DNA from: Hydrolagus colliei
Lineage: Eukaryota
NCBI GenBank assembly: GCA_035084275.1
Contig: CM068746.1
Coordinates: forward strand, 3,410,001 to 3,474,000
Length of the DNA: 64,000 nucleotides
Reading direction: 5' to 3'
Below, piece after piece: positions 1 through 64,000 of this stretch; the stretch's first letter is position 1, and the number at the start of each line of letters is the position of its first letter. The notes beneath the pieces are model-generated. The model was not told the origin of the DNA. It saw only the letters and a list, made by a program, of their open reading frames with translations, and searched no databases. Made by a program: the position numbers and the translations under genes.

Positions 1-1899
1 TAGTTTATTCACGAGAGCTAAACCCCTATTCATTCTTCCCTGAGTAAGAATAATGAGGTGGGCACATCCTGTGTCACAAAATTGTTTTAAGAAACATAAA
101 TGTAAACTCCCGTGATGTGCATGGTGTGAGTCTGGCATGCATGACACAATGTACCAGGTGATATCAGTGGGTGAAGGTGCTATGTGGTATCAACATTTTC
201 TAGCATGCTAGAAAATTGCACGATTCAGTCCCATATAAGGCACTGCAATTTATTTCAAGTGCATTGCATGAGGGTTTAAAAAAACCATGAGATCTTCAAA
301 CTATCCCTGATGGAAGGTGTATATGCATGTGGAAGTGGATTGAGACGGACAGGAAAGCTCCCTCAGTTCATTATCTTACCTATACAGATGATGTTGGTAA
401 TATGAAAAATAAGGCCACATGAGAGTTGGGTGATGACCATCAAACAAATGCTTTTCACAGAGGAAATAAATATTTGGTGAAGGCAAAAAAGTTAGGATTT
501 GCTGCTCTCTGTGGGGTACTAGATATGACAAAAAGACCATACTAGATTCTTGTAAGACTACATTATATTGGAAACACTTCGATGCATGCAGACATCCACT
601 TATTTTAATTGGCATATTCAAGACATAATTTCCTACGATGGTTACTTTGAAAAACTGAAGTTGAATGTGAATCTGCCTAAAATCCTAACTCAAATTAGTT
701 TTAAATCCATAAATGTAGAGTGCAGACATTAATAAAAACAGCACGGTCATACCAATCAAGAATGCAACCAGATAATTACAACAGACTGTATTGCACTAAT
801 TACATGTCCTACAACTGCTAACTGTTGTTTTTCTCTCCCCTTTACCTCGCAACAACATACCAGAAATGATGGCTGACAGGCAGCTATTTGTTTGCATACC
901 TCCAAAACATTTAGCTGTTTCCTCCTGACGTGAACGGCGCTCTATCAATGTAATTTTGTTCTTGTAGCTGCAAACTAAATATTTTTCTTCGTAAGTTATA
1001 CAATCCTAAAAATAATGCAACACTATAAAATATGCTCTTATAGCAACAAAATGTTTTAGATATGACGTTAATCTGTTATCAAATAACAAATTCAGTATTT
1101 GTAACTCGATATGAAATTTGCAATGCAGACTTCCATTTCATGTTAGTGACCCGAATGAGTTAGAAACACGCATAAGAGTATAGATAAAGTTTGATACAGA
1201 AACCCATATTGCTTGTGTTCTTCTAAAATTAACTCAATAGATTTATTTCAGTTTCATTAAGAAAATTCCTATAAAATTAACAATCAGGAGCATTATACCA
1301 AGTACAAAATATTATCTGAATAAAACTTTTTTGGGGGGTTCTTCCCCCCCCATGATCAAATATAATAGGGATACAAACATTTAGCTATGGAATTGTTGGT
1401 AGACATGTAATTAATACGGTGGGGGTTGGGGGGATTACTTTAGAGAGTGGAGGTGCGGGAGAGAGAATAAACTCTGCTTCAGCCTCCAAAACAATAGGCA
1501 AGTATCAATTTCGCTTTCTACTCATCTCGAAAATGGTTTCTCTTTGCATGTCAAAGAAAGGGAGGCACACCACACACATACATATACACAGCAAGTACAG
1601 TATTGTTCAAACTGGCATCAAAGAGAAAGTGGTGTGAGAGAGAGAAAGAGAGAGAATGACAGTAACAGTAGCTGATCAGAAGCAAGCCTGTGGCTTGTCA
1701 AGGCCCTTTTTTTTCACCCCCTCAACCCACACACACAGGAGAAGCAGAACACTCGCCTCTCAGCATCAGTCGGTCACATTACTATACAATACCACACAGT
1801 CTGCAACTCTGACCCTTGCAATTATAATATATATATATCTTTAAATCAGATCAATCCCCCCAAAAAAAAACGGCATTGTTGGTTGGTTCGGTTGCGATG

Positions 1900-2476
1900 A
1901 CCCTGTTTGGAGCGAGATAGACAGACGGGGGGTGGGTTGCCCCCCCGCCGGCCCACAGGGTACAGCGGCTTTCCTGGGCAAACCTGCCCGATTGCCCGTC
2001 AGCCGCGAGTCCTTTTATACCGGGAAACTGCCGTGCCCCCCACGGCGAGGCAACCCCTCACTCACTCCCTCACGTCAGTCACTCTACCTACCTACCTACC
2101 TACCTACTTGTCTGTCAGTTCCGGGCGCAGTGCCTGCCACACCGGGCTGCTTCCCATCCCGCAGCCATAAATAGATTAAAACAAATAACCAGGCGAGTTA
2201 GGCCTCCTTCTCTCCCTCCCTCACACACACAGAGAAGGGTGTACAGACTCGGTTAGTCAGTACAGGATGACCGACCGTCAGGGGGGGGGGAGAGGCAGAA
2301 CAAACACAGGGCGTTTAGAGGTGATTTTTATTTTAAAAAACTCAATATATGTATTATATAGACTTACCCAGCTCTGACACGCAAATCAAAGCTCACTCTC
2401 ATGAACCGTCAGCTTGTTGCTGCTGGGGCCGTTACAAACGGCCGCCTGTCGCGCCGCTTCAAACCCCAACGGTCGC

Positions 2477-2507
<31 letters not shown>

Positions 2508-2750
2508 CAGCCCGAGACAGGGGAGGGGTGGGGGAGGAGAGAGATCTGCCTCAAAACCCGGAGCTGGAATTATCACCCATTCCGACAGCGCGAACTCCAG
2601 GCGTCTCTCCGTTCCTTCTCTCCACCCACTTACCCACCCCAATCCACCCGTTCCCTTTCGGAACTCACCGCTCCGCATTTTCCGATTCACTCCTTTCCTT
2701 TTAAGGTGATCTTCCCGTGTGCACTGGTCGCCGAGTTGGGTCAACGACAA
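1900..2750. promoter_or_regulatory. CpG-rich promoter / first-exon region of the minus-strand gene (GRAMD4)
   Basis: GC- and CpG-rich (gcgccgc, cgccgcgcgcgc) against an AT-rich background. Several minus-strand donor sites: GTAAGT at 2367-2362 and 2633-2628, GTGAGT at 2668-2663. Confidence 0.6.
2368..2402 (-). CDS. GRAMD4: Probable first coding exon of GRAM domain-containing protein 4, long isoform (MRVSFDLRVRAG, phase-2 end)
   Basis: Minus strand reads ATG AGA GTG AGC TTT GAT TTG CGT GTC AGA GCT GG|GTAAGT: a consensus donor, with an in-frame TGA three codons upstream of the ATG, in a CpG-rich region. The peptide resembles my recollection of the mouse Gramd4 N-terminus (..MQVSFDLHVQAG|ERHVR..). 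GRAMD4 is the head-to-head neighbour of CELSR1 in human. Not database-verified. Confidence 0.65.
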
Positions 2751-2803
2751 CAACAACAGCAGCAACAACGACAACGACGACAACAGCAACAACAGCAACA
2801 ACA
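2743..2803. repeat. (CAA/CAG/CGA)n trinucleotide microsatellite
   Basis: acgacaacaacaacagcagcaacaacgacaacgacgacaacagcaacaacagcaacaaca. Confidence 0.9.
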
Positions 2804-2910
2804 GATGCTTACATGAGGAAGAATCAGAGTCCATATGTTTTGAGGTAGGCGCTGGGCAGTTCCAGGGGATTGGTAATGAATGTTGCTTTGGTTCAGGAGT
2901 CTGCCATTCA

Positions 2911-3668
2911 GGAGTCCTGTAGCTCAGTGGTTAGAGCATGCGCTTCCACAAGTGAAAGGCACTGGGTTCGATTCCGGGTTAGGGCAAAAAACGTTGAGCA
3001 AGACTTTCCTTTACTCCACACTCCACCCGATAGTCATCCCTGAAACAAACAAGCATAAAATTGGTCACTTCAATTTCCCTGGCTGTTTGTGGGGGATGGA
3101 ATTGGCTACCACGTTCCAACAACAACAACAACAACAACAACAACTTTGATGTATATAGCGCCCTCCACGCCGGACAGCGTCTCAGAGCGCTTCACAGTAA
3201 CGGATCCCGGGACCGAGCCAGGGGCAGGGGTAGAAAGGTGACCAAAGGCGCGGTCGAAGAGAACGATCTTTAGCTGTGAACCTGAAACTGGGAAGAGAGG
3301 GGGCGAGGCGAAGGGAATGAGGGAGGGAGTTCCAGAGCCTCGGGGCGCGGTGGCTGAAGGCACGGCCGCCGAGGGTGGAGCGGAGGATTCGGGGGGACAT
3401 GGAGGAGGCCAGACCCAGAGGAGCGAAGGCAGCGGGTGCTGGTTTGGGGGGAGAGGAGATCAGAGAGATAGGGGGGTGCAGAGGAGTGGAGGGATTTGAA
3501 AACAAGGGTGAGGATCTTGAAGTCCATCCTCTCAAGGATCTGCCCACAAATACACAGTCAATTCACTTTACAGTATATTCCATGAAGCACTTTGAGAAGT
3601 CAAGAAGATGTGAAAAGTGTTATATCAAATGCAAAGATTATTATTATTATTATTAATATTATTATTAT
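2911..3668 (+). mobile_element. Young tRNA-headed SINE, split by an L2 insertion (3118-3540)
   Basis: Head ggagtcctgtagctcagtggttagagc with A/B boxes; body breaks at ..ggctaccacgttc and resumes at gcccacaaatacacagtcaattcac..; (ATT)n tail. Confidence 0.9.
3118..3540 (-). mobile_element. LINE L2 3' fragment with (TTG)n tail
   Basis: Translates to the L2 ORF2 C-terminus (FKILTLVFKSLHSSAPPYLSDLL..RCLRSS; GGRAFSHRAPRLWNSLP); 3' stem-loop and (ttg)n tail. Confidence 0.9.
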
Positions 3669-4064
3669 TTGCTGAACAGCAACGTGGACTGAACCTATCC
3701 TTACAATGTCTCTCATAATGAAAGACTCCACAAAGTTTCTGAAGCTCTAAAAAAAAATCAATCCTGATCCCCACTTTCCTCGTGGCTGAAAAGCTGGAAC
3801 CTGAATGGACATTTAGCAATAAATTAAAGCTGTTTTTGCTGTATTTGTGGTCAGCATTATCATTCGTGAGAGCAAGAAGAAAACCTAACTCTTTCATCAA
3901 CAGTTTGTAAACACGCTGACGGAAACTGCTACATCATGAAAACATCGTTGTATTGCTTGCACATAATGTTAGTCAATAATCCTTATAATCGAGATAGCAT
4001 CTTATCATGTCAATACCTCACAGCATACAATGACTTTGTATGTAGATGCAGAGCAGAGGGTCGT

Positions 4065-4326
4065 AAATTTGCGCAGTGATAGCCCACAAACATCCGTGGA
4101 GTGAATGACCAATTTTCCTTTCTTGGGGTCTTAATTTTTTTGGTCTCATTTTCATGGGGCTGAATTGGCTACTGCCTTTCGCCCACAAATATACAGTCAA
4201 TTCACTTTACATTGTGTTCTGTGAAGCGCTTTGAGACGCCTAGAAGACTTGAAAAGCGCTATATCAAGTGCAAGGATTATTATTGCTCATAGGGTGAGTG
4301 CTGTAACCACTAAGATGTAGGCCTCC
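4065..4326. mobile_element. Rearranged SINE pieces (minus body, plus body and tail, minus head)
   Basis: 4065-4115 matches the reverse complement of the Deu segment; 4140-4285 is forward body and tail; 4296-4326 is the reverse complement of the head. Confidence 0.7.
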
Positions 4327-4902
4327 TTAAGAGTATTGCAATCCCTGACATAGGATAGACGACCACAGATGGTTGACTTGATTCCAACATTCATTACTAT
4401 GAATGTCATTATAGAGCAGCTCAGCTCCAAGCTTCCCCAGCTCAGGCTGAGCTCCCCGTTCCTCTCCCCACCAAAGCGAACAGTCTAGTTGGTTTTTTTC
4501 TGTTGCTATATAAATAGCATTTAAGTTAACAGTTGCTTGTTTATCTAAAGTGTTAGATTGTTTGGAGCTGTTATCTTCCATGTGAAAGGGTTTTGTTGTT
4601 GCAACTCGCAAACGTTTTTAAAAATTTGTTTTTCTAAAGCAGTTAGCAATTGGAAGTAGAGATGCCATAAGGATAACAAATCTGATTGCGCCACTGAACC
4701 CGAAGGTAGCACAATGAAGCAAGTAGTGTTACATCACAAGCGGTTTTCAGCAGATTCTGACTGGATAAACTATTTAATATGTTATGTAATAGAATCATTT
4801 GACATTGAATGTTTGGGGCGAGGTGATGACCATGTAACAAGTGGTGTTTGTGAGTTTGGAATAGTTCATACCCCTTGCGCTACAAGTAATTCTGCCAAAG
4901 TA

Positions 4903-5501
4903 CAGGTAGACCCCCCACTTAACGTTGTTTCTGTCAACGTTGTTTCATTATTATGTTGCTGATAGAAAACATAACTCCATTTAAGGTTGCAACATTCGCT
5001 ATTACGTTATTCGCCAGCGGGTGGAAACAAACTACTGTAGTTTGTGTAGCATAGGCTACGTCCGGTATTCTGACGCAGCGTCCATCCACAGTCTTACCAT
5101 CGCCATTTTAAATTTGTGCGCAGGTATGAGATTGGTAATATTTTTTATATCGTGATTTACTTGTGGCATCCTCTATAAACATGAGTCCAAAACGCCCAGG
5201 AAGTGACAATGGTAGTAAAAAAAACACAAAAACTATTACTCTCAAAATGAAATGAGATGTTTTAACCTGTTTTGATGCTGTGAGCGTTATTATTTAATTT
5301 AAAAAATATATTTTACATTGATGAATGTACATGTATTTCAACGTATAATTTTTTTAAAGAAAATTGTGACAATACATGTCCGAAAGAATCTAACTCCAGT
5401 TTATACATTAATTCTTATGGGAAAATGTGTTTGCTTAACATTGTTTCTCTTAAAGTCGCACTTTTCGAGAACACAACTGCGCGTTAAGCGAGGACTAATT
5501 G
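4903..5501 (+). mobile_element. Tc1/mariner Tigger-like internally deleted DNA transposon
   Basis: TA flanks; imperfect TIRs caggtagaccccccacttaacg / cgttaagcgaggactaattg; degenerate transposase N-terminus from 5181 (MSPKRPGSDNGSKK..KTITLKMK*DVL..FD). Confidence 0.8.
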
Positions 5502-6289
5502 TACTCAATCACGTGAAAGTTATTGCCAAACATGAAGTCTGTGCAATCACTATGGTGGGCTCAATGACAGGTGACATAGCCTATATCTTTCTTGCTTACA
5601 CATCTGAGATAAACATACTGAAATTGCAATCTACTGGACACTCATCCTTGAAGGAGGTACTGTACCTGGTAAAGTCATTGAAGGATAAAGAGCTCTATTA
5701 GGTAAAAGCAGTGGGCCGTTAACATGGTACTAGAAACTTCTGCGGAGCACAGTGGGACTAGGGCAAAGGCAATTTATGAACAAGATTAGCCTGAGACAAA
5801 GAGGATTATTTAGGGAAATGAAACAGGTTCAGTGGGTCGCATCGCTCTCTACGGATTGGAAGTACACGGCAATAATTCAATTTTTTTTCTCCCACTGGCT
5901 AAAGTGTGCCAACTGTTAAAGCTGGAGGTGCTGTCAGGGTTGTTGCCAGTGTTGGACTAATCCAATGCTCTGAAACAGACCCTTTAAGCCTAAGGTATGG
6001 ATTGGAAAGTACAGGGGGAGCTGTCCCAAATGTTGAATCATATCTGTACAGGTTGTGATGGACACCAGCATTTGCTTGTACACTGCCTTGCAGGACTTCG
6101 CTAAGAGGAGCAAAAGGAAACTCTGGTTTTTCTCATCTCCTTTCAAGTCCCAATACAGATTCATCTTGTGGTGTATAAGACGAATGTCCAAACAGTTCTC
6201 CTTCATAACTCAGTGTAGAGCACTTTGACACATCCCCCGAGGTGAAAGGCACAATATGGATGTGAATTCCATGGTCTTCTTCCTCCCTC

Positions 6290-6620
6290 CCTCTACAACC
6301 TATTAAAGCTTCACTAACCTATCCACTCGCTCCATCTGCAGGCACTGCAGTCTGCACCCTGCCTCCTTTATTATTGGTAGTTGGACCTTCAGCCTTTATT
6401 CCCTCACCTTCTGGAACTTCATCCCATAGCTCCTCCATTGCTTCTATCTCAAGACCTTCCTTTCCAACTGTGCCTTCAGTCATCTTCATTCCTCCGCAAA
6501 CTCTTGCCTTCCACCACTCTCTGAACCCAACCCACAGCTCAAGTCCAAATACCTCATTGTCCAATGCCTTGGGAAGTCCTGCTAACATGCAGGTCATAAT
6601 ATAAATGCAATTTGTTGTTG
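6290..6620 (+). mobile_element. LINE L2 3' fragment
   Basis: Degenerate 'GxxAFS..P..WNS.P' region, C/T-rich 3' UTR and tail aatgcaatttgttgttg. Confidence 0.7.
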
Positions 6621-6634
6621 CATAATATTACATT

Positions 6635-7033
6635 AATAATAATCCTTGCATTTGATATAGCACCTTATCACATCTTCGAGACATCTCAAAGCGCTTCACA
6701 AAATATTCTGTGAATTGAATTAACTATAACAACAACAAAATTACATTTGTATAGCACCTTTCATGTCAGGAAGACTTCCCAACACGCTGGGCAAGTTTCC
6801 TTACTCCACATGCCTAATAATAATCCCTCCAAAAAAAACACAATAATAAATTGGCAATTTCATTCCACGACTGTTTGTGAGACACTGCTGTGCACAATTG
6901 GCTGCTGCATTTCACCCACAAATAAACAGTCAATTCACTTTACAGTATATTCTGTGAAGTGCATTGAGACGTCTAGAAGACGTTTAGAAGACGTGAAAAG
7001 CGCTATATCAAATTTAAGGATTATTACTATTAT
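6635..7033. mobile_element. Cluster of SINE tail (-), L2 tail (-) and 5'-truncated SINE (+)
   Basis: 6635-6722 reverse SINE tail; 6728-6785 reverse L2 tail; 6788-7033 forward SINE from gggcaagtttccttactcc. Confidence 0.8.
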
Positions 7034-7859
7034 TTGTTTATATAGTTAAGCTTGTCTCGGACATTATCAAACTTCTTACAGAACAAGACACAGCATGTTA
7101 TTATCTGGTTTATTCAAAATATATAAATATATATTTGCTGATATATAAATATATATTTGCTAATATATATTAATACTTGTCTCAGACCGTATCAAACCCT
7201 TAACAGAAAAGAAGGCCGAATAACAAATCTTTATCTTCCTACTTTAGGGGTTACATTTTGAATAGATAACTGACCTTTTCCTGATCTTGCTGCTCCCAGA
7301 TGATCTCAGCAAAGCTGAAACTGGCTGCATCAGCGTCCTGCCTATTTTGGCTCCTTGTGTGTAAAATGTATTTGAGAGAGGTTTACTGTTCACATATTCT
7401 CTCTCTCTCTCTATTTCTCAATCGCTCCACCTGCTGCTCTGGCTCATTCTCTAGTTTCCCTCTTGCCATTTGTTGACTAATCTCACACTGACTTTGCACC
7501 TGTTGGATTTCGCAGTCCACACATCATCGTTTAGAAAAGTAAAACTCAATTAAAGTCCAAATTCAAAATTTCCATTGTATTCTCAATTGCAGTGAATAGG
7601 ATTAAGGACAGAGGAGAAACCAAGTACAGTAGTTACAAATTATTTCTATGCAATGTAATACATTTCCACTTCACATTAATCTTTCTGTTACATTTATTAT
7701 GCGTACTATCCATCAAATATAACACATTCTGGGAGTCTTTATGATTACCTGATATGGCTAAAAAATATTTTAATTGTAAACTTAATTAGAAATAGAAACT
7801 TAATAGTCAAACAATTCTTCATTACAATAATCCCAACTGCACCTTAGTTGAAATGTTAA

Positions 7860-8025
7860 AAGTTTGAGTCCTGTCTGCCACTTCAGGTGGTTGTTAAAGA
7901 TCCCTTGACACAAAGAGAAGGGAGCTTCTCCCTGTGTTCTTGCCAACAATCCTTCAAATAGCATTGACAGTTTGCATCAAGGCTGTTTGTGTCAAATTGG
8001 CTGCTGCATTCACCAGCATTGATAC
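7860..8025 (+). mobile_element. Old DeuSINE (SacSINE1/AmnSINE1-like) fragment
   Basis: ctgtctgccacttcaggtgg..aaagatccc..gagaagggagcttctccctgtgttcttgccaac..attggctgctgc resembles the Deu domain. Confidence 0.65.
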
Positions 8026-8029
8026 ATTT

Positions 8030-8507
8030 AGATTCATAGATTCATAGAATTTTACGGCACAAAAGGAGGCCATTCGGCCCATCTAGTCTGTGCCGGCTCT
8101 TTGAAAAGAGCGATTTAATCCCACTGCCCTGCCCGCTCCCCATAGCCTAATAGACCTGTTCTCTCTAAATAAAGATCTAATTCCCTTTTAAAAGTTGTTA
8201 TCGAATCAGCCTCCACCACCTTTTCAGGCAATGCATTCCAGATTCGAACAACTCGCTGAGTGAAAAAAATTCTCCTCAGCTCCCCTCTACTGCGCCTTGA
8301 AACTATTTTAAATCTGTGACCACAAGTCACAGATTCGCCCACGAGTGGAAATAGATTTTCTCTATTTGCCCTGTCGAAACCCCTCATGATTTTATAAAGC
8401 TCTATTAGGTCTCCCCTCAATCTTCTCTGCTCCAGAGAGAATAACCCTAGCCTATCTAGCCTCTCCTCATAGCTGAAGTCCCTCAATCCTGGCACCATCC
8501 TAGTAAT
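8030..8507 (-). mobile_element. LINE CR1 3' fragment
   Basis: RMVPGLRDFSYEERLDRLGLFSLEQRRLRGDLIELYKIMRG..FFTQRVVRIWNALP is the CR1 ORF2 C-terminus; (tctatgaa)-type 3' microsatellite. Confidence 0.95.
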
Positions 8508-8514
8508 CCTAGTT

Positions 8515-8872
8515 ATCAATAATAATAATTTCTTGAATTTGATATAGCGCCTTATCAGGTCTTCGAGAAGTCTCAAAGCACTTCACAGAATATACTATAA
8601 AGTGAAATGACTGAATATTTTGCGGGAGAAACGCTGCAACCAATTACTCCCAGTAGTGACCCACAAATAGTTGACCCAATTTATTATAATGTTTTTTGAA
8701 GGAATTATTTCCCCCAGAAACATAGACAGTTGACTAAAAATGGATTCCTACTAACTGCTAGGTAAACTGCTAGTGTGGACAATGAAACTTGCTCAACGTT
8801 TCGCACTGCTGGGAATCAAGCACAGATCTCTCACTTAGGAGGAAAGTGCTATAACCATGAGCTACAAGACTC
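8515..8872 (-). mobile_element. Long-form SINE copy retaining an extended CORE-like segment
   Basis: Reverse complement reads head, then caagtttcattgtccacactagcagtttacctagcagttagtaggaatcc..ttagtcaactg, then Deu segment and tail. Confidence 0.8.
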
Positions 8873-11800
8873 TACATTACTATAAACCCTGCAACCCGAA
8901 GCCTAACAGCTACTGTGGTTCTAGTTGGACAAGCAGTGGGAAAGCTTATCAGACAAACTCAATGGCAAACTATGCAGGTTTAGCTGATTAGACTCCAGCA
9001 GTACCCCAGTGCTCTCTCTGGGGTTCCCAACCCTTGTCATTTGCCAACCAGCACTTAAATATGTTCTGGAATTAGGTAAAAATGATGCATCCCTCCAGGG
9101 AGAGAGTGCACATTTAATTCGAACAATCTATCACTGGAATTTCCATGTGTAGATGGAATGTATGGAAATTTCAGTTGGTTTGAATACTCTTAATGGGTTT
9201 GGGTTTGATGGGTTTTCAATACGAAAGCACTTTGAGACATTTTGACATGATAAAACACTGTGTCAAATGCAGGATTATTCAGTTACACAGCAATTATGGG
9301 GGGGTTGCTGCATTGTCGAAGATGCCATCCTTCGAATGAGACATTAAACTGAGGGATTTCATTCACCTGTCGGTCTGTTCCCATGAACTATTGTCACACT
9401 CATGAAAAAGCATTTTGTAGAAAGAGGAAACTTTCATCACATTACTTTGGGCTGAATGATTCCCAAGCCTCGGAGGTGAAAGATCAGTTAAACATGACTC
9501 TATATACTATTTTAATATTTAGTCTACATTACTTATTAACTTTGGCATCAATATTTACCTATTTCAGCTTCGATCATTTTTTATTTGATTTTCCGTTTAT
9601 CCTCTGTCTTATCATTTCAGATCTAGTAGGAACCCATTTAAATTTAGAATAGACCCCAAATAGTTTTTTTTTCTTAAATTACAACTAACATTCTTTTAGA
9701 TAGCACCTTTCACATCAGGAGACATTTCAAATTGCTTCACACTATTGGCTAAATATCAGAGTTGAGATATGGGAGCTGGAGAGGATGACAGAAAACATGG
9801 TCATAAAGGCTGACTTTAAAAGTGGGTCAGGGGGAAGTCCAGGTTGGAATTCCAAACTTCCAGAGAATGGAACAAATTGGAAATTGGAAGTGGTTTGGAA
9901 TGAATAACTTGAGGATAAGCCACTGTGGAATTTTCCAAATTATTCTTTTACTTGATTAATTTTCTTACTACAGGTATGTTATTTTTGTTGTTTTCAAAGC
10001 ATTAAAAAATTTCTATTTCCATTAATCAGTTTGAAACATTGGCTGGTCTGATTTGTAATGAATCTCAATCCGCAAAATCAAGCAATACCTTTATCCTCTA
10101 CTGAAAAATATTCCCAACATAAACCCTACTTCAGTTGTTCTCCCAGAAACCTTGTTTATACTTCCTGGTTTTCTTTCATTGGTTCCAAGTTCATTGTCTT
10201 GAATCCTACTCTTGAAGGATTATCCAACCAGGATGCTGGTTGTCTATGGTCCATATGTTAATAATTTTTGTTGATTTAAATATCAGCTCTTGTCCAAGTA
10301 ATAGACTGTACTGACTCACAGTCAACATAGGATGGGCTCGGGTTGGGGATCAGGTCCCATCTGTCCGCTGCTGTGACTGTGGCACATAGTCTCTGATGAT
10401 GGAGTGGGCGAGCCTGCAGGAGGTCTTCTCTGATGTGGTGCTGTTCTGGTCACCAACTGGTTTTGGGGTAAAGCCTGCTTTCCCTGCCACGACAGGGGTT
10501 CCCCAGGGACAATCCTTTCAGGGGACAATTACGCCTTCCAATCCTTCATTCGCATATTAAAACAAACAAAAAAAAAATTCAAATGTTAAGTGACCAGCCA
10601 AACTGTTGCAAATGACACTTTGGGAATCTTGATGCCACCATTCGGGTCACCATCTATTTAAATATTATTACTGTATCTGAAAACTGATGTGCGAATGCAC
10701 CAGTTCTTTTCCAAACTTTCGGTGTTTGTACAGGTTTACTCTAGCGGTTCGGGTGAGACAACAACCACATTTAAACAATCAATGCTTGAAACTACATAAT
10801 AGAAACTACTAAGTCCTCCTAAAAGGAGTCCTCCCACAGGAGTCCTCCCGATGAGTGTAGATAAAGATGAAATGTTTGTCTGTCAATCTGTCAATTTAAA
10901 TTAATTTGTGACCTTCAGTACAACCTATGGGGTTAAAGTTTGGTAGAATTTGGTAACATTTCCACGTTTCTTTTCCCTTTCTTTCTAGTCCATTCCCATC
11001 TATTTTTTCCCCCTCTTTACATTGATGTCTCCGAATCTGCCTCAGTGTTTGCCATTTTGGTATAACTTAGTGGTCATGTTTAGTTGGACCAACTATATTT
11101 GTAATCAAATTTGTGGCCTTCCATGATCCACAGTGTTGATATATACAGTACTTTAGTGGAATATAATCTCTGTAAACCAGTAGATTGTCCTCATCATTTT
11201 CCTGTCAAGGGAGAAGATCTTGTCATACATGGACACCTCTTGCTATGCTTAAAGAAACTCTGGTTCTAACTACAATAATGCAAACACAGACTTAGATTGA
11301 GTGACTCTTGCCAGTTTGGGAGTATGGAAACATCTCCAGCATGTTCCATTTGACATATCACAATGTGGCGTATGACCTTGGTTGTACTGAGTGATAGATT
11401 TCTTTCATCTTCATTAATTATTTTTGTTTCTATCGTGCTGCCTTTAACACATTACATTTTTTAACATTCCCGTCCTTGTCTGGGGAGACGAAGAACTGTA
11501 GGTCTTGCTTATTGAGTACTTGGAAATACTCAAGTGAATGCTTGAATTCGCAACAAAATATTAATGTCTGCAGATGACTTATGTCAATACAGTAATTAAG
11601 AAGTACTTGATGTAACTCTCAGGTTAGACTGATAAAACATATATCAGAAAACCCGAACACTGCTGTAAATGAACACTCAAGGAGCATTCAAAATGAAAAA
11701 AAATCAAGGTATTATTCTAATCTTTTGCTCAATTGAACTTTTATTGTAAATCTTACACTGTTTTTAATATATTTTCTTCATTACCCTTATAATAACAGTT

Positions 11801-11884
11801 GCATTTTGATACAAATGCTTCTCGCGTCTTTGAGACATCTCAAAGGCTTCATAGAATATACAGAAAAGTGAATTGGCCTGTAGA

Positions 11885-12218
11885 AGTGTCCTGCAGCTCA
11901 GTACTGTAGTTGGTGCACTTAGCTCCCAAGCGAGAGTAGTTAGAGCACTCGCCTCACAAGCAAGAGACCTGGATTCGATTCCAGGCAGGCCAAAACTTTG
12001 GGCAAATTTCCTTATTCCACATACCTAGTAATAATCCCTCAAAAAGTAATTTGGTTGCTCTATCCATGACTGTTCGTGGGATACTTTACGCAGTTGGCTG
12101 CCTCATTTTGCCCATACAGTCAATTCATTTAACATTAATATTCTGTGAAGGGCTTTGAGACGTACAGTATAGAAGACGTGAAAAATGCTACGTATATCAA
12201 ATGCAAGGCTTATTATAA
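11885..12218 (+). mobile_element. Young SINE with a partly duplicated head; reverse SINE tail at 11790-11880
   Basis: Matches the family consensus through gattccaggcagg..gggcaaatttcc..aaatgcaaggcttattat. Confidence 0.8.
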
Positions 12219-13321
12219 TTGAGAGAGGAATATGGGTCAGGACACTGAGAACTCTTTGCTCTTCTTCAAAGAGGGATTATGCGGGATTTTGAATCCCCAC
12301 CCTTTGCCAACAGCTATAACCTCAATGCATGAATAGAATCATCAATTTCTGCTTTCAAATTTCGGTTTACATAACAAAAATATTTCCTTATCAGCTAGCT
12401 ACCAACATCAAACCATTTCTGGTATTCTGGTAGAGCTGTTTGTGTCGAGAAAGTCAACTATGACCTGAGGGTACTTGTACTCTCCACATTAGTCCTGAAT
12501 CTACTCTAAAAGATATGGAGCATTGTACAGCAAATATGTTCTATGACATTTGTCCTTTGTTTGTGCTTTGTGTTTTTTCTTTGAATTGTTTAATCATTTA
12601 TTAAAGCTGACGTGCTGAATGTGCTAACTAAATAACTTAGTGGATTTGTTACCCCGTCATAAATAACTATTTCCTCTCTTGCAGGTTTTCTGTAATTGTC
12701 TTAGTGGATTATGATGATGAGCAGATGTTAAGGTTTCCCCTCTTATTGCTTTGTATTTTTGACAATCCCAAGCATAATAAATAATAATAATAATAATCCT
12801 TGCATTTGATATATGCTCACATCTTCTAGACGTCTCAAAGCGCTTCATAGAAAATATTGTAAAGTGAATTGACTGTGTATTTATGAGCATATGTGTTTCA
12901 AATAGGGAACCCCTTGTTTTAGAGTTGTATTTTCAAAGCAATCTTTTTTATGTCAGGCATGAATGCTTATTTTGGCATAATTTGTGCGTGCATTAAATTA
13001 AGTTGCAGTTAACGATACTGAGAGTTCAAATCCAATAATCTTTGCAATGCGTGAGTTGTTTGTGCACTCTTAAATTTTGGGGGTAAAATTTGAAATGTTC
13101 CTTCTCTTAATTAGTACAAGGAATGCATTAAGGAACACAATGCAAATTTTATCCCATTAATTTCTGAAGCACCTAAGGTTACAAATATTGTAATGTTATT
13201 GTTGTTAATTCTGCCCTCACGTATTCAGATTGTATCAGCTACAGTAACTCCTAATGGATGCTGTCAACACTTATCATGTGAACACAATTTTAGAAAGTAC
13301 AAAAGACTGGTTAACTAATTA

Positions 13322-13715
13322 CAGTAATAGCTTGGTTATCTGGCACCCAACCAACCGGAACAATCAACCAACTGGTATCTCCCAATACAATTCACCATTC
13401 CAGCAACCGGATCTCATATTGCAGCCATCAGGGACACTCTCGGTATGCTCACTTTGCGCAAGTGCACTTATTAAACTTACTGAACGCTCAAATGCTTTTT
13501 TACCGATCATTTTACCGAGTGTGCTGGAATGCTTTATTGGTAAGTATCCATACAATATTCTGTTATTATTTAGTCTATTATTAATATGGTATGTTTTAAA
13601 ATAAGTAAATTTTTTGTGTAGGATTTCCAGCAAAACTTGCCGCTCGAATATCCGGCATGTTCGATTAACCGGCAATGTCAGATCCCGAGGGTGGCGGATA
13701 ACGAAGCTTTTACTG
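13322..13715. mobile_element. Tigger-like MITE
   Basis: TA TSD; TIRs cagtaatagcttggttatc / gataacgaagcttttactg; related to the copies at 40941 and 60650. Confidence 0.85.
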
Positions 13716-13997
13716 TACAGCTCTTTTAACCAATTCATTTTCAGAAGTGGTGCTGATGCTGAGGAACTCTTTTTAATGCTTCGAATGGTGTGTCCTCCAA
13801 TAAGTAGAAAGAAAATAATTATTCAGAGTCCTGCACGAAAGCTCTCTTGGTGGTAATTACATTCAGGAAAACCATCAATCAGCAGACGATAGTTATGCTG
13901 CATGTAGGAGACTTCTTTGAGTATCCCTGATGTTACAGATACTTGTCAAAGACAAGGATTTGGTCTTGGCGTGTAAGTTTTATACAAATAGAATACA

Positions 13998-14317
13998 CTG
14001 TAGCTCAGTGGTTAGAGCACTCGCCTTACAAGTGTGAGACCTGTGTTCGAATCCAGATAAATCAGGGCGAAACCTTGGACAAGTTTCCTTACTCCACACA
14101 CACGGCTAATAATAATCCATACCAAAAAAAACACAATAATAAAAATTGGTCATTTTCAATCCAGGACTATTTGTGGGACACTGCTGTGCGCAATTGGCTG
14201 CCATGTTTCGCCCACAAACATACAGTCAATTCACTTTACAGTATATTCTGTGAAGCGGTTTGAGACGTCGATAAGATGTGAAAAGCACTATATCAAATGC
14301 AAGGATTATTATTATTA
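13998..14317 (+). mobile_element. Young SINE, near full length
   Basis: tRNA-like head, Deu segment, L2-like tail, (ATT)n. Confidence 0.92.
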
Positions 14318-15129
14318 CTGTATATTATAAATGGTAATCCCCTCTGAAGTTTGTTTTTTTCCCCTTTCTATGGCTTCTCTTTACTCATTTGAGGTACAGT
14401 ATTTGTCTTGCCAAAGCCAACACGACTTCCGCAAGGCATGTTTCTGGAATCACCAATGTGGGAAGAACAATGAATAACTGGTCCTCATATTTAAAACTAC
14501 TACCAGTTGCAACCAAATTCAATTTGAAATTATGCAAAGACGAGAATATTGTTCCAGTTATCAGTTAGAATGTTGTTCAATCTGCGCAGTTTAATAATAC
14601 CTGGAAGATAGTGATCTATCCTAACATATGGGTAATGAGGCACACAGAAGCATCCAGTCAATAGAGTTTGTTGTTTTATCTCAATAATTACTGCCATCAA
14701 CACAGATGATATTTGCTGTTAAGGCTGTATAAACAGTCGTCAGGCATCTGGTTACAAAATAAATTGATTAGGTTTGTGCTTCTCCGTGTATTCTGCGATG
14801 TCCAATTTGGCTCATACTGCGTCTCCCTACATACACCAATTGAAACAAATTGTCGCAGGTATAGTATAGCCTGATTGTCACCAGAAATAAACATGAGATT
14901 GTATTTTGACTCTTCATTCTGAGCACACACCTCTGAGAAAATATCGATGACTTGAGCAGTGTAGTGTACGGCTGCTAGGAAACTCCCTTTCATTAAATGT
15001 ACCTACGTAAGCAAAGATACAGTGAATGGCCATACTAATAATAACAAACCTAGCAATAAACTTTCAGGATTATGCTATCACAGCATTAGCTTTGTTTATT
15101 TTAACTTAAACCAAGAGTAAAGTTCATCT

Positions 15130-15530
15130 CTCACGAATGGCTGAGTGGTAGAGCTCTCGCGTGATACAGAAGATTGTGCATGCATATGCCATTTGGGGTC
15201 TGGAACTCACCTAGTCTAAGCTAACACTTGAATATAATACTGAGGGGTTTTGCTGCATTGTCAAAGATTCCATCTTTGGCAAGTACATGAATTAATTCCA
15301 TTCCATTAAATAGAATCTTATCTGCCTGTTCAGGTGGGAGTTAAAGATCTCATGGCACTATTCGAATAGAGAAGAGTGTTTCTGTCTCTCTGTGTCCTGG
15401 ATGACAATTGGTCACTTGGTTCATTGCTGTGCGCTATTGTGTTGCCACATTTGCCTACAAATACACATCATTTCACATTAAATCCTGTGGTGCACTCTGA
15501 TTGTCCAAAGTGATGAAGTGCTATGCCGAT
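15130..15530 (+). mobile_element. Old DeuSINE copy
   Basis: atactgagggg..gctgcattgtc..ctgcctgttcaggtgg..aaagatctcatggcacta..gtgtcctgg..gctgtgcgc. Confidence 0.7.
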
Positions 15531-15684
15531 AAAATTCAAGGCTCATTACTTCATGTACAAGATGGCATTTATGATAGTAATGTAGCATAGTAGGTAGAGC
15601 AGGGATCACGTACTTTCACATTTATGACCAGAGTGACTGCAATAAAAGAACATGATGGCAACAGATGAACAGGGTTGTTAAAGC

Positions 15685-15900
15685 ATAATAATAATCCATG
15701 CATTTGGTAAAGTACCTTACCATGCCTTCGAGATTTCTCAAAGCACTTTGCAGAATATACTGGAAAGTGAATTGACTGCACATTTTGTCGATGAAATGCG
15801 GCAGCCAATTGTGCACAGCATTGTCCTACACACAATCATGGATTGAAATGACTAATTTAGTATTGGTAGCTTTTGTTAAGGGATCATTTTGTTAAGGGAT
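15685..15900 (-). mobile_element. Young SINE, 5'-truncated
   Basis: Reverse complement of the Deu segment and tail. Confidence 0.8.
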
Positions 15901-16251
15901 CATTATCCTTGGAGGAGCGATCTGCCAATCGACGCTTTGAGACATTGATAAGATGTAAGAATTATTATTATATTATTACTACTTAGTAGGATATACTTAC
16001 TACTTAGTTAACTATATATACAGTTAATTCACTTTACAGTATATTCTGTATTCTGTATAGCGCTATACCAAATGCAAGGATTGTTATTAACTTTTTTTTA
16101 CTAAATTATCCGCCATCTTCTCGTTTTATTAATTTGTGTCAAGGCCATAAAACCCACCTTGTGTAAATCTGGAGGACCATTTTGTCTTAATATTTCAGAT
16201 TGCATTGAATTGTGGAAAATTCTCAATTCTTAATTTGGAAATCCTTAATCT

Positions 16252-18196
16252 TAAGGTCCGGCGATATTTCGATATATTGGTTATATCCGATATAATTTTC
16301 ATATTGATATGCCGATATAGTCATTTAAAAAATATCGATATATCGAAAACCCGATATAAAAAATCGGAATGCGCCCACACTGAACTACAAGACCCAGAAT
16401 GCTCATCTCTATACACAATGCACAGACCGAGGTGCAAGCCGCTATATTGTATTCATAGTCCTCAAATACAATATACAGGTATACAGGTGGTGGGGGGGGA
16501 GAGACGGGGGGAGGGGGGGGAGAGACGGGGGGAGGGGGGAGAGAGACGGGGGGAGGGGGGAGAGAGACGGGGGGAGAGACAGCGGGGTGGGGGAGAGACA
16601 GCAGGGTGGGGGAGAGAGACGGGTGGGAGAGAGACGGTGTGGGGGAGAGACGGCGGGGGGGGGAGAGATTGCGGGGGGGGTAGAGACGGCGGGTGGGGGG
16701 GGAGACAGGGAGAAAGATGGGAGGTGGGGAGAGAGATGGGTGGGGGAGAGTCGGCGGGGGGGGGAGAGATGACGGGGGGGGGGAGAGACGGCGGAGGGGT
16801 AGACGGGGAGAGAGACGGGGGGGGGGTGGCGAGAGAGATGGTGGGGAGGGGAGAGAGACGGTGGGGGGAGAGATGGGGGTGAGTGAGACGGGGGCGTGGA
16901 GAGACGGGGAGGACGGGGGAGACATGGGGTGAGAGGGGGGGGATAGACGGGGGTGAGGAGATGGGCGGGATGTGATAATAGATAGATAGGTAGGTAGTAG
17001 GGTCCATCAATATGGAAATTTTCCGATTTAGATATATCGATGGGCTCCTATCGAGATATACTGAAAAATTGATATTTCCAGGTTTATCGTACTGCGCATG
17101 CGCGCGTGGCGCGCACATACGGAGTGCGCACGCATTTGGGGTGCGCGCGTGTTCCGGGTGCGTGCACATTCCAGGTGCGCGCGCATTCGCAGCCTATCTC
17201 CTCAGGAGGTAAATATCTTTCTCTCTCTGTGTCTCTCACTCACTCCATCTCCGTGTTTTTCTGTCTATGTCTCTGCGTCTCTCTCACATCCCCCCATCTC
17301 TATCTATCTGTATATTATCACATCCACCCCGTCTCTCCCCCCCACCCCGCCATCTCTCTCCCCCCCCCCCGCCCCCAGCTGTCTCTCTCTCCCTCTCCCC
17401 CCAGCCATCTCTCCCTCCCTCCCCCCACCCACCGTCCCTCTCCCCCCCCCTCCCCCCCCAGCCGTCTCTTTCCCCCTCCCCCCCCCCCAGCCGTCTCTCC
17501 CTCCTCCCCCCCCCCAGCCATCTCTCTCCCCCCACCCCAGCCGTCTCTCTCCCCCCCAGCTGTCTCTCTCCCCCTCATTCCCCCCCCAAGCCGTCTCTCT
17601 CCCCGTCCCCCCCCCTGCCTTCCCTCCACCCCTTGCATACCTGTATATTGTATTCGAGGACTATGAATACAATATGGCGGCTTTGCACCTCGGTCTGTGC
17701 ATTGTGTATAGAGATGAGCATTCTGGATCTTGTAGTTCAGTGTGCGCGCATTCCGATTTTTTTACCTCGGTATACCGATGTTTCAATATATCGATATTTT
17801 TAAAATGCCTAAATCGGCGTATCGATATGAAAATTATATCGGGTTTTAGCGATATATCGACATATTGCCGGACCCTCGTAGGTAGGTCGGTAGGTAGGTA
17901 GGGAGGGAGGGAGGGAGGGAGGGAGGGAGATGGGGGGGGGATGTGAGAGAGGACAGAGACACAGACAGAAAAACACAGAGATGGAGAGAGTGAGTGTGAG
18001 AGACACAGAGAGAGAGAGATATTTACCTCCTGAGGAGATAGGTCCCGAATGCGCGCGCACCTCTGAATGTGCGCGCACCTCGCAATGCGCGCGCACGCGC
18101 AGTACGAAAACACTGAAAATATCGATATATGGGTATATCTCGATTTGAGCCCAGCGATATATCGAAATCGGAAAATTTCCATATCGACAGACCCTA
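16252..18196. mobile_element. Non-autonomous hAT element (outer copy)
   Basis: Ends taaggtccggcgatat / atatcgacagacccta; 8-bp TSD cttaatct / cttaattt (7 of 8); cgatat subterminal repeats; G-rich interior. Confidence 0.85.
16998..17877. mobile_element. Non-autonomous hAT element of the same family, inserted antiparallel in the outer copy
   Basis: Ends tagggtccatcaatat / atattgccggaccctc; flanked by gtaggtag at 16990-16997 and 17878-17885; its arms are reverse complements of the outer arms. Confidence 0.85.
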
Positions 18197-19817
18197 CTTA
18201 ATTTTCTTAAGAACTGCAGAAAACCAACTTCGAAATTAATACTAAATTGAAGAATGTTCCCATTCTCTTGGTAATTTCAAGATAAACTGTTTAGGTGAAA
18301 TTTCACGACTGGGAATGTAACAATGTATTAGTACATACTTAAACTGTTGCACTCTATTAGATTCCCACAAATGTAGCTTTCATCACTTATACTGTTGGAA
18401 TAGTTGTTCAATTATTACTTTACTCAGTAACATCAAACAATGATGCTAATGACTGCTGACAAGCTGCACAGCCCTGTTAATAATATGGAAATTAGGCTAA
18501 ACTGCAACTGGTAAGCTTGGAAGCAAATGTTAATGGGTTTACTGTGCCACAACTCATATTACTTGACCAATACCCAATTGAAAAAAATACTGTTAAATTC
18601 CTTGTTATGCAATTGAGGTAGTCCACCAGGCAAACTGATCAGTCATAGAAAAAAACAAGATCATTTAGGCGTAAATTTGTAATTTGTTGCAATAAAACCA
18701 CAGAAAACCTTTACTAGAAATTAGAGTTATCTGACAATACTGTGAAGTGAAGTCACATTATCAGCATTGTGCTCATTTCACAAAGCAAAACTCTGTAGCG
18801 TTTGATATGTTACAGCTACCCCACCGATACATGGATCACTCTCCTATGGTACTTTTTCAAAGCATAATAATATGAAGCAGGCAACAGTCAGAGTACCGTA
18901 CAAGGTGAACTGTAGAAAGTTTGTGCTGTTTTCTTCACTCTGGGCATTGGAAGTGTATTGTGAGTGTAAGCTCATGATTAAACTATGCCTGTCTGCAGGC
19001 TTTCAAAGCTACTTTTATATTTTAACACAATGATTGTATTGTAACAAAGCTGGCCCCAGTTAAGTTCTCCAATTTGTTTTGCAGCAGTCAGGTTGCACTC
19101 GGCTGTACGAACCTGCACAGATTTCATTCAGCAAACTTGGCACTGTGTCCAAACGAAAACAATGGTCCAGTCTGCTGGCAGCTTAATTCCAGTAATCAGG
19201 AGTTCAATTCAGTTGTACACAAATGAATGTGGGTCAAGATCAGAAGTTGGTTTAAATGGCAGCCATGGGTTAATATACTTTTTAATTAAAATCTAAACAG
19301 CAAGATCATTGCTCCAATTAATAAATTATACCTCTGCAGTGCATGGCAACACTGAGCACTTTTTGTTGTGCGAATTGCAGTCAAACATAGTTTGAAATAG
19401 TTTATAACCTTCATAAATGTGTATTTTACCACAGCTGAAATGAAATTCCACATAATTGTTTATCGAAGGTTGCCTCTATCCAACAGAAGGCCACAACATT
19501 ATTTGAAAGAGGCAGAAAGTGTACACATGCCTTTCATTGTTATATTCAAGCTTATGGATGTCACAATTCAGTGCTATTCAGAGCACATTTCTGCTTTGTT
19601 TGATGATGAATGTTTTTACTCAGGTGGCTGAATAGCTTATAGCACGCTCTGCTGGCAGACCAAGAGGTTTCATATCATTATTAGACTCTCCAAGTTGGAA
19701 ACTTTACAAGATCACAAGTTTAGTTTCATCTGGAGTTTACACTCAGAAAACATTTATATTGCCCAGAGCCTTTGACCCATTTGGTCTCATGCTTCCAGAA
19801 AATCCACCCAACTTTTA

Positions 19818-20135
19818 GAGTCCTGTAGCTCAGTCCTGTAGCACACGCATTGGAAGCGAGAGACCTGGGTTCGATTCCCGGCAGGGAAAAATCTCGGGTA
19901 AGTTTCCTTACTCCACATGCCTGATAATAGTCCCTCAAGAAAAAAACCCAATAATGATTTGGTCACTCAATCCATGAATGTTTGTGGGACACTGCCGTGC
20001 GCAATTGGCTGCCGCGATTCTCCCACAAATACACAGTCAATTCACTTTACCGTATATTCTGTGAAGCGCTTTGAGACGTCTAGAAGATGTGAAAAGTGCT
20101 AAATCAAATGTAAGGATTATTATGTTATTATATTA
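19818..20135 (+). mobile_element. Young SINE, near full length
   Basis: Family consensus from head to tail. Confidence 0.9.
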
Positions 20136-20824
20136 TCTTCCCAAGCTGTTTTTCTTCAAATAGGTGAATTGTTCTGGCATCAACCAGCCTTCCCAGCAAA
20201 ATGCAAAATACCCAGTTGTTAGTTATTCACTGATTAAAGAAACACTTTCTGGTATTTATCTGAAATTGCCTTTGCATAAATCTATGTCCTTCTGTTCTAC
20301 GGTTTTGGTGCAGCATAAAATATTGTTCTGGGGGTTACTTTTTCAATCCCATTATACATTCTGACTAATGTGCTGCCATGTCTGAAGGTAAGGCATCTAT
20401 TATATGAAACAAGGAGAAATGTTGCTGCAAAGTCCGTCAACCTGGAACCAAAAGGAGAGATTGATAAATAAAATGTTGAAACTGCCTCGATTGCTGCTAA
20501 ATATTTCAATAGTTTATTATATTGATAAACAGAATAGCCTGAAATGTTATTTCATCTACTACATATAATAAATAATAATAATCATCCTTGCATTTGAGAT
20601 AGTGCCTTATCATGTCTTCGAGACTTCTCAAAGCGCTTCACAAAATATAATATAAAGTGAATTGACTATATATTTTGTGGACATGAAATGCCCACAAAAT
20701 ATACCTAACATATGTATATTTTCCATAACTTTAACCTTATGACATGGAACCTGTAAAATACCAGAGAGAATGATTTACAACAACAACAAAAAACTTTAAA
20801 TAGAAATTTTCTAATACAAATTAA

Positions 20825-21530
20825 ATGGAGCCTTTCACATCAAGTGATGTGAAAGGCTCAGAGTGCTTGTCCATAGTAGAGCTTGACCCTGAGTCAGGGG
20901 AAGGGAGAGGAGGTAACTGTAGGTAAATTTAAAGAGGTAGGTCTTCAGGTGTGATCTGAGGACAGATAGATGGAGGAATTGAGGCAAACTCCAGCGTTTT
21001 GGGGTTTAGTGGCTGAAAGCCTATCTGCCGATGGTGGAATGGAGGAGATTGAGAGACATGCAGGAAGTCTAGTCAGCAGAGCAATGGGGGCAGGTAGAAT
21101 AGATTTGTGCAAACAGCTTGGAGCCAGCGTTAAGTAGGTTATGTGTTAGTGAGTGTGATCTTGAAATAAATCTGTTATACAATGAGAGCCAGTGGAGCCT
21201 GGCAAGGAGTGAGGTGATGGGGATGCAGAGTTTAGTATGAGTGAGAGTATGGGTGGCACAGTTTTGAGTTATTTTGATTTGATGAATAGTGAAGTTGTGT
21301 GAGGAGGGTATTTGAGAAATTGAGGCAGGAGTTGGATAAGGCTTTTGACTGTGTTGGGTGTGAGGTATGGGTCAGTGGATAATGTGACAGAGTGGAGGAA
21401 AGCAGTCCTGGTCAGGGACCAGATATTGGGTAGAAAGGAGAGCTAAGGATCGAACCTGACATGTAGGTTACGCACAGGTTCAGTAAGTCCTGATTGAAGA
21501 AGGTTAAGGAGGTCAGATGCACAGTTGCAA
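20825..21530 (-). mobile_element. Degenerate LINE L2 3' fragment; reverse SINE tail at 20565-20690
   Basis: G/A-rich reverse complement of the L2 ORF2 C-terminus (gagccagtggagc, gggtggcacagttttgagt). Confidence 0.7.
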
Positions 21531-22719
21531 AGACATTGTCTGCAGCCAAGGAGTATGGCTTCCATCTTATTGGTACTCGCCTGCGGTATATTGACGCTCA
21601 TCCAGGCAATGGGAAAAATGTATTCATAAATGTAAATGATATACTGGATTTTCACTGTCATGTATTATGTTAGATACTGCAGTAACTTGAATAATGGATG
21701 TATTTCTGACAGGCATTTTAAAAACTTTGCAGTTTGCATTTACAGGAGAAATGTGTGGATGTACATTGCAAAATAGCCAGAGTGACGGTGGAAGAATTCT
21801 CCTGGGAGTGAACTTCCTGAGTCTCTAGGGCCTTTTTTTTTGCTCCTTCTTATATTTATCTGTGTATTTATCTATAATGCAAGTCTGTAGTTTGAAAACA
21901 GTTTAACATCCACTATATAACCACACATACAGTCTTCTTATTTGTGAGTTTACTTTTAGATTTCAATGGTATTTCTGTGCCAAAATAAATCCTTCATTTT
22001 CCTTCATACTTCATTGTTAGTCAGTACAGATATACCTTCCCTATTACCCAAGATATCCTATTAGGCAAGCAAGAGACCTGGGTTTGATTCCAGGCAGGGC
22101 GAAACCTTGGGCAAGTTTGGTCCACAAATATACAGTCAATTCACTTTACAGTGTATTCTGTGAAGCACTTTGAGACGTCTCGAAGACATGAAAAGCGCTA
22201 TGTAAAATGCAAGATTTACTATTATTATTCACATCCACATCGTCTCCATCCTTGATTCTCCAGAATGAACTTGCAAGGGCTTTGAAATCATAAGGCTGGC
22301 TCTGCAATTGACATGTTCATAGCATATATAGTATATACTGTTCAGCGCTTCGAGACTCTTAACAATCTGATAAGATGCTGTATGTATTGCAAGAGTTATG
22401 ATAACACGGCTGAGATTGGAATCTCACTGTTTAGGGCCAGGCAATAAGTCATGTCCTATCACTATGTGCCGTTAGGTGGCAGAAATCCCACTGTTTTTGC
22501 ACACCACACAATTACATAAATCACCAACATTGCCTGCTGTAATCAGATTACACTTTATTTTTACTTCACTTCAAGAATATTATAAATATAGAACTCTTCG
22601 GTGGTGGTGGTGGTGGGGGGCGGGGAGGGCATTTGGTTTGCTCATGTGTTTTTTATTACAATCAGAAATATCCTTTTTGCCAACAACTGATCACAATTGT
22701 GTATTTTTAATCTGCAAAT

Positions 22720-23270
22720 AATAATATTGCAATAATGCTTGTATTTGATGTATCACCTTTCATGACTGCTAGATGTATCAAAGTGCTTTCCAAAATACGC
22801 TGTAAAGTGAATCGACTGTGTATTTGCGGACGAAACGTGACAGCTAATTGCGCACAGCAGTGTTCCCACAAACAGCCGTGGATTGAAATCACCAATTTAT
22901 AATTTTTTTCCTGACAACAACCACGTTACACTTGTATAGCACCTTTCACTTCAGAAGGACGTCCCAAGGAACTGGACAGTCATTATTTCAGATCCGAGCT
23001 GGGGTCAGGGATGGGGGGTGGTGGTGGGGGTGGAGGTAAAGGAGGGGGATTTGGGGTGACTGATGGGACCGTCGAAGAGGAGGGACTTGAAGCGGGATTT
23101 GGAGGAGGCCAGGGAGAGGGTGTAGCGGAGGGATTGCGGGATGGAGTTCCAGAGGTTGTATCTGAGAGATTATTAGCAGGTGTATGGAGTAAGGAAACAT
23201 CACCCTGCCGGGATTTAAACTCAAGTCTCTTGCTTGCAAGGCGAGTGCTCTAACCACTGAGCTACGGAAT
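22720..23270 (-). mobile_element. Young SINE split by an L2 3' fragment (about 22915-23160)
   Basis: Tail and body at 22720-22905, reverse L2 tail and UTR at 22915-23160, head at 23170-23270. Confidence 0.8.
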
Positions 23271-24494
23271 CCCACCAACCATCCATTAAAGTTATTTTAT
23301 CTTATTTTACAAACGGATGCGGAAAATAAAACGACACAGAAACACATGGAAACTTATACGGAGAGAACTCAAACTCTTCCAGCTAAATTGGAGATCCGAA
23401 TGCAAATCAGTCAGTATTTGTGCTCAACAGAAAGATACTATTACCCAGACAATAATCAAAGCAGGATTGGAAAGGTAAATTATGATTATGCCGGGAAGAG
23501 TGGCGAAGCGAACAATTCCAGTAATAGCTCCAAAATCCCCCCACACCGTTACCAGTGGTAACAAGCAACAGCTTCAACTGAGTCCCATGGTAAGGTTTCA
23601 TTTGAAGTTTTCAGAGTTTCAATTAGTCACTCTGTACACACTATAATCAAAAGATGACTGCAGGGGTTTTGTTATCTTGGCAACGCAAGAGGACACATAC
23701 TGTTTACACTCAGGAATTACTGTCCTCCTGAACACAATCCCTCAAAGATATGGATCTTGAAACATATGTAAATCAGTTTAGCAGTCGTATGCAATACGGC
23801 GAAACTGTGACCACTTGAACAGAATAAGTCATTAAATAAGGGGCTTCTAAGCAACATAATTATCCTCTGAATATGCTTCAACTTGGAAGGTGAACTCAAG
23901 TATCACTCTCTATCTTACTCATAGGAAAGTATAGTTCCTAGACTGAATTACGCAACACATTTGTTAGACGAATTGTGGAGCTACTTCCAAGTAAAGGAAT
24001 ACTTTGGGGTTTTAAAAAAATGAAAATAATCCTGTAAGTCAGGAAGCAACTAAATACTGTATACAGTATTTCAAAAGCATTTTAATAATAACATGTGTTC
24101 CGTCTACAAGTGGTTGCAGCCAGGAGAGGAAACTAAATCGGAGACCTGAAAACATTATTAAAACATTTTTTACACTTTATGTGAAGTATAAATACTTTCA
24201 ATGTGAAATTTGGTATTTTTCCCAGTGTGATTTCCCCACCAGGAGTTTTACAGATATAATACGGAGGTCAACCACCAAAGAAAACAGTGAATGATATCAC
24301 AATATTGTAATGCGGGGAGATAATGTACTTTCACTAAGTAGCTCTTTTACCATTCTTTTGTTTATTATTGCGTTAGGATACAGCAGTTTAGCTTCACTCC
24401 TGCAGCAACTTGTGCAAATCCCTGACTCTCCACCAGCTCAGGAGCACGAAAGGCATTGTACACAATGTAATTTATTGTCATTAATGTTGTTGCA

Positions 24495-25095
24495 TGAGCC
24501 TGACTCATATTAACAGCATTCTCGACAGAAGGTGGAGGGTTCAAGTCCCATGTTGAGCCTTGGGGGCAACATTTGGTCTATGCTGAGACCCCCAGTGGCT
24601 TGCTGGGGTAGTGCTGTATTGTTGGAGGTGCCGACCTTTGGTTATGATGTTAAACCAAGATCTAATCTGCCTGTTTGGGTGAGTGTTAACAATTCAAGGC
24701 ACTGTCCAAAAAGATAAGGGTGTTTCCTTCAGTATCCTGTCCAACAATTACCTTGGGAAAGTTTCCTTACTTCACACGCCTGATAACAATCCCTGGAAGA
24801 AAAAAAAATTGTGTGATTTCAATCCACGGCTGTTTGTGGGACGCTTGCTGTGCTCAATTGGCTTTTGCGTTTTTTCCACAAATACACAACTCAATTCACT
24901 TTACAGTATATTCTGTGAAGCGCTTTGAGACAAGAAAATGTGAAAAATGCTACATCAAATGCAAGGATTATTATTATTACTATTATTATTACTATTATTA
25001 TTACTAACAATTCCCAAAATCAAATCAGTCATTCGTTTTGTGGCTGACTGTGGGAAATTGTTGTGTGGAAATTGGTTGCCATGTTTGCTTACAAG
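24495..25095 (+). mobile_element. Old DeuSINE containing a 5'-truncated young SINE (24750-25005)
   Basis: Old head and body run to ..tcctgtccaacaatt; young SINE; then aacaatt is repeated and the old Deu 3' part resumes. Confidence 0.75.
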
Positions 25096-26444
25096 ATGAG
25101 CAATAGCAATGATCGCATCTTGGGGTTCAGGAAATACTGTATCATAGCAACAAGTTTCACTTTTATAGCTCCTGTGGCTCAGTTAAATGCTTAAAAGCTC
25201 TTTACAGGACTGGGATGGGGGCTTCAATGGGAAGATAGGGAGGTAAGAAGATGATTAAAGGTGCAGTCAAAGAGGTAGGTTTTCAAAAGGGTGTCCAAAG
25301 AAGATATAATAATAATCGACAATAATCCTCGCATTTCGATATAGCGCTTTTCACGTCTTCTAGACGTCTCAAAGCTCTTTACAGAATGTACTGTAAAGTG
25401 AATTGACTGTATATTTGTAGACAAAAAGATATATTCAGTCACATCCCAATCTTCTAGTGTTGAGTATAACAGTTATTTGATAACATTCTCACCACCAAAC
25501 AAGAAAAGATTTATACTACAGTAGTTTGCTTTATAAACATTACATTACTGCACAAAAACAACAGAGATACAATGAAGCACGGGTATAAGCCTACACTGTG
25601 TATTAAAGCAGCAAATCGGGACAGAATCACCCATTAATAGAAAGAGGTAAAATGTCTGAGAAAATCAAAGTAAAATTCTAAATGCCACAGGTCAAAATTG
25701 TTTGCAAATACAACACGTTTATTTAAAATTTAACAAGTGGACTGTATTCTATTGTTAAAGTCAAGATTAAAATTGACATTAGAAAGATATAAAACCACTT
25801 TTGAAAAACTGAAATACAAATGATTAACAGTTTATGTTGATGCATTTGTCCTGTTTATTGGAAAGGTACAGTTTACTTAGGAGCTGCATTATTTTTAACC
25901 ATTTCAAAAACATACCAAACGGTTAAACAAACAATCCATGGGATATAAAGCACAGGGCGTGGTAGGGAGTAGCTCAGAAATAGAATTAGCTCAGTGAAAT
26001 ATTTAGTAAAATTGTATGAGTGCGGTACATAGCTGGCTGTAATCACTGACTGGAAAACAGCAAAAATCCTCAACAGGGGTGGTGTGCATAGAATCCCAAC
26101 CTTTAAACAAGATCTGTGCAAATGTTTATTTAAGAAGTGATGGAATCAGTTCCGGCGAAGCAATGTTTCCACTGTATTCCAACCTCACAATCGTGTCTGA
26201 ATGAATTATCACAATCATAACACACGTTAGCAAACTATTGCTCTGGCAGGACTGGCGAGAAGCTCTGATTATTGTGTAGAGCTTGTGCGGAAAAAACATC
26301 ATATTATTGTATAATCTAATAAGCAACATCAAGCCCTATTTTTCAGGTGATTAGATGCATATTCTTTTATTGAATAAAACAGGGCAAGTCTGTTCCAATG
26401 GTGGCCCACAACATGTCTTGTATGTGTAATTTATGACATGTAAA

Positions 26445-26725
26445 GTCCTATAGTTCAGTGGATAGAGCACTCAGCTTCCTACTGTGCGCAATTGGCTGCC
26501 GAGTTTCGCCCACAAATATACAGTCAATTCACTTTACAGTTTATTCTGTGAAGCGCTTTGAGACACTGATAAGATGTGAAAAGCGCTATATCAAATGCAA
26601 GGATTATTATTATTATTATTATCCTTGTCAATTCACTTTACAGGGTATTCTGTGAAGCGCTTTGAGATGTTTAGAAGACGTGAAAAGAACTACAGTATAT
26701 CCAATGCAAGGATTATTATTATTAT
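26445..26725 (+). mobile_element. Internally deleted SINE with a tandemly duplicated 3' tail
   Basis: Head stub joined to the Deu 3' part; the tail unit gtcaattcactttacag..aaggattattatt occurs twice. Confidence 0.85.
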
Positions 26726-27989
26726 GCTTTGCCTAGTGTACGTAACAATTTCACAACTATAAATGGTATTGATGGCTGGGGGCTGCCTTGTAATCCTTAT
26801 TGCGAAGAAAGTCGAAATGTTAAGCAAAGCTTGGTTAATGTAGTGGGTGACTTCAAGAAGGTTTAAGAATATGTGCACAACAGTGGTATACAGTACACTG
26901 TGGGAACTGAAGTGATCCCACAAAACACCATTTTTAAAAATTAACTATTTACTGCAAATTTATCTTGGGCATGAATTGAAAAGACTGGAAATAAACATCA
27001 TGCAGTAATTTAAGGAAGCTTGCCAGCTGCCTGCTTTAACATTAATAATTTATCCCAAGCCGCTTTCCATTTTGTACGAATGCAGACGAAAGAAATCACA
27101 GGTGGGGGTGGGATTTGTTGCATTTTGGAAACCATCCGTCAAACCTAATAATAATAATAATCCTTGCATTGGGTACAGCGCTTTTCACATCAAGAGTGGG
27201 AGTTTCAAAGCACTTCACACGATAATACCTTTAAGAGTGTTTTGTGGGCGGATCCGGCAGCCAATTTGCACACAGCAACATCCCACAAACAGCCATGAAA
27301 TGAAAGATCAATTTTACAGACTGCATTGTGGCTGTAAAAATAATAATTACACTCTTTCTGTTTAATATAATGCTTTTCACATCGGGAGAGAGCGTCGCAG
27401 GCTTTACTGCAACATGTGGTGACTGTGTATTTTGTAGGTGAAAATTGCTGGCTGTTTATGAATCGTGATTTTTAAGAGGTGCACCAATTCGTAAAATCAT
27501 TGTTTCCCAGCTGTTCTTCGCTAAATTCATATCAAAGACTTAAAATCTGGTGAGAGATTCGGAACCGTTAAGTGCAGTTGTGTTCCAAATGCCAGGGATC
27601 GTTTAAATATCTTTGCCGTTGAATGTTAATCCAGCAATACGCCTTTCAATAGCAGGAACAATAAATACTGGTGTTAGTTTGCGTATATTTTGACAGCCCT
27701 ACAATTGATAACTGTTGTTGTTCTCAAATCGACAAAAAAAACTTTTTCTTGAAAAATCACTTTTTTTAAAAATCGCAGCACAAAATGTAATTTTTCTATT
27801 GTAATATGATTCCATTCCATAGAACGCAACATGAATTGCATTGTGCAACGCCTGTGACTCATTAAACTATCTAAACTGATGAGAAGATGGATATCACGCA
27901 AATAGTGTTTCTGGCTCCCAGCCACTGTGACTCCAGGTTCCAAATCGCTTCTGTTCCACACACACACTCCCTCTGCCTCTGATCATGGT

Positions 27990-28347
27990 TTAATAATAAT
28001 AATAATCCTTGCATTTGATACAGCACTGTTCACATGTAGCTCAGTGGTTAAAGCACTTGCCTTACAAGCGAGAGACCTCCGTTCAATTCCAGTCAGGGTG
28101 AAACCATGTAAGTTTCCTTACTCCACATGCCTGATAATAATCCCTCGAAAAATAAAAACTTGGTCATTTCAATCCACGACCGTTTGTGGGGACGCTGCTA
28201 TGCGCAATTGTCTGCCGCGTTTCTCCCACAAATATACAGTCAATTCACTTTACAGTATATTCTGTGAAGGGGTTTGAGACGTCTAGAAGACGAGCAAAGC
28301 GCTATATCAAATGCAAGGATTATTATTATTATTAGCTACAGGACTCC
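27990..28347. mobile_element. Forward SINE (28035-28333) bracketed by the tail (27990-28034) and extreme head (28334-28347) of a reverse SINE
   Basis: taataatccttgcatttgatacagcac..|tgtagctcagtgg..gattattatt|agctacaggactcc. Confidence 0.85.
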
Positions 28348-28653
28348 AGTGTCATCATTGGAAACAGCCTGTATTTAACCTACAGTACCTTCAAATACTA
28401 CAAACAGACTGATCTATCTAGTTTCAAAAGCATGTGGTCACCTCCCTTTTTTGTTACACACACACAACACACAGCCCTCCCTCCCTCTCTCTCCTCAGCC
28501 CGCTCTCCCTCCCTCTCACACACACAACCCTCCTTCCCTCTCTCTCTCCTCAAAACTCTGTCTGTGGTTAATCTTTGCCCACAGTTTGTCTGTAGGATCA
28601 CATGGCGACTGTGGTGCCTCATTGATCCATTTGGTGGCAGTGGAGTTACTTAC

Positions 28654-29104
28654 CGGGGAGTTAGTTACTGTGGGATTACACACTGGGGAGCTGGTTACTG
28701 TGGGATTACACACTGGGGAGTTAGTTACTGTGGGATTACACACTGGGGAGCTGGTTACTGTGGGATTACACACTGGGGAGTTAGTTACTGTGGGATTAGT
28801 TATTGGGGAGTTAGGTTAGTGTGGAGTTAGGTGAGTGGGAAGTTAGTTACTGAGGAGTTAGTGTGGATTTAAGGTAGTGTGGAGTTAGTTACTGGGGAGT
28901 TAGTTATTGGGGAGTCAGGTTAGTGGGGAGTTAGTTACTGGGGAGTCAGGTTAGTGGGGAGTTAGTTACTGGGGAGTCAGGTTAGTGGGGAGTTAGTTAC
29001 TGGGGAGTCAGGTTAGTGGGGAGTTAGTTACTGGGGAGTCAGGTTAGTGGGGAGTTAGTTACTGGGGAGTTAGTTACTGGGGAGTCAGGTTAGTGGGGAG
29101 TTAG
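28654..29104. repeat. G-rich minisatellite (30-bp unit, then 31-bp unit)
   Basis: ggggag(c/t)t(g/a)gttactgtgggattacacact about 4 times, then ggggagtcaggttagtggggagttagttact about 6 times. Confidence 0.95.
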
Positions 29105-29195
29105 GTCCTGGTGTCTGATGTGAGTTTGGATACTTGTTTTAAGGAAAGACTTGCAGTGGAAGGAGGAAAGTGCTGGAGTGTGGACAAGCTCCCCT

Positions 29196-29528
29196 NNNNN
29201 NNNNNNNNNNNNNNNNNNNNNNNNNNNNNNNNNNNNNNNNNNNNNNNNNNNNNNNNNNNNNNNNNNNNNNNNNNNNNNNNNNNNNNNNNNNNNNNNNNNN
29301 NNNNNNNNNNNNNNNNNNNNNNNNNNNNNNNNNNNNNNNNNNNNNNNNNNNNNNNNNNNNNNNNNNNNNNNNNNNNNNNNNNNNNNNNNNNNNNNNNNNN
29401 NNNNNNNNNNNNNNNNNNNNNNNNNNNNNNNNNNNNNNNNNNNNNNNNNNNNNNNNNNNNNNNNNNNNNNNNNNNNNNNNNNNNNNNNNNNNNNNNNNNN
29501 NNNNNNNNNNNNNNNNNNNNNNNNNNNN
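29196..29528. other. Assembly gap
   Basis: Run of N. Confidence 1.
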
Positions 29529-29849
29529 CTTCTCTCCTCTCCTCCTCCCCCCCTCCCTCTCTCACTCCTCCTCCCTCCCTCTCTCCTCTTTCCTCCCTCT
29601 GGGGAGACTTTCCCACCTGGAAGCAAAAACACATTTGTAATCAGTTTGTAGAGTCGGTGGTGAGGCTTCCCGAGAGACCAGGAGCCGGGAAACAGAGCTC
29701 AGGGGGGGGGGGGGGGGGGGGGGGGGTGAGAGATAGAGGGACCAGGAGAGTTACACATACACAGAGAGAGAGCTCAGAGGGGAGAGAGACACAGATACAT
29801 CAGAAGAGAGACAGGGATCAGGAGAAAGAGATCGGGACACTGGGAGAGA

Positions 29850-30260
29850 GATTCAGAGAGAGGGAGAGAACAAGAGAGAGTTACAGAGAGAGGGAGAGAG
29901 TTACAGAGAGAGGGAGAGAGTTACAGAGAGAGGGAGAGAGTTACAGAGAGAGGGAAAGAGATTCAGAGAGGGGGAGAGGGAGAGAGAGTTGCAAAGAGAA
30001 GGGGGTGGGGGGAGTTACTGGGAGAGGGAGAGTTATAGAGAGAGGGAGAGAGTTACAGAGAGAGGGAGAGATCAAGAGAGTTACAGAGAGAGGGAGAGAT
30101 CAAGAGAGTTACAGAGAGAGGGAGAGATCAAGAGAGTTACAGAGAGAGGGAGAGAGTTACAGAGAGAACAGGGGGAGAGGGAGAGATAGATATTACAGAG
30201 GGAACAGGAGAGAGAGAGAGAAAACAGGAGAGAGATACAGAGAGAGAGAGATACAGAGAG
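29850..30260. repeat. Purine-rich minisatellite (gagagagttacagagagagg, about 20 bp, with variants)
   Basis: Tandem ttacagagagagggagagag units. Confidence 0.9.
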
Positions 30261-30714
30261 ATTAGGGGAGAGGGAACAAGACTTGTGGAGAAAGGGAGGA
30301 GGGAAAGAGAGGGAGGGAGAGAGAGAGGAAGGGAGGGGTGAAGAGAGAGGGAGGGAGATGGAGTTGGGACCTGCTCTCCTGGTCGCTCTGAAGTCCCTGA
30401 AGAACAAGAGTAGTTGTTGTGAAAGTTGGAGCGGCTGAGTAACAGGGAGCAGGGTTTGTTATGCTAATGAGAACCACAGACGCCTTTGGGGCCATTTTGA
30501 GACGAACCTGAAAGAAGAAAGAGAGTGAAGAGAGAGAGTGTGAAAAGAGAGAGAGAGAGAGAGTGGAAACGAGAGAGGAGAGAAGAGAACAAGTGCGGGA
30601 ACAGAAAGAGGGGAAAAAAAGAGCGACAGAGACCCCCAGAGAGACATCAACTATTGCCACCTTCAACATGTCAAGTTACACTGCTTAACTTCAGCCTGAT
30701 AGGAAACCCTGCTC

Positions 30715-31635
30715 TCTGTGTGTGTGAGAGAGACAGAGACAGAGACTGTGTGTGTGAGAGAGACTGTGTTAGAGAGACTGTGTGTGTGTGTGAGAGAGAG
30801 ACTGCGTGGTGAGACTGTTAGAGAAACTGTGTTTGAGAGATTGTGTTAGAGAGACTGTGTGTGTGAGAGATTGTGTGTGAGAGACTGAGAGATTGTGTGT
30901 GAGAGACTGTGAGAGATTGTGTGTGAGAGACTGTGTGTGTGAGAGATTGTGTGTGAGAGACTGTGGTGAGACTGTTAGACTGTGAGAGACTGTGTTAGAG
31001 AGACTGTGTGAGAGACTGTGTTAGAGAGACTTGAGAGTGAGAGACTGTGTGTGTGTGAGAGAGACTGTGTGTATGAAATACTTTCTTGTGAGAGACTGTA
31101 TCTGTGTGTGAAACTGAGTGTGTGTGAGAGAGACTGAGTAAAATATACTGTGAGAGACTGTGTGTGTGTGTGTGTGACTGTCTGTGTCAGAGAGACTGTG
31201 TATGTAAAACAGAGACTCTGTGTGAGAGAGACTGTGTGTGTGTAAGAGATTGTGTATGTAAAACAGAGAGAGACTGTATGTAAAACAGAGAGAGATTGTG
31301 TGAGTGTGTGTGAGACTGTGAGAAAGTGCGTATGTGAGTGTGTGTGTGAGAGAAACTGTGAAAGAGAGAAAAACTGTATGTGTAAGAGACTGTGAGAGAG
31401 AGACTGAGAGAGATACTGTGTGTGAGAGAACGTGTGTGAGAGAGACTGTGTGTGTGTGAGTGAGACACTGCGTGTGAGATCCTGTGTGTGTGAGAGAGAG
31501 ACACTGTGTGTGTGTGTGTGTGTGAGGGAGACCTGTGTGTGTGTATGTGATCCTGTGTGTGTGAGAGAGAGACACTGTGTGTGTGTGTGTGAGGGAGACC
31601 TGTGTGTGTGTATGTGATCCTGTGTATGTGTGTGC
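30715..31635. repeat. Compound (TG)n/(AG)n microsatellite-minisatellite directly upstream of the CELSR1 start
   Basis: gagagactgtgtgtgt units over about 900 bp. Confidence 0.95.
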
Positions 31636-31722
31636 TGTGGGCAGTAAATATCGTGTGGACTCATGACCAGGATGGTGTCTGGCTGGTATTTTGCACAGTG
31701 AGTGAGTGTGAGTGTGGATACC

Positions 31723-32956
31723 ATGTGCCTGTATTATACCTGGAGGCTTCTCACACTGTTGCTCAGTGCCCCTCACTGGGTGTGTATAGAGCTGCATGTC
31801 TCACAGACAGACTGGGGGGGAGAGGGAGGGGTGATGTTGGCTGACATGTCCCTGTTGGGGGCTGGAGGCTGGAGGTACAGCTCCCTCAGCCCCCTGGACA
31901 CCTGCCTGAGGCTGGACCCAGAGGGAGGGCAACTGAGACTGAACTGCCCACTGGCATGTAACTACCCCACAGCCCTGAGACTGTACAGTCACTCACTCAC
32001 CTCCAGCATCACCACCAACCTCAACCTGTCTGTTCGCGGTCAGGACTGCTCCTTCCAACAACACGAGAGGGAATCTCTCTCTCTCCCCCTGCCTCCCCCT
32101 CTCCCCCTGCCTCTCACTCTCCCTCTCCAGCCCGACCTTCACATCAAACTCCTCCTGCGCTTCAACAACTCCAAGCACAGAGACCCCCGGACAGGCAGAG
32201 AGACGGAGACAGAGAGAGACACAAACGCGGGCACAGAGACCGTGTCGAGACTCTGTCGAGTAGCGGACACGGGGACGGAGACGGGCACGCACACTGTAAT
32301 AGATGCAGAGACAGACACAGGCGGAGGCACAGAGACAGCCCTCTGCCTGGGCCGTGAGGGACAAGTGCTTCTGACTGTGAGCCACTATCTACCTGCCTTC
32401 ATGAGACCGGCCGCTCTCTGGTGTGAAGGCGTGAAGGAGGCCCCCGGGCTGAGGCTGGTGCCGGGGGTGTCTGGGGGCCTGGTGGTCCTGGGGGGCTGCG
32501 TGATGCCGGGAGAGCGGCTGCTGACTGACTTGCTGTGCGCTCACAGCCCGACCCGGGCCTCGGGAGACCCCCGGGGCGGGCGGGGACCACGACAACGCTT
32601 GTCCATCCGCCTGGAGCTGTGGGCCGCCGAGCCGTCCGGCCCCGCGGCCCCGAGAGAGACCGGGAGGAGGGGGAGGAGGGGGAGGAGGAGGAGGAGGAGG
32701 AGTGCTAACAGCAGCCCGCAGTTCCAGCGGCCCAGTTATCACGTCTCCGTGGCCGAGAATCAACCGGCGGACACCCAGGTGATCGTCCTCAAAGCCAGTG
32801 ACCCGGACCAGGGGGACGCGGCCAGGCTCCAGTATTCCATGGAGTCGCTGAAGAACAAGAGATCCAGCAACTATTTCCAAGTGGACCCCGACACAGGCAG
32901 AGTCAGCACCACTCAAGCCCTAGATCGCGAGGACACAGAGACCCACGTCTTTAAAG
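31723..32956 (+). CDS. CELSR1: CELSR1 coding exon A: signal peptide, prodomain, furin site, most of cadherin repeat EC1
   Basis: accATG start; hydrophobic leader MCLYYTWRLLTLLLSAPHWVCIEL; RRRRRR|SANSSPQF; EC1 motifs (VAENQP, ASDPD, LDRE); donor AAG|GTGTGT at 32956/57. The start codon is less certain than the 3' end. Confidence 0.85.
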
Positions 32957-33044
32957 GTGTGTTTTTTTCCTCTGCTCTGTCTCTCTCTCTCTCTCTCACT
33001 CTCTCTCTCTCTCTCTGTGTATTGCTCTCTCTCTCCATATTATA

Positions 33045-33300
33045 TCCAGGCAGGGAGCCAATCCTTGGGCAAATTTCCGTACTCCACACACGCGCCCGAT
33101 AATAATCCCTCGACAAAAAAACCCATTATAATAAATCAGTCATTTCCATCCACGATTGTTCGCGGGACACTACTATGTGCGATTGGCTGTCGTGTTTCGC
33201 CCCAAAATTATATACAGTCAATTCATTTATATTTAGAGCGCATTTAGTAGTCTAGAGCACGTAAAAAGTTCTGTATCAAATGCAAGTATTATTATTATTA
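33045..33300 (+). mobile_element. Young SINE, 5'-truncated
   Basis: ccaggcaggg..ccttgggcaaatttcc..aaatgcaagtattattatt. Confidence 0.85.
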
Positions 33301-33403
33301 GAGGGTGTGTTTTCAGTTTTCAGAACAAAAACATCCACGTTCAGTTTCTGCGCTTAAAATATCCTGGAAGAATCCTTTCCATTTCTGTTTAAAACTTAGA
33401 TTT

Positions 33404-33745
33404 TTAATAATAATAATAATCCTTGCATTTGATATAGCGCTTTTCACATGTTATCGACGTCTCAAAGCGCTTCATGGAATATACTGTAAAGTGAATTGAC
33501 TGTGTATTTGTGGGTGAAACGCGGCAGCCAATTGCGCACAGCGGTGTCCCCCACAAACAGTCGTGGATTGAAATGACCAATTTTATTATTGTGGTTTTTT
33601 GGAGGGAGCACAGTATTATTATTAGGCATGTGTGTGTATGTGTGTGTAGAGTAAGGGAACTTGCGGAAGGTTTCGCCCTGACCTGCCTAGATTCGAGCTC
33701 AGGTCTCACGCTTGTAAGGCGAGTGCTCTAACCACTGAGCTACAG
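33404..33745 (-). mobile_element. Young SINE, full length
   Basis: Reverse complement of the consensus, with a short (TG)n expansion. Confidence 0.92.
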
Positions 33746-34170
33746 TAGCTCCCCAAGTTTTTCAGTGTTGAAATAGGGTCATGCTGGGGAAAAGGTTGGG
33801 AAGGTCTGGGCTCAGGCATTAATTAATATTAATCACGTTCATATGATGAATACATTTGTGTCAATACTATAATTGCTCACTCTTGGCAAATATCTCACTC
33901 TTGCATCCGCAGTGTTGACAGATATAATAATCCTGACCGTTTCCCTATTTGTTTTACTGTGCGTTGTAACAAATGTGTACATTGCACAATCTACAGGTGT
34001 TATTTTGGTTGGACTTTCCTAAGTGGATGTGCTCTGACATTCGCTCACACAATACACAGTCAATCCACTTGACAGTGTATCCTGTGAAGCACTTTGAGAC
34101 TTCGCTCTGACCTGATATAGCGCTGTATCCGATGCAAGGATTATTACTCTACATAATTTTATCACTGAGG

Positions 34171-34489
34171 TGTAGCTCAGTGGTTAGAGCATTCGCCTTA
34201 CAAGCATGAGACTTGTGCGTCCGAATCCAGGCAGGTCAGGGCGAAACCTTGGGCAAGTTTCCTTACTCCACACGCCTAATAATAATCCATCCCTCCCAAA
34301 AAAAATCCAATAATAAATTGGGAATTTCAATCCACGACTGTTGGTGGGGGACGCTGCTGCGCGCAATTGACTGCCATGTTTCGCCCAAAAATATATACAG
34401 TCAATTCACTTTACAGTATATTCCATGAAGCGCTTTGAGACGTCGATAAGATGTGAAAAGTGCTACATCAAATGTAAGGATTATTATTA
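34171..34489 (+). mobile_element. Young SINE, full length
   Basis: Consensus from head to tail. Confidence 0.92.
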
Positions 34490-34817
34490 TAGACAAGTGA
34501 GCTGTGACTGTGACTATTACTTATTGCAAATTATTACTATTATAACGATTATTATTACAGTGGTGGTTAGAAGTCCCAGATAAGTCCCTGGTGACTCGTT
34601 TCTCTGTGTGTCAGGAAAGCACAAGTTCCTGCCTGGGACGGTTTCAATCGCAGTGCTCAGGGAGAATTTGTCCTTCAGGTGAATTGTGTGTCTGCAATTT
34701 GTCGTCTACTGAGACTAATACGGTAAAATGCATTGGAGTACACCTGTGTCAAAACCACACTGCCTGCAACTGAGTCTATTTGTGGACTTGCCTGCATTCA
34801 GTAAAGATTGCTAAAGA

Positions 34818-35116
34818 TAATAATAATCTTGCATTTGACATAGCGCTTTTCACGTCTTATCGACGTCTCAAAGCGTTTCACAGAATATACTGTAAAGTGA
34901 ATTGACTGTATTTTTCTGGGCAAAATGCGCACAGCAGTGTCTCACAAGCAGTTGTGGATTGAAATGACCAATTTTTAAAAAAAAAATTTGGAGGGATTAT
35001 TAGTAGGCGTGCAGAGGAAGGAAACTTGCCCAAGGTTTCGCCCTGACCTGACTGGAATTGAACCCAGGTCTCTCGCTTGTGAGGCGTGTGCTCTAACCAC
35101 TGAGCTACAGGACTCC
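34818..35116 (-). mobile_element. Young SINE, near full length
   Basis: Reverse complement of the consensus, ending agctacaggactcc. Confidence 0.92.
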
Positions 35117-36879
35117 CAATTTAATGGATTGTGCACTTGAGGAGTGGGGAATAGAAATTGTGTTGCTGTTCTTAGTTCCTGGCACTGAATATACTTCTGA
35201 TTAAACTCAGCAAGGGGTTGGTGTATGAATGAAACCGTTAACCCAATGGCTCCATTGATGAGTAACTGGCCGGCTATTGAGATGCATAGATCACAAAGAG
35301 GGTTTTTTGCTTTGCCGAGTAAATTGACCTCTGGCGTGACATTAGGCTTGTTACATTTAGCATCACTACCATTGGGCTGGAAGGTTGATAAAACAGCAGG
35401 GATCCTGTTGGAGATTTCTGTTTAGTGACCACTGCTGGAAAATGTCAGGAAGAAGGAAATGCTCGATTTATCTTTCCTATTTTGACGTCGATATCTCACT
35501 GGCAATGTAAACTCAGTGCAAATCTCCCGTCTCGGACAGTTATTTACACAGATCGTGTGGAGTTAGTTCATTCATTATCACAAACAATTATTGAAGCTGG
35601 ATCAATGGAATAATTGGAAAGCGAACTGGATAAGCGGCTAATTGATGTGTTATCACACTGAGGGATATGTTGAACCTTGAAAGTACGGATAATAAAAGGG
35701 GTAAATTTAAAATCACTGAGAGCCGAATGGCCTGAATATTGTCATTTCCATCAAGCAAAGCACATGTTAAGATGTCTAGGCGTAAATTATCTCTGTAATT
35801 TGCTCCCATGTAAACTCTCATTGGTTTGGGTAGCTTGATCCACTCTCTTTGGAGCTGAATAATGATTGGATTTGTAATCTTAGCAGTGATATTGATCTGG
35901 TTGTTTATTGGTGGTGTACAGGGTTGTTAAAAGCACTTATTCAATAATAACTCCATGTAATTAACTTCCAGTATTTATGGATAAGTTTAGGATCAGTAAA
36001 GAAAGTAATGATTGCTCGGGAGTACAGTATAACTTAAAATTCAAGTTTTTTTTATGGTAGACGCAGAAATTTTTAAAACAGGGAAAAAAATCTTTGATTT
36101 CCTCAACAACCCAATCCCATTTTTATGGTTCTTAACTCCAGATATACCTTCTCTTTTCAGAAACATGTCTACTGCTGTATTTTATTGTTATACTGCAAGA
36201 GATGAAAGGCAAGGAAGTTTATAACTCAGCTAAGATCTCAATCTCAGAACTGTGTACAGTTTTATTTATTAACGCTTCATAAACATTTTTTATTGCAGAT
36301 AATAGTAACACTTTGATATAATATTTTATCTCAATCTCATCCTTCAAATGTCTCAAAGCACTTAAATATACTGTAAAATGAATTCATTATATTTTGGGCA
36401 ATTTGTGGGCGAATTTCATTCGACAGTCAATTGCGTTCAGCAGTGTCCCATAAACAGTTATGGATTGAGTGAGCGATTTTTTTTTGGAAGAAATGAATAC
36501 TCCCTTTATGAATCAAGAATGCAACTGAACATTTATCACCAAACATATATCACGAGTATCTGTTTGTGATGACTTGCCTACAGAAGACACAGTGCCAGTA
36601 AATACTGTTAAGCGTTTTGAGACATATTCCTGATGTGAAAGGAGTTGTGCCAAATGCAAGGATTATTATTGTCTACTTTTATTATTACAGACGTTTGATC
36701 CATTACAGCAACATCAGTTCTCCCCATTTCAAAATTCAGACTTGGGGCAGCCTGAAAGAATATTGTACTCTTGGACAATTAATAAAAACTTAACATTTAA
36801 TTTCTAACATTCAGAGTGAGCAAGAAGTTCTGTTAACTATTCTGTTACCTAAAAAAAATTCCCAAATATCATAATTTCT

Positions 36880-37115
36880 TTAATAATAGTAATAATCCTT
36901 GCATTTGATATAGTGCTTTTCACGAATTCTAGACGTCTCAAAGCGCTTCACAGAATAATCAGATAAAGTGAATTGACTGTATATTTGTGGGTGAAACGCG
37001 GCAGCCAATTTTGCACAGCAGCGTCCCAGCAGTCGTGGATTGAGTGAGGGGTTATTATGAGGCGTGTGGAGTAAGGAAACTTGCCTGATGTGTTGCACCT
37101 GACCTGCCTGGAATT
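36880..37115 (-). mobile_element. Young SINE, 5'-truncated
   Basis: Reverse complement of tail and body. Confidence 0.85.
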
Positions 37116-38088
37116 GAAAAAAAAATTGATAAATGGAAATTCAAAATTGCTGTGGTTGCGAGATTGAGATTGTGTGCAATATTTTTTCTGACTTTTAAGA
37201 TTTATTGGACTTTGTAACGGTGTTGCAAGTTTTTGATCACGCTGCATCAATGTTACCCCCCAAAAAAACTCCCAAGTCCTCGGGAAAGCTGCTTTAAAAA
37301 TCAATTGTGTTCACTCAATTCTATCTGATCGTAAGTAGGTGATTGCTGACAAATGTTTGACCCCTTTCTCAGAGAAAGATTGTTTGTTGACCTTTTTGAA
37401 GCTCGTTTTCCCCGCAACATCGTAAGAACGGTGTGTGTTCCGTTTCCTTGTCTGTCAATAACGGCCGCCTGGCTATTATTCATGTATGAAGTTCGATGGT
37501 GAGGATCGGGAGGCTGTTCGAGGATTGGGAGACACATCCAAACCTTGATTCTGTCCTCACCTGCCATACATACACACTCCTAATTTCCCAGCTTCTCGTG
37601 GCTTTAATTAGCCATTAGAAGCCAGAAACCCCGAGCAGTCTTTCCCTCAACCAGTTTCAATTGAGGCACGCCACTGTGGCCCCCACCTGACATCAGCTAA
37701 TTTGTATTGACAATCTCCTAACCCACAACGCTGGTTTTGCCGAGCCAGTGTTCTGACATAGTCTTCATCTACCAGGCGATTTGGGCTCATTTACCTGATA
37801 CAGTATTTGACAGTCAAGATGAGTTGATATAGTGACCAGTTTTGCCGCAGACGAGTTAACAATTCATGCGTACACACGCGGGAAGATGTAATAATGATTT
37901 TTAAAAAAACTACTAAGCTACACTGGGCAAAAGGTCGAAAGGTGCAGTGTAGATGTATAGATGCAAGTTGTTGTTTGTTGTTGTGAGGTTACATCTGCAG
38001 GTACTGGAGATTATGGATTATTTATGGTTTCTAACACGTCAACTTTTCTTCTCTTCCCCTCCCCCCCCCAACCCCGCGCCTTCTTAAG

Positions 38089-40617
38089 TCATTGCATACG
38101 ACCATGGAACACCTCGTAAAATGGGCGCTGCCATCCTGATTGTGACCGTCAGTGATGTGAATGACCACGCCCCTCTGTTTGAGCTGTCCGAGTACCGAGA
38201 GATCATTCGGGAGAACGTGGAGGTGGGCTACGAGGTGCTGACCATCCGAGCGACCGACAGCGACGCACATTCCAACGCCAACATGTTATACCGCATCGTC
38301 GACGGTGAGGGCGACAACACCGTCTTCGAGATCGATTCGCGTTCCGGGATCTTGAGGACCCGAGGGATCGTAGATCGGGAACTGGTGTCTGAGTACCGTT
38401 TGACAGTGGAGGCAAACGACCAGGGCAAAGATCCTGGTCCGCTCAGTGCTACGGCGGCTGTGTATATAACGGTAGAGGACGAGAATGACAACACGCCACA
38501 GTTTACCGAGAAACGGTACGTGGTGCAAGTGCCTGAAAACATTTCTGTTAATACCAAAATCCTGCAGGTCAAAGCTACTGACCACGACAAAGGCAACAAC
38601 GCCTTGATTCATTACAGCATTGTGAGCGGAAATATAAGAGGTCAGTTTTACATAGACTCCATGTCTGGCGATATTGATATTACAAACCCGTTGGATTACG
38701 AGTCAACAAGAGACTACACACTTCGTATCAAAGCGCAGGATGGCGGGCGACCGCCACTGATCAACAGCACTGGCTTGGTCTTGGTGCAAGTCATTGACGT
38801 GAACGACAATGCCCCGATATTCGTAAGCACGCCGTTTCAGGCCACGGTATTGGAGAACGTGGTCGTTGGTTATTCAATAATTCACATACAGGCTATCGAT
38901 GCTGATTCAGGGGAAAATGCTCGCTTGGAATACAGACTGTTAGATACCCCTGCAGGGTTTCCACTTGTTATAAGCAATAACACTGGTTGGATTACAGTGG
39001 CCGTGGAACTGGACAGAGAGACAAATGATTTTTATACTTTTGGCGTGGAAGCGAGGGACAACGGAGTCCCTTATATGACTTCCTCCGCCGACGTCAGCAT
39101 CACTGTGTTGGACGTGAACGACAACCACCCTACCTTTACCGAGAGAGCTTATCACCTGCGGCTGAACGAAGACGCGCCTTTGGGCAGCAGTGTGCTGACG
39201 GTCACGGCAATCGACAAGGATGTGAACAGCGTGGTGACCTACCAGATCTCGAGTGGCAACACGAGAAATCGCTTCTCGATAACCAGCCAGAGTGGGGGTG
39301 GACTGATCACGCTAGCCCTGCCCCTGGATTACAAGCAGGAAAGGCAGTACGTCCTTACGGTCACGTCGTCCGACGGAACGCTGACGGATACTGTTCAGGT
39401 GTTCATCAACGTGACGGACGCCAACACACACAGGCCGGTATTCCAGAGCTCGCATCACACAGTCAGCATCAACGAGGACAAGCCGGTCGGCACGAGAGTG
39501 ATGGTGATCAGCGCGACCGATGAGGACACGGGGGAGAATGCCAGGATAACGTACATCATGGAAGACAACATCCCCCAGTTTAAGATCCACCCGGACTCTG
39601 GAACCATCGTCACGCAGATGGAGCTGGACTACGAGGACCAAGCATCGTACACTTTGGCAATCACGGCGAGGGATAACGGCATCCCTCAGAAATCCGACAC
39701 CACCTACGTTGAGATTCTGGTCAACGATGCTAATGACAACAGCCCCCAGTTTGTGCGGGATCTGTACCAGGGCACCATTTATGAAGACGTTCCCATGTCC
39801 ACCAGCGTGCTGCAGGTTTCAGCCACCGACCGCGATTCAGGGCTGAACGGCCGGGTGTTTTACACCTTCCAAGGTGGCGAGGATGGGGATGGAGATTTCT
39901 ACATTGAATCCTCGTCGGGGATCGTTCGCACGGGAAGAAAGTTAGACCGCGAGAATGTGCCGATTTACAGTTTGAAAGCCTACGCCGTCGACAAGGGTAA
40001 CCCGCCACTCAAGGTGGTTGTGAACATTCAGGTCACTGTTCTGGATGTGAACGACAACGCTCCCGCCTTCGAGAAGGACGAGTTTGACCTCTTCATCGAT
40101 GAGAATAGTCCTGTCGGCTCATCGGTCGCCCGGATCATCGCGACCGATCCCGACGAAGGGACCAACGCGCAGATAATGTACCAGATCGTGGAAGGAAACA
40201 TTCCCGAGGTTTTCCATCTGGATATGTTTACCGGAGACCTCTCCGCCCTTACCGATCTGGATTACGAAATCAGAACCGAGTACGTCATTGTGGTCCAGGC
40301 CACGTCGGCACCTTTGGTTAATCGAGCCACAATCCACATTCGGCTGGTGGATCAAAACGACAACGCTCCGGTGCTTCAAAATTTTGAGATCATTTTCAAC
40401 AACTACGTTACCAACAAGTCGAATAGCTTTCCTTCAGGTGTGATCGGGAGGATTCCAGCCCATGACCCGGATATATCGGACAACCTTCTTTACACCTTTG
40501 TGGAGGGCAATGAGCTGAATCTTCTGATTTTGGATGAATACAACGGATATCTAAAGCTGAGTCAGAACTTGGACAACAACCGACCTCTAGAAGCAATTTT
40601 GAAGATCTCGGTCACAG
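38089..40617 (+). CDS. CELSR1: CELSR1 coding exon B: end of EC1 through most of EC9 (2529 nt, phase 1-1)
   Basis: Open frame of tandem cadherin repeats (DxNDN, LDRE/LDYE, AxDxG). CELSR1-type signatures: GPLSATAAVYI, PPLINSTG, DGDFYIE, NNYVTNKSNSFP, LDNNRPLEA. Donor ACAG|GTAGGA falls at the position where mammalian exon 1 ends. Confidence 0.95.
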
Positions 40618-40940
40618 GTAGGACTGAGAGGATTTATCTCCTAACCGTTTGAATCTATAAATGAAACACCAACACTAAATAACCTGTCAAGTAGCTTTTC
40701 TTTGTAAATAACGTTTGTTTGGTAAACTTTGAAAGAGGTGCATGCGGTAGAGTGTTATGAGAATATGTCTATTTGCATTTCAACAGTTGCTTACTGCATC
40801 TGTTGTATCCATCGTTACATAATTGTCCTGTTGTTGCAATTTTACAAGTAAACAACAATTTTGGATCGATCATGAAATGGACAAGTTGATCGGCAATGCT
40901 CAGAAGGCTGCATTATATGTAATTTTTAAAAAGTTAAATA

Positions 40941-41160
40941 CAGTAAAAGCCTGTTTGTCCGGCACCTGATCAACCATAACTTCCGTATAACCGGCATTTC
41001 CAAAAAAAAATCTGCATTAGATTAACCGGAGTTTATCAATGCATTCTTTCTTTATTAAAAATGCATTTTTTTAAATATTTTTTTTTGTGCTTTCGGTTAA
41101 ATATCTGGCACGTGCTTCAACCGGCATTGGCCAGGTCCCGAGGATGCTGGGCTTTTACTG
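40941..41160. mobile_element. Tigger-like MITE
   Basis: TA TSD; TIR cagtaaaagcc / ggcttttactg. Confidence 0.85.
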
Positions 41161-41224
41161 TATAAGGTAGGGTCTTTTAGTACATTTGACTCACCATCAT
41201 CAGTACGTCACTGCAAATGATTTT

Positions 41225-41460
41225 TCCTCCTGCCCCTACCAGATCACCTATGGCATACCCTAAGGCTCCATCCTTGCCTCTCTTGTGGTCCCCTACCCGG
41301 ATTGCTTTCTTCTATCTCCATCACATATCCTCCCTGCCGATTTTATTGTCACACTGAACACAGGCAAAGTCCTGATCCAGGCATTCGTATCGTCCTGTTT
41401 CGATTATTCTAATGCCCTTCTTGCCGGTCTCCCCAGCTCCACCGTTCATAAACTCCGTCA
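41225..41460 (+). mobile_element. Internally deleted L2 reverse-transcriptase fragment
   Basis: ITYGIP*GSILA (GVPQGSILGP-like) followed closely by LIQAFVSSCFDYSNALLAGLP. Confidence 0.75.
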
Positions 41461-42574
41461 CCCATATCCTCACCCACACAAACCTGCCCCCTCATCACTT
41501 GAGTCCTTGCCAGGCTCCAATGGCTCCCTATTGCAGACTGGATTGATTTGGGGGCAAGTTGTTTTGTTACTCGATCTCAACATTGCAAATTACCAACCTT
41601 GCCGTACTCCGAATACAGCAATTTAACCGTTTGTTAAATGAGCTCTAGCCTTAACCTTCCTGTCTTCTGTGTATTAAAAAGACACTGACCTGAAATGCTA
41701 CAGTGTATTCTGAAGAGAAAACTAGAAATCTGACTAAACTACCACAGCTGACTAAGCTATAATAATTAATTATCCTTATTGTTGGTATTGTGCCTTTCAA
41801 ATCGGCAGAGTGCCTCAAAGGCACTTTACTGGAAATACTGTAGTTTGAGAGTGCTATTTCTTTGAATCTGCTGCTTCTAATTATGATCTCTCCATTCTAG
41901 TTTCTGTTACCTAAGCTGGTAGTTTGTCATTTGAGATCGTGAAGAACTGTTGACAATAGTTACATCTACTTTAAACCAGAAGAATACCTACCTTGTGGGT
42001 TTTAAATGCAAGATTTGGAAAGGGAGGAGAAGTTTATTTTTCGGAAGGTGCTACAAGCCACATCAAAACATTTGCACTCGCCCTGGAATCTCTTGATGAC
42101 TTGTGCCGTTGTCCTCTACACAAAGGGTTGAGTTGTTAGATTGTGACCTGTGGAGCATGAACTAAAGAAAAGGAATAAGTTGAGAAGGACAAAAATGAAA
42201 GTTCCTGCTTTGCCATGTTAGGATCCAAGCTTCATAACTCACTCGTGTATTGCAGAGGGAAAAGCTAATGGCAAGTACTGTACTGGGGAGTCTCGATTGC
42301 AACGTTGATCAAACAATCAACTGGTCTACTGGGGTTGATGTTGCTGAGAACAATGATAACTATTCACTAATATTGGCCACATGTTTGATTGATTCTTCTG
42401 ATATTTTTAAACTCCCACATGTTTATTTTTAAGGTTGAACATCTCAAACTAAGTACAGTACCTGTTTCAGACCTCCTGAGGTATATTTATGTAGGAAGTG
42501 AGCGCCGGGTTGGAACCCACCCAAGACTATTGCGATGATTAGATTAAAAAGCCCTTTGCGCGCTTGTGGGAGAT

Positions 42575-42960
42575 ATTCGCCCACAAATATATACAGTCAT
42601 ATTCACTTTACAGTATATTCTGTGAAGCGCTTTGGTACGTTGATAAGATGTGGAAAGCGCTATATCAAATGCAAGGATTATTATTTATTCTAGAGGAAAC
42701 GGAATCTACAACGACGACAACAAGAACAACAACAAAATGACATGTGTACAGCGCATTTCACGTCGGGAGAACGCCCTGATGCGCTGGACAGTCAGTGTTT
42801 CGGACCCGAGCTGGGGACGGGATCGTGGAGGGAAAGGGATGGAAGTGGGGTGACCGATTGCACCATCGAAGAAGTAGATCTGGAGCAGGCTGGAGCCCGC
42901 TGAGCAGAGGGAACGGATAGGTTGATTGGGGGTTAGGAGTTCACAGAGGTGGTTGTCACA
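42575..42960. mobile_element. SINE tail (+, 42575-42685) and L2 3' end (-, 42708-42960)
   Basis: Family tail; then (caa)n, stem-loop and G-rich UTR of L2. Confidence 0.75.
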
Positions 42961-45900
42961 CAGACGTTGTTCTATACTCCGAATAGGACCCTGGACTATA
43001 GCATCGCTGAGCAGATGGCCGTTGACAGAATTCCTAAAGTGCTCTTTGGCGCTTTCTGTAAGGTACGGCCTCAGGGATAATAATAAAGGAATGGGAGTGA
43101 ATGAAGTCTCACTGTTAAATCTTAGTGTTGTGAGGGTTGTGGTGATTTTTATATAGGTTGCACTCCTGACAACAGGTGACCGGATCATCTGTTGACTTCT
43201 TTATGTCGAACCGTTGGCTGTCAGAGGTAAACGTTTTTTAAAAATATATATAAAGCCCTTCATTCCATTCAGATTCCAGCTGTTGATAAAAGTTGGCATT
43301 CCCAGAGTTAATCAGCTGCATGTTTCTTTTCAAATTGTATCAATTGCTCGTGGGCCTTCTGTAGTGAAATACCAGACTTGATTTCTAACATTCCCAAAGC
43401 TATACAAAGGACAGCTGGGAGTAACCATACACTCAAAGCATACATAGCTTGTTCGCCCCTTGGTAGGGAGAGAATCCTGCTGGCAATCATGGTCCAATAT
43501 TGAGAAGCTTATAGCATAAAACAAGAGATTTAAGTCGCGTTCTTGTTAACTTATCGATTCTCATTATGCTTTTTTAAAAAAAAATGAAGCTGCAGTAATC
43601 AAACACCTGCTTACAACCTTGTTTGGATTTGGAAACATTTTTAATCACATTTTAACACGGAATATAAAAATCCAGAAGAACTGATTTTGGGGGGGAAATT
43701 TTAATCACATTTTAACATGGAATGCACAAAATCCAGAAGAATTACATCAAACGAGAGGAAATTAAATCCCTGGGTTCTGAAGCCATGACGTTTAAAGTGT
43801 TTGTGGGTTTTAGGGGTGAATTATGCCCTAATTTGGTGTGTGTACATCAGCATCATCAAGCTTGAATAGAAATGCGAATGCTGAATAATTACCCCACTGC
43901 CTTCCATCCTAGGCTAGGATACTAAAGCTAGCTGTAGTTTCTTTGCTGTTTGGTTGCAATCAGACCTGGCACCTTGATGGCGTATATGGTTCAGAGCCGT
44001 ACCATACCATAAGTGCATGTTCTCACTCATTATACAGAGAGATTGCAGTCAGATTTCACCTATCTATTGGAGGGATAAACAGCTTACTTTCACGAATATA
44101 TTTGTTAAAAACCAGCTATACGATTTTGAAAACTTATTTTTTAAAAGAAACTTTCTCCATCTCTGTCCTCACACAAATGAAATAATGGCTGACTTTCTCT
44201 CTTGGTGTATGACATGTTAAATCCGAACGAAGTTACCAGGAAATATTCCACAACTTGTTTTAATTTGGAGGTAAATGATTAGGCTTTCAAGTGTTGTATG
44301 TTGATACACCTAATGCTTTGTAGTTTCTTTAATTGTACCCTTTAATGTTGAGCGTTTTGGATTGTAAACCTGCAACGAATCAAGGCATACGGGAGTTGTA
44401 ACAGGAGAGACCCAACCAACTCAAAGTGGCAAAAGTTGATGAAGTATAATTTATTATGGGTGCAATGACTTTTAATTGACTCCGGTCTTTTCATCTCCTC
44501 GTGCAGAGTGGGCAGTTCAATAGTTAAATGCCTTTGATGTGCATCAAATCAAAATTGCTTCTTTTATATGTCTCTACTTGCCTAGGTACAGTCTTTTGTC
44601 AGGAAAGACTGAAAAAAAACCTGCTGTATTTATACTAATTGAATACAGCACTTTTCATTGATCTAAGAAGGTCTCTGTTACAGATGAGTTGTCGAGGAGA
44701 TTAACTTTGGTCAATGCAATACAGTAGCTGTAGGGATGTTTGCAGGGAGGTCTGGCTCAGGAGTACAGTATGTATATACAGTTGTTGTTGTTTAGGTCCA
44801 GTGGGTTTAGTCTGAGGCATGTGGAAACTCAGCAACTTAGTTAATTAATGGTATCCTGCTGGTGTGAGTCTTCCACATGTGTTTGCCAGCTATGTATAGA
44901 AATTTCCCATCGGTACAGAATGAACTGTGAACTCTCTCTTTCTTTCATGCGCGCTCTCTTTCACTTACCTACTTTCTGAAAGTACTTGATGTAGGTTGGC
45001 AGGAGTGAAGCAGAGTGGACATTGGAGGTACTTCTAGCATTTTAACCAGTTTAAACTGCATAGCTTACCACAGTAAATGATATCTGGCAAGCTTATACAA
45101 GTGCAAGTTGTCGTTGTGCTTTGGGACGTCCCCCTGACGAAATAGGTGTCCACAAATGTCATGTCATTGTTATTGTATTGCAATTACCACAAAGGATCAA
45201 CTTGGCTTCGATATTCCAATTCTCACCGAATTTGGAAAAATCTCTTGGTTATTCCAAAACATCCATGTCAAATATAGTGCTGTTATTGAAACCTAATCTG
45301 TTTATTCGATGCTTCTATGTACCAGGGCCATATAGCATCAATGGGGGGTGGGGGGTGGGGGGTGTCCTCACCAGCAACAAACACACATATCTGTAATAAA
45401 GTATTGTTCGGACTTCTGGACTTCTCCTCCACTATTATTATTATCACTTTCGCTTCAGTTTGATCAGAATAATAACCACGCGGGAATGAGTGACATCTTT
45501 AAATCAGAGCTAGAGCTATGGCACCTGCACCGAATACATCAAAATACTAAGACAATCATCCCACTCTGTGCAATCCAGATAACCAGAAGCATTTTTTGAT
45601 GTAATCGGATCCCTGATCCCAGTGGTCTATTGTATGAATAAGGCATGCTGGGGTGGCAGTGGGATGTAGAAAATCAAAACTATTTGCAACACAGCTGCAA
45701 TAACTCACGAGCAAGCCAGACATGCGATTTCCATCCCTCTGAGGCACATCACACTTTACGTTCAGACCCAGATCACGACGATCACAAATGATCAGCTGTA
45801 AACCTCACCTAGAAATGTACATTTTGAAAAATTCAAAAATGACCTTTGGTGCATGGAAGTCACCGTCAGTGAATGGCACTCGACAGCTTAACCCAGGAGT

Positions 45901-47044
45901 AAGTTTATACTGGTCATTATATGAATACTCACCTCTTTGCCTCAATAAGCCATCGGTTTCCAATTTCTCCTAAAAGGGTTTTGAGTTTCTCAAGTATGTT
46001 TTACATCATTCAACAAAATGAAAGGAAGTTAATGAGTTGCTCTCAGACTTGTTGGTGTGTATACAGTGAGCAGCCGCAGGGGCAATGTGAGGGCACAAAA
46101 TGGCGTGAAAACACCGATACATATTTAAAACTCATAAAAAATGGAAAATATGTTGTATTAACTGCAACTTGGTCTAAATATAGTTTATCGTGGTTTGTTG
46201 CAGATCAGCATATTAGATTCCCAATTTGTGTGGAGTTAACTCTAACTACAGTATTCTCGTCTTGATTAGAAACATTTGAGATGGAGATTTTTTTTTAAAA
46301 AAGCTGGTGTAGCTGGAAAATATTGCCACCCTCTTCATTTAAGAAGCTTCTCAGTGGGTGTTTAGGTGACTTAGCACCTCAAATTATTAATATTAAATAA
46401 CAATAATATTTGGGTGAGATGTTAAAAACTGAGGTCCCAATAATCTATTCTGGTGAGCATTAAGAACCTATAACAATATTTGAAAGAGAAGGAATTTTGC
46501 TTGAGTCAACAATTTTCCAGTTAAGTTCTTTGGTTCTGTCCTCTGATCAAAAAGGCAGGTACCAGGATTAATGGACTGAATGGATGTGTGTGCTGGCCAT
46601 CACATACACACACACAAATTCATAGCACTGACAAATAGATAGATACAGTCTGCTGCAGTTTTGAGGAGCAAATTCAAAAACTGGATACAAGTATACAAAT
46701 TAAAACAGATACCAGTATGTATTTTTGCTTCAGGCAAAGGATTCTCACAATGTCTGCTGGCTGCATTTGTCAGTTACACAAGCTATTTAAAAAATCATTA
46801 CTTTTTTTGATAGCTTGCTTTGTTAGTAATGCCCGAAAATCATTCGCAGAATCATTATCTTAACATTACACTGCAAACACCGATTCGAAGTTATACTTTG
46901 TCAATTTTGAGTCGAATGGCCGTCTTCTGTGTTAGAACATAAGAACCTATGAATTTGCTAGGGGGAAGCTGATCCATCCAGTCACCTACCACAACCCTGG
47001 CAGTCGCAAGACATGTTGTGTCCCAAACTATACATTAAACACGT

Positions 47045-47300
47045 GGAGCTCCTGTAGCTCAGAGCCCTCGCCTTACAAGCGGGAGACATGTGTTCGAATC
47101 CAGGCAGGTCAGGGTGAAACATTGGGCAAATTTCTTTACTCCACACGCCTAACAATAATCCCTCAAAAAAAAAGCAATTCACAACTGTTTGTGGAACAGT
47201 GTAATTGGCTGCCACGTTTCACCCACAACTATACACTCAGTTCACTTTACAGTTTGCTCTGCATCCTATATCAAATTCAAGGATTATTATTATTATTATA
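47045..47300 (+). mobile_element. Young SINE with small deletions
   Basis: Head, CORE-like segment, Deu segment and tail all recognisable. Confidence 0.85.
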
Positions 47301-49234
47301 CATTATACCCCAATATATTTTTTGTTGGTTCTATTTGTCTTCCAGTGCCTAACGTTTGACTGTACTTGCAGTTTTACCGAGAACCAGGGTAAAGCTAACC
47401 AGCGGTCAAAAGCCATGACCCGCAAGGTGAAAGACAAATAGTGTGGCTCACGATGGGGGGAATAGCAATAGCATGCCTGAGATGGCTCAATAGTCTGCAT
47501 GGTGTCCACCTGTTCCTATAACCCAATTTTAAAACATCAGAAAAACCTGAAAGAGAAGGGAGTCCAATATTGTCCCAGGGGGAACTTGCAAAAGAAATGT
47601 GTTTGACATCACTTCTTTTAGATGAAAATATTTCCCTTCGCACACTTTGGAAACTGCAAGAAGTTAAGTGGATTATTGAATTGTGGAAAATTGCAGGGTT
47701 TTTTTGTTAAATCCTAGCTCACCTGGTGCATTAGACCACATTACTGATCTACTGAAGCAGTTTCCTCCCAGTGATTTTTCTACAAAATTAACAAAGTATA
47801 TAACTTTGAATCATAGTTGGCAGGGGCAATGTTATGATAATGATTTTGTGAATGATAATTGGTTCATCAGTATAACGCATGCTATGAGAAAGAGTAATGA
47901 TTTTTTAATAGCTCCGATAACCGACAAATTCAGCAGACATTGTGAGAATCCCTTGGCTAAAGCAGAGATGAACTGGAATCTGTTTTCATTTATATACTTG
48001 GATCCAAGACTTCCATTCCTGGGATCAAAATCCACAACCTTCTGATTCGGAGTCAAAGAGCTAACTCGTGAGCTGGACACTTTACCTTTTCCTAGTCAAA
48101 AATTCCACATCAGCAATTCATGTCTCCCGTTCCAAATTCCTCTTTTAATTCTCCTGGTTTTCTTCTTTCTCCTGATGGGGCTAGGCTGGACCTGCTGGGG
48201 TTTGGTGGCATTGGCAGTACATTATCCAAGAGGCTGTTTTTAATGAGAGTCAGCATTAAGTGCTTTTGATTGTCCTTTAACCATTCTCAGCCACTGCAGC
48301 TCATAGCTGAATATCTTGTCCAATCTTGTCCATTGCCACATAGGAAATCAATGACCATTCTCATTCAGTGGACAGTGACTGATGTTATCATAAAGTGGTC
48401 TCTGGGGTTGAAAGCCTGCAAGTGGACTAGTGAATCCCAGGTGTTGGTGCCGAGCCTCTGGAACAGATCAGTGTTGCAGATTGCGCGCACGTGTGGAAAC
48501 TCTCAGAGGCTGTTGACTTGACCAGTCTGCTACCGAGTAACTTCTTTACTCTATCTGAACCCGAGGCAATTGTTGAATTTCGAACATGTGCTGGCTTAGC
48601 TTTCAATGACGTAACTCATCACGTCGTGCATTTGCTCATTCAACATTGGATAACCAGTTTAAAAAGTTCCTGCACAAGCGCATTTAGCCATGGAACATTT
48701 GAGACGTCTCGAAGACGTGATGAGGGGCTATATCAAATGCAAGGATTTTTTTTTATCAACATTGGTGTGGTACAAAATTCCTCATTCATGCACGGAATGC
48801 TACTGATGATCTGTTCTTTAAAAATTTGCACATGAAATCTAGTCAACTATTTCCTAATTGCATCTGAAGCAGCAGCACATTTCACAATTGAATGACTGGT
48901 TTAAAATGTTGTTTTAGCTGATGAGTGATCAAATAGCCCGTTATACAAAGATTGGACAGCTGACTGTTATGTCAAGTTTGTACAGTACAGTATAGACATC
49001 CTGATTCAAGCATAGCCTTTCTTGGCAGCTATGTGCACGTTCCTGAGGAATTGGCAGCTGCCACCTCTCACCTGTACAACTTGAAAACTGGAATGTGTTT
49101 GATCAAGACAGAAGCAAATAAACAAATGTTCCACTTTTTCTTAATATCAAAACAGTATGAAATATAATTGGGCCAGTTTGTCAATCACAGGGAATTTGGA
49201 AAAAAAAAGGTAGTTTCTGGCGCGGGAGAAGACA

Positions 49235-49560
49235 AGAGCTACAGAGTCTTGTATGATCTCCAGCCTATGGAATGAGGAGTTGGGGAGGTCGATAAGCAAG
49301 GAGTTTGTTTAGTCGAGGATGGATGTGATGAACCCACGGATGAAGGTCTTGACTGCCTGGGTTGAGAGATAGTGGAGGAGCTGAGCGGAGGTGGGGAAAG
49401 GTGGAGCAAGTCATGGCATGGATTTCGGGGTATGATGGTTTGAGGGTTGAATAGGACACTGAAGTTCTGTATTGGCTCTGTGGGGTGTAGAGTGAATCCA
49501 AGAAGGGTGATGTTGTCAGTACCTGAAGTATGGAGGCACTGCTGGGAGCTAAGCAGGACG
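49235..49560 (-). mobile_element. L2 ORF2 fragment
   Basis: Reverse translation gives ..VHHIHPRLNKLLAYRPP / TEPIQNFSVLFNP, degenerate L2 'LGVxFD' and 'SRLDY.NSLL' regions. Confidence 0.7.
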
Positions 49561-49974
49561 ACCTCAGTACTGTTGAATGCTTGCTCACAGGCAATAAACA
49601 TCGCAATGTGCATACAAACCCCACAAAATCTATTAAACAAAGTCTGTGAGTCCCAAAAGAAATCCACGTTTTCCTGACTTTTCTACTGCAACAGAATACC
49701 ATTGTCCTTTGTAAAGGGTTAAGGATTCAAAACATGCGGGAACATTATCCTGTAGATGGATTTGAGTTCATTGTTATCCTGTGATTCCACATTGACTTGT
49801 TATGAGGGTGTGAGTGTTATGTGTGCAAACGAGTGCCATGTGACCATTGTCTACTAGATGTTGAGGGAAACCCAATAATTCAAGTCTCCATTGATATGAG
49901 AATGTACAAAGAACACGAGATCGGAAGTAAGTGCATGGTGGTTCTGACACCTGGCATAAGTCAATTGCCTTCAT

Positions 49975-50132
49975 ATATGTGGGTGAAACGCAGCAGCCAA
50001 ATGCGCGTAGCAGTATCCCACAAACAGTTATGGATTGAAATGATCAACTTTTTTTGGGGAGGGATTATTATTAGCCATGTGGAGTAAGGAAACTTGCCCA
50101 AGGTTTCACCCTGCCTGGAATTGAACGCAGGT
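49975..50132 (-). mobile_element. Young SINE fragment
   Basis: Reverse complement of body and part of the head. Confidence 0.8.
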
Positions 50133-52789
50133 CGTAGGAGACCTAGTGATCTACGGAGGACAAGTCATGTTGTCGTTTATGTTCTTGTAGCTTTTCCATC
50201 GCAAATAGAAATTGTGCTAAAGTGACGTATTTTTCTTGACTAAGTTAATTTTCCAAATTTAAGAACAATTGGATTTACGTGGACTCATTATTTGGAAGCA
50301 AAAGCCTTCTAAACTTCTTAATACTGTCTTTTTTTATTTGCCTCTGGCATTGATTAACTAATGATTTATTGTAATAGCCTTCGCAGCCCAACCTTCACAG
50401 CAGGTATTCCAATGCTTTAATCATACTTAACCCCTTAAGGAGCAGTGAGCCCCACATCGGATTTCTATTCACCTTTTTGCTCCCACAACCTTGTGAATGT
50501 AGATCACTCGTTGGTTGCCGTTTATCTTATCTCTGTACAGATTTACAAACTTTTTAGAAAAAATATGTGTACATTGAAAGGTGGGAATGTTAAGCACTTG
50601 GTGTAAGTTAATGTTAATTCACTATTTTCGAAGAAGTTCATTGCAACAGTTCCTTTCTATGATGTTATCATAATTTGTCTCCTTCTTTCATATTCCCCTG
50701 ACCTAATATTCCCCTGACCGAGTGCCATCCCAAATTTATGCTGCAAATGAACTGTTGGGCAACCCAGAATTGTTAGTAATACTGCATCTTGAGACGTCCT
50801 CCCTACGTGAAAGGCGCTTTTTACAAATGCAATTCTGTTGTTGTTAGAATATTCACATCACGATTCTCTTCTCTGTGACAGGGAAAAGCTTCATTCAAGG
50901 CTGTTTTAGGGGTGTTATGTGCAAATCGTCTTGTAATATCTCTACTCTTGACAACAGTTTCTGTGGAGTCCTCAGAGGTGTTCAGGTGTTATAAGCATCA
51001 TCTTGACTGCAAGGACCATCATTTTTCGCTGTTGAGTTGTCACTGAGGAAAAGGAAACTGAGAAATAGAAGTGACTGCTTTTTGCTTCCTTTGAATCCTT
51101 AAGCTTTGTGGGGGAGCAGCAATTATAATCATCGGGTCATGGCAACCACAATATCTCTGAAATTTGGAGAAGGAACACTGGTTAATTAAAAATGACCAGT
51201 TTGTTTTGTGGTTTTAAATGGAAGAAGCCCAAAGGCATTGTGGCTTTATGAAGCAGCTAGTTTACCAGGACTGAGATTGCTTCAAATACCTTTGCTAAGA
51301 GTCTGCCTTGTACATCTTAAGCAGAGAAGCAGCAGATTTCTATTTGAGGTAATCCAGAGGATTTTTGTTCACTGGAGCGAAAAATGACTGCACATATTTA
51401 TGTAATCTTCTTAAAGCCGTTTATTGAGTGTATAGCTTGAAGAAGGGGATTGATATGATAGTTGAGTGTACGACAAAACTCCAATAATGTTTTTAACAGG
51501 CTGTTCTCTTTGCAATGGTTCACCTTATTGGTGCCTGCTGCTGATATATTCCTATTAAAATCCATTTAACAGAATTCAGCCTCCAGTGCAGACCAACCCT
51601 ATCAGTAATTTTGTTCTGCATTCAGTCGGATTTTCTGAAAAATGTGCGGCATTTGGTTGATTAATAAGGTAGCATCAGAAACCATTCTCAAAACCCTATT
51701 TTGCTTACTGCGTATCTCCAGTAAATCATAAAATGTTTTTTTTTGTTCTGTTCTGTTGGGTGATACATTTCTATGTTTCATACAGGGAGAAATGTGAAGT
51801 ATGTAATATAATTATCGCCAGTTCCCAACCTATTCCAATGCCTTGGGACATCCTCCCGATGTGATAGATGTAATTTTGTTATTGTTGTATTCTCTCATTG
51901 TCCTTTTTTTGAAAATAGTGAGCTTGAGGCCCATTATTGCAGTTGCTAAATACAGTACTAAGTATGACTCCTCTCTACTGTTCCAACAATAATAATACTT
52001 ACAATAATAATCGGGTAGTCAAACTGGATAGCAGGATGAATTCTCCTCTTTTCAAGTAGTGCCTTGAGATGTTTGCCTCCCCAATATTCTGAGACCCCAA
52101 TATTCTGAGACCCCAATGCAGCACATCTAGGGGGTGTGTGGGGGTGGTCAGACTGCTTCGGGGTGTCAGCCAGATCAATACATCTAGGCTAACACCCCAG
52201 TGCAGCAACCCCGAGCTGTATTGGAGTGTCAGCCTGGATGTGGGGCTTGAACACACAACCTTCTGACTCTTGAGATGAGTGTGCGATCAAACCTCAAACG
52301 CTGATCAGATTTGCACCACACTGTGTATCCTTGCCAACGCTGTAGTGCTATGGCATAGAATGAAATTGGTGCAGATCTTGATGCTGTTTGGCCATTCATG
52401 CCAAGATCTATGGAACTGAAATTCCATGTGTTTTTGGAAGGCTTTTCACTGTTGGATGGATTTCTAGTTACTTAGAGAGGAATGATTGTTTCAAATACAG
52501 TACTAGTAACCGGGAGGTCAGCCTTGTTATCAGTTAACATGCAAAGTCTCCAGTTGGATTCAAAGGCTTGACTTTGAGTCATTTCAACCTGCTGCAGTGT
52601 TGGGATCAAATGGTGAAAACCAGCTTTTGTGTTTGTTTGGGTTGGTTAAGTAATCCTTGTGTGGATGGAAAATCCTCTGTCCACAGCTTCATGCTTCTGC
52701 TGATCAGGAAAATTAGTAAAGTACTGGTCTGATCGGTACCTGATTAAAAGCTTGGCCTCGGGCACAGTGAGTGTATGTGACAACAGAGA

Positions 52790-53090
52790 CAACAACAACA
52801 ACAACAAATTACATTTATATAGCGCCTTTCACGTCGGGAGGACGTCCCAAGGCGCTAAACAAGAGGCGTGTGACCCGAGCTGGGAGGGGAGTGTTTGGGA
52901 AGGGGTGAAACACGAAGGGGAGGTAAAAGAGTTCGGGGTGGAACAAAAGGCACGATCGAAGAGGAAAGTCTTCAAATTGGCCTTGAAAGAGGAAAGGGAA
53001 GAAACAAAATGGAGGGATTGAGGGATGGCATTCCATAGGGTGGGAGCGGAGAAACTGAAGGCCCGGCCTCCGATGGTGGGGCGGTTTGGA
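52790..53090 (-). mobile_element. L2 3' fragment with (CAA)n tail
   Basis: caacaacaac..atatagcgcctttcacgtcgggaggacgtcccaaggcgct..ggcattccata..ggagaaactgaagg. Confidence 0.85.
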
Positions 53091-53689
53091 CCAGAATTTT
53101 AACAGACAGGTGTCTGAATATCAGTTGTTGTAAGCCATGTACTTTGTTTCGTTGCACCCGAGTGAAAAGTGTGTGTGTGCCTGACTGACACTTTGCTGTT
53201 TGTGCAGCAGAAAACATTCTCGTTTGTCTGCCTGTTCTCACTGTTGCACCTGATACCACGTGTCAGGCAGTCTCCTCCCAGACTTCCAACTAAGCCCATC
53301 TCAAACCGGTTCCTATTTTAATTTTACAATCTCTTCCTCAGTGGCAGGAAAAACTTGGCTTCTGCCTCCCTCCCTCTGCCTGCGTGGGATAGATTGATAC
53401 AAAGGAATGGGTGGCAATACAGCAAGGCAATACATACACTGGCCAGATGGCAACCCTACTTACCTCCACCATACATTGTGTGCAGCGCCTTTACCAAGAT
53501 GGCCACACTCTCTCCATCACTGTGGATGATGGTCTTACCAAGATGGCGCGCGCTGGGCCTGCCCAGGGCTCTCGAGCGGCTGTTTCTTTCTTCTTGCGTC
53601 CGGAATTGACAACCCCATGATGTACGCACTTATAAAAATGTAACATGATAAAAATATGTGTGCTTGATTATAGCACCTACGCAATGTCA

Positions 53690-54010
53690 ACATGTCTCGA
53701 ACCACTTCACAGGTAATTACTGTCAAGTGCAGTGACTGTGCATTTGTGAGAAAGTAGGACAGCCAATTTCCACACAGCCGGACCCATGCACTCGTAAAAT
53801 GAATGACCAATTTATCTGATTATTGGCCAGGACATGGCGAGAAATTTCCTTTTCTTTTTGAATAATGTCATGGGTTCTTTAACATCTACTTGAACAGGCA
53901 GACAGGACCTCAATTAAATGCCTCGCCTGACATATGGTGCCCATGCCAACATAGTCCTCCAACCAGGACTGGACTGTAAGAAACTTTAACTCACAACCTT
54001 TGGACCTGGA
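53690..54010 (-). mobile_element. Old DeuSINE copy
   Basis: Reverse Deu domain (ttggccaggaca..tgtcatgggttctttaacatc..gaacaggcagac). Confidence 0.7.
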
Positions 54011-55555
54011 GCTAAGCTAATACAAAGTACAACAGTTAAGTGCACATTATTCAAAATAATAACCTTGAAATTCCACAGCACCTTATTTGGCTAATAACCC
54101 TTTCTCTTGAAATTTGAGATTGTACAGAATTTTGTACAATTACAGATTGTACTAAAATTTGGAAGCTCGTTTTCTGCAGTTCTCAAAAATAACCAGTTTT
54201 CACATTTAAACTGAATTGAAGATTGTTGCACAATTTGCTGTAATGCCAAATGTTATGGATAAATGATCGTACAGCCTTAAGACTTAAGTGGCATTTAAAA
54301 TAAGTGTTTAGTTTTTTTTTCATCCAGGCTTCATAACGCATACAGCCAAAGACAGGAAATGTGTTTTTTTTTACAGATCAATTGTAATTGCTGGTGAAAT
54401 AATGGAGTATTACAGCTGCGGCTAATGAGTTATCCAGAGGATAATAGAACCATTACCTTTAAGTCTATTTTAAGCTTTTTCCTAATTTTTCTATCACTTT
54501 TTTACACATAAATTGACGTGAAAGATTTGATCACAGATTTAAATCACACAAAATCTTGCAACTTTCGGTGATCGCCAATGGATGATTTATGAACATATAT
54601 GAAAATGCAATACAATGTTCAAGTTGAAGGGAACTGAGAGAAAAGGCTGCACAATCAGGGCAGAAAGGTTCAGGAGTAAAATATTTTTGACAGATTTCTG
54701 ATGAAGTTAAACCCAGTCGCGGTCCCACATTGTGCCGTAGTCAGCTGTTTTATGTTTTGATTCCAGTTTGAAACAACTGCACAGAGTCTGATTGACCAAT
54801 CCTTTATCCGTTTAAATCTGCCTTGTGGGTACGGATTTTCCAACACAAATTGGATGCATGGAGGTGGAAGAACTATTTGGGCAATATTTAGGTTGGTGAA
54901 TTCAACAGGATAATGTGTACCCTGATATCCCATGTGTAGGTCACAAGATCACAAGAAGGGTTTGGGTGAAGAAGGTTCTTTCAGCCCATTTGTTCATCTT
55001 CCCTTTAAAATATCAAGCTGAGTTGTATATGAGTCCATCACTTTTCCTGGAACCCAACCCAACTCTACTCTTCAGAGTTTGAAGTGTTTGAGGTCCGTGT
55101 AATGTATTAAAATTTCAACCATTGTTGTCCCAGATCTTCAAACCTGCCTAATATGCACAATTGTGATCCGATGTTCATTGCTAATGGTAATTTTTGTGGG
55201 TCTGGATCACCTAATGACCTTTATCTTGGGACAGCTTGGTTTAATGTCGATGAAAGATCAGTGAGCCCTCGCTTTGTAGTGATTTGTGTTGGAGGTGGTG
55301 GTAGAAAGGAAAGGTGTAGTAAAGGAGATGATTTGTACATTGAAGCTAATCTACGTACACATATCTTCCAGGGGGAGTCTTTGGATAACAATCAGGAATA
55401 GAATCCTCGAGACGTTTATCAACCCAGAGGTACCAAAGCTCTGGTTGAGATGAACCGATTCAGCACAGAGTGGGCTTGTTGATGGAGTGCCCGAAACCTT
55501 TAATTAAACAAAGCATTTATTTTTTGGTGATGTATAACATGCATAGTAATTTCAG

Positions 55556-57250
55556 TAGGGAACGGCGATGTATCGGTTTTTCGATTAAACCCGATATGAT
55601 TTTCAGATCGGTGTGCCGATATGGTGATTCTAAAAAAAACGTTATATCGAGAGATTCGATTTAAAAAATATACATTGTTATATTTTTAATATCGTTCCTG
55701 GCAATATATCAATATTGTTGGTATTATCAGTGTAATGCGATCTTTTCCAGCTTACCTTGTCGCCGGCATTGCAACCTCCTAGACCTAAAGCATGGAATGC
55801 GCGTACATTCAGTGCGCGAGCACAATTAACGGGCGCGCACATCCGATGCGCACGCACACTTTACTGTGTATACTCGACGTGAGTCGTGGCGTCTTAACAA
55901 AGTCGCATCGCTGAAAACTGTAGTTTGAAAATTTACCTTTCTCATCATGGGGAAAAGAAGCCCCGTAAGGGACTAGTAATGGTGTGTATAGATGTACAGT
56001 TTGCAAGGTCTTGGTTAAGACATCTGATTCGAGCACGAGCAACCTGCGACATCACATTAAGCAGCACCACCCCGCCCAGCACGCTGCCCTCAGAGCGAAA
56101 TCATTGTCGACAACAGTAGGAAGTCGAACCAGCGCTTCGGAGAAAGCGACAGGTAGTGGGGCCAGTGCAGCTCAAACAATTCCTGCTTTATTTAAGAGGA
56201 GAACATTGTACCAGAGAGGGGACAAAAAGTGGCAAAGTATCACGAACGCTGTCACTTTTTGCATAGCAAAGGAGAGCTTGCCAATGGCGAAGGACATTAA
56301 TTCAGACTTCAGACTACATAAAAATAAGTGTCTAGTCAGACACACACATAGAAGCAGTGATAATCTGGCTTCTAACTCTAACAGTCAGACTGTCTGTTTC
56401 TCTCTTTTCTATTGTAATAGATCTCATTTACACGTGGACATTACATGCTAGTTTCAAGCAAGAAATGGAGGAGAATAAATCTCTAGATTTTGTTTTTGGT
56501 GTGTGTGTGTGTTCTATTTTGTGTTTAGAGGTGGAGGGAGAGAAGGAGAGGGGGAAAGTTGGGAGAGAAGGAGAGAGGAAGAGAGGAGAGGGAGGGAGAG
56601 AATGTGAGGGTGAAAGGAGGGAGAGAAGGAGCGAGGGGAAAGAGGGAGAGAAGGAGAGAGGAAGAGAGGAGAGGGAGGGAGGGAGAGAAGGAGAGGGTGA
56701 AAGGAGGGAGAGAAGGAGCGAGGGGAAAGGNNNNNNNNNNNNNNNNNNNNNNNNNNNNNNNNNNNNNNNNNNNNNNNNNNNNNNNNNNNNNNNNNNNNNN
56801 NNNNNNNNNNNNNNNNNNNNNNNNNNNNNNNNNNNNNNNNNNNNNNNNNNNNNNNNNNNNNNNNNNNNNNNNNNNNNNNNNNNNNNNNNNNNNNNNNNNN
56901 NNNNAGAAGGAGAGAGGAGAGGAGGGAGAGAAGGAGAGGGGGAGGTAGAGAGCAAACAACATCGTATAATTCAACAGACCTTGACACCAACATCACAAAC
57001 TTTCTGGACCTAGAGCACGCATTTCGAAATGTGCGTGCACCGCGACTGCGCGCGCATCGTCAGTGCGGACGCACCGTCAATGGGCGCGCACCGCGACTGA
57101 GCGCGCACCATAAATGCGCGCGCGCCATCAATGCACGCGCACTTTGAATGCACGCGCATGCGCAGTATAAAAACTCGATAGATCGGTTTAAGCAGGTATG
57201 AGCAAACCGATATATCCATTTCCGGAAAAATCCCATATCGCCGTTCCCTA
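55556..57250 (+). mobile_element. hAT (Ac/ZBED1-like) transposon, internally deleted, with BED-finger remnant
   Basis: Perfect 8-bp TSD aatttcag; TIR tagggaacggcgat / atcgccgttcccta; MGKRSPV(R)D* then CTVCKVLVKTSDSSTSNLRHHIKQHH (C2H2 BED finger) and KWQSITNAVTFCIAKESLP. Contains the gap at 56731-56904. Confidence 0.93.
56731..56904. other. Assembly gap
   Basis: Run of N. Confidence 1.
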
Positions 57251-58567
57251 AATTTCAGTGGTAGCTTTTGTGTCCGTGGACAACCACATACTGTATTAAG
57301 ATTACTTGGGGGGAGGTGGGAGGGAGTGCTGTTTAGTACTTTTTGTTAAAACAAAATATCAGGAACCTGGGGACTGAATGAAGCACTAATGCACTGTTTT
57401 AAGTGGAGCTAAGCTAATGGATCAGCTCTGAACACTCAGTGTAACCTTCTGCTTGCATGTCCACCTGTCAGTCTTCCAACTCGTAACTTAACATTTTTTG
57501 AAGTAACGATACCGAAGGAAGCAGATTAACATAATCCACTGTCAGAAGACAAATGAACTGATGCCCTCTGACCATTCTCTTCCAGCTTGGTTTGCTATGT
57601 CTCATGTGAAAGCGAACACAATGCAAAAGTTCTGTCTGTTCAGGAGAGAATTTTTGGGGTGTTTGGTTTCAATTCAATCTCCTGGACTATGGGGGGTGAA
57701 AGTGGGTGGGGGGGTGGGGGAGGGGGGAATGTCCTCTTTATTTTCTTAGAATCTTAGTGTGTCAATTTTTTGGCAAATATATAAATGCTATCCTATATTT
57801 TCAATTTTCTTTACAAGTTCTTCACAAACAATTTGCAAAACAAAATTCTAAATGTTTTCAATAAACATCCAAGTGGAATGACCACATCCCTGTCTTTCCA
57901 CTTGTCGTGAGAGTTTTTGATATGTACCTTTCACATATGTGCTCTATCATTGATTTCATAACAAACATGGATCCTGATTGATTAACGAATCACAATGTCA
58001 CCAGAAATCTGCTTGACATCATGCCCTGACTGTAAAGGGGTGTAATCTGCACTGAATTGGTTGAAGGGTTTTAGCTACACAAGTTATGCTTTGTGTATCA
58101 AATGATGCCAATCTCTGAAAGTCTGTGAAAGTACAGTACTCGGTTATTAATGTTATTGCTTTTCTTTGATTTTCCCCTCCTCCACCTCTCTAAATCAGTA
58201 AACCTGCTTACTCATACCAGCTATCCAAATGTCTGTTGGAAAATTCTCCATCGAGATTAACAACGGTATGAAGATTAGTAAAATGGGATACTTTGAAATG
58301 CACGTAATGCATGAAAAAAATTAAAGATACGGAAACTTAAGTTGGACACTAGGTAGAAATAATAGTTTTGTTCAGCAATAAATATTTTCTCTCAGACTTG
58401 TGCAGCTCTGTATTTCTATGGCAATGCAGGAATTTAGTTTGTTTGAACTAATGGGATAAAATTTGTGGTATTCATTAATTGTCTCTAAACATAACGCTGT
58501 GTCAATTTAAAATGTAAGGAAAACTGAAGATTTTACCACCGATATCTTTGTGCTTCCTTTTTGACCA

Positions 58568-58968
58568 TGCTTCGAGACATCTCAAAGCTCTTCACAGGAT
58601 CTATTGTAAACCGGATTGACTGTGTTTTTTTTTAGGTGAAACACGGCAGCCAGTTTGCTCGTAGCAAAGTCCCACAAACAATCGTGGAATGAGTGACCAA
58701 TTTTATTTAGGGGGAATTGTTGGCTGGGGACAAACTCTCCTCTCTTTTCAAATAGCTCTTTAGGATCTTTGAACGTTCACCTGAACAGGCAAATGGGACC
58801 TCGGTTAATGTCTCATCTGAAAGACATCTCCTCTCATATCTCTCAAAGACATGTCTCACCTCCGATAAAGCAACCCCCCATTGTGCATTGTGATTCCAAG
58901 TCCTGAGGTGGGCTTCGAGCCCACAATCTTCTGACTCAGAGGTGAGAGTGTTACCACTGAGCCAGGCT
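58568..58968 (-). mobile_element. Near full-length old DeuSINE (SacSINE1-like)
   Basis: Reverse: agcctggctcagtggtaacactctcacctctgagtcagaagattgtgggctcgaagcccac head, Deu domain, L2-like tail. Confidence 0.85.
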
Positions 58969-60527
58969 TACATCAATGCTTGTGTGTGAACCGGGGCGGA
59001 TGTGCACTTTTCTTTGTGAAATTGCTCCCACATTCACCGAATTTGGGATATTTGAAGAACCACTTTTGTTTGAAGTATTTCTGCAACATAAGGAAGTCAG
59101 AAGTCGAGCCAACATGATATGAAACTGATTGTGTTTATTTGATACTTTTATTTGAAGTGAGTCATCCAATAAAAGTTCAATAAAAGCGGAATTAAATTTT
59201 CTGCTGTATTATTACAGTGATGGTACGGTGATGAGAAAATATGTTTGTAAAGAATAATTAATTACAAGACAGGGACTCGGTTACAGCAGAAAATTCTTCA
59301 TTTAAAAGGGAAAGAGCATTTACTTTAATTAGTGTCAAACTCGACTAATTTAGGATTAAGGCGACCCTCTGAAGAGCAGCCGTCAGTGGTAAGTGCGGCC
59401 AGCGTATCGCATTTTGAAGAACTTGCAGCCTGTGGGGTTGTTGTAGGTTTCACAGAGTACTTTGTGCGCGGTGAGAGTGTGGGGCTATTATGCTTGTTTG
59501 TTAAAAAGGGATAATGAGCAGCACAGTTGGGACTGAAGGAAAGGACTACAGATCAAACAAAGACGTGCACATTTTGGGGAGAAATCTGATAAACGTACCT
59601 GAAGGTGAAATTTAATATTTAAATGTATATGAGGCAGCCCGAAGGGTCAAATTATAAAGATAAATTCAAGGGCTTGTTTTTTTTATTATCACGGGCAATG
59701 GATGGTCCTGGACAAACAGACTGTCTTATATTTCTTTGAGGTATTCTGTATCTAGGATACACCCATTGTCTTGAGCGACTCTATAGAAAATAAACCTGAC
59801 TATCTCTTAACTTGGTATGTTAATATGTTCTTCCTCTGGCCTGTTCACATCATCCCTGACTGTTTATAGACAGAGACACTGACATCACCCTGTCTCTGAT
59901 CATCCAGTTCAAAAGTCATTTCCCTTTCCCTTCAGGTCATATTTTCAATGGGCTTTCTTCGTTAGGTAAGCACAGATCTTGCTTTCCAGAAGATAAGATC
60001 TTAAGCTCCTTAGTAAGGTATTTGAAGAACATGTGAGCTGGCTGACAGTGCTGCATGCAGAAGGCTGGGATTTTAAAGTCTTTTATCTATTGATATGGGA
60101 ACCTAAGAAGACATTGAGAATGAGGTTGGGCCTGCAACAAGTTCTCAGTGATATAAAATTATATTTTGATGGTTTTGGGGGCAAAGTATTTAAGCCATTG
60201 CCTCAGTCTTAAATTGGACCTGATAAAAGATCCACTGTTGTGAGTTTAATGTTCCTATTACGTTTACAGAAAATATCAGTTGTAATTATTTAATATAGCA
60301 CTCATAACATGGAATTGCTTCAAAGTGCTTCACAGGGAATTTCTGTGAAATGTAGTGAATGTGTATTTTGTAAGCAAACATGGCTCAACGTACAGAAAGA
60401 ATCACCCACAAACAGTCATAAAGTGTGAATTAATTTTATCTGGACAATTGGCATCAGTCCAATTGAGTTCCAAGCACTACAACTTTCTAATTCAGAGGCA
60501 AAAATGTGAGCATAAAACAATACCTGT

Positions 60528-60893
60528 GGAGTCCTGTAACTTAGTGGTTAGAGCACTTGCCTCGCAAGCAAGAGGACTGGGGTTAGATTCCCGACAGGGC
60601 GAAATGTTGGACAAGTTTCCTTACTCCATAAGCCTCTGTTTACCCAGTACAGTAAAAGTCAATTTTTTCTGGCACCCGATCAACCATAACTTCCATATAA
60701 CCGGCATTGCAAAAAAAAAGGTCCACATTTGATTAACCGGAATATATCCGGAAAAATGCAGTGAAATTTATTATTTTATTTTTTATTTTTGAGTTTTTGG
60801 CCAAATATCTGGCAGGCGCTTTAACTGGTATTGGCCAGGTCGAGGGTGCCGGATAAACAGATAAACTTACTGTAGTAACTAGGAACCTGCGGT
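60528..60893 (+). mobile_element. Long-form SINE 5' half interrupted by a Tigger-like MITE (60650-60872)
   Basis: Head, then gacaagtttccttactccataagcctctgtttacccagTA|cagtaaaagtc..cttactg|TAgtaactaggaacctg. Confidence 0.85.
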
Positions 60894-60964
60894 TGTTATT
60901 CATTTGACGGATCGCTTTTTCAGGGTTAATAGTTGCTTCAAAAAAATGTTGCTGCCGCTTTTGG

Positions 60965-61265
60965 AATAATAATAATCCTTGCCTTTGATATAGCGCTTTT
61001 CATGTCTTCTGGATGTCTCAAAGTACTTCACAGAATATACTGTATTGACTATATATTTATGGGCGAAATGCGGAAACCAATTGCGCACTGCAGTACCCCA
61101 CAAACAGTCGTGGATTGGAATGCGCAATTTATTATTGTTTTTTTGAGGGATCATTATCAGGTGTGTGGAGTAAGGAAATTTACCCACGGTTTCACCCCTT
61201 CTAGATTCAAACACAGATCTCACGTTTGTAAGCCGAGTGCTCTAACCACTAAGCTACATGACTCC
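60965..61265 (-). mobile_element. Young SINE, full length (forward tail fragment follows at 61272-61362)
   Basis: Reverse complement of the consensus. Confidence 0.9.
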
Positions 61266-61924
61266 ACACTTTCAATTCACTTTAGAGTAGATTCTGTGAA
61301 GCGCTTTGAGATGTCTCGGGAAGACGTGATAAGGCACTATATCGAACGCAAGGATTATTATACTCACTGACTCACCCACATGAAAGGACTCCACGATATT
61401 AAATATTAAAAATTTAATTAGCAGCCTTTACCTATGGTTACCAATTACAGTACAAACTGACAGAAACTTGTTTGAGATTTTTCCTTTGTGCCTTACAGGC
61501 TAGCAGATTTCACCGCCACCCCTCGACCTTTTATGAGTTACAACATGTACATAGCTGAGCAAATTTTTATGAGTCACAAAGTACACTTCTGTCTTTCTTG
61601 GTGCCTAAAAGGGTATGTAACAAAATAAACAACTGTCTGATAGCGCACTCACTCAAAGGGGGTGTTGCAGTTCAGTTAAACATCTTATGAGATGTGTATA
61701 CAACACGCGCCATAATGCTTCATGCGGCGGTTGCTTTGTGGTCTAGTGCATGGATTTTCAGGCTGGTTAAGTGTGTGGAATGCAAGTATTGCAAACCGAA
61801 CTGACTTGCCTCAGCACAAAAACTCGAAGTTTCACAGCAAGACTGTTCCATTTGAATATCCCCTATCTTTTGTGGATGAAGATATCTTTAAGGTGTGCGA
61901 CAATGGCTGTTGTGAAGATTGTGA

Positions 61925-62248
61925 AGTCCTTGTAGCTCAGTGGTTAGAACGCTCGCTTTACAAGTGTGAGACCTGTGTTTGAATCCAGGCAGGTCAGGGC
62001 GAAACCTTGGGCAAGTTTCCTTATTCCACACACCTAATAATTATCCCTCCAAAAAGAACACAATAATAAAATTGGTCATTTCAATCCACGACTATTTGTG
62101 GGGACACTGCTGTGTGCAATTGGCTGCCATGTTTCGCCCACAAATATACAGTCAATTCACTTTACAGTATATTCTGTGAAGCGCTTTAAGACGTTTAGAA
62201 GACATGAAAAGCACTACATCAAATCCAAGGATTATTATCATTATTATT
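61925..62248 (+). mobile_element. Young SINE, full length
   Basis: Consensus from head to tail. Confidence 0.92.
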
Positions 62249-63662
62249 CTTTCTTCTGTGCACACAGACAGTTGTGGTTTAAATTAACAGTAAAACAACT
62301 GCTTTCATTTAGTGACTCGTCATAACAGGTTTCAGTTTGATAATGTCCTGCTGTGGCAATAGTTTCTATTGTTTAACATTGGGCATTTTCTCACAGAGAA
62401 AGCATAGTTTCGAAATAATAACTTTGTTGGGGGGTTTTTCACTTACTAATGGACTTAACCTGACATCTCGACCAAATGTGTTGCAAGAGATTGATTTTGG
62501 AGAAGATGACATCCTGAGATGAGAAGTGTGAGAGTTAATTATTAACACAGGCTTGCATTCCGTAGTAGTTAATAAGTCCCGAGTCCAACGGAGCTGGGTA
62601 GCAGTGATGTGACCAGTGATTGACAAAAACTGCTATCATTGGTTTGGCAGGTCCTGAAAAGCCACTTTTATGGCACCTTTTTGTGCAGACGCTTTATTTA
62701 TGTTGCTTTTCTTACCGAGATGATCGCCCTTCTGTAGTGGAATGCGAAGCCGTTGCTGTAAATAGAATCTGCTTTGTGTGAGCGTCTTGTGACATTTAAG
62801 TGTTTGACCAAGCGCGTGCCTTGAATCCGGGAAGTGGATCTGCAGGTTTCGGACTTATTTGACTACTCGCTACCCTCGCCTTTTGAGTAGATGAGTGAAG
62901 CGTCAACAGGTTCTGTAGGTGTGACATTTCTGCCCGCACTATAAACCTTCTCCTGCCTGTTAGTGCCCCTCGGAGACCAATGTAAAGCACACCATCATGT
63001 TTGCCTGCTGGTGTTTTACTCCGTGTTAACAGTCGGCTGTGTTCAGCAGCAGACTCGATTGGGCACATTGTCCAAAGTTCTTTTCAGCGTGAACCATTCC
63101 CTTTTATTTTTACGCTGTCGACGGATGACAGACTGAACCCGATAGTTGGGGTCTTATTTGTTGATCGCAGAGCAGAGCAAGTTAACACACAACAATCTTG
63201 TGAATGAGGAATGTCAGCCTATCTCTTTTCGTTGTCTTTCATTGTTGACAGAGAGAGCAACAATAATGTCAGTGCTTTATTGGTGAGTGGGTCGCAAGAT
63301 GAGCAGATAAGCAAATTCATTAATTGTTCACCTTTAGAAAAGGATGAGATCATGATGGATTTCCAACACAGCCTTACAAACAGTGGCCTGAACTTTGGCT
63401 GTAGCTGTGTAAGATGGGTTGAGCACTCGTCCAACCCTTACAGGCCAGTGAGGGGAGACTTCCTGAGACAAGGAACTCTGATTGATTCTTCCTTCACCTC
63501 CCAAATAAGCGGCACCGAGGATTGTTGTAGGGGCCCTACACCTACTCTGCTTAGAATCAACTAATGTCGCTTTTAGATTTGGAGTCTAGAAATCCAGTAC
63601 CAATACTGAAGACACTGTCCCACCTGTTGATGATTTTTACATTATACGTACATTACATTGAT

Positions 63663-63818
63663 TCCTGCAGCTTGGAGTACTCGCCTCACAAGCTGGAGAC
63701 CTGGGTTCGATTCCAGGTGGGTCGAAACCTTGGGCAAGTTTACTTACTCCACACGCCTGATGATAATCCCTCAAGAAAAAAAATAAAAATGGATTATTTC
63801 AATCTACGATTGTTTGTT
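63663..63818 (+). mobile_element. Young SINE 5' half
   Basis: Head, ccttgggcaagtt segment and A-rich linker. Confidence 0.8.
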
Positions 63819-64000
63819 TTTTCATCCCCTCGGAAAATGAGATGGCAAACCGTGAAAGCAGTCTATCCCAACACAGACTGGAGGCAGACATTCTTCTGTA
63901 GCCAGTTTGGCCTACAGATCTTGTAGACGCAGACAATGCTGCCAAAATGTAGAAATAATTTGCACTGGAAACAATCTGAATCTACCTTCAATCAGAGGAA

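What the first reader, a model, noticed from the sequence alone, without database searches (positions are those of the whole stretch)
32957..38088. An intron splits the normally uninterrupted giant cadherin exon of CELSR1
Seen: exon A ends ..GTC TTT AAA G|GTGTGT and exon B starts cttaag|TC ATT GCA TAC GAC CAT GGA. Splicing rebuilds the EC1 F-strand HVFKVIAYDHG, and a clean branch point and pyrimidine tract are present. Established: mammalian CELSR1-3 encode the signal peptide and nearly all nine cadherin repeats in one large first exon that ends where exon B ends. Inference: either a lineage-specific intron gain, which is rare in vertebrates, or an ancestral intron lost elsewhere.
Basis: partly seen in the sequence, partly recalled or inferred. 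Interest (0 to 1): 0.75.

Follow-up and report, generated by a model that had tools for sequence, protein, structure and literature searches.

The report
Cartilaginous-fish intron splitting CELSR1's giant exon
A 5-kb intron cuts the giant first exon of the cell-polarity gene CELSR1 in this chimaera and at the same codon in skates, while the bony-vertebrate copies examined lack it, so it was likely gained once in an ancestor of cartilaginous fishes, and it leaves most of the adhesion repeats on one exon that a stingray gene model skips.

Summary
The intron is real: a 5,132-nt phase-1 GT-AG intron (32957-38088) inside the Val codon of cadherin repeat 1. The flanking exons match adjoining residues 7-84 and 86-943 of a mouse CELSR1 chain. 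The host is a chimaera (95% identical to Callorhinchus milii CELSR1). It is not a recent gain: a skate genomic ORF leaves the protein at the same codon and phase, and a stingray RefSeq isoform splices from this donor. Of 82 unspliced genomic ORFs, 81 read straight through (63 bony-vertebrate CELSR1, 18 CELSR2); the exception is a skate. One CELSR2 and one CELSR3-type DNA locus are also uninterrupted. One gain on the cartilaginous-fish stem is the simplest history (about 0.7). The intron makes the 2,529-nt exon B phase 1-1, hence skippable in frame; 1 of 54 cartilaginous-fish models skips it exactly, removing most of repeats 1-9. Not examined: junction reads, sharks proper, chondrichthyan CELSR2/3, gar, coelacanth, lamprey, amphioxus. 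No paper on this intron was found. It is a new case of a known kind, of moderate interest.

The parts
31723..32956 (+). CELSR1 exon A, coding part: predicted signal peptide, prodomain, basic RRRRS site (likely furin-type, from general knowledge) and cadherin repeat 1 up to the first base of the Val codon
   Evidence: Translation; Pfam cadherin at residues 339-409; tblastn to C. milii, skate and Heptranchias CELSR1; mouse 8vy2_A 7-84. The start ATG is inferred from likeness to shark N-termini.
32957..38088 (+). Phase-1 GT-AG spliceosomal intron, 5,132 nt, inside the F strand of cadherin repeat 1
   Evidence: same boundary in skate ORF P0302 and stingray model P0271
38031..38088 (+). Predicted branch point (CTAAC, A at 38034), pyrimidine tract and acceptor AG
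   Evidence: only branch-point-like match in the last 100 nt; AG-free zone 77 nt; 87% pyrimidine
33044..37112 (.). Five longer copies plus fragments of a roughly 325-nt tRNA-related SINE, both orientations (33044-33298 +, 33410-33744 -, 34166-34492 +, 34817-35109 -, 36886-37112 -); later filling, not at the intron ends
   Evidence: blastn, repeat finder, ARAGORN tRNA-like hit 35044-35113; the same element occurs throughout the window
38089..40617 (+). CELSR1 exon B, 2,529 nt (843 codons), phase 1 at both ends: end of repeat 1, repeats 2-8 and most of repeat 9
   Evidence: donor CACAG|GTAGGA at 40617/40618; no later CELSR1 exon in the window

Best explanation
This is a GT-AG intron inside the first cadherin repeat of chimaera CELSR1, shared at the same codon with skates, that was likely gained once on the stem of cartilaginous fishes, into an exon that is uninterrupted in the bony-vertebrate CELSR1, CELSR2 and CELSR3 sequences examined. 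Shown: the splice signals, the seamless join, the same phase-1 boundary in a skate genomic ORF, a stingray model that uses this donor, and read-through in bony vertebrates. Inferred: (1) the major spliceosome removes it in most transcripts and gives an ordinary full-length receptor; (2) the gain predates the chimaera-elasmobranch split (about 400-420 million years, recalled); (3) it arose by insertion of foreign DNA after an exonic AAG (transposon or break repair), not by AGGT duplication, because the joined exon reads AAAG-TC and the Lys-Val AG|GT site would give phase 0; (4) the present intron body is later SINE filling. Side effect: exon B became phase 1-1, so it can be skipped in frame, most likely at low level.
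For: Skate ORF P0302 is 331 of 332 residues identical to a Leucoraja CELSR1 model up to HVFK, then reads GELCVCVCLRERLS and ends; the Gly fits G|GT, phase 1, as in the window's HVFK|GVFF. Three skate-type genomic ORFs start at the first Met after the junction and run into the next intron (P0003 98.8% to Amblyraja). Hypanus sabinus isoform X4 reads THVFK|DGIHII, exactly 843 residues removed. 81 of 82 unspliced gene-caller ORFs read through: 56 teleost CELSR1, 7 tetrapod-like CELSR1, 18 CELSR2. Loci L001 (teleost CELSR2) and L002 (CELSR3-type) are uninterrupted in DNA. The tree puts the window beside C. milii in a chondrichthyan CELSR1 clade, support 100.
Against: No junction reads were examined. 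The skate donor rests on one unnamed ORF and the stingray boundary on one predicted model. Sharks proper were not scored, and all 20 unskipped shark models carry Ile, not Val, at the split codon, which changes the last exon base and leaves their state open. No gar, bichir, sturgeon, coelacanth, lungfish, cyclostome or amphioxus sequence was identified; CELSR3 rests on one locus; chondrichthyan CELSR2/3 are unscored. The C. milii lineage is reported to have the fewest intron changes among jawed vertebrates (PMC3964593, passages), which lowers the prior for a gain. The insertion route cannot be read from the sequence: the AAG at both junctions is also plain splice consensus.
Confidence: 0.72

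Rival explanations
1. The intron was gained in CELSR1 after the vertebrate genome duplications but before jawed vertebrates split, and was lost on the bony-vertebrate stem (one gain plus one loss).
For: Fits every scored sequence equally well; cartilaginous fishes are reported as slow in intron turnover (PMC3964593, passages), so they often keep the older state.
Against: Needs two events instead of one; no bony CELSR1 ORF of 63 keeps it.
Confidence: 0.12
2. The intron is older than the CELSR1/2/3 duplications and was lost independently in bony CELSR1, CELSR2 and CELSR3.
For: No invertebrate or cyclostome outgroup could be scored, so it is not excluded; chondrichthyan CELSR2/3 are unscored.
Against: Needs at least two or three precise losses: 63 of 63 bony CELSR1 ORFs, 18 of 18 CELSR2 ORFs, L001 and L002 all read through.
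Confidence: 0.09
3. Chimaeras and batoids gained introns independently at the same base, or the intron is patchy within cartilaginous fishes.
For: Sharks are unscored and differ at the split codon (Ile in 20 models); convergent insertion sites are reported for slc26 genes (PMC12357937, passages).
Against: Same codon and phase in a 3.7-kb coding stretch; the site is not a full AG|G proto-splice site.
Confidence: 0.05
4. The split is an assembly artefact, or a recent disruptive insertion that is not spliced (pseudogene).
For: No RNA evidence was examined; the region upstream is repeat-rich with a gap at 29196-29528.
Against: Both exons are open and conserved (95% to C. milii); splice signals are intact; the same boundary exists in skates and a stingray.
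Confidence: 0.02

Closest known systems
CELSR1 (ADGRC1) of bony vertebrates
   Same: Same gene by tree, same domain order, same intron at the end of the cadherin exon (ORFs end ISV[ST]G and run into the intron).
   Different: Bony CELSR1 ORFs read through repeat 1 (63 of 63); here repeat 1 is split and the rest of the repeats sit on an internal phase 1-1 exon.
Lineage-specific spliceosomal intron gains in vertebrates (slc26a1/a2 in Eurypterygii and notothenioids, PMC12357937, passages; melanocortin receptors in ray-finned fishes, PMC3151243, search listing only)
   Same: A new GT-AG intron inside a long, otherwise uninterrupted coding exon, shared by a clade.
   Different: Those cases are in teleosts, the high-turnover lineage; this one is in cartilaginous fishes, reported as low-turnover, is far older, and has no transposon-like ends left.
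Engineered mouse CELSR1 lacking CADH1-8 (PMC12038025, passages)
   Same: The exon-B-skipped stingray model also lacks repeats 2-8 and keeps EGF, LamG, GAIN and 7TM domains; the mouse construct lost aggregation and junction enrichment but kept signalling.
   Different: The skipped form also loses most of repeat 9, which anchors the CADH9-GAIN module, and leaves a repeat 1/repeat 9 hybrid four residues short in strand F; it is a predicted model, not a tested protein.

Membership tests
CELSR1 orthologue | Groups with CELSR1, not CELSR2, in a tree | tested here: met
   sister to C. milii CELSR1 in a chondrichthyan clade (100); CELSR2 rows form a separate clade (100). Midpoint root; no CELSR3 row in the tree.
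CELSR1 orthologue | Cadherin repeats ending in the CELSR ninth-repeat domain | tested here: met
   Pfam PF00028 (7 stretches) and PF23592 at 755-843 of exon B.
CELSR1 orthologue | EGF, LamG, GAIN and 7TM exons downstream | not testable with these tools
   No later exon lies in the window and no whole genome was available.
U2-type spliceosomal intron | GT-AG ends, branch-point-like site and pyrimidine tract; removal restores the reading frame | tested here: met
   join matches C. milii residues 109/110.
U2-type spliceosomal intron | Spliced transcripts across the junction in this species | not tested
   No reads were examined; support is indirect (skate and stingray models).
Lineage-specific intron gain | Absent from orthologues in the sister group | tested here: met
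   63 of 63 unspliced bony CELSR1 ORFs read through; teleosts and tetrapods only.
Lineage-specific intron gain | Absent from paralogues | tested here: met
   18 of 18 CELSR2 ORFs, L001 and L002; bony-type sequences only, one CELSR3-type locus.
Lineage-specific intron gain | Absent from outgroups to jawed vertebrates | not testable with these tools
   The metagenome scan returned 2 loci, neither an outgroup.
Transposon-derived (introner-like) intron | Terminal inverted repeats or element ends at the splice sites, with a target-site duplication | tested here: not met
   None of the 25 longest inverted pairs shown (of 63) joins the intron ends; repeats are internal SINE copies. Age would erase such traces, so this lowers membership, not the origin route.
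Intron gain by AGGT tandem duplication (PMC3443670, passages) | Joined exon reads AG|GT at the junction | tested here: not met
   Joined exon reads AAG|TC.

The most novel reading that the evidence does not exclude
The intron turned the whole adhesive rod of CELSR1 into one cassette exon, so that sharks, rays and chimaeras can switch by splicing between an adhesive receptor and a short, adhesion-less but signalling-competent one, an option that bony vertebrates cannot have because their repeats share an exon with the start codon and signal peptide.
Probability: 0.15. Interest if true: 0.7.

Novelty: new member of a known kind. Interest (0 to 1): 0.42.

Why it matters
If the gain is right, it is a rare genomic change marking cartilaginous fishes as a group, in the lineage reported to have the fewest intron changes among jawed vertebrates, and in an exon kept whole in the other CELSR genes examined. 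It also has a testable consequence: in-frame skipping of 843 codons would give a natural counterpart of the engineered cadherin-less CELSR1, which in mouse loses adhesion but still signals (PMC12038025). If the skip is only splicing noise, the finding is a tidy phylogenetic marker and little more. The boundary is probably already implicit in public gene models, though no paper on it was found.

Tried and rejected
No whole genome is held for this window, so paralogues and later exons of this species could not be read. Search for short exon-A-type proteins with a shark query: 1 unrelated hit, and it missed P0302, which is in the collection, so it says nothing. HMMER search of 1.84 billion representatives with the window's prodomain: 0 hits, uninformative. 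The 'longer' search was crowded by FAT/Dachsous-type cadherins; 6 of 120 rows were CELSR1. Metagenome scan: 2 loci from 78 pattern matches, no outgroup. AlphaFold test of the skipped repeat 1/9 hybrid: hybrid pLDDT under 50 over residues 1-99, but the native repeat-9 control also failed (under 50 over 1-86), so no verdict. The idea that the intron is a copy of the repeat-9 intron at the homologous position was rejected: it lies four codons upstream in the repeat alignment. NCBI/UniRef gene models (37 of the 120 rows, including Chiloscyllium CELSR2 P0012 and S. torazame P0123) were not scored for the intron because models join exons. Earlier scan notes: nothing relevant. Literature: ten searches showed no paper on this intron, judged from listings; 'celsr' has 0 hits in the readable supplement archive of PMC3964593, but its large supplementary PDF with the intron notes could not be read and may list it. 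The paper recalled for large protocadherin/CELSR exons (Wu and Maniatis 2000) was not available, so that point is recall.

Full report
Observation. The sequence shows the donor AAAG|GTGTGT at 32956/32957 and the acceptor CTTAAG|TC at 38088/38089. The intron is 5,132 nt and falls after the first base of a Val codon. Of 19 register shifts that keep the coding length, only this one has GT-AG ends; a CTAAC site lies 54 nt from the acceptor in a 77-nt AG-free, 87% pyrimidine stretch. Exon A's cadherin part matches residues 7-84 of mouse CELSR1 chain 8vy2_A and exon B residues 86-943, so the pieces abut with nothing missing or doubled. Reads across the junction were not examined.

Gene and host. Exon B is 95% identical to Callorhinchus milii CELSR1 and 84-86% to shark, ray and skate CELSR1, and up to 77% to bony-vertebrate hits. 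In a 128-row tree the window is sister to C. milii within a chondrichthyan CELSR1 clade (support 100), apart from CELSR2 (quick method, midpoint root, no CELSR3 row). The host is therefore a chimaera other than C. milii (inference).

Who has the intron. Proteins called on raw DNA contigs run on into introns, so they show exon limits. A skate ORF, P0302, is identical at 331 of 332 residues to a Leucoraja CELSR1 model up to HVFK and then reads GELCVCVCLRERLS and ends. A Gly there fits a phase-1 donor (G|GT), as in the window (HVFK|GVFF). Three further skate-type ORFs start at the first Met after the junction and run into the intron after exon B; this is supporting only, since their contigs are short. 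A RefSeq model of the stingray Hypanus sabinus, isoform X4, reads THVFK|DGIHII, with exactly the 843 residues of exon B absent, which needs a donor at the same base. So chimaeras and batoids share the boundary. Sharks proper were not scored; the 20 unskipped shark models have Ile where chimaeras and batoids have Val. C. milii models read through, but models join exons and do not show its state.

Who lacks it. One search listed the best 120 of 7,666 hits scored on exon B alone, so split and whole forms competed equally. Of these, 83 come only from gene-caller sources; the 37 with NCBI or UniRef models were dropped. 82 of the 83 end unspliced at the exon-B donor (P0118 was dropped as spliced). 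81 of the 82 read through the junction: 56 teleost CELSR1, 7 tetrapod-like CELSR1 and 18 CELSR2, by the tree's clades; the exception is the skate ORF. Two DNA loci confirm this: L001, a teleost CELSR2, and L002, CELSR3-type by its LDRESMELHY motif (motif assignment recalled), both cross the codon without a break. A zebrafish celsr3 probe described as exon 1, nt 2327-3541 (PMC3154962, passages), agrees with a long first exon. No basal bony fish, cyclostome or invertebrate was identified, and chondrichthyan CELSR2/3 are unscored.

History. One gain on the cartilaginous-fish stem explains all scored sequences (0.72). A gain in early jawed-vertebrate CELSR1 followed by loss in bony vertebrates needs two events (0.12). 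An intron older than the paralogues needs at least two or three losses (0.09). Parallel gains (0.05) and artefact (0.02) are unlikely. The date, before the chimaera-elasmobranch split some 400-420 million years ago, is recalled, not computed. The elephant shark genome paper reports fewer intron gains or losses in C. milii than in any bony vertebrate (PMC3964593, passages), and a 2025 paper restates that turnover is low outside teleosts (PMC12357937, passages); this makes a gain here unusual and also keeps the loss scenarios alive.

How it arose and works. The intron has ordinary major-spliceosome signals, and its removal would give a normal receptor (inferred). The joined exon reads AAG|TC, not AG|GT, so the AGGT tandem-duplication route (PMC3443670, passages) does not fit; insertion of foreign DNA after an exonic AAG is the likelier route, but the AAG at both junctions is also consensus and proves nothing. 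The intron body holds five longer copies and fragments of a tRNA-related SINE found all over the window, none at the ends, so it is later filling. The site is four codons upstream of the position homologous to the repeat-9 intron, so it is not a copy of that intron.

Consequence. Exon B is 2,529 nt with phase 1 at both ends, so it can be skipped in frame. One of the 54 named cartilaginous-fish models examined does so (these include many isoforms per species, and most members of the largest cluster were not listed). That model keeps EGF, LamG, GAIN and 7TM domains and one partial cadherin match. Mouse CELSR1 without repeats 1-8 fails to aggregate cells or gather at junctions but signals normally, and repeat 9 holds the compact module against the GAIN domain (PMC12038025, passages). 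The skipped form would lose adhesion too, but it also loses most of repeat 9 and carries a hybrid repeat four residues short, so it may misfold. Structure prediction could not decide, because the native control also failed. Low-level noise is the likelier reading; a regulated isoform is put at 0.15.

Novelty and verdict. Ten literature searches listed no paper on this intron, and the readable supplement of PMC3964593 has no 'celsr'; its large supplementary PDF could not be read and most subscription journals are not covered. A 2026 adhesion-GPCR review gave nothing on it in the passages seen (PMC13197933). Interest 0.42.

Noticed in passing
window 31663-31701 (+): A 12-codon upstream ORF, in frame with CELSR1 and ending 21 nt before the likely start ATG at 31723; could dampen translation.
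   Followed up: no
proteins P0181 (Hemiscyllium X4) and P0282 (Cetorhinus X9): Shark models that skip exons just after exon B (ISVT|GEHCEV; ISVT|GGVRNQ), so the exon-B donor is joined to several phase-1 acceptors.
   Followed up: no
window 33410-33744, 34817-35109, 36886-37112 (-) and 42576-42685 (+): SINE copies in opposite orientation flank exon B on both sides, an arrangement that can favour exon circularisation or skipping (general knowledge); the element is common throughout the window, so this may be chance.
   Followed up: no
window 32050-32340 (+): The chimaera prodomain has low-complexity Pro/Leu and Thr/Glu stretches where the Heptranchias alignment is broken.
   Followed up: partly
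window 8115-8582 (-): ORF fragment that resembles the end of a CR1-type LINE protein (resemblance recalled); no Pfam match.
   Followed up: partly
window 55969-56451 (+): Zinc-finger-like fragment, weak PF18658 match below the cut-off; possibly a DNA-transposon relic.
   Followed up: partly
C. milii models P0148, P0257-P0264: All nine have differing, apparently incomplete N-termini upstream of repeat 1; the window gives a complete-looking chimaera exon A.
   Followed up: no
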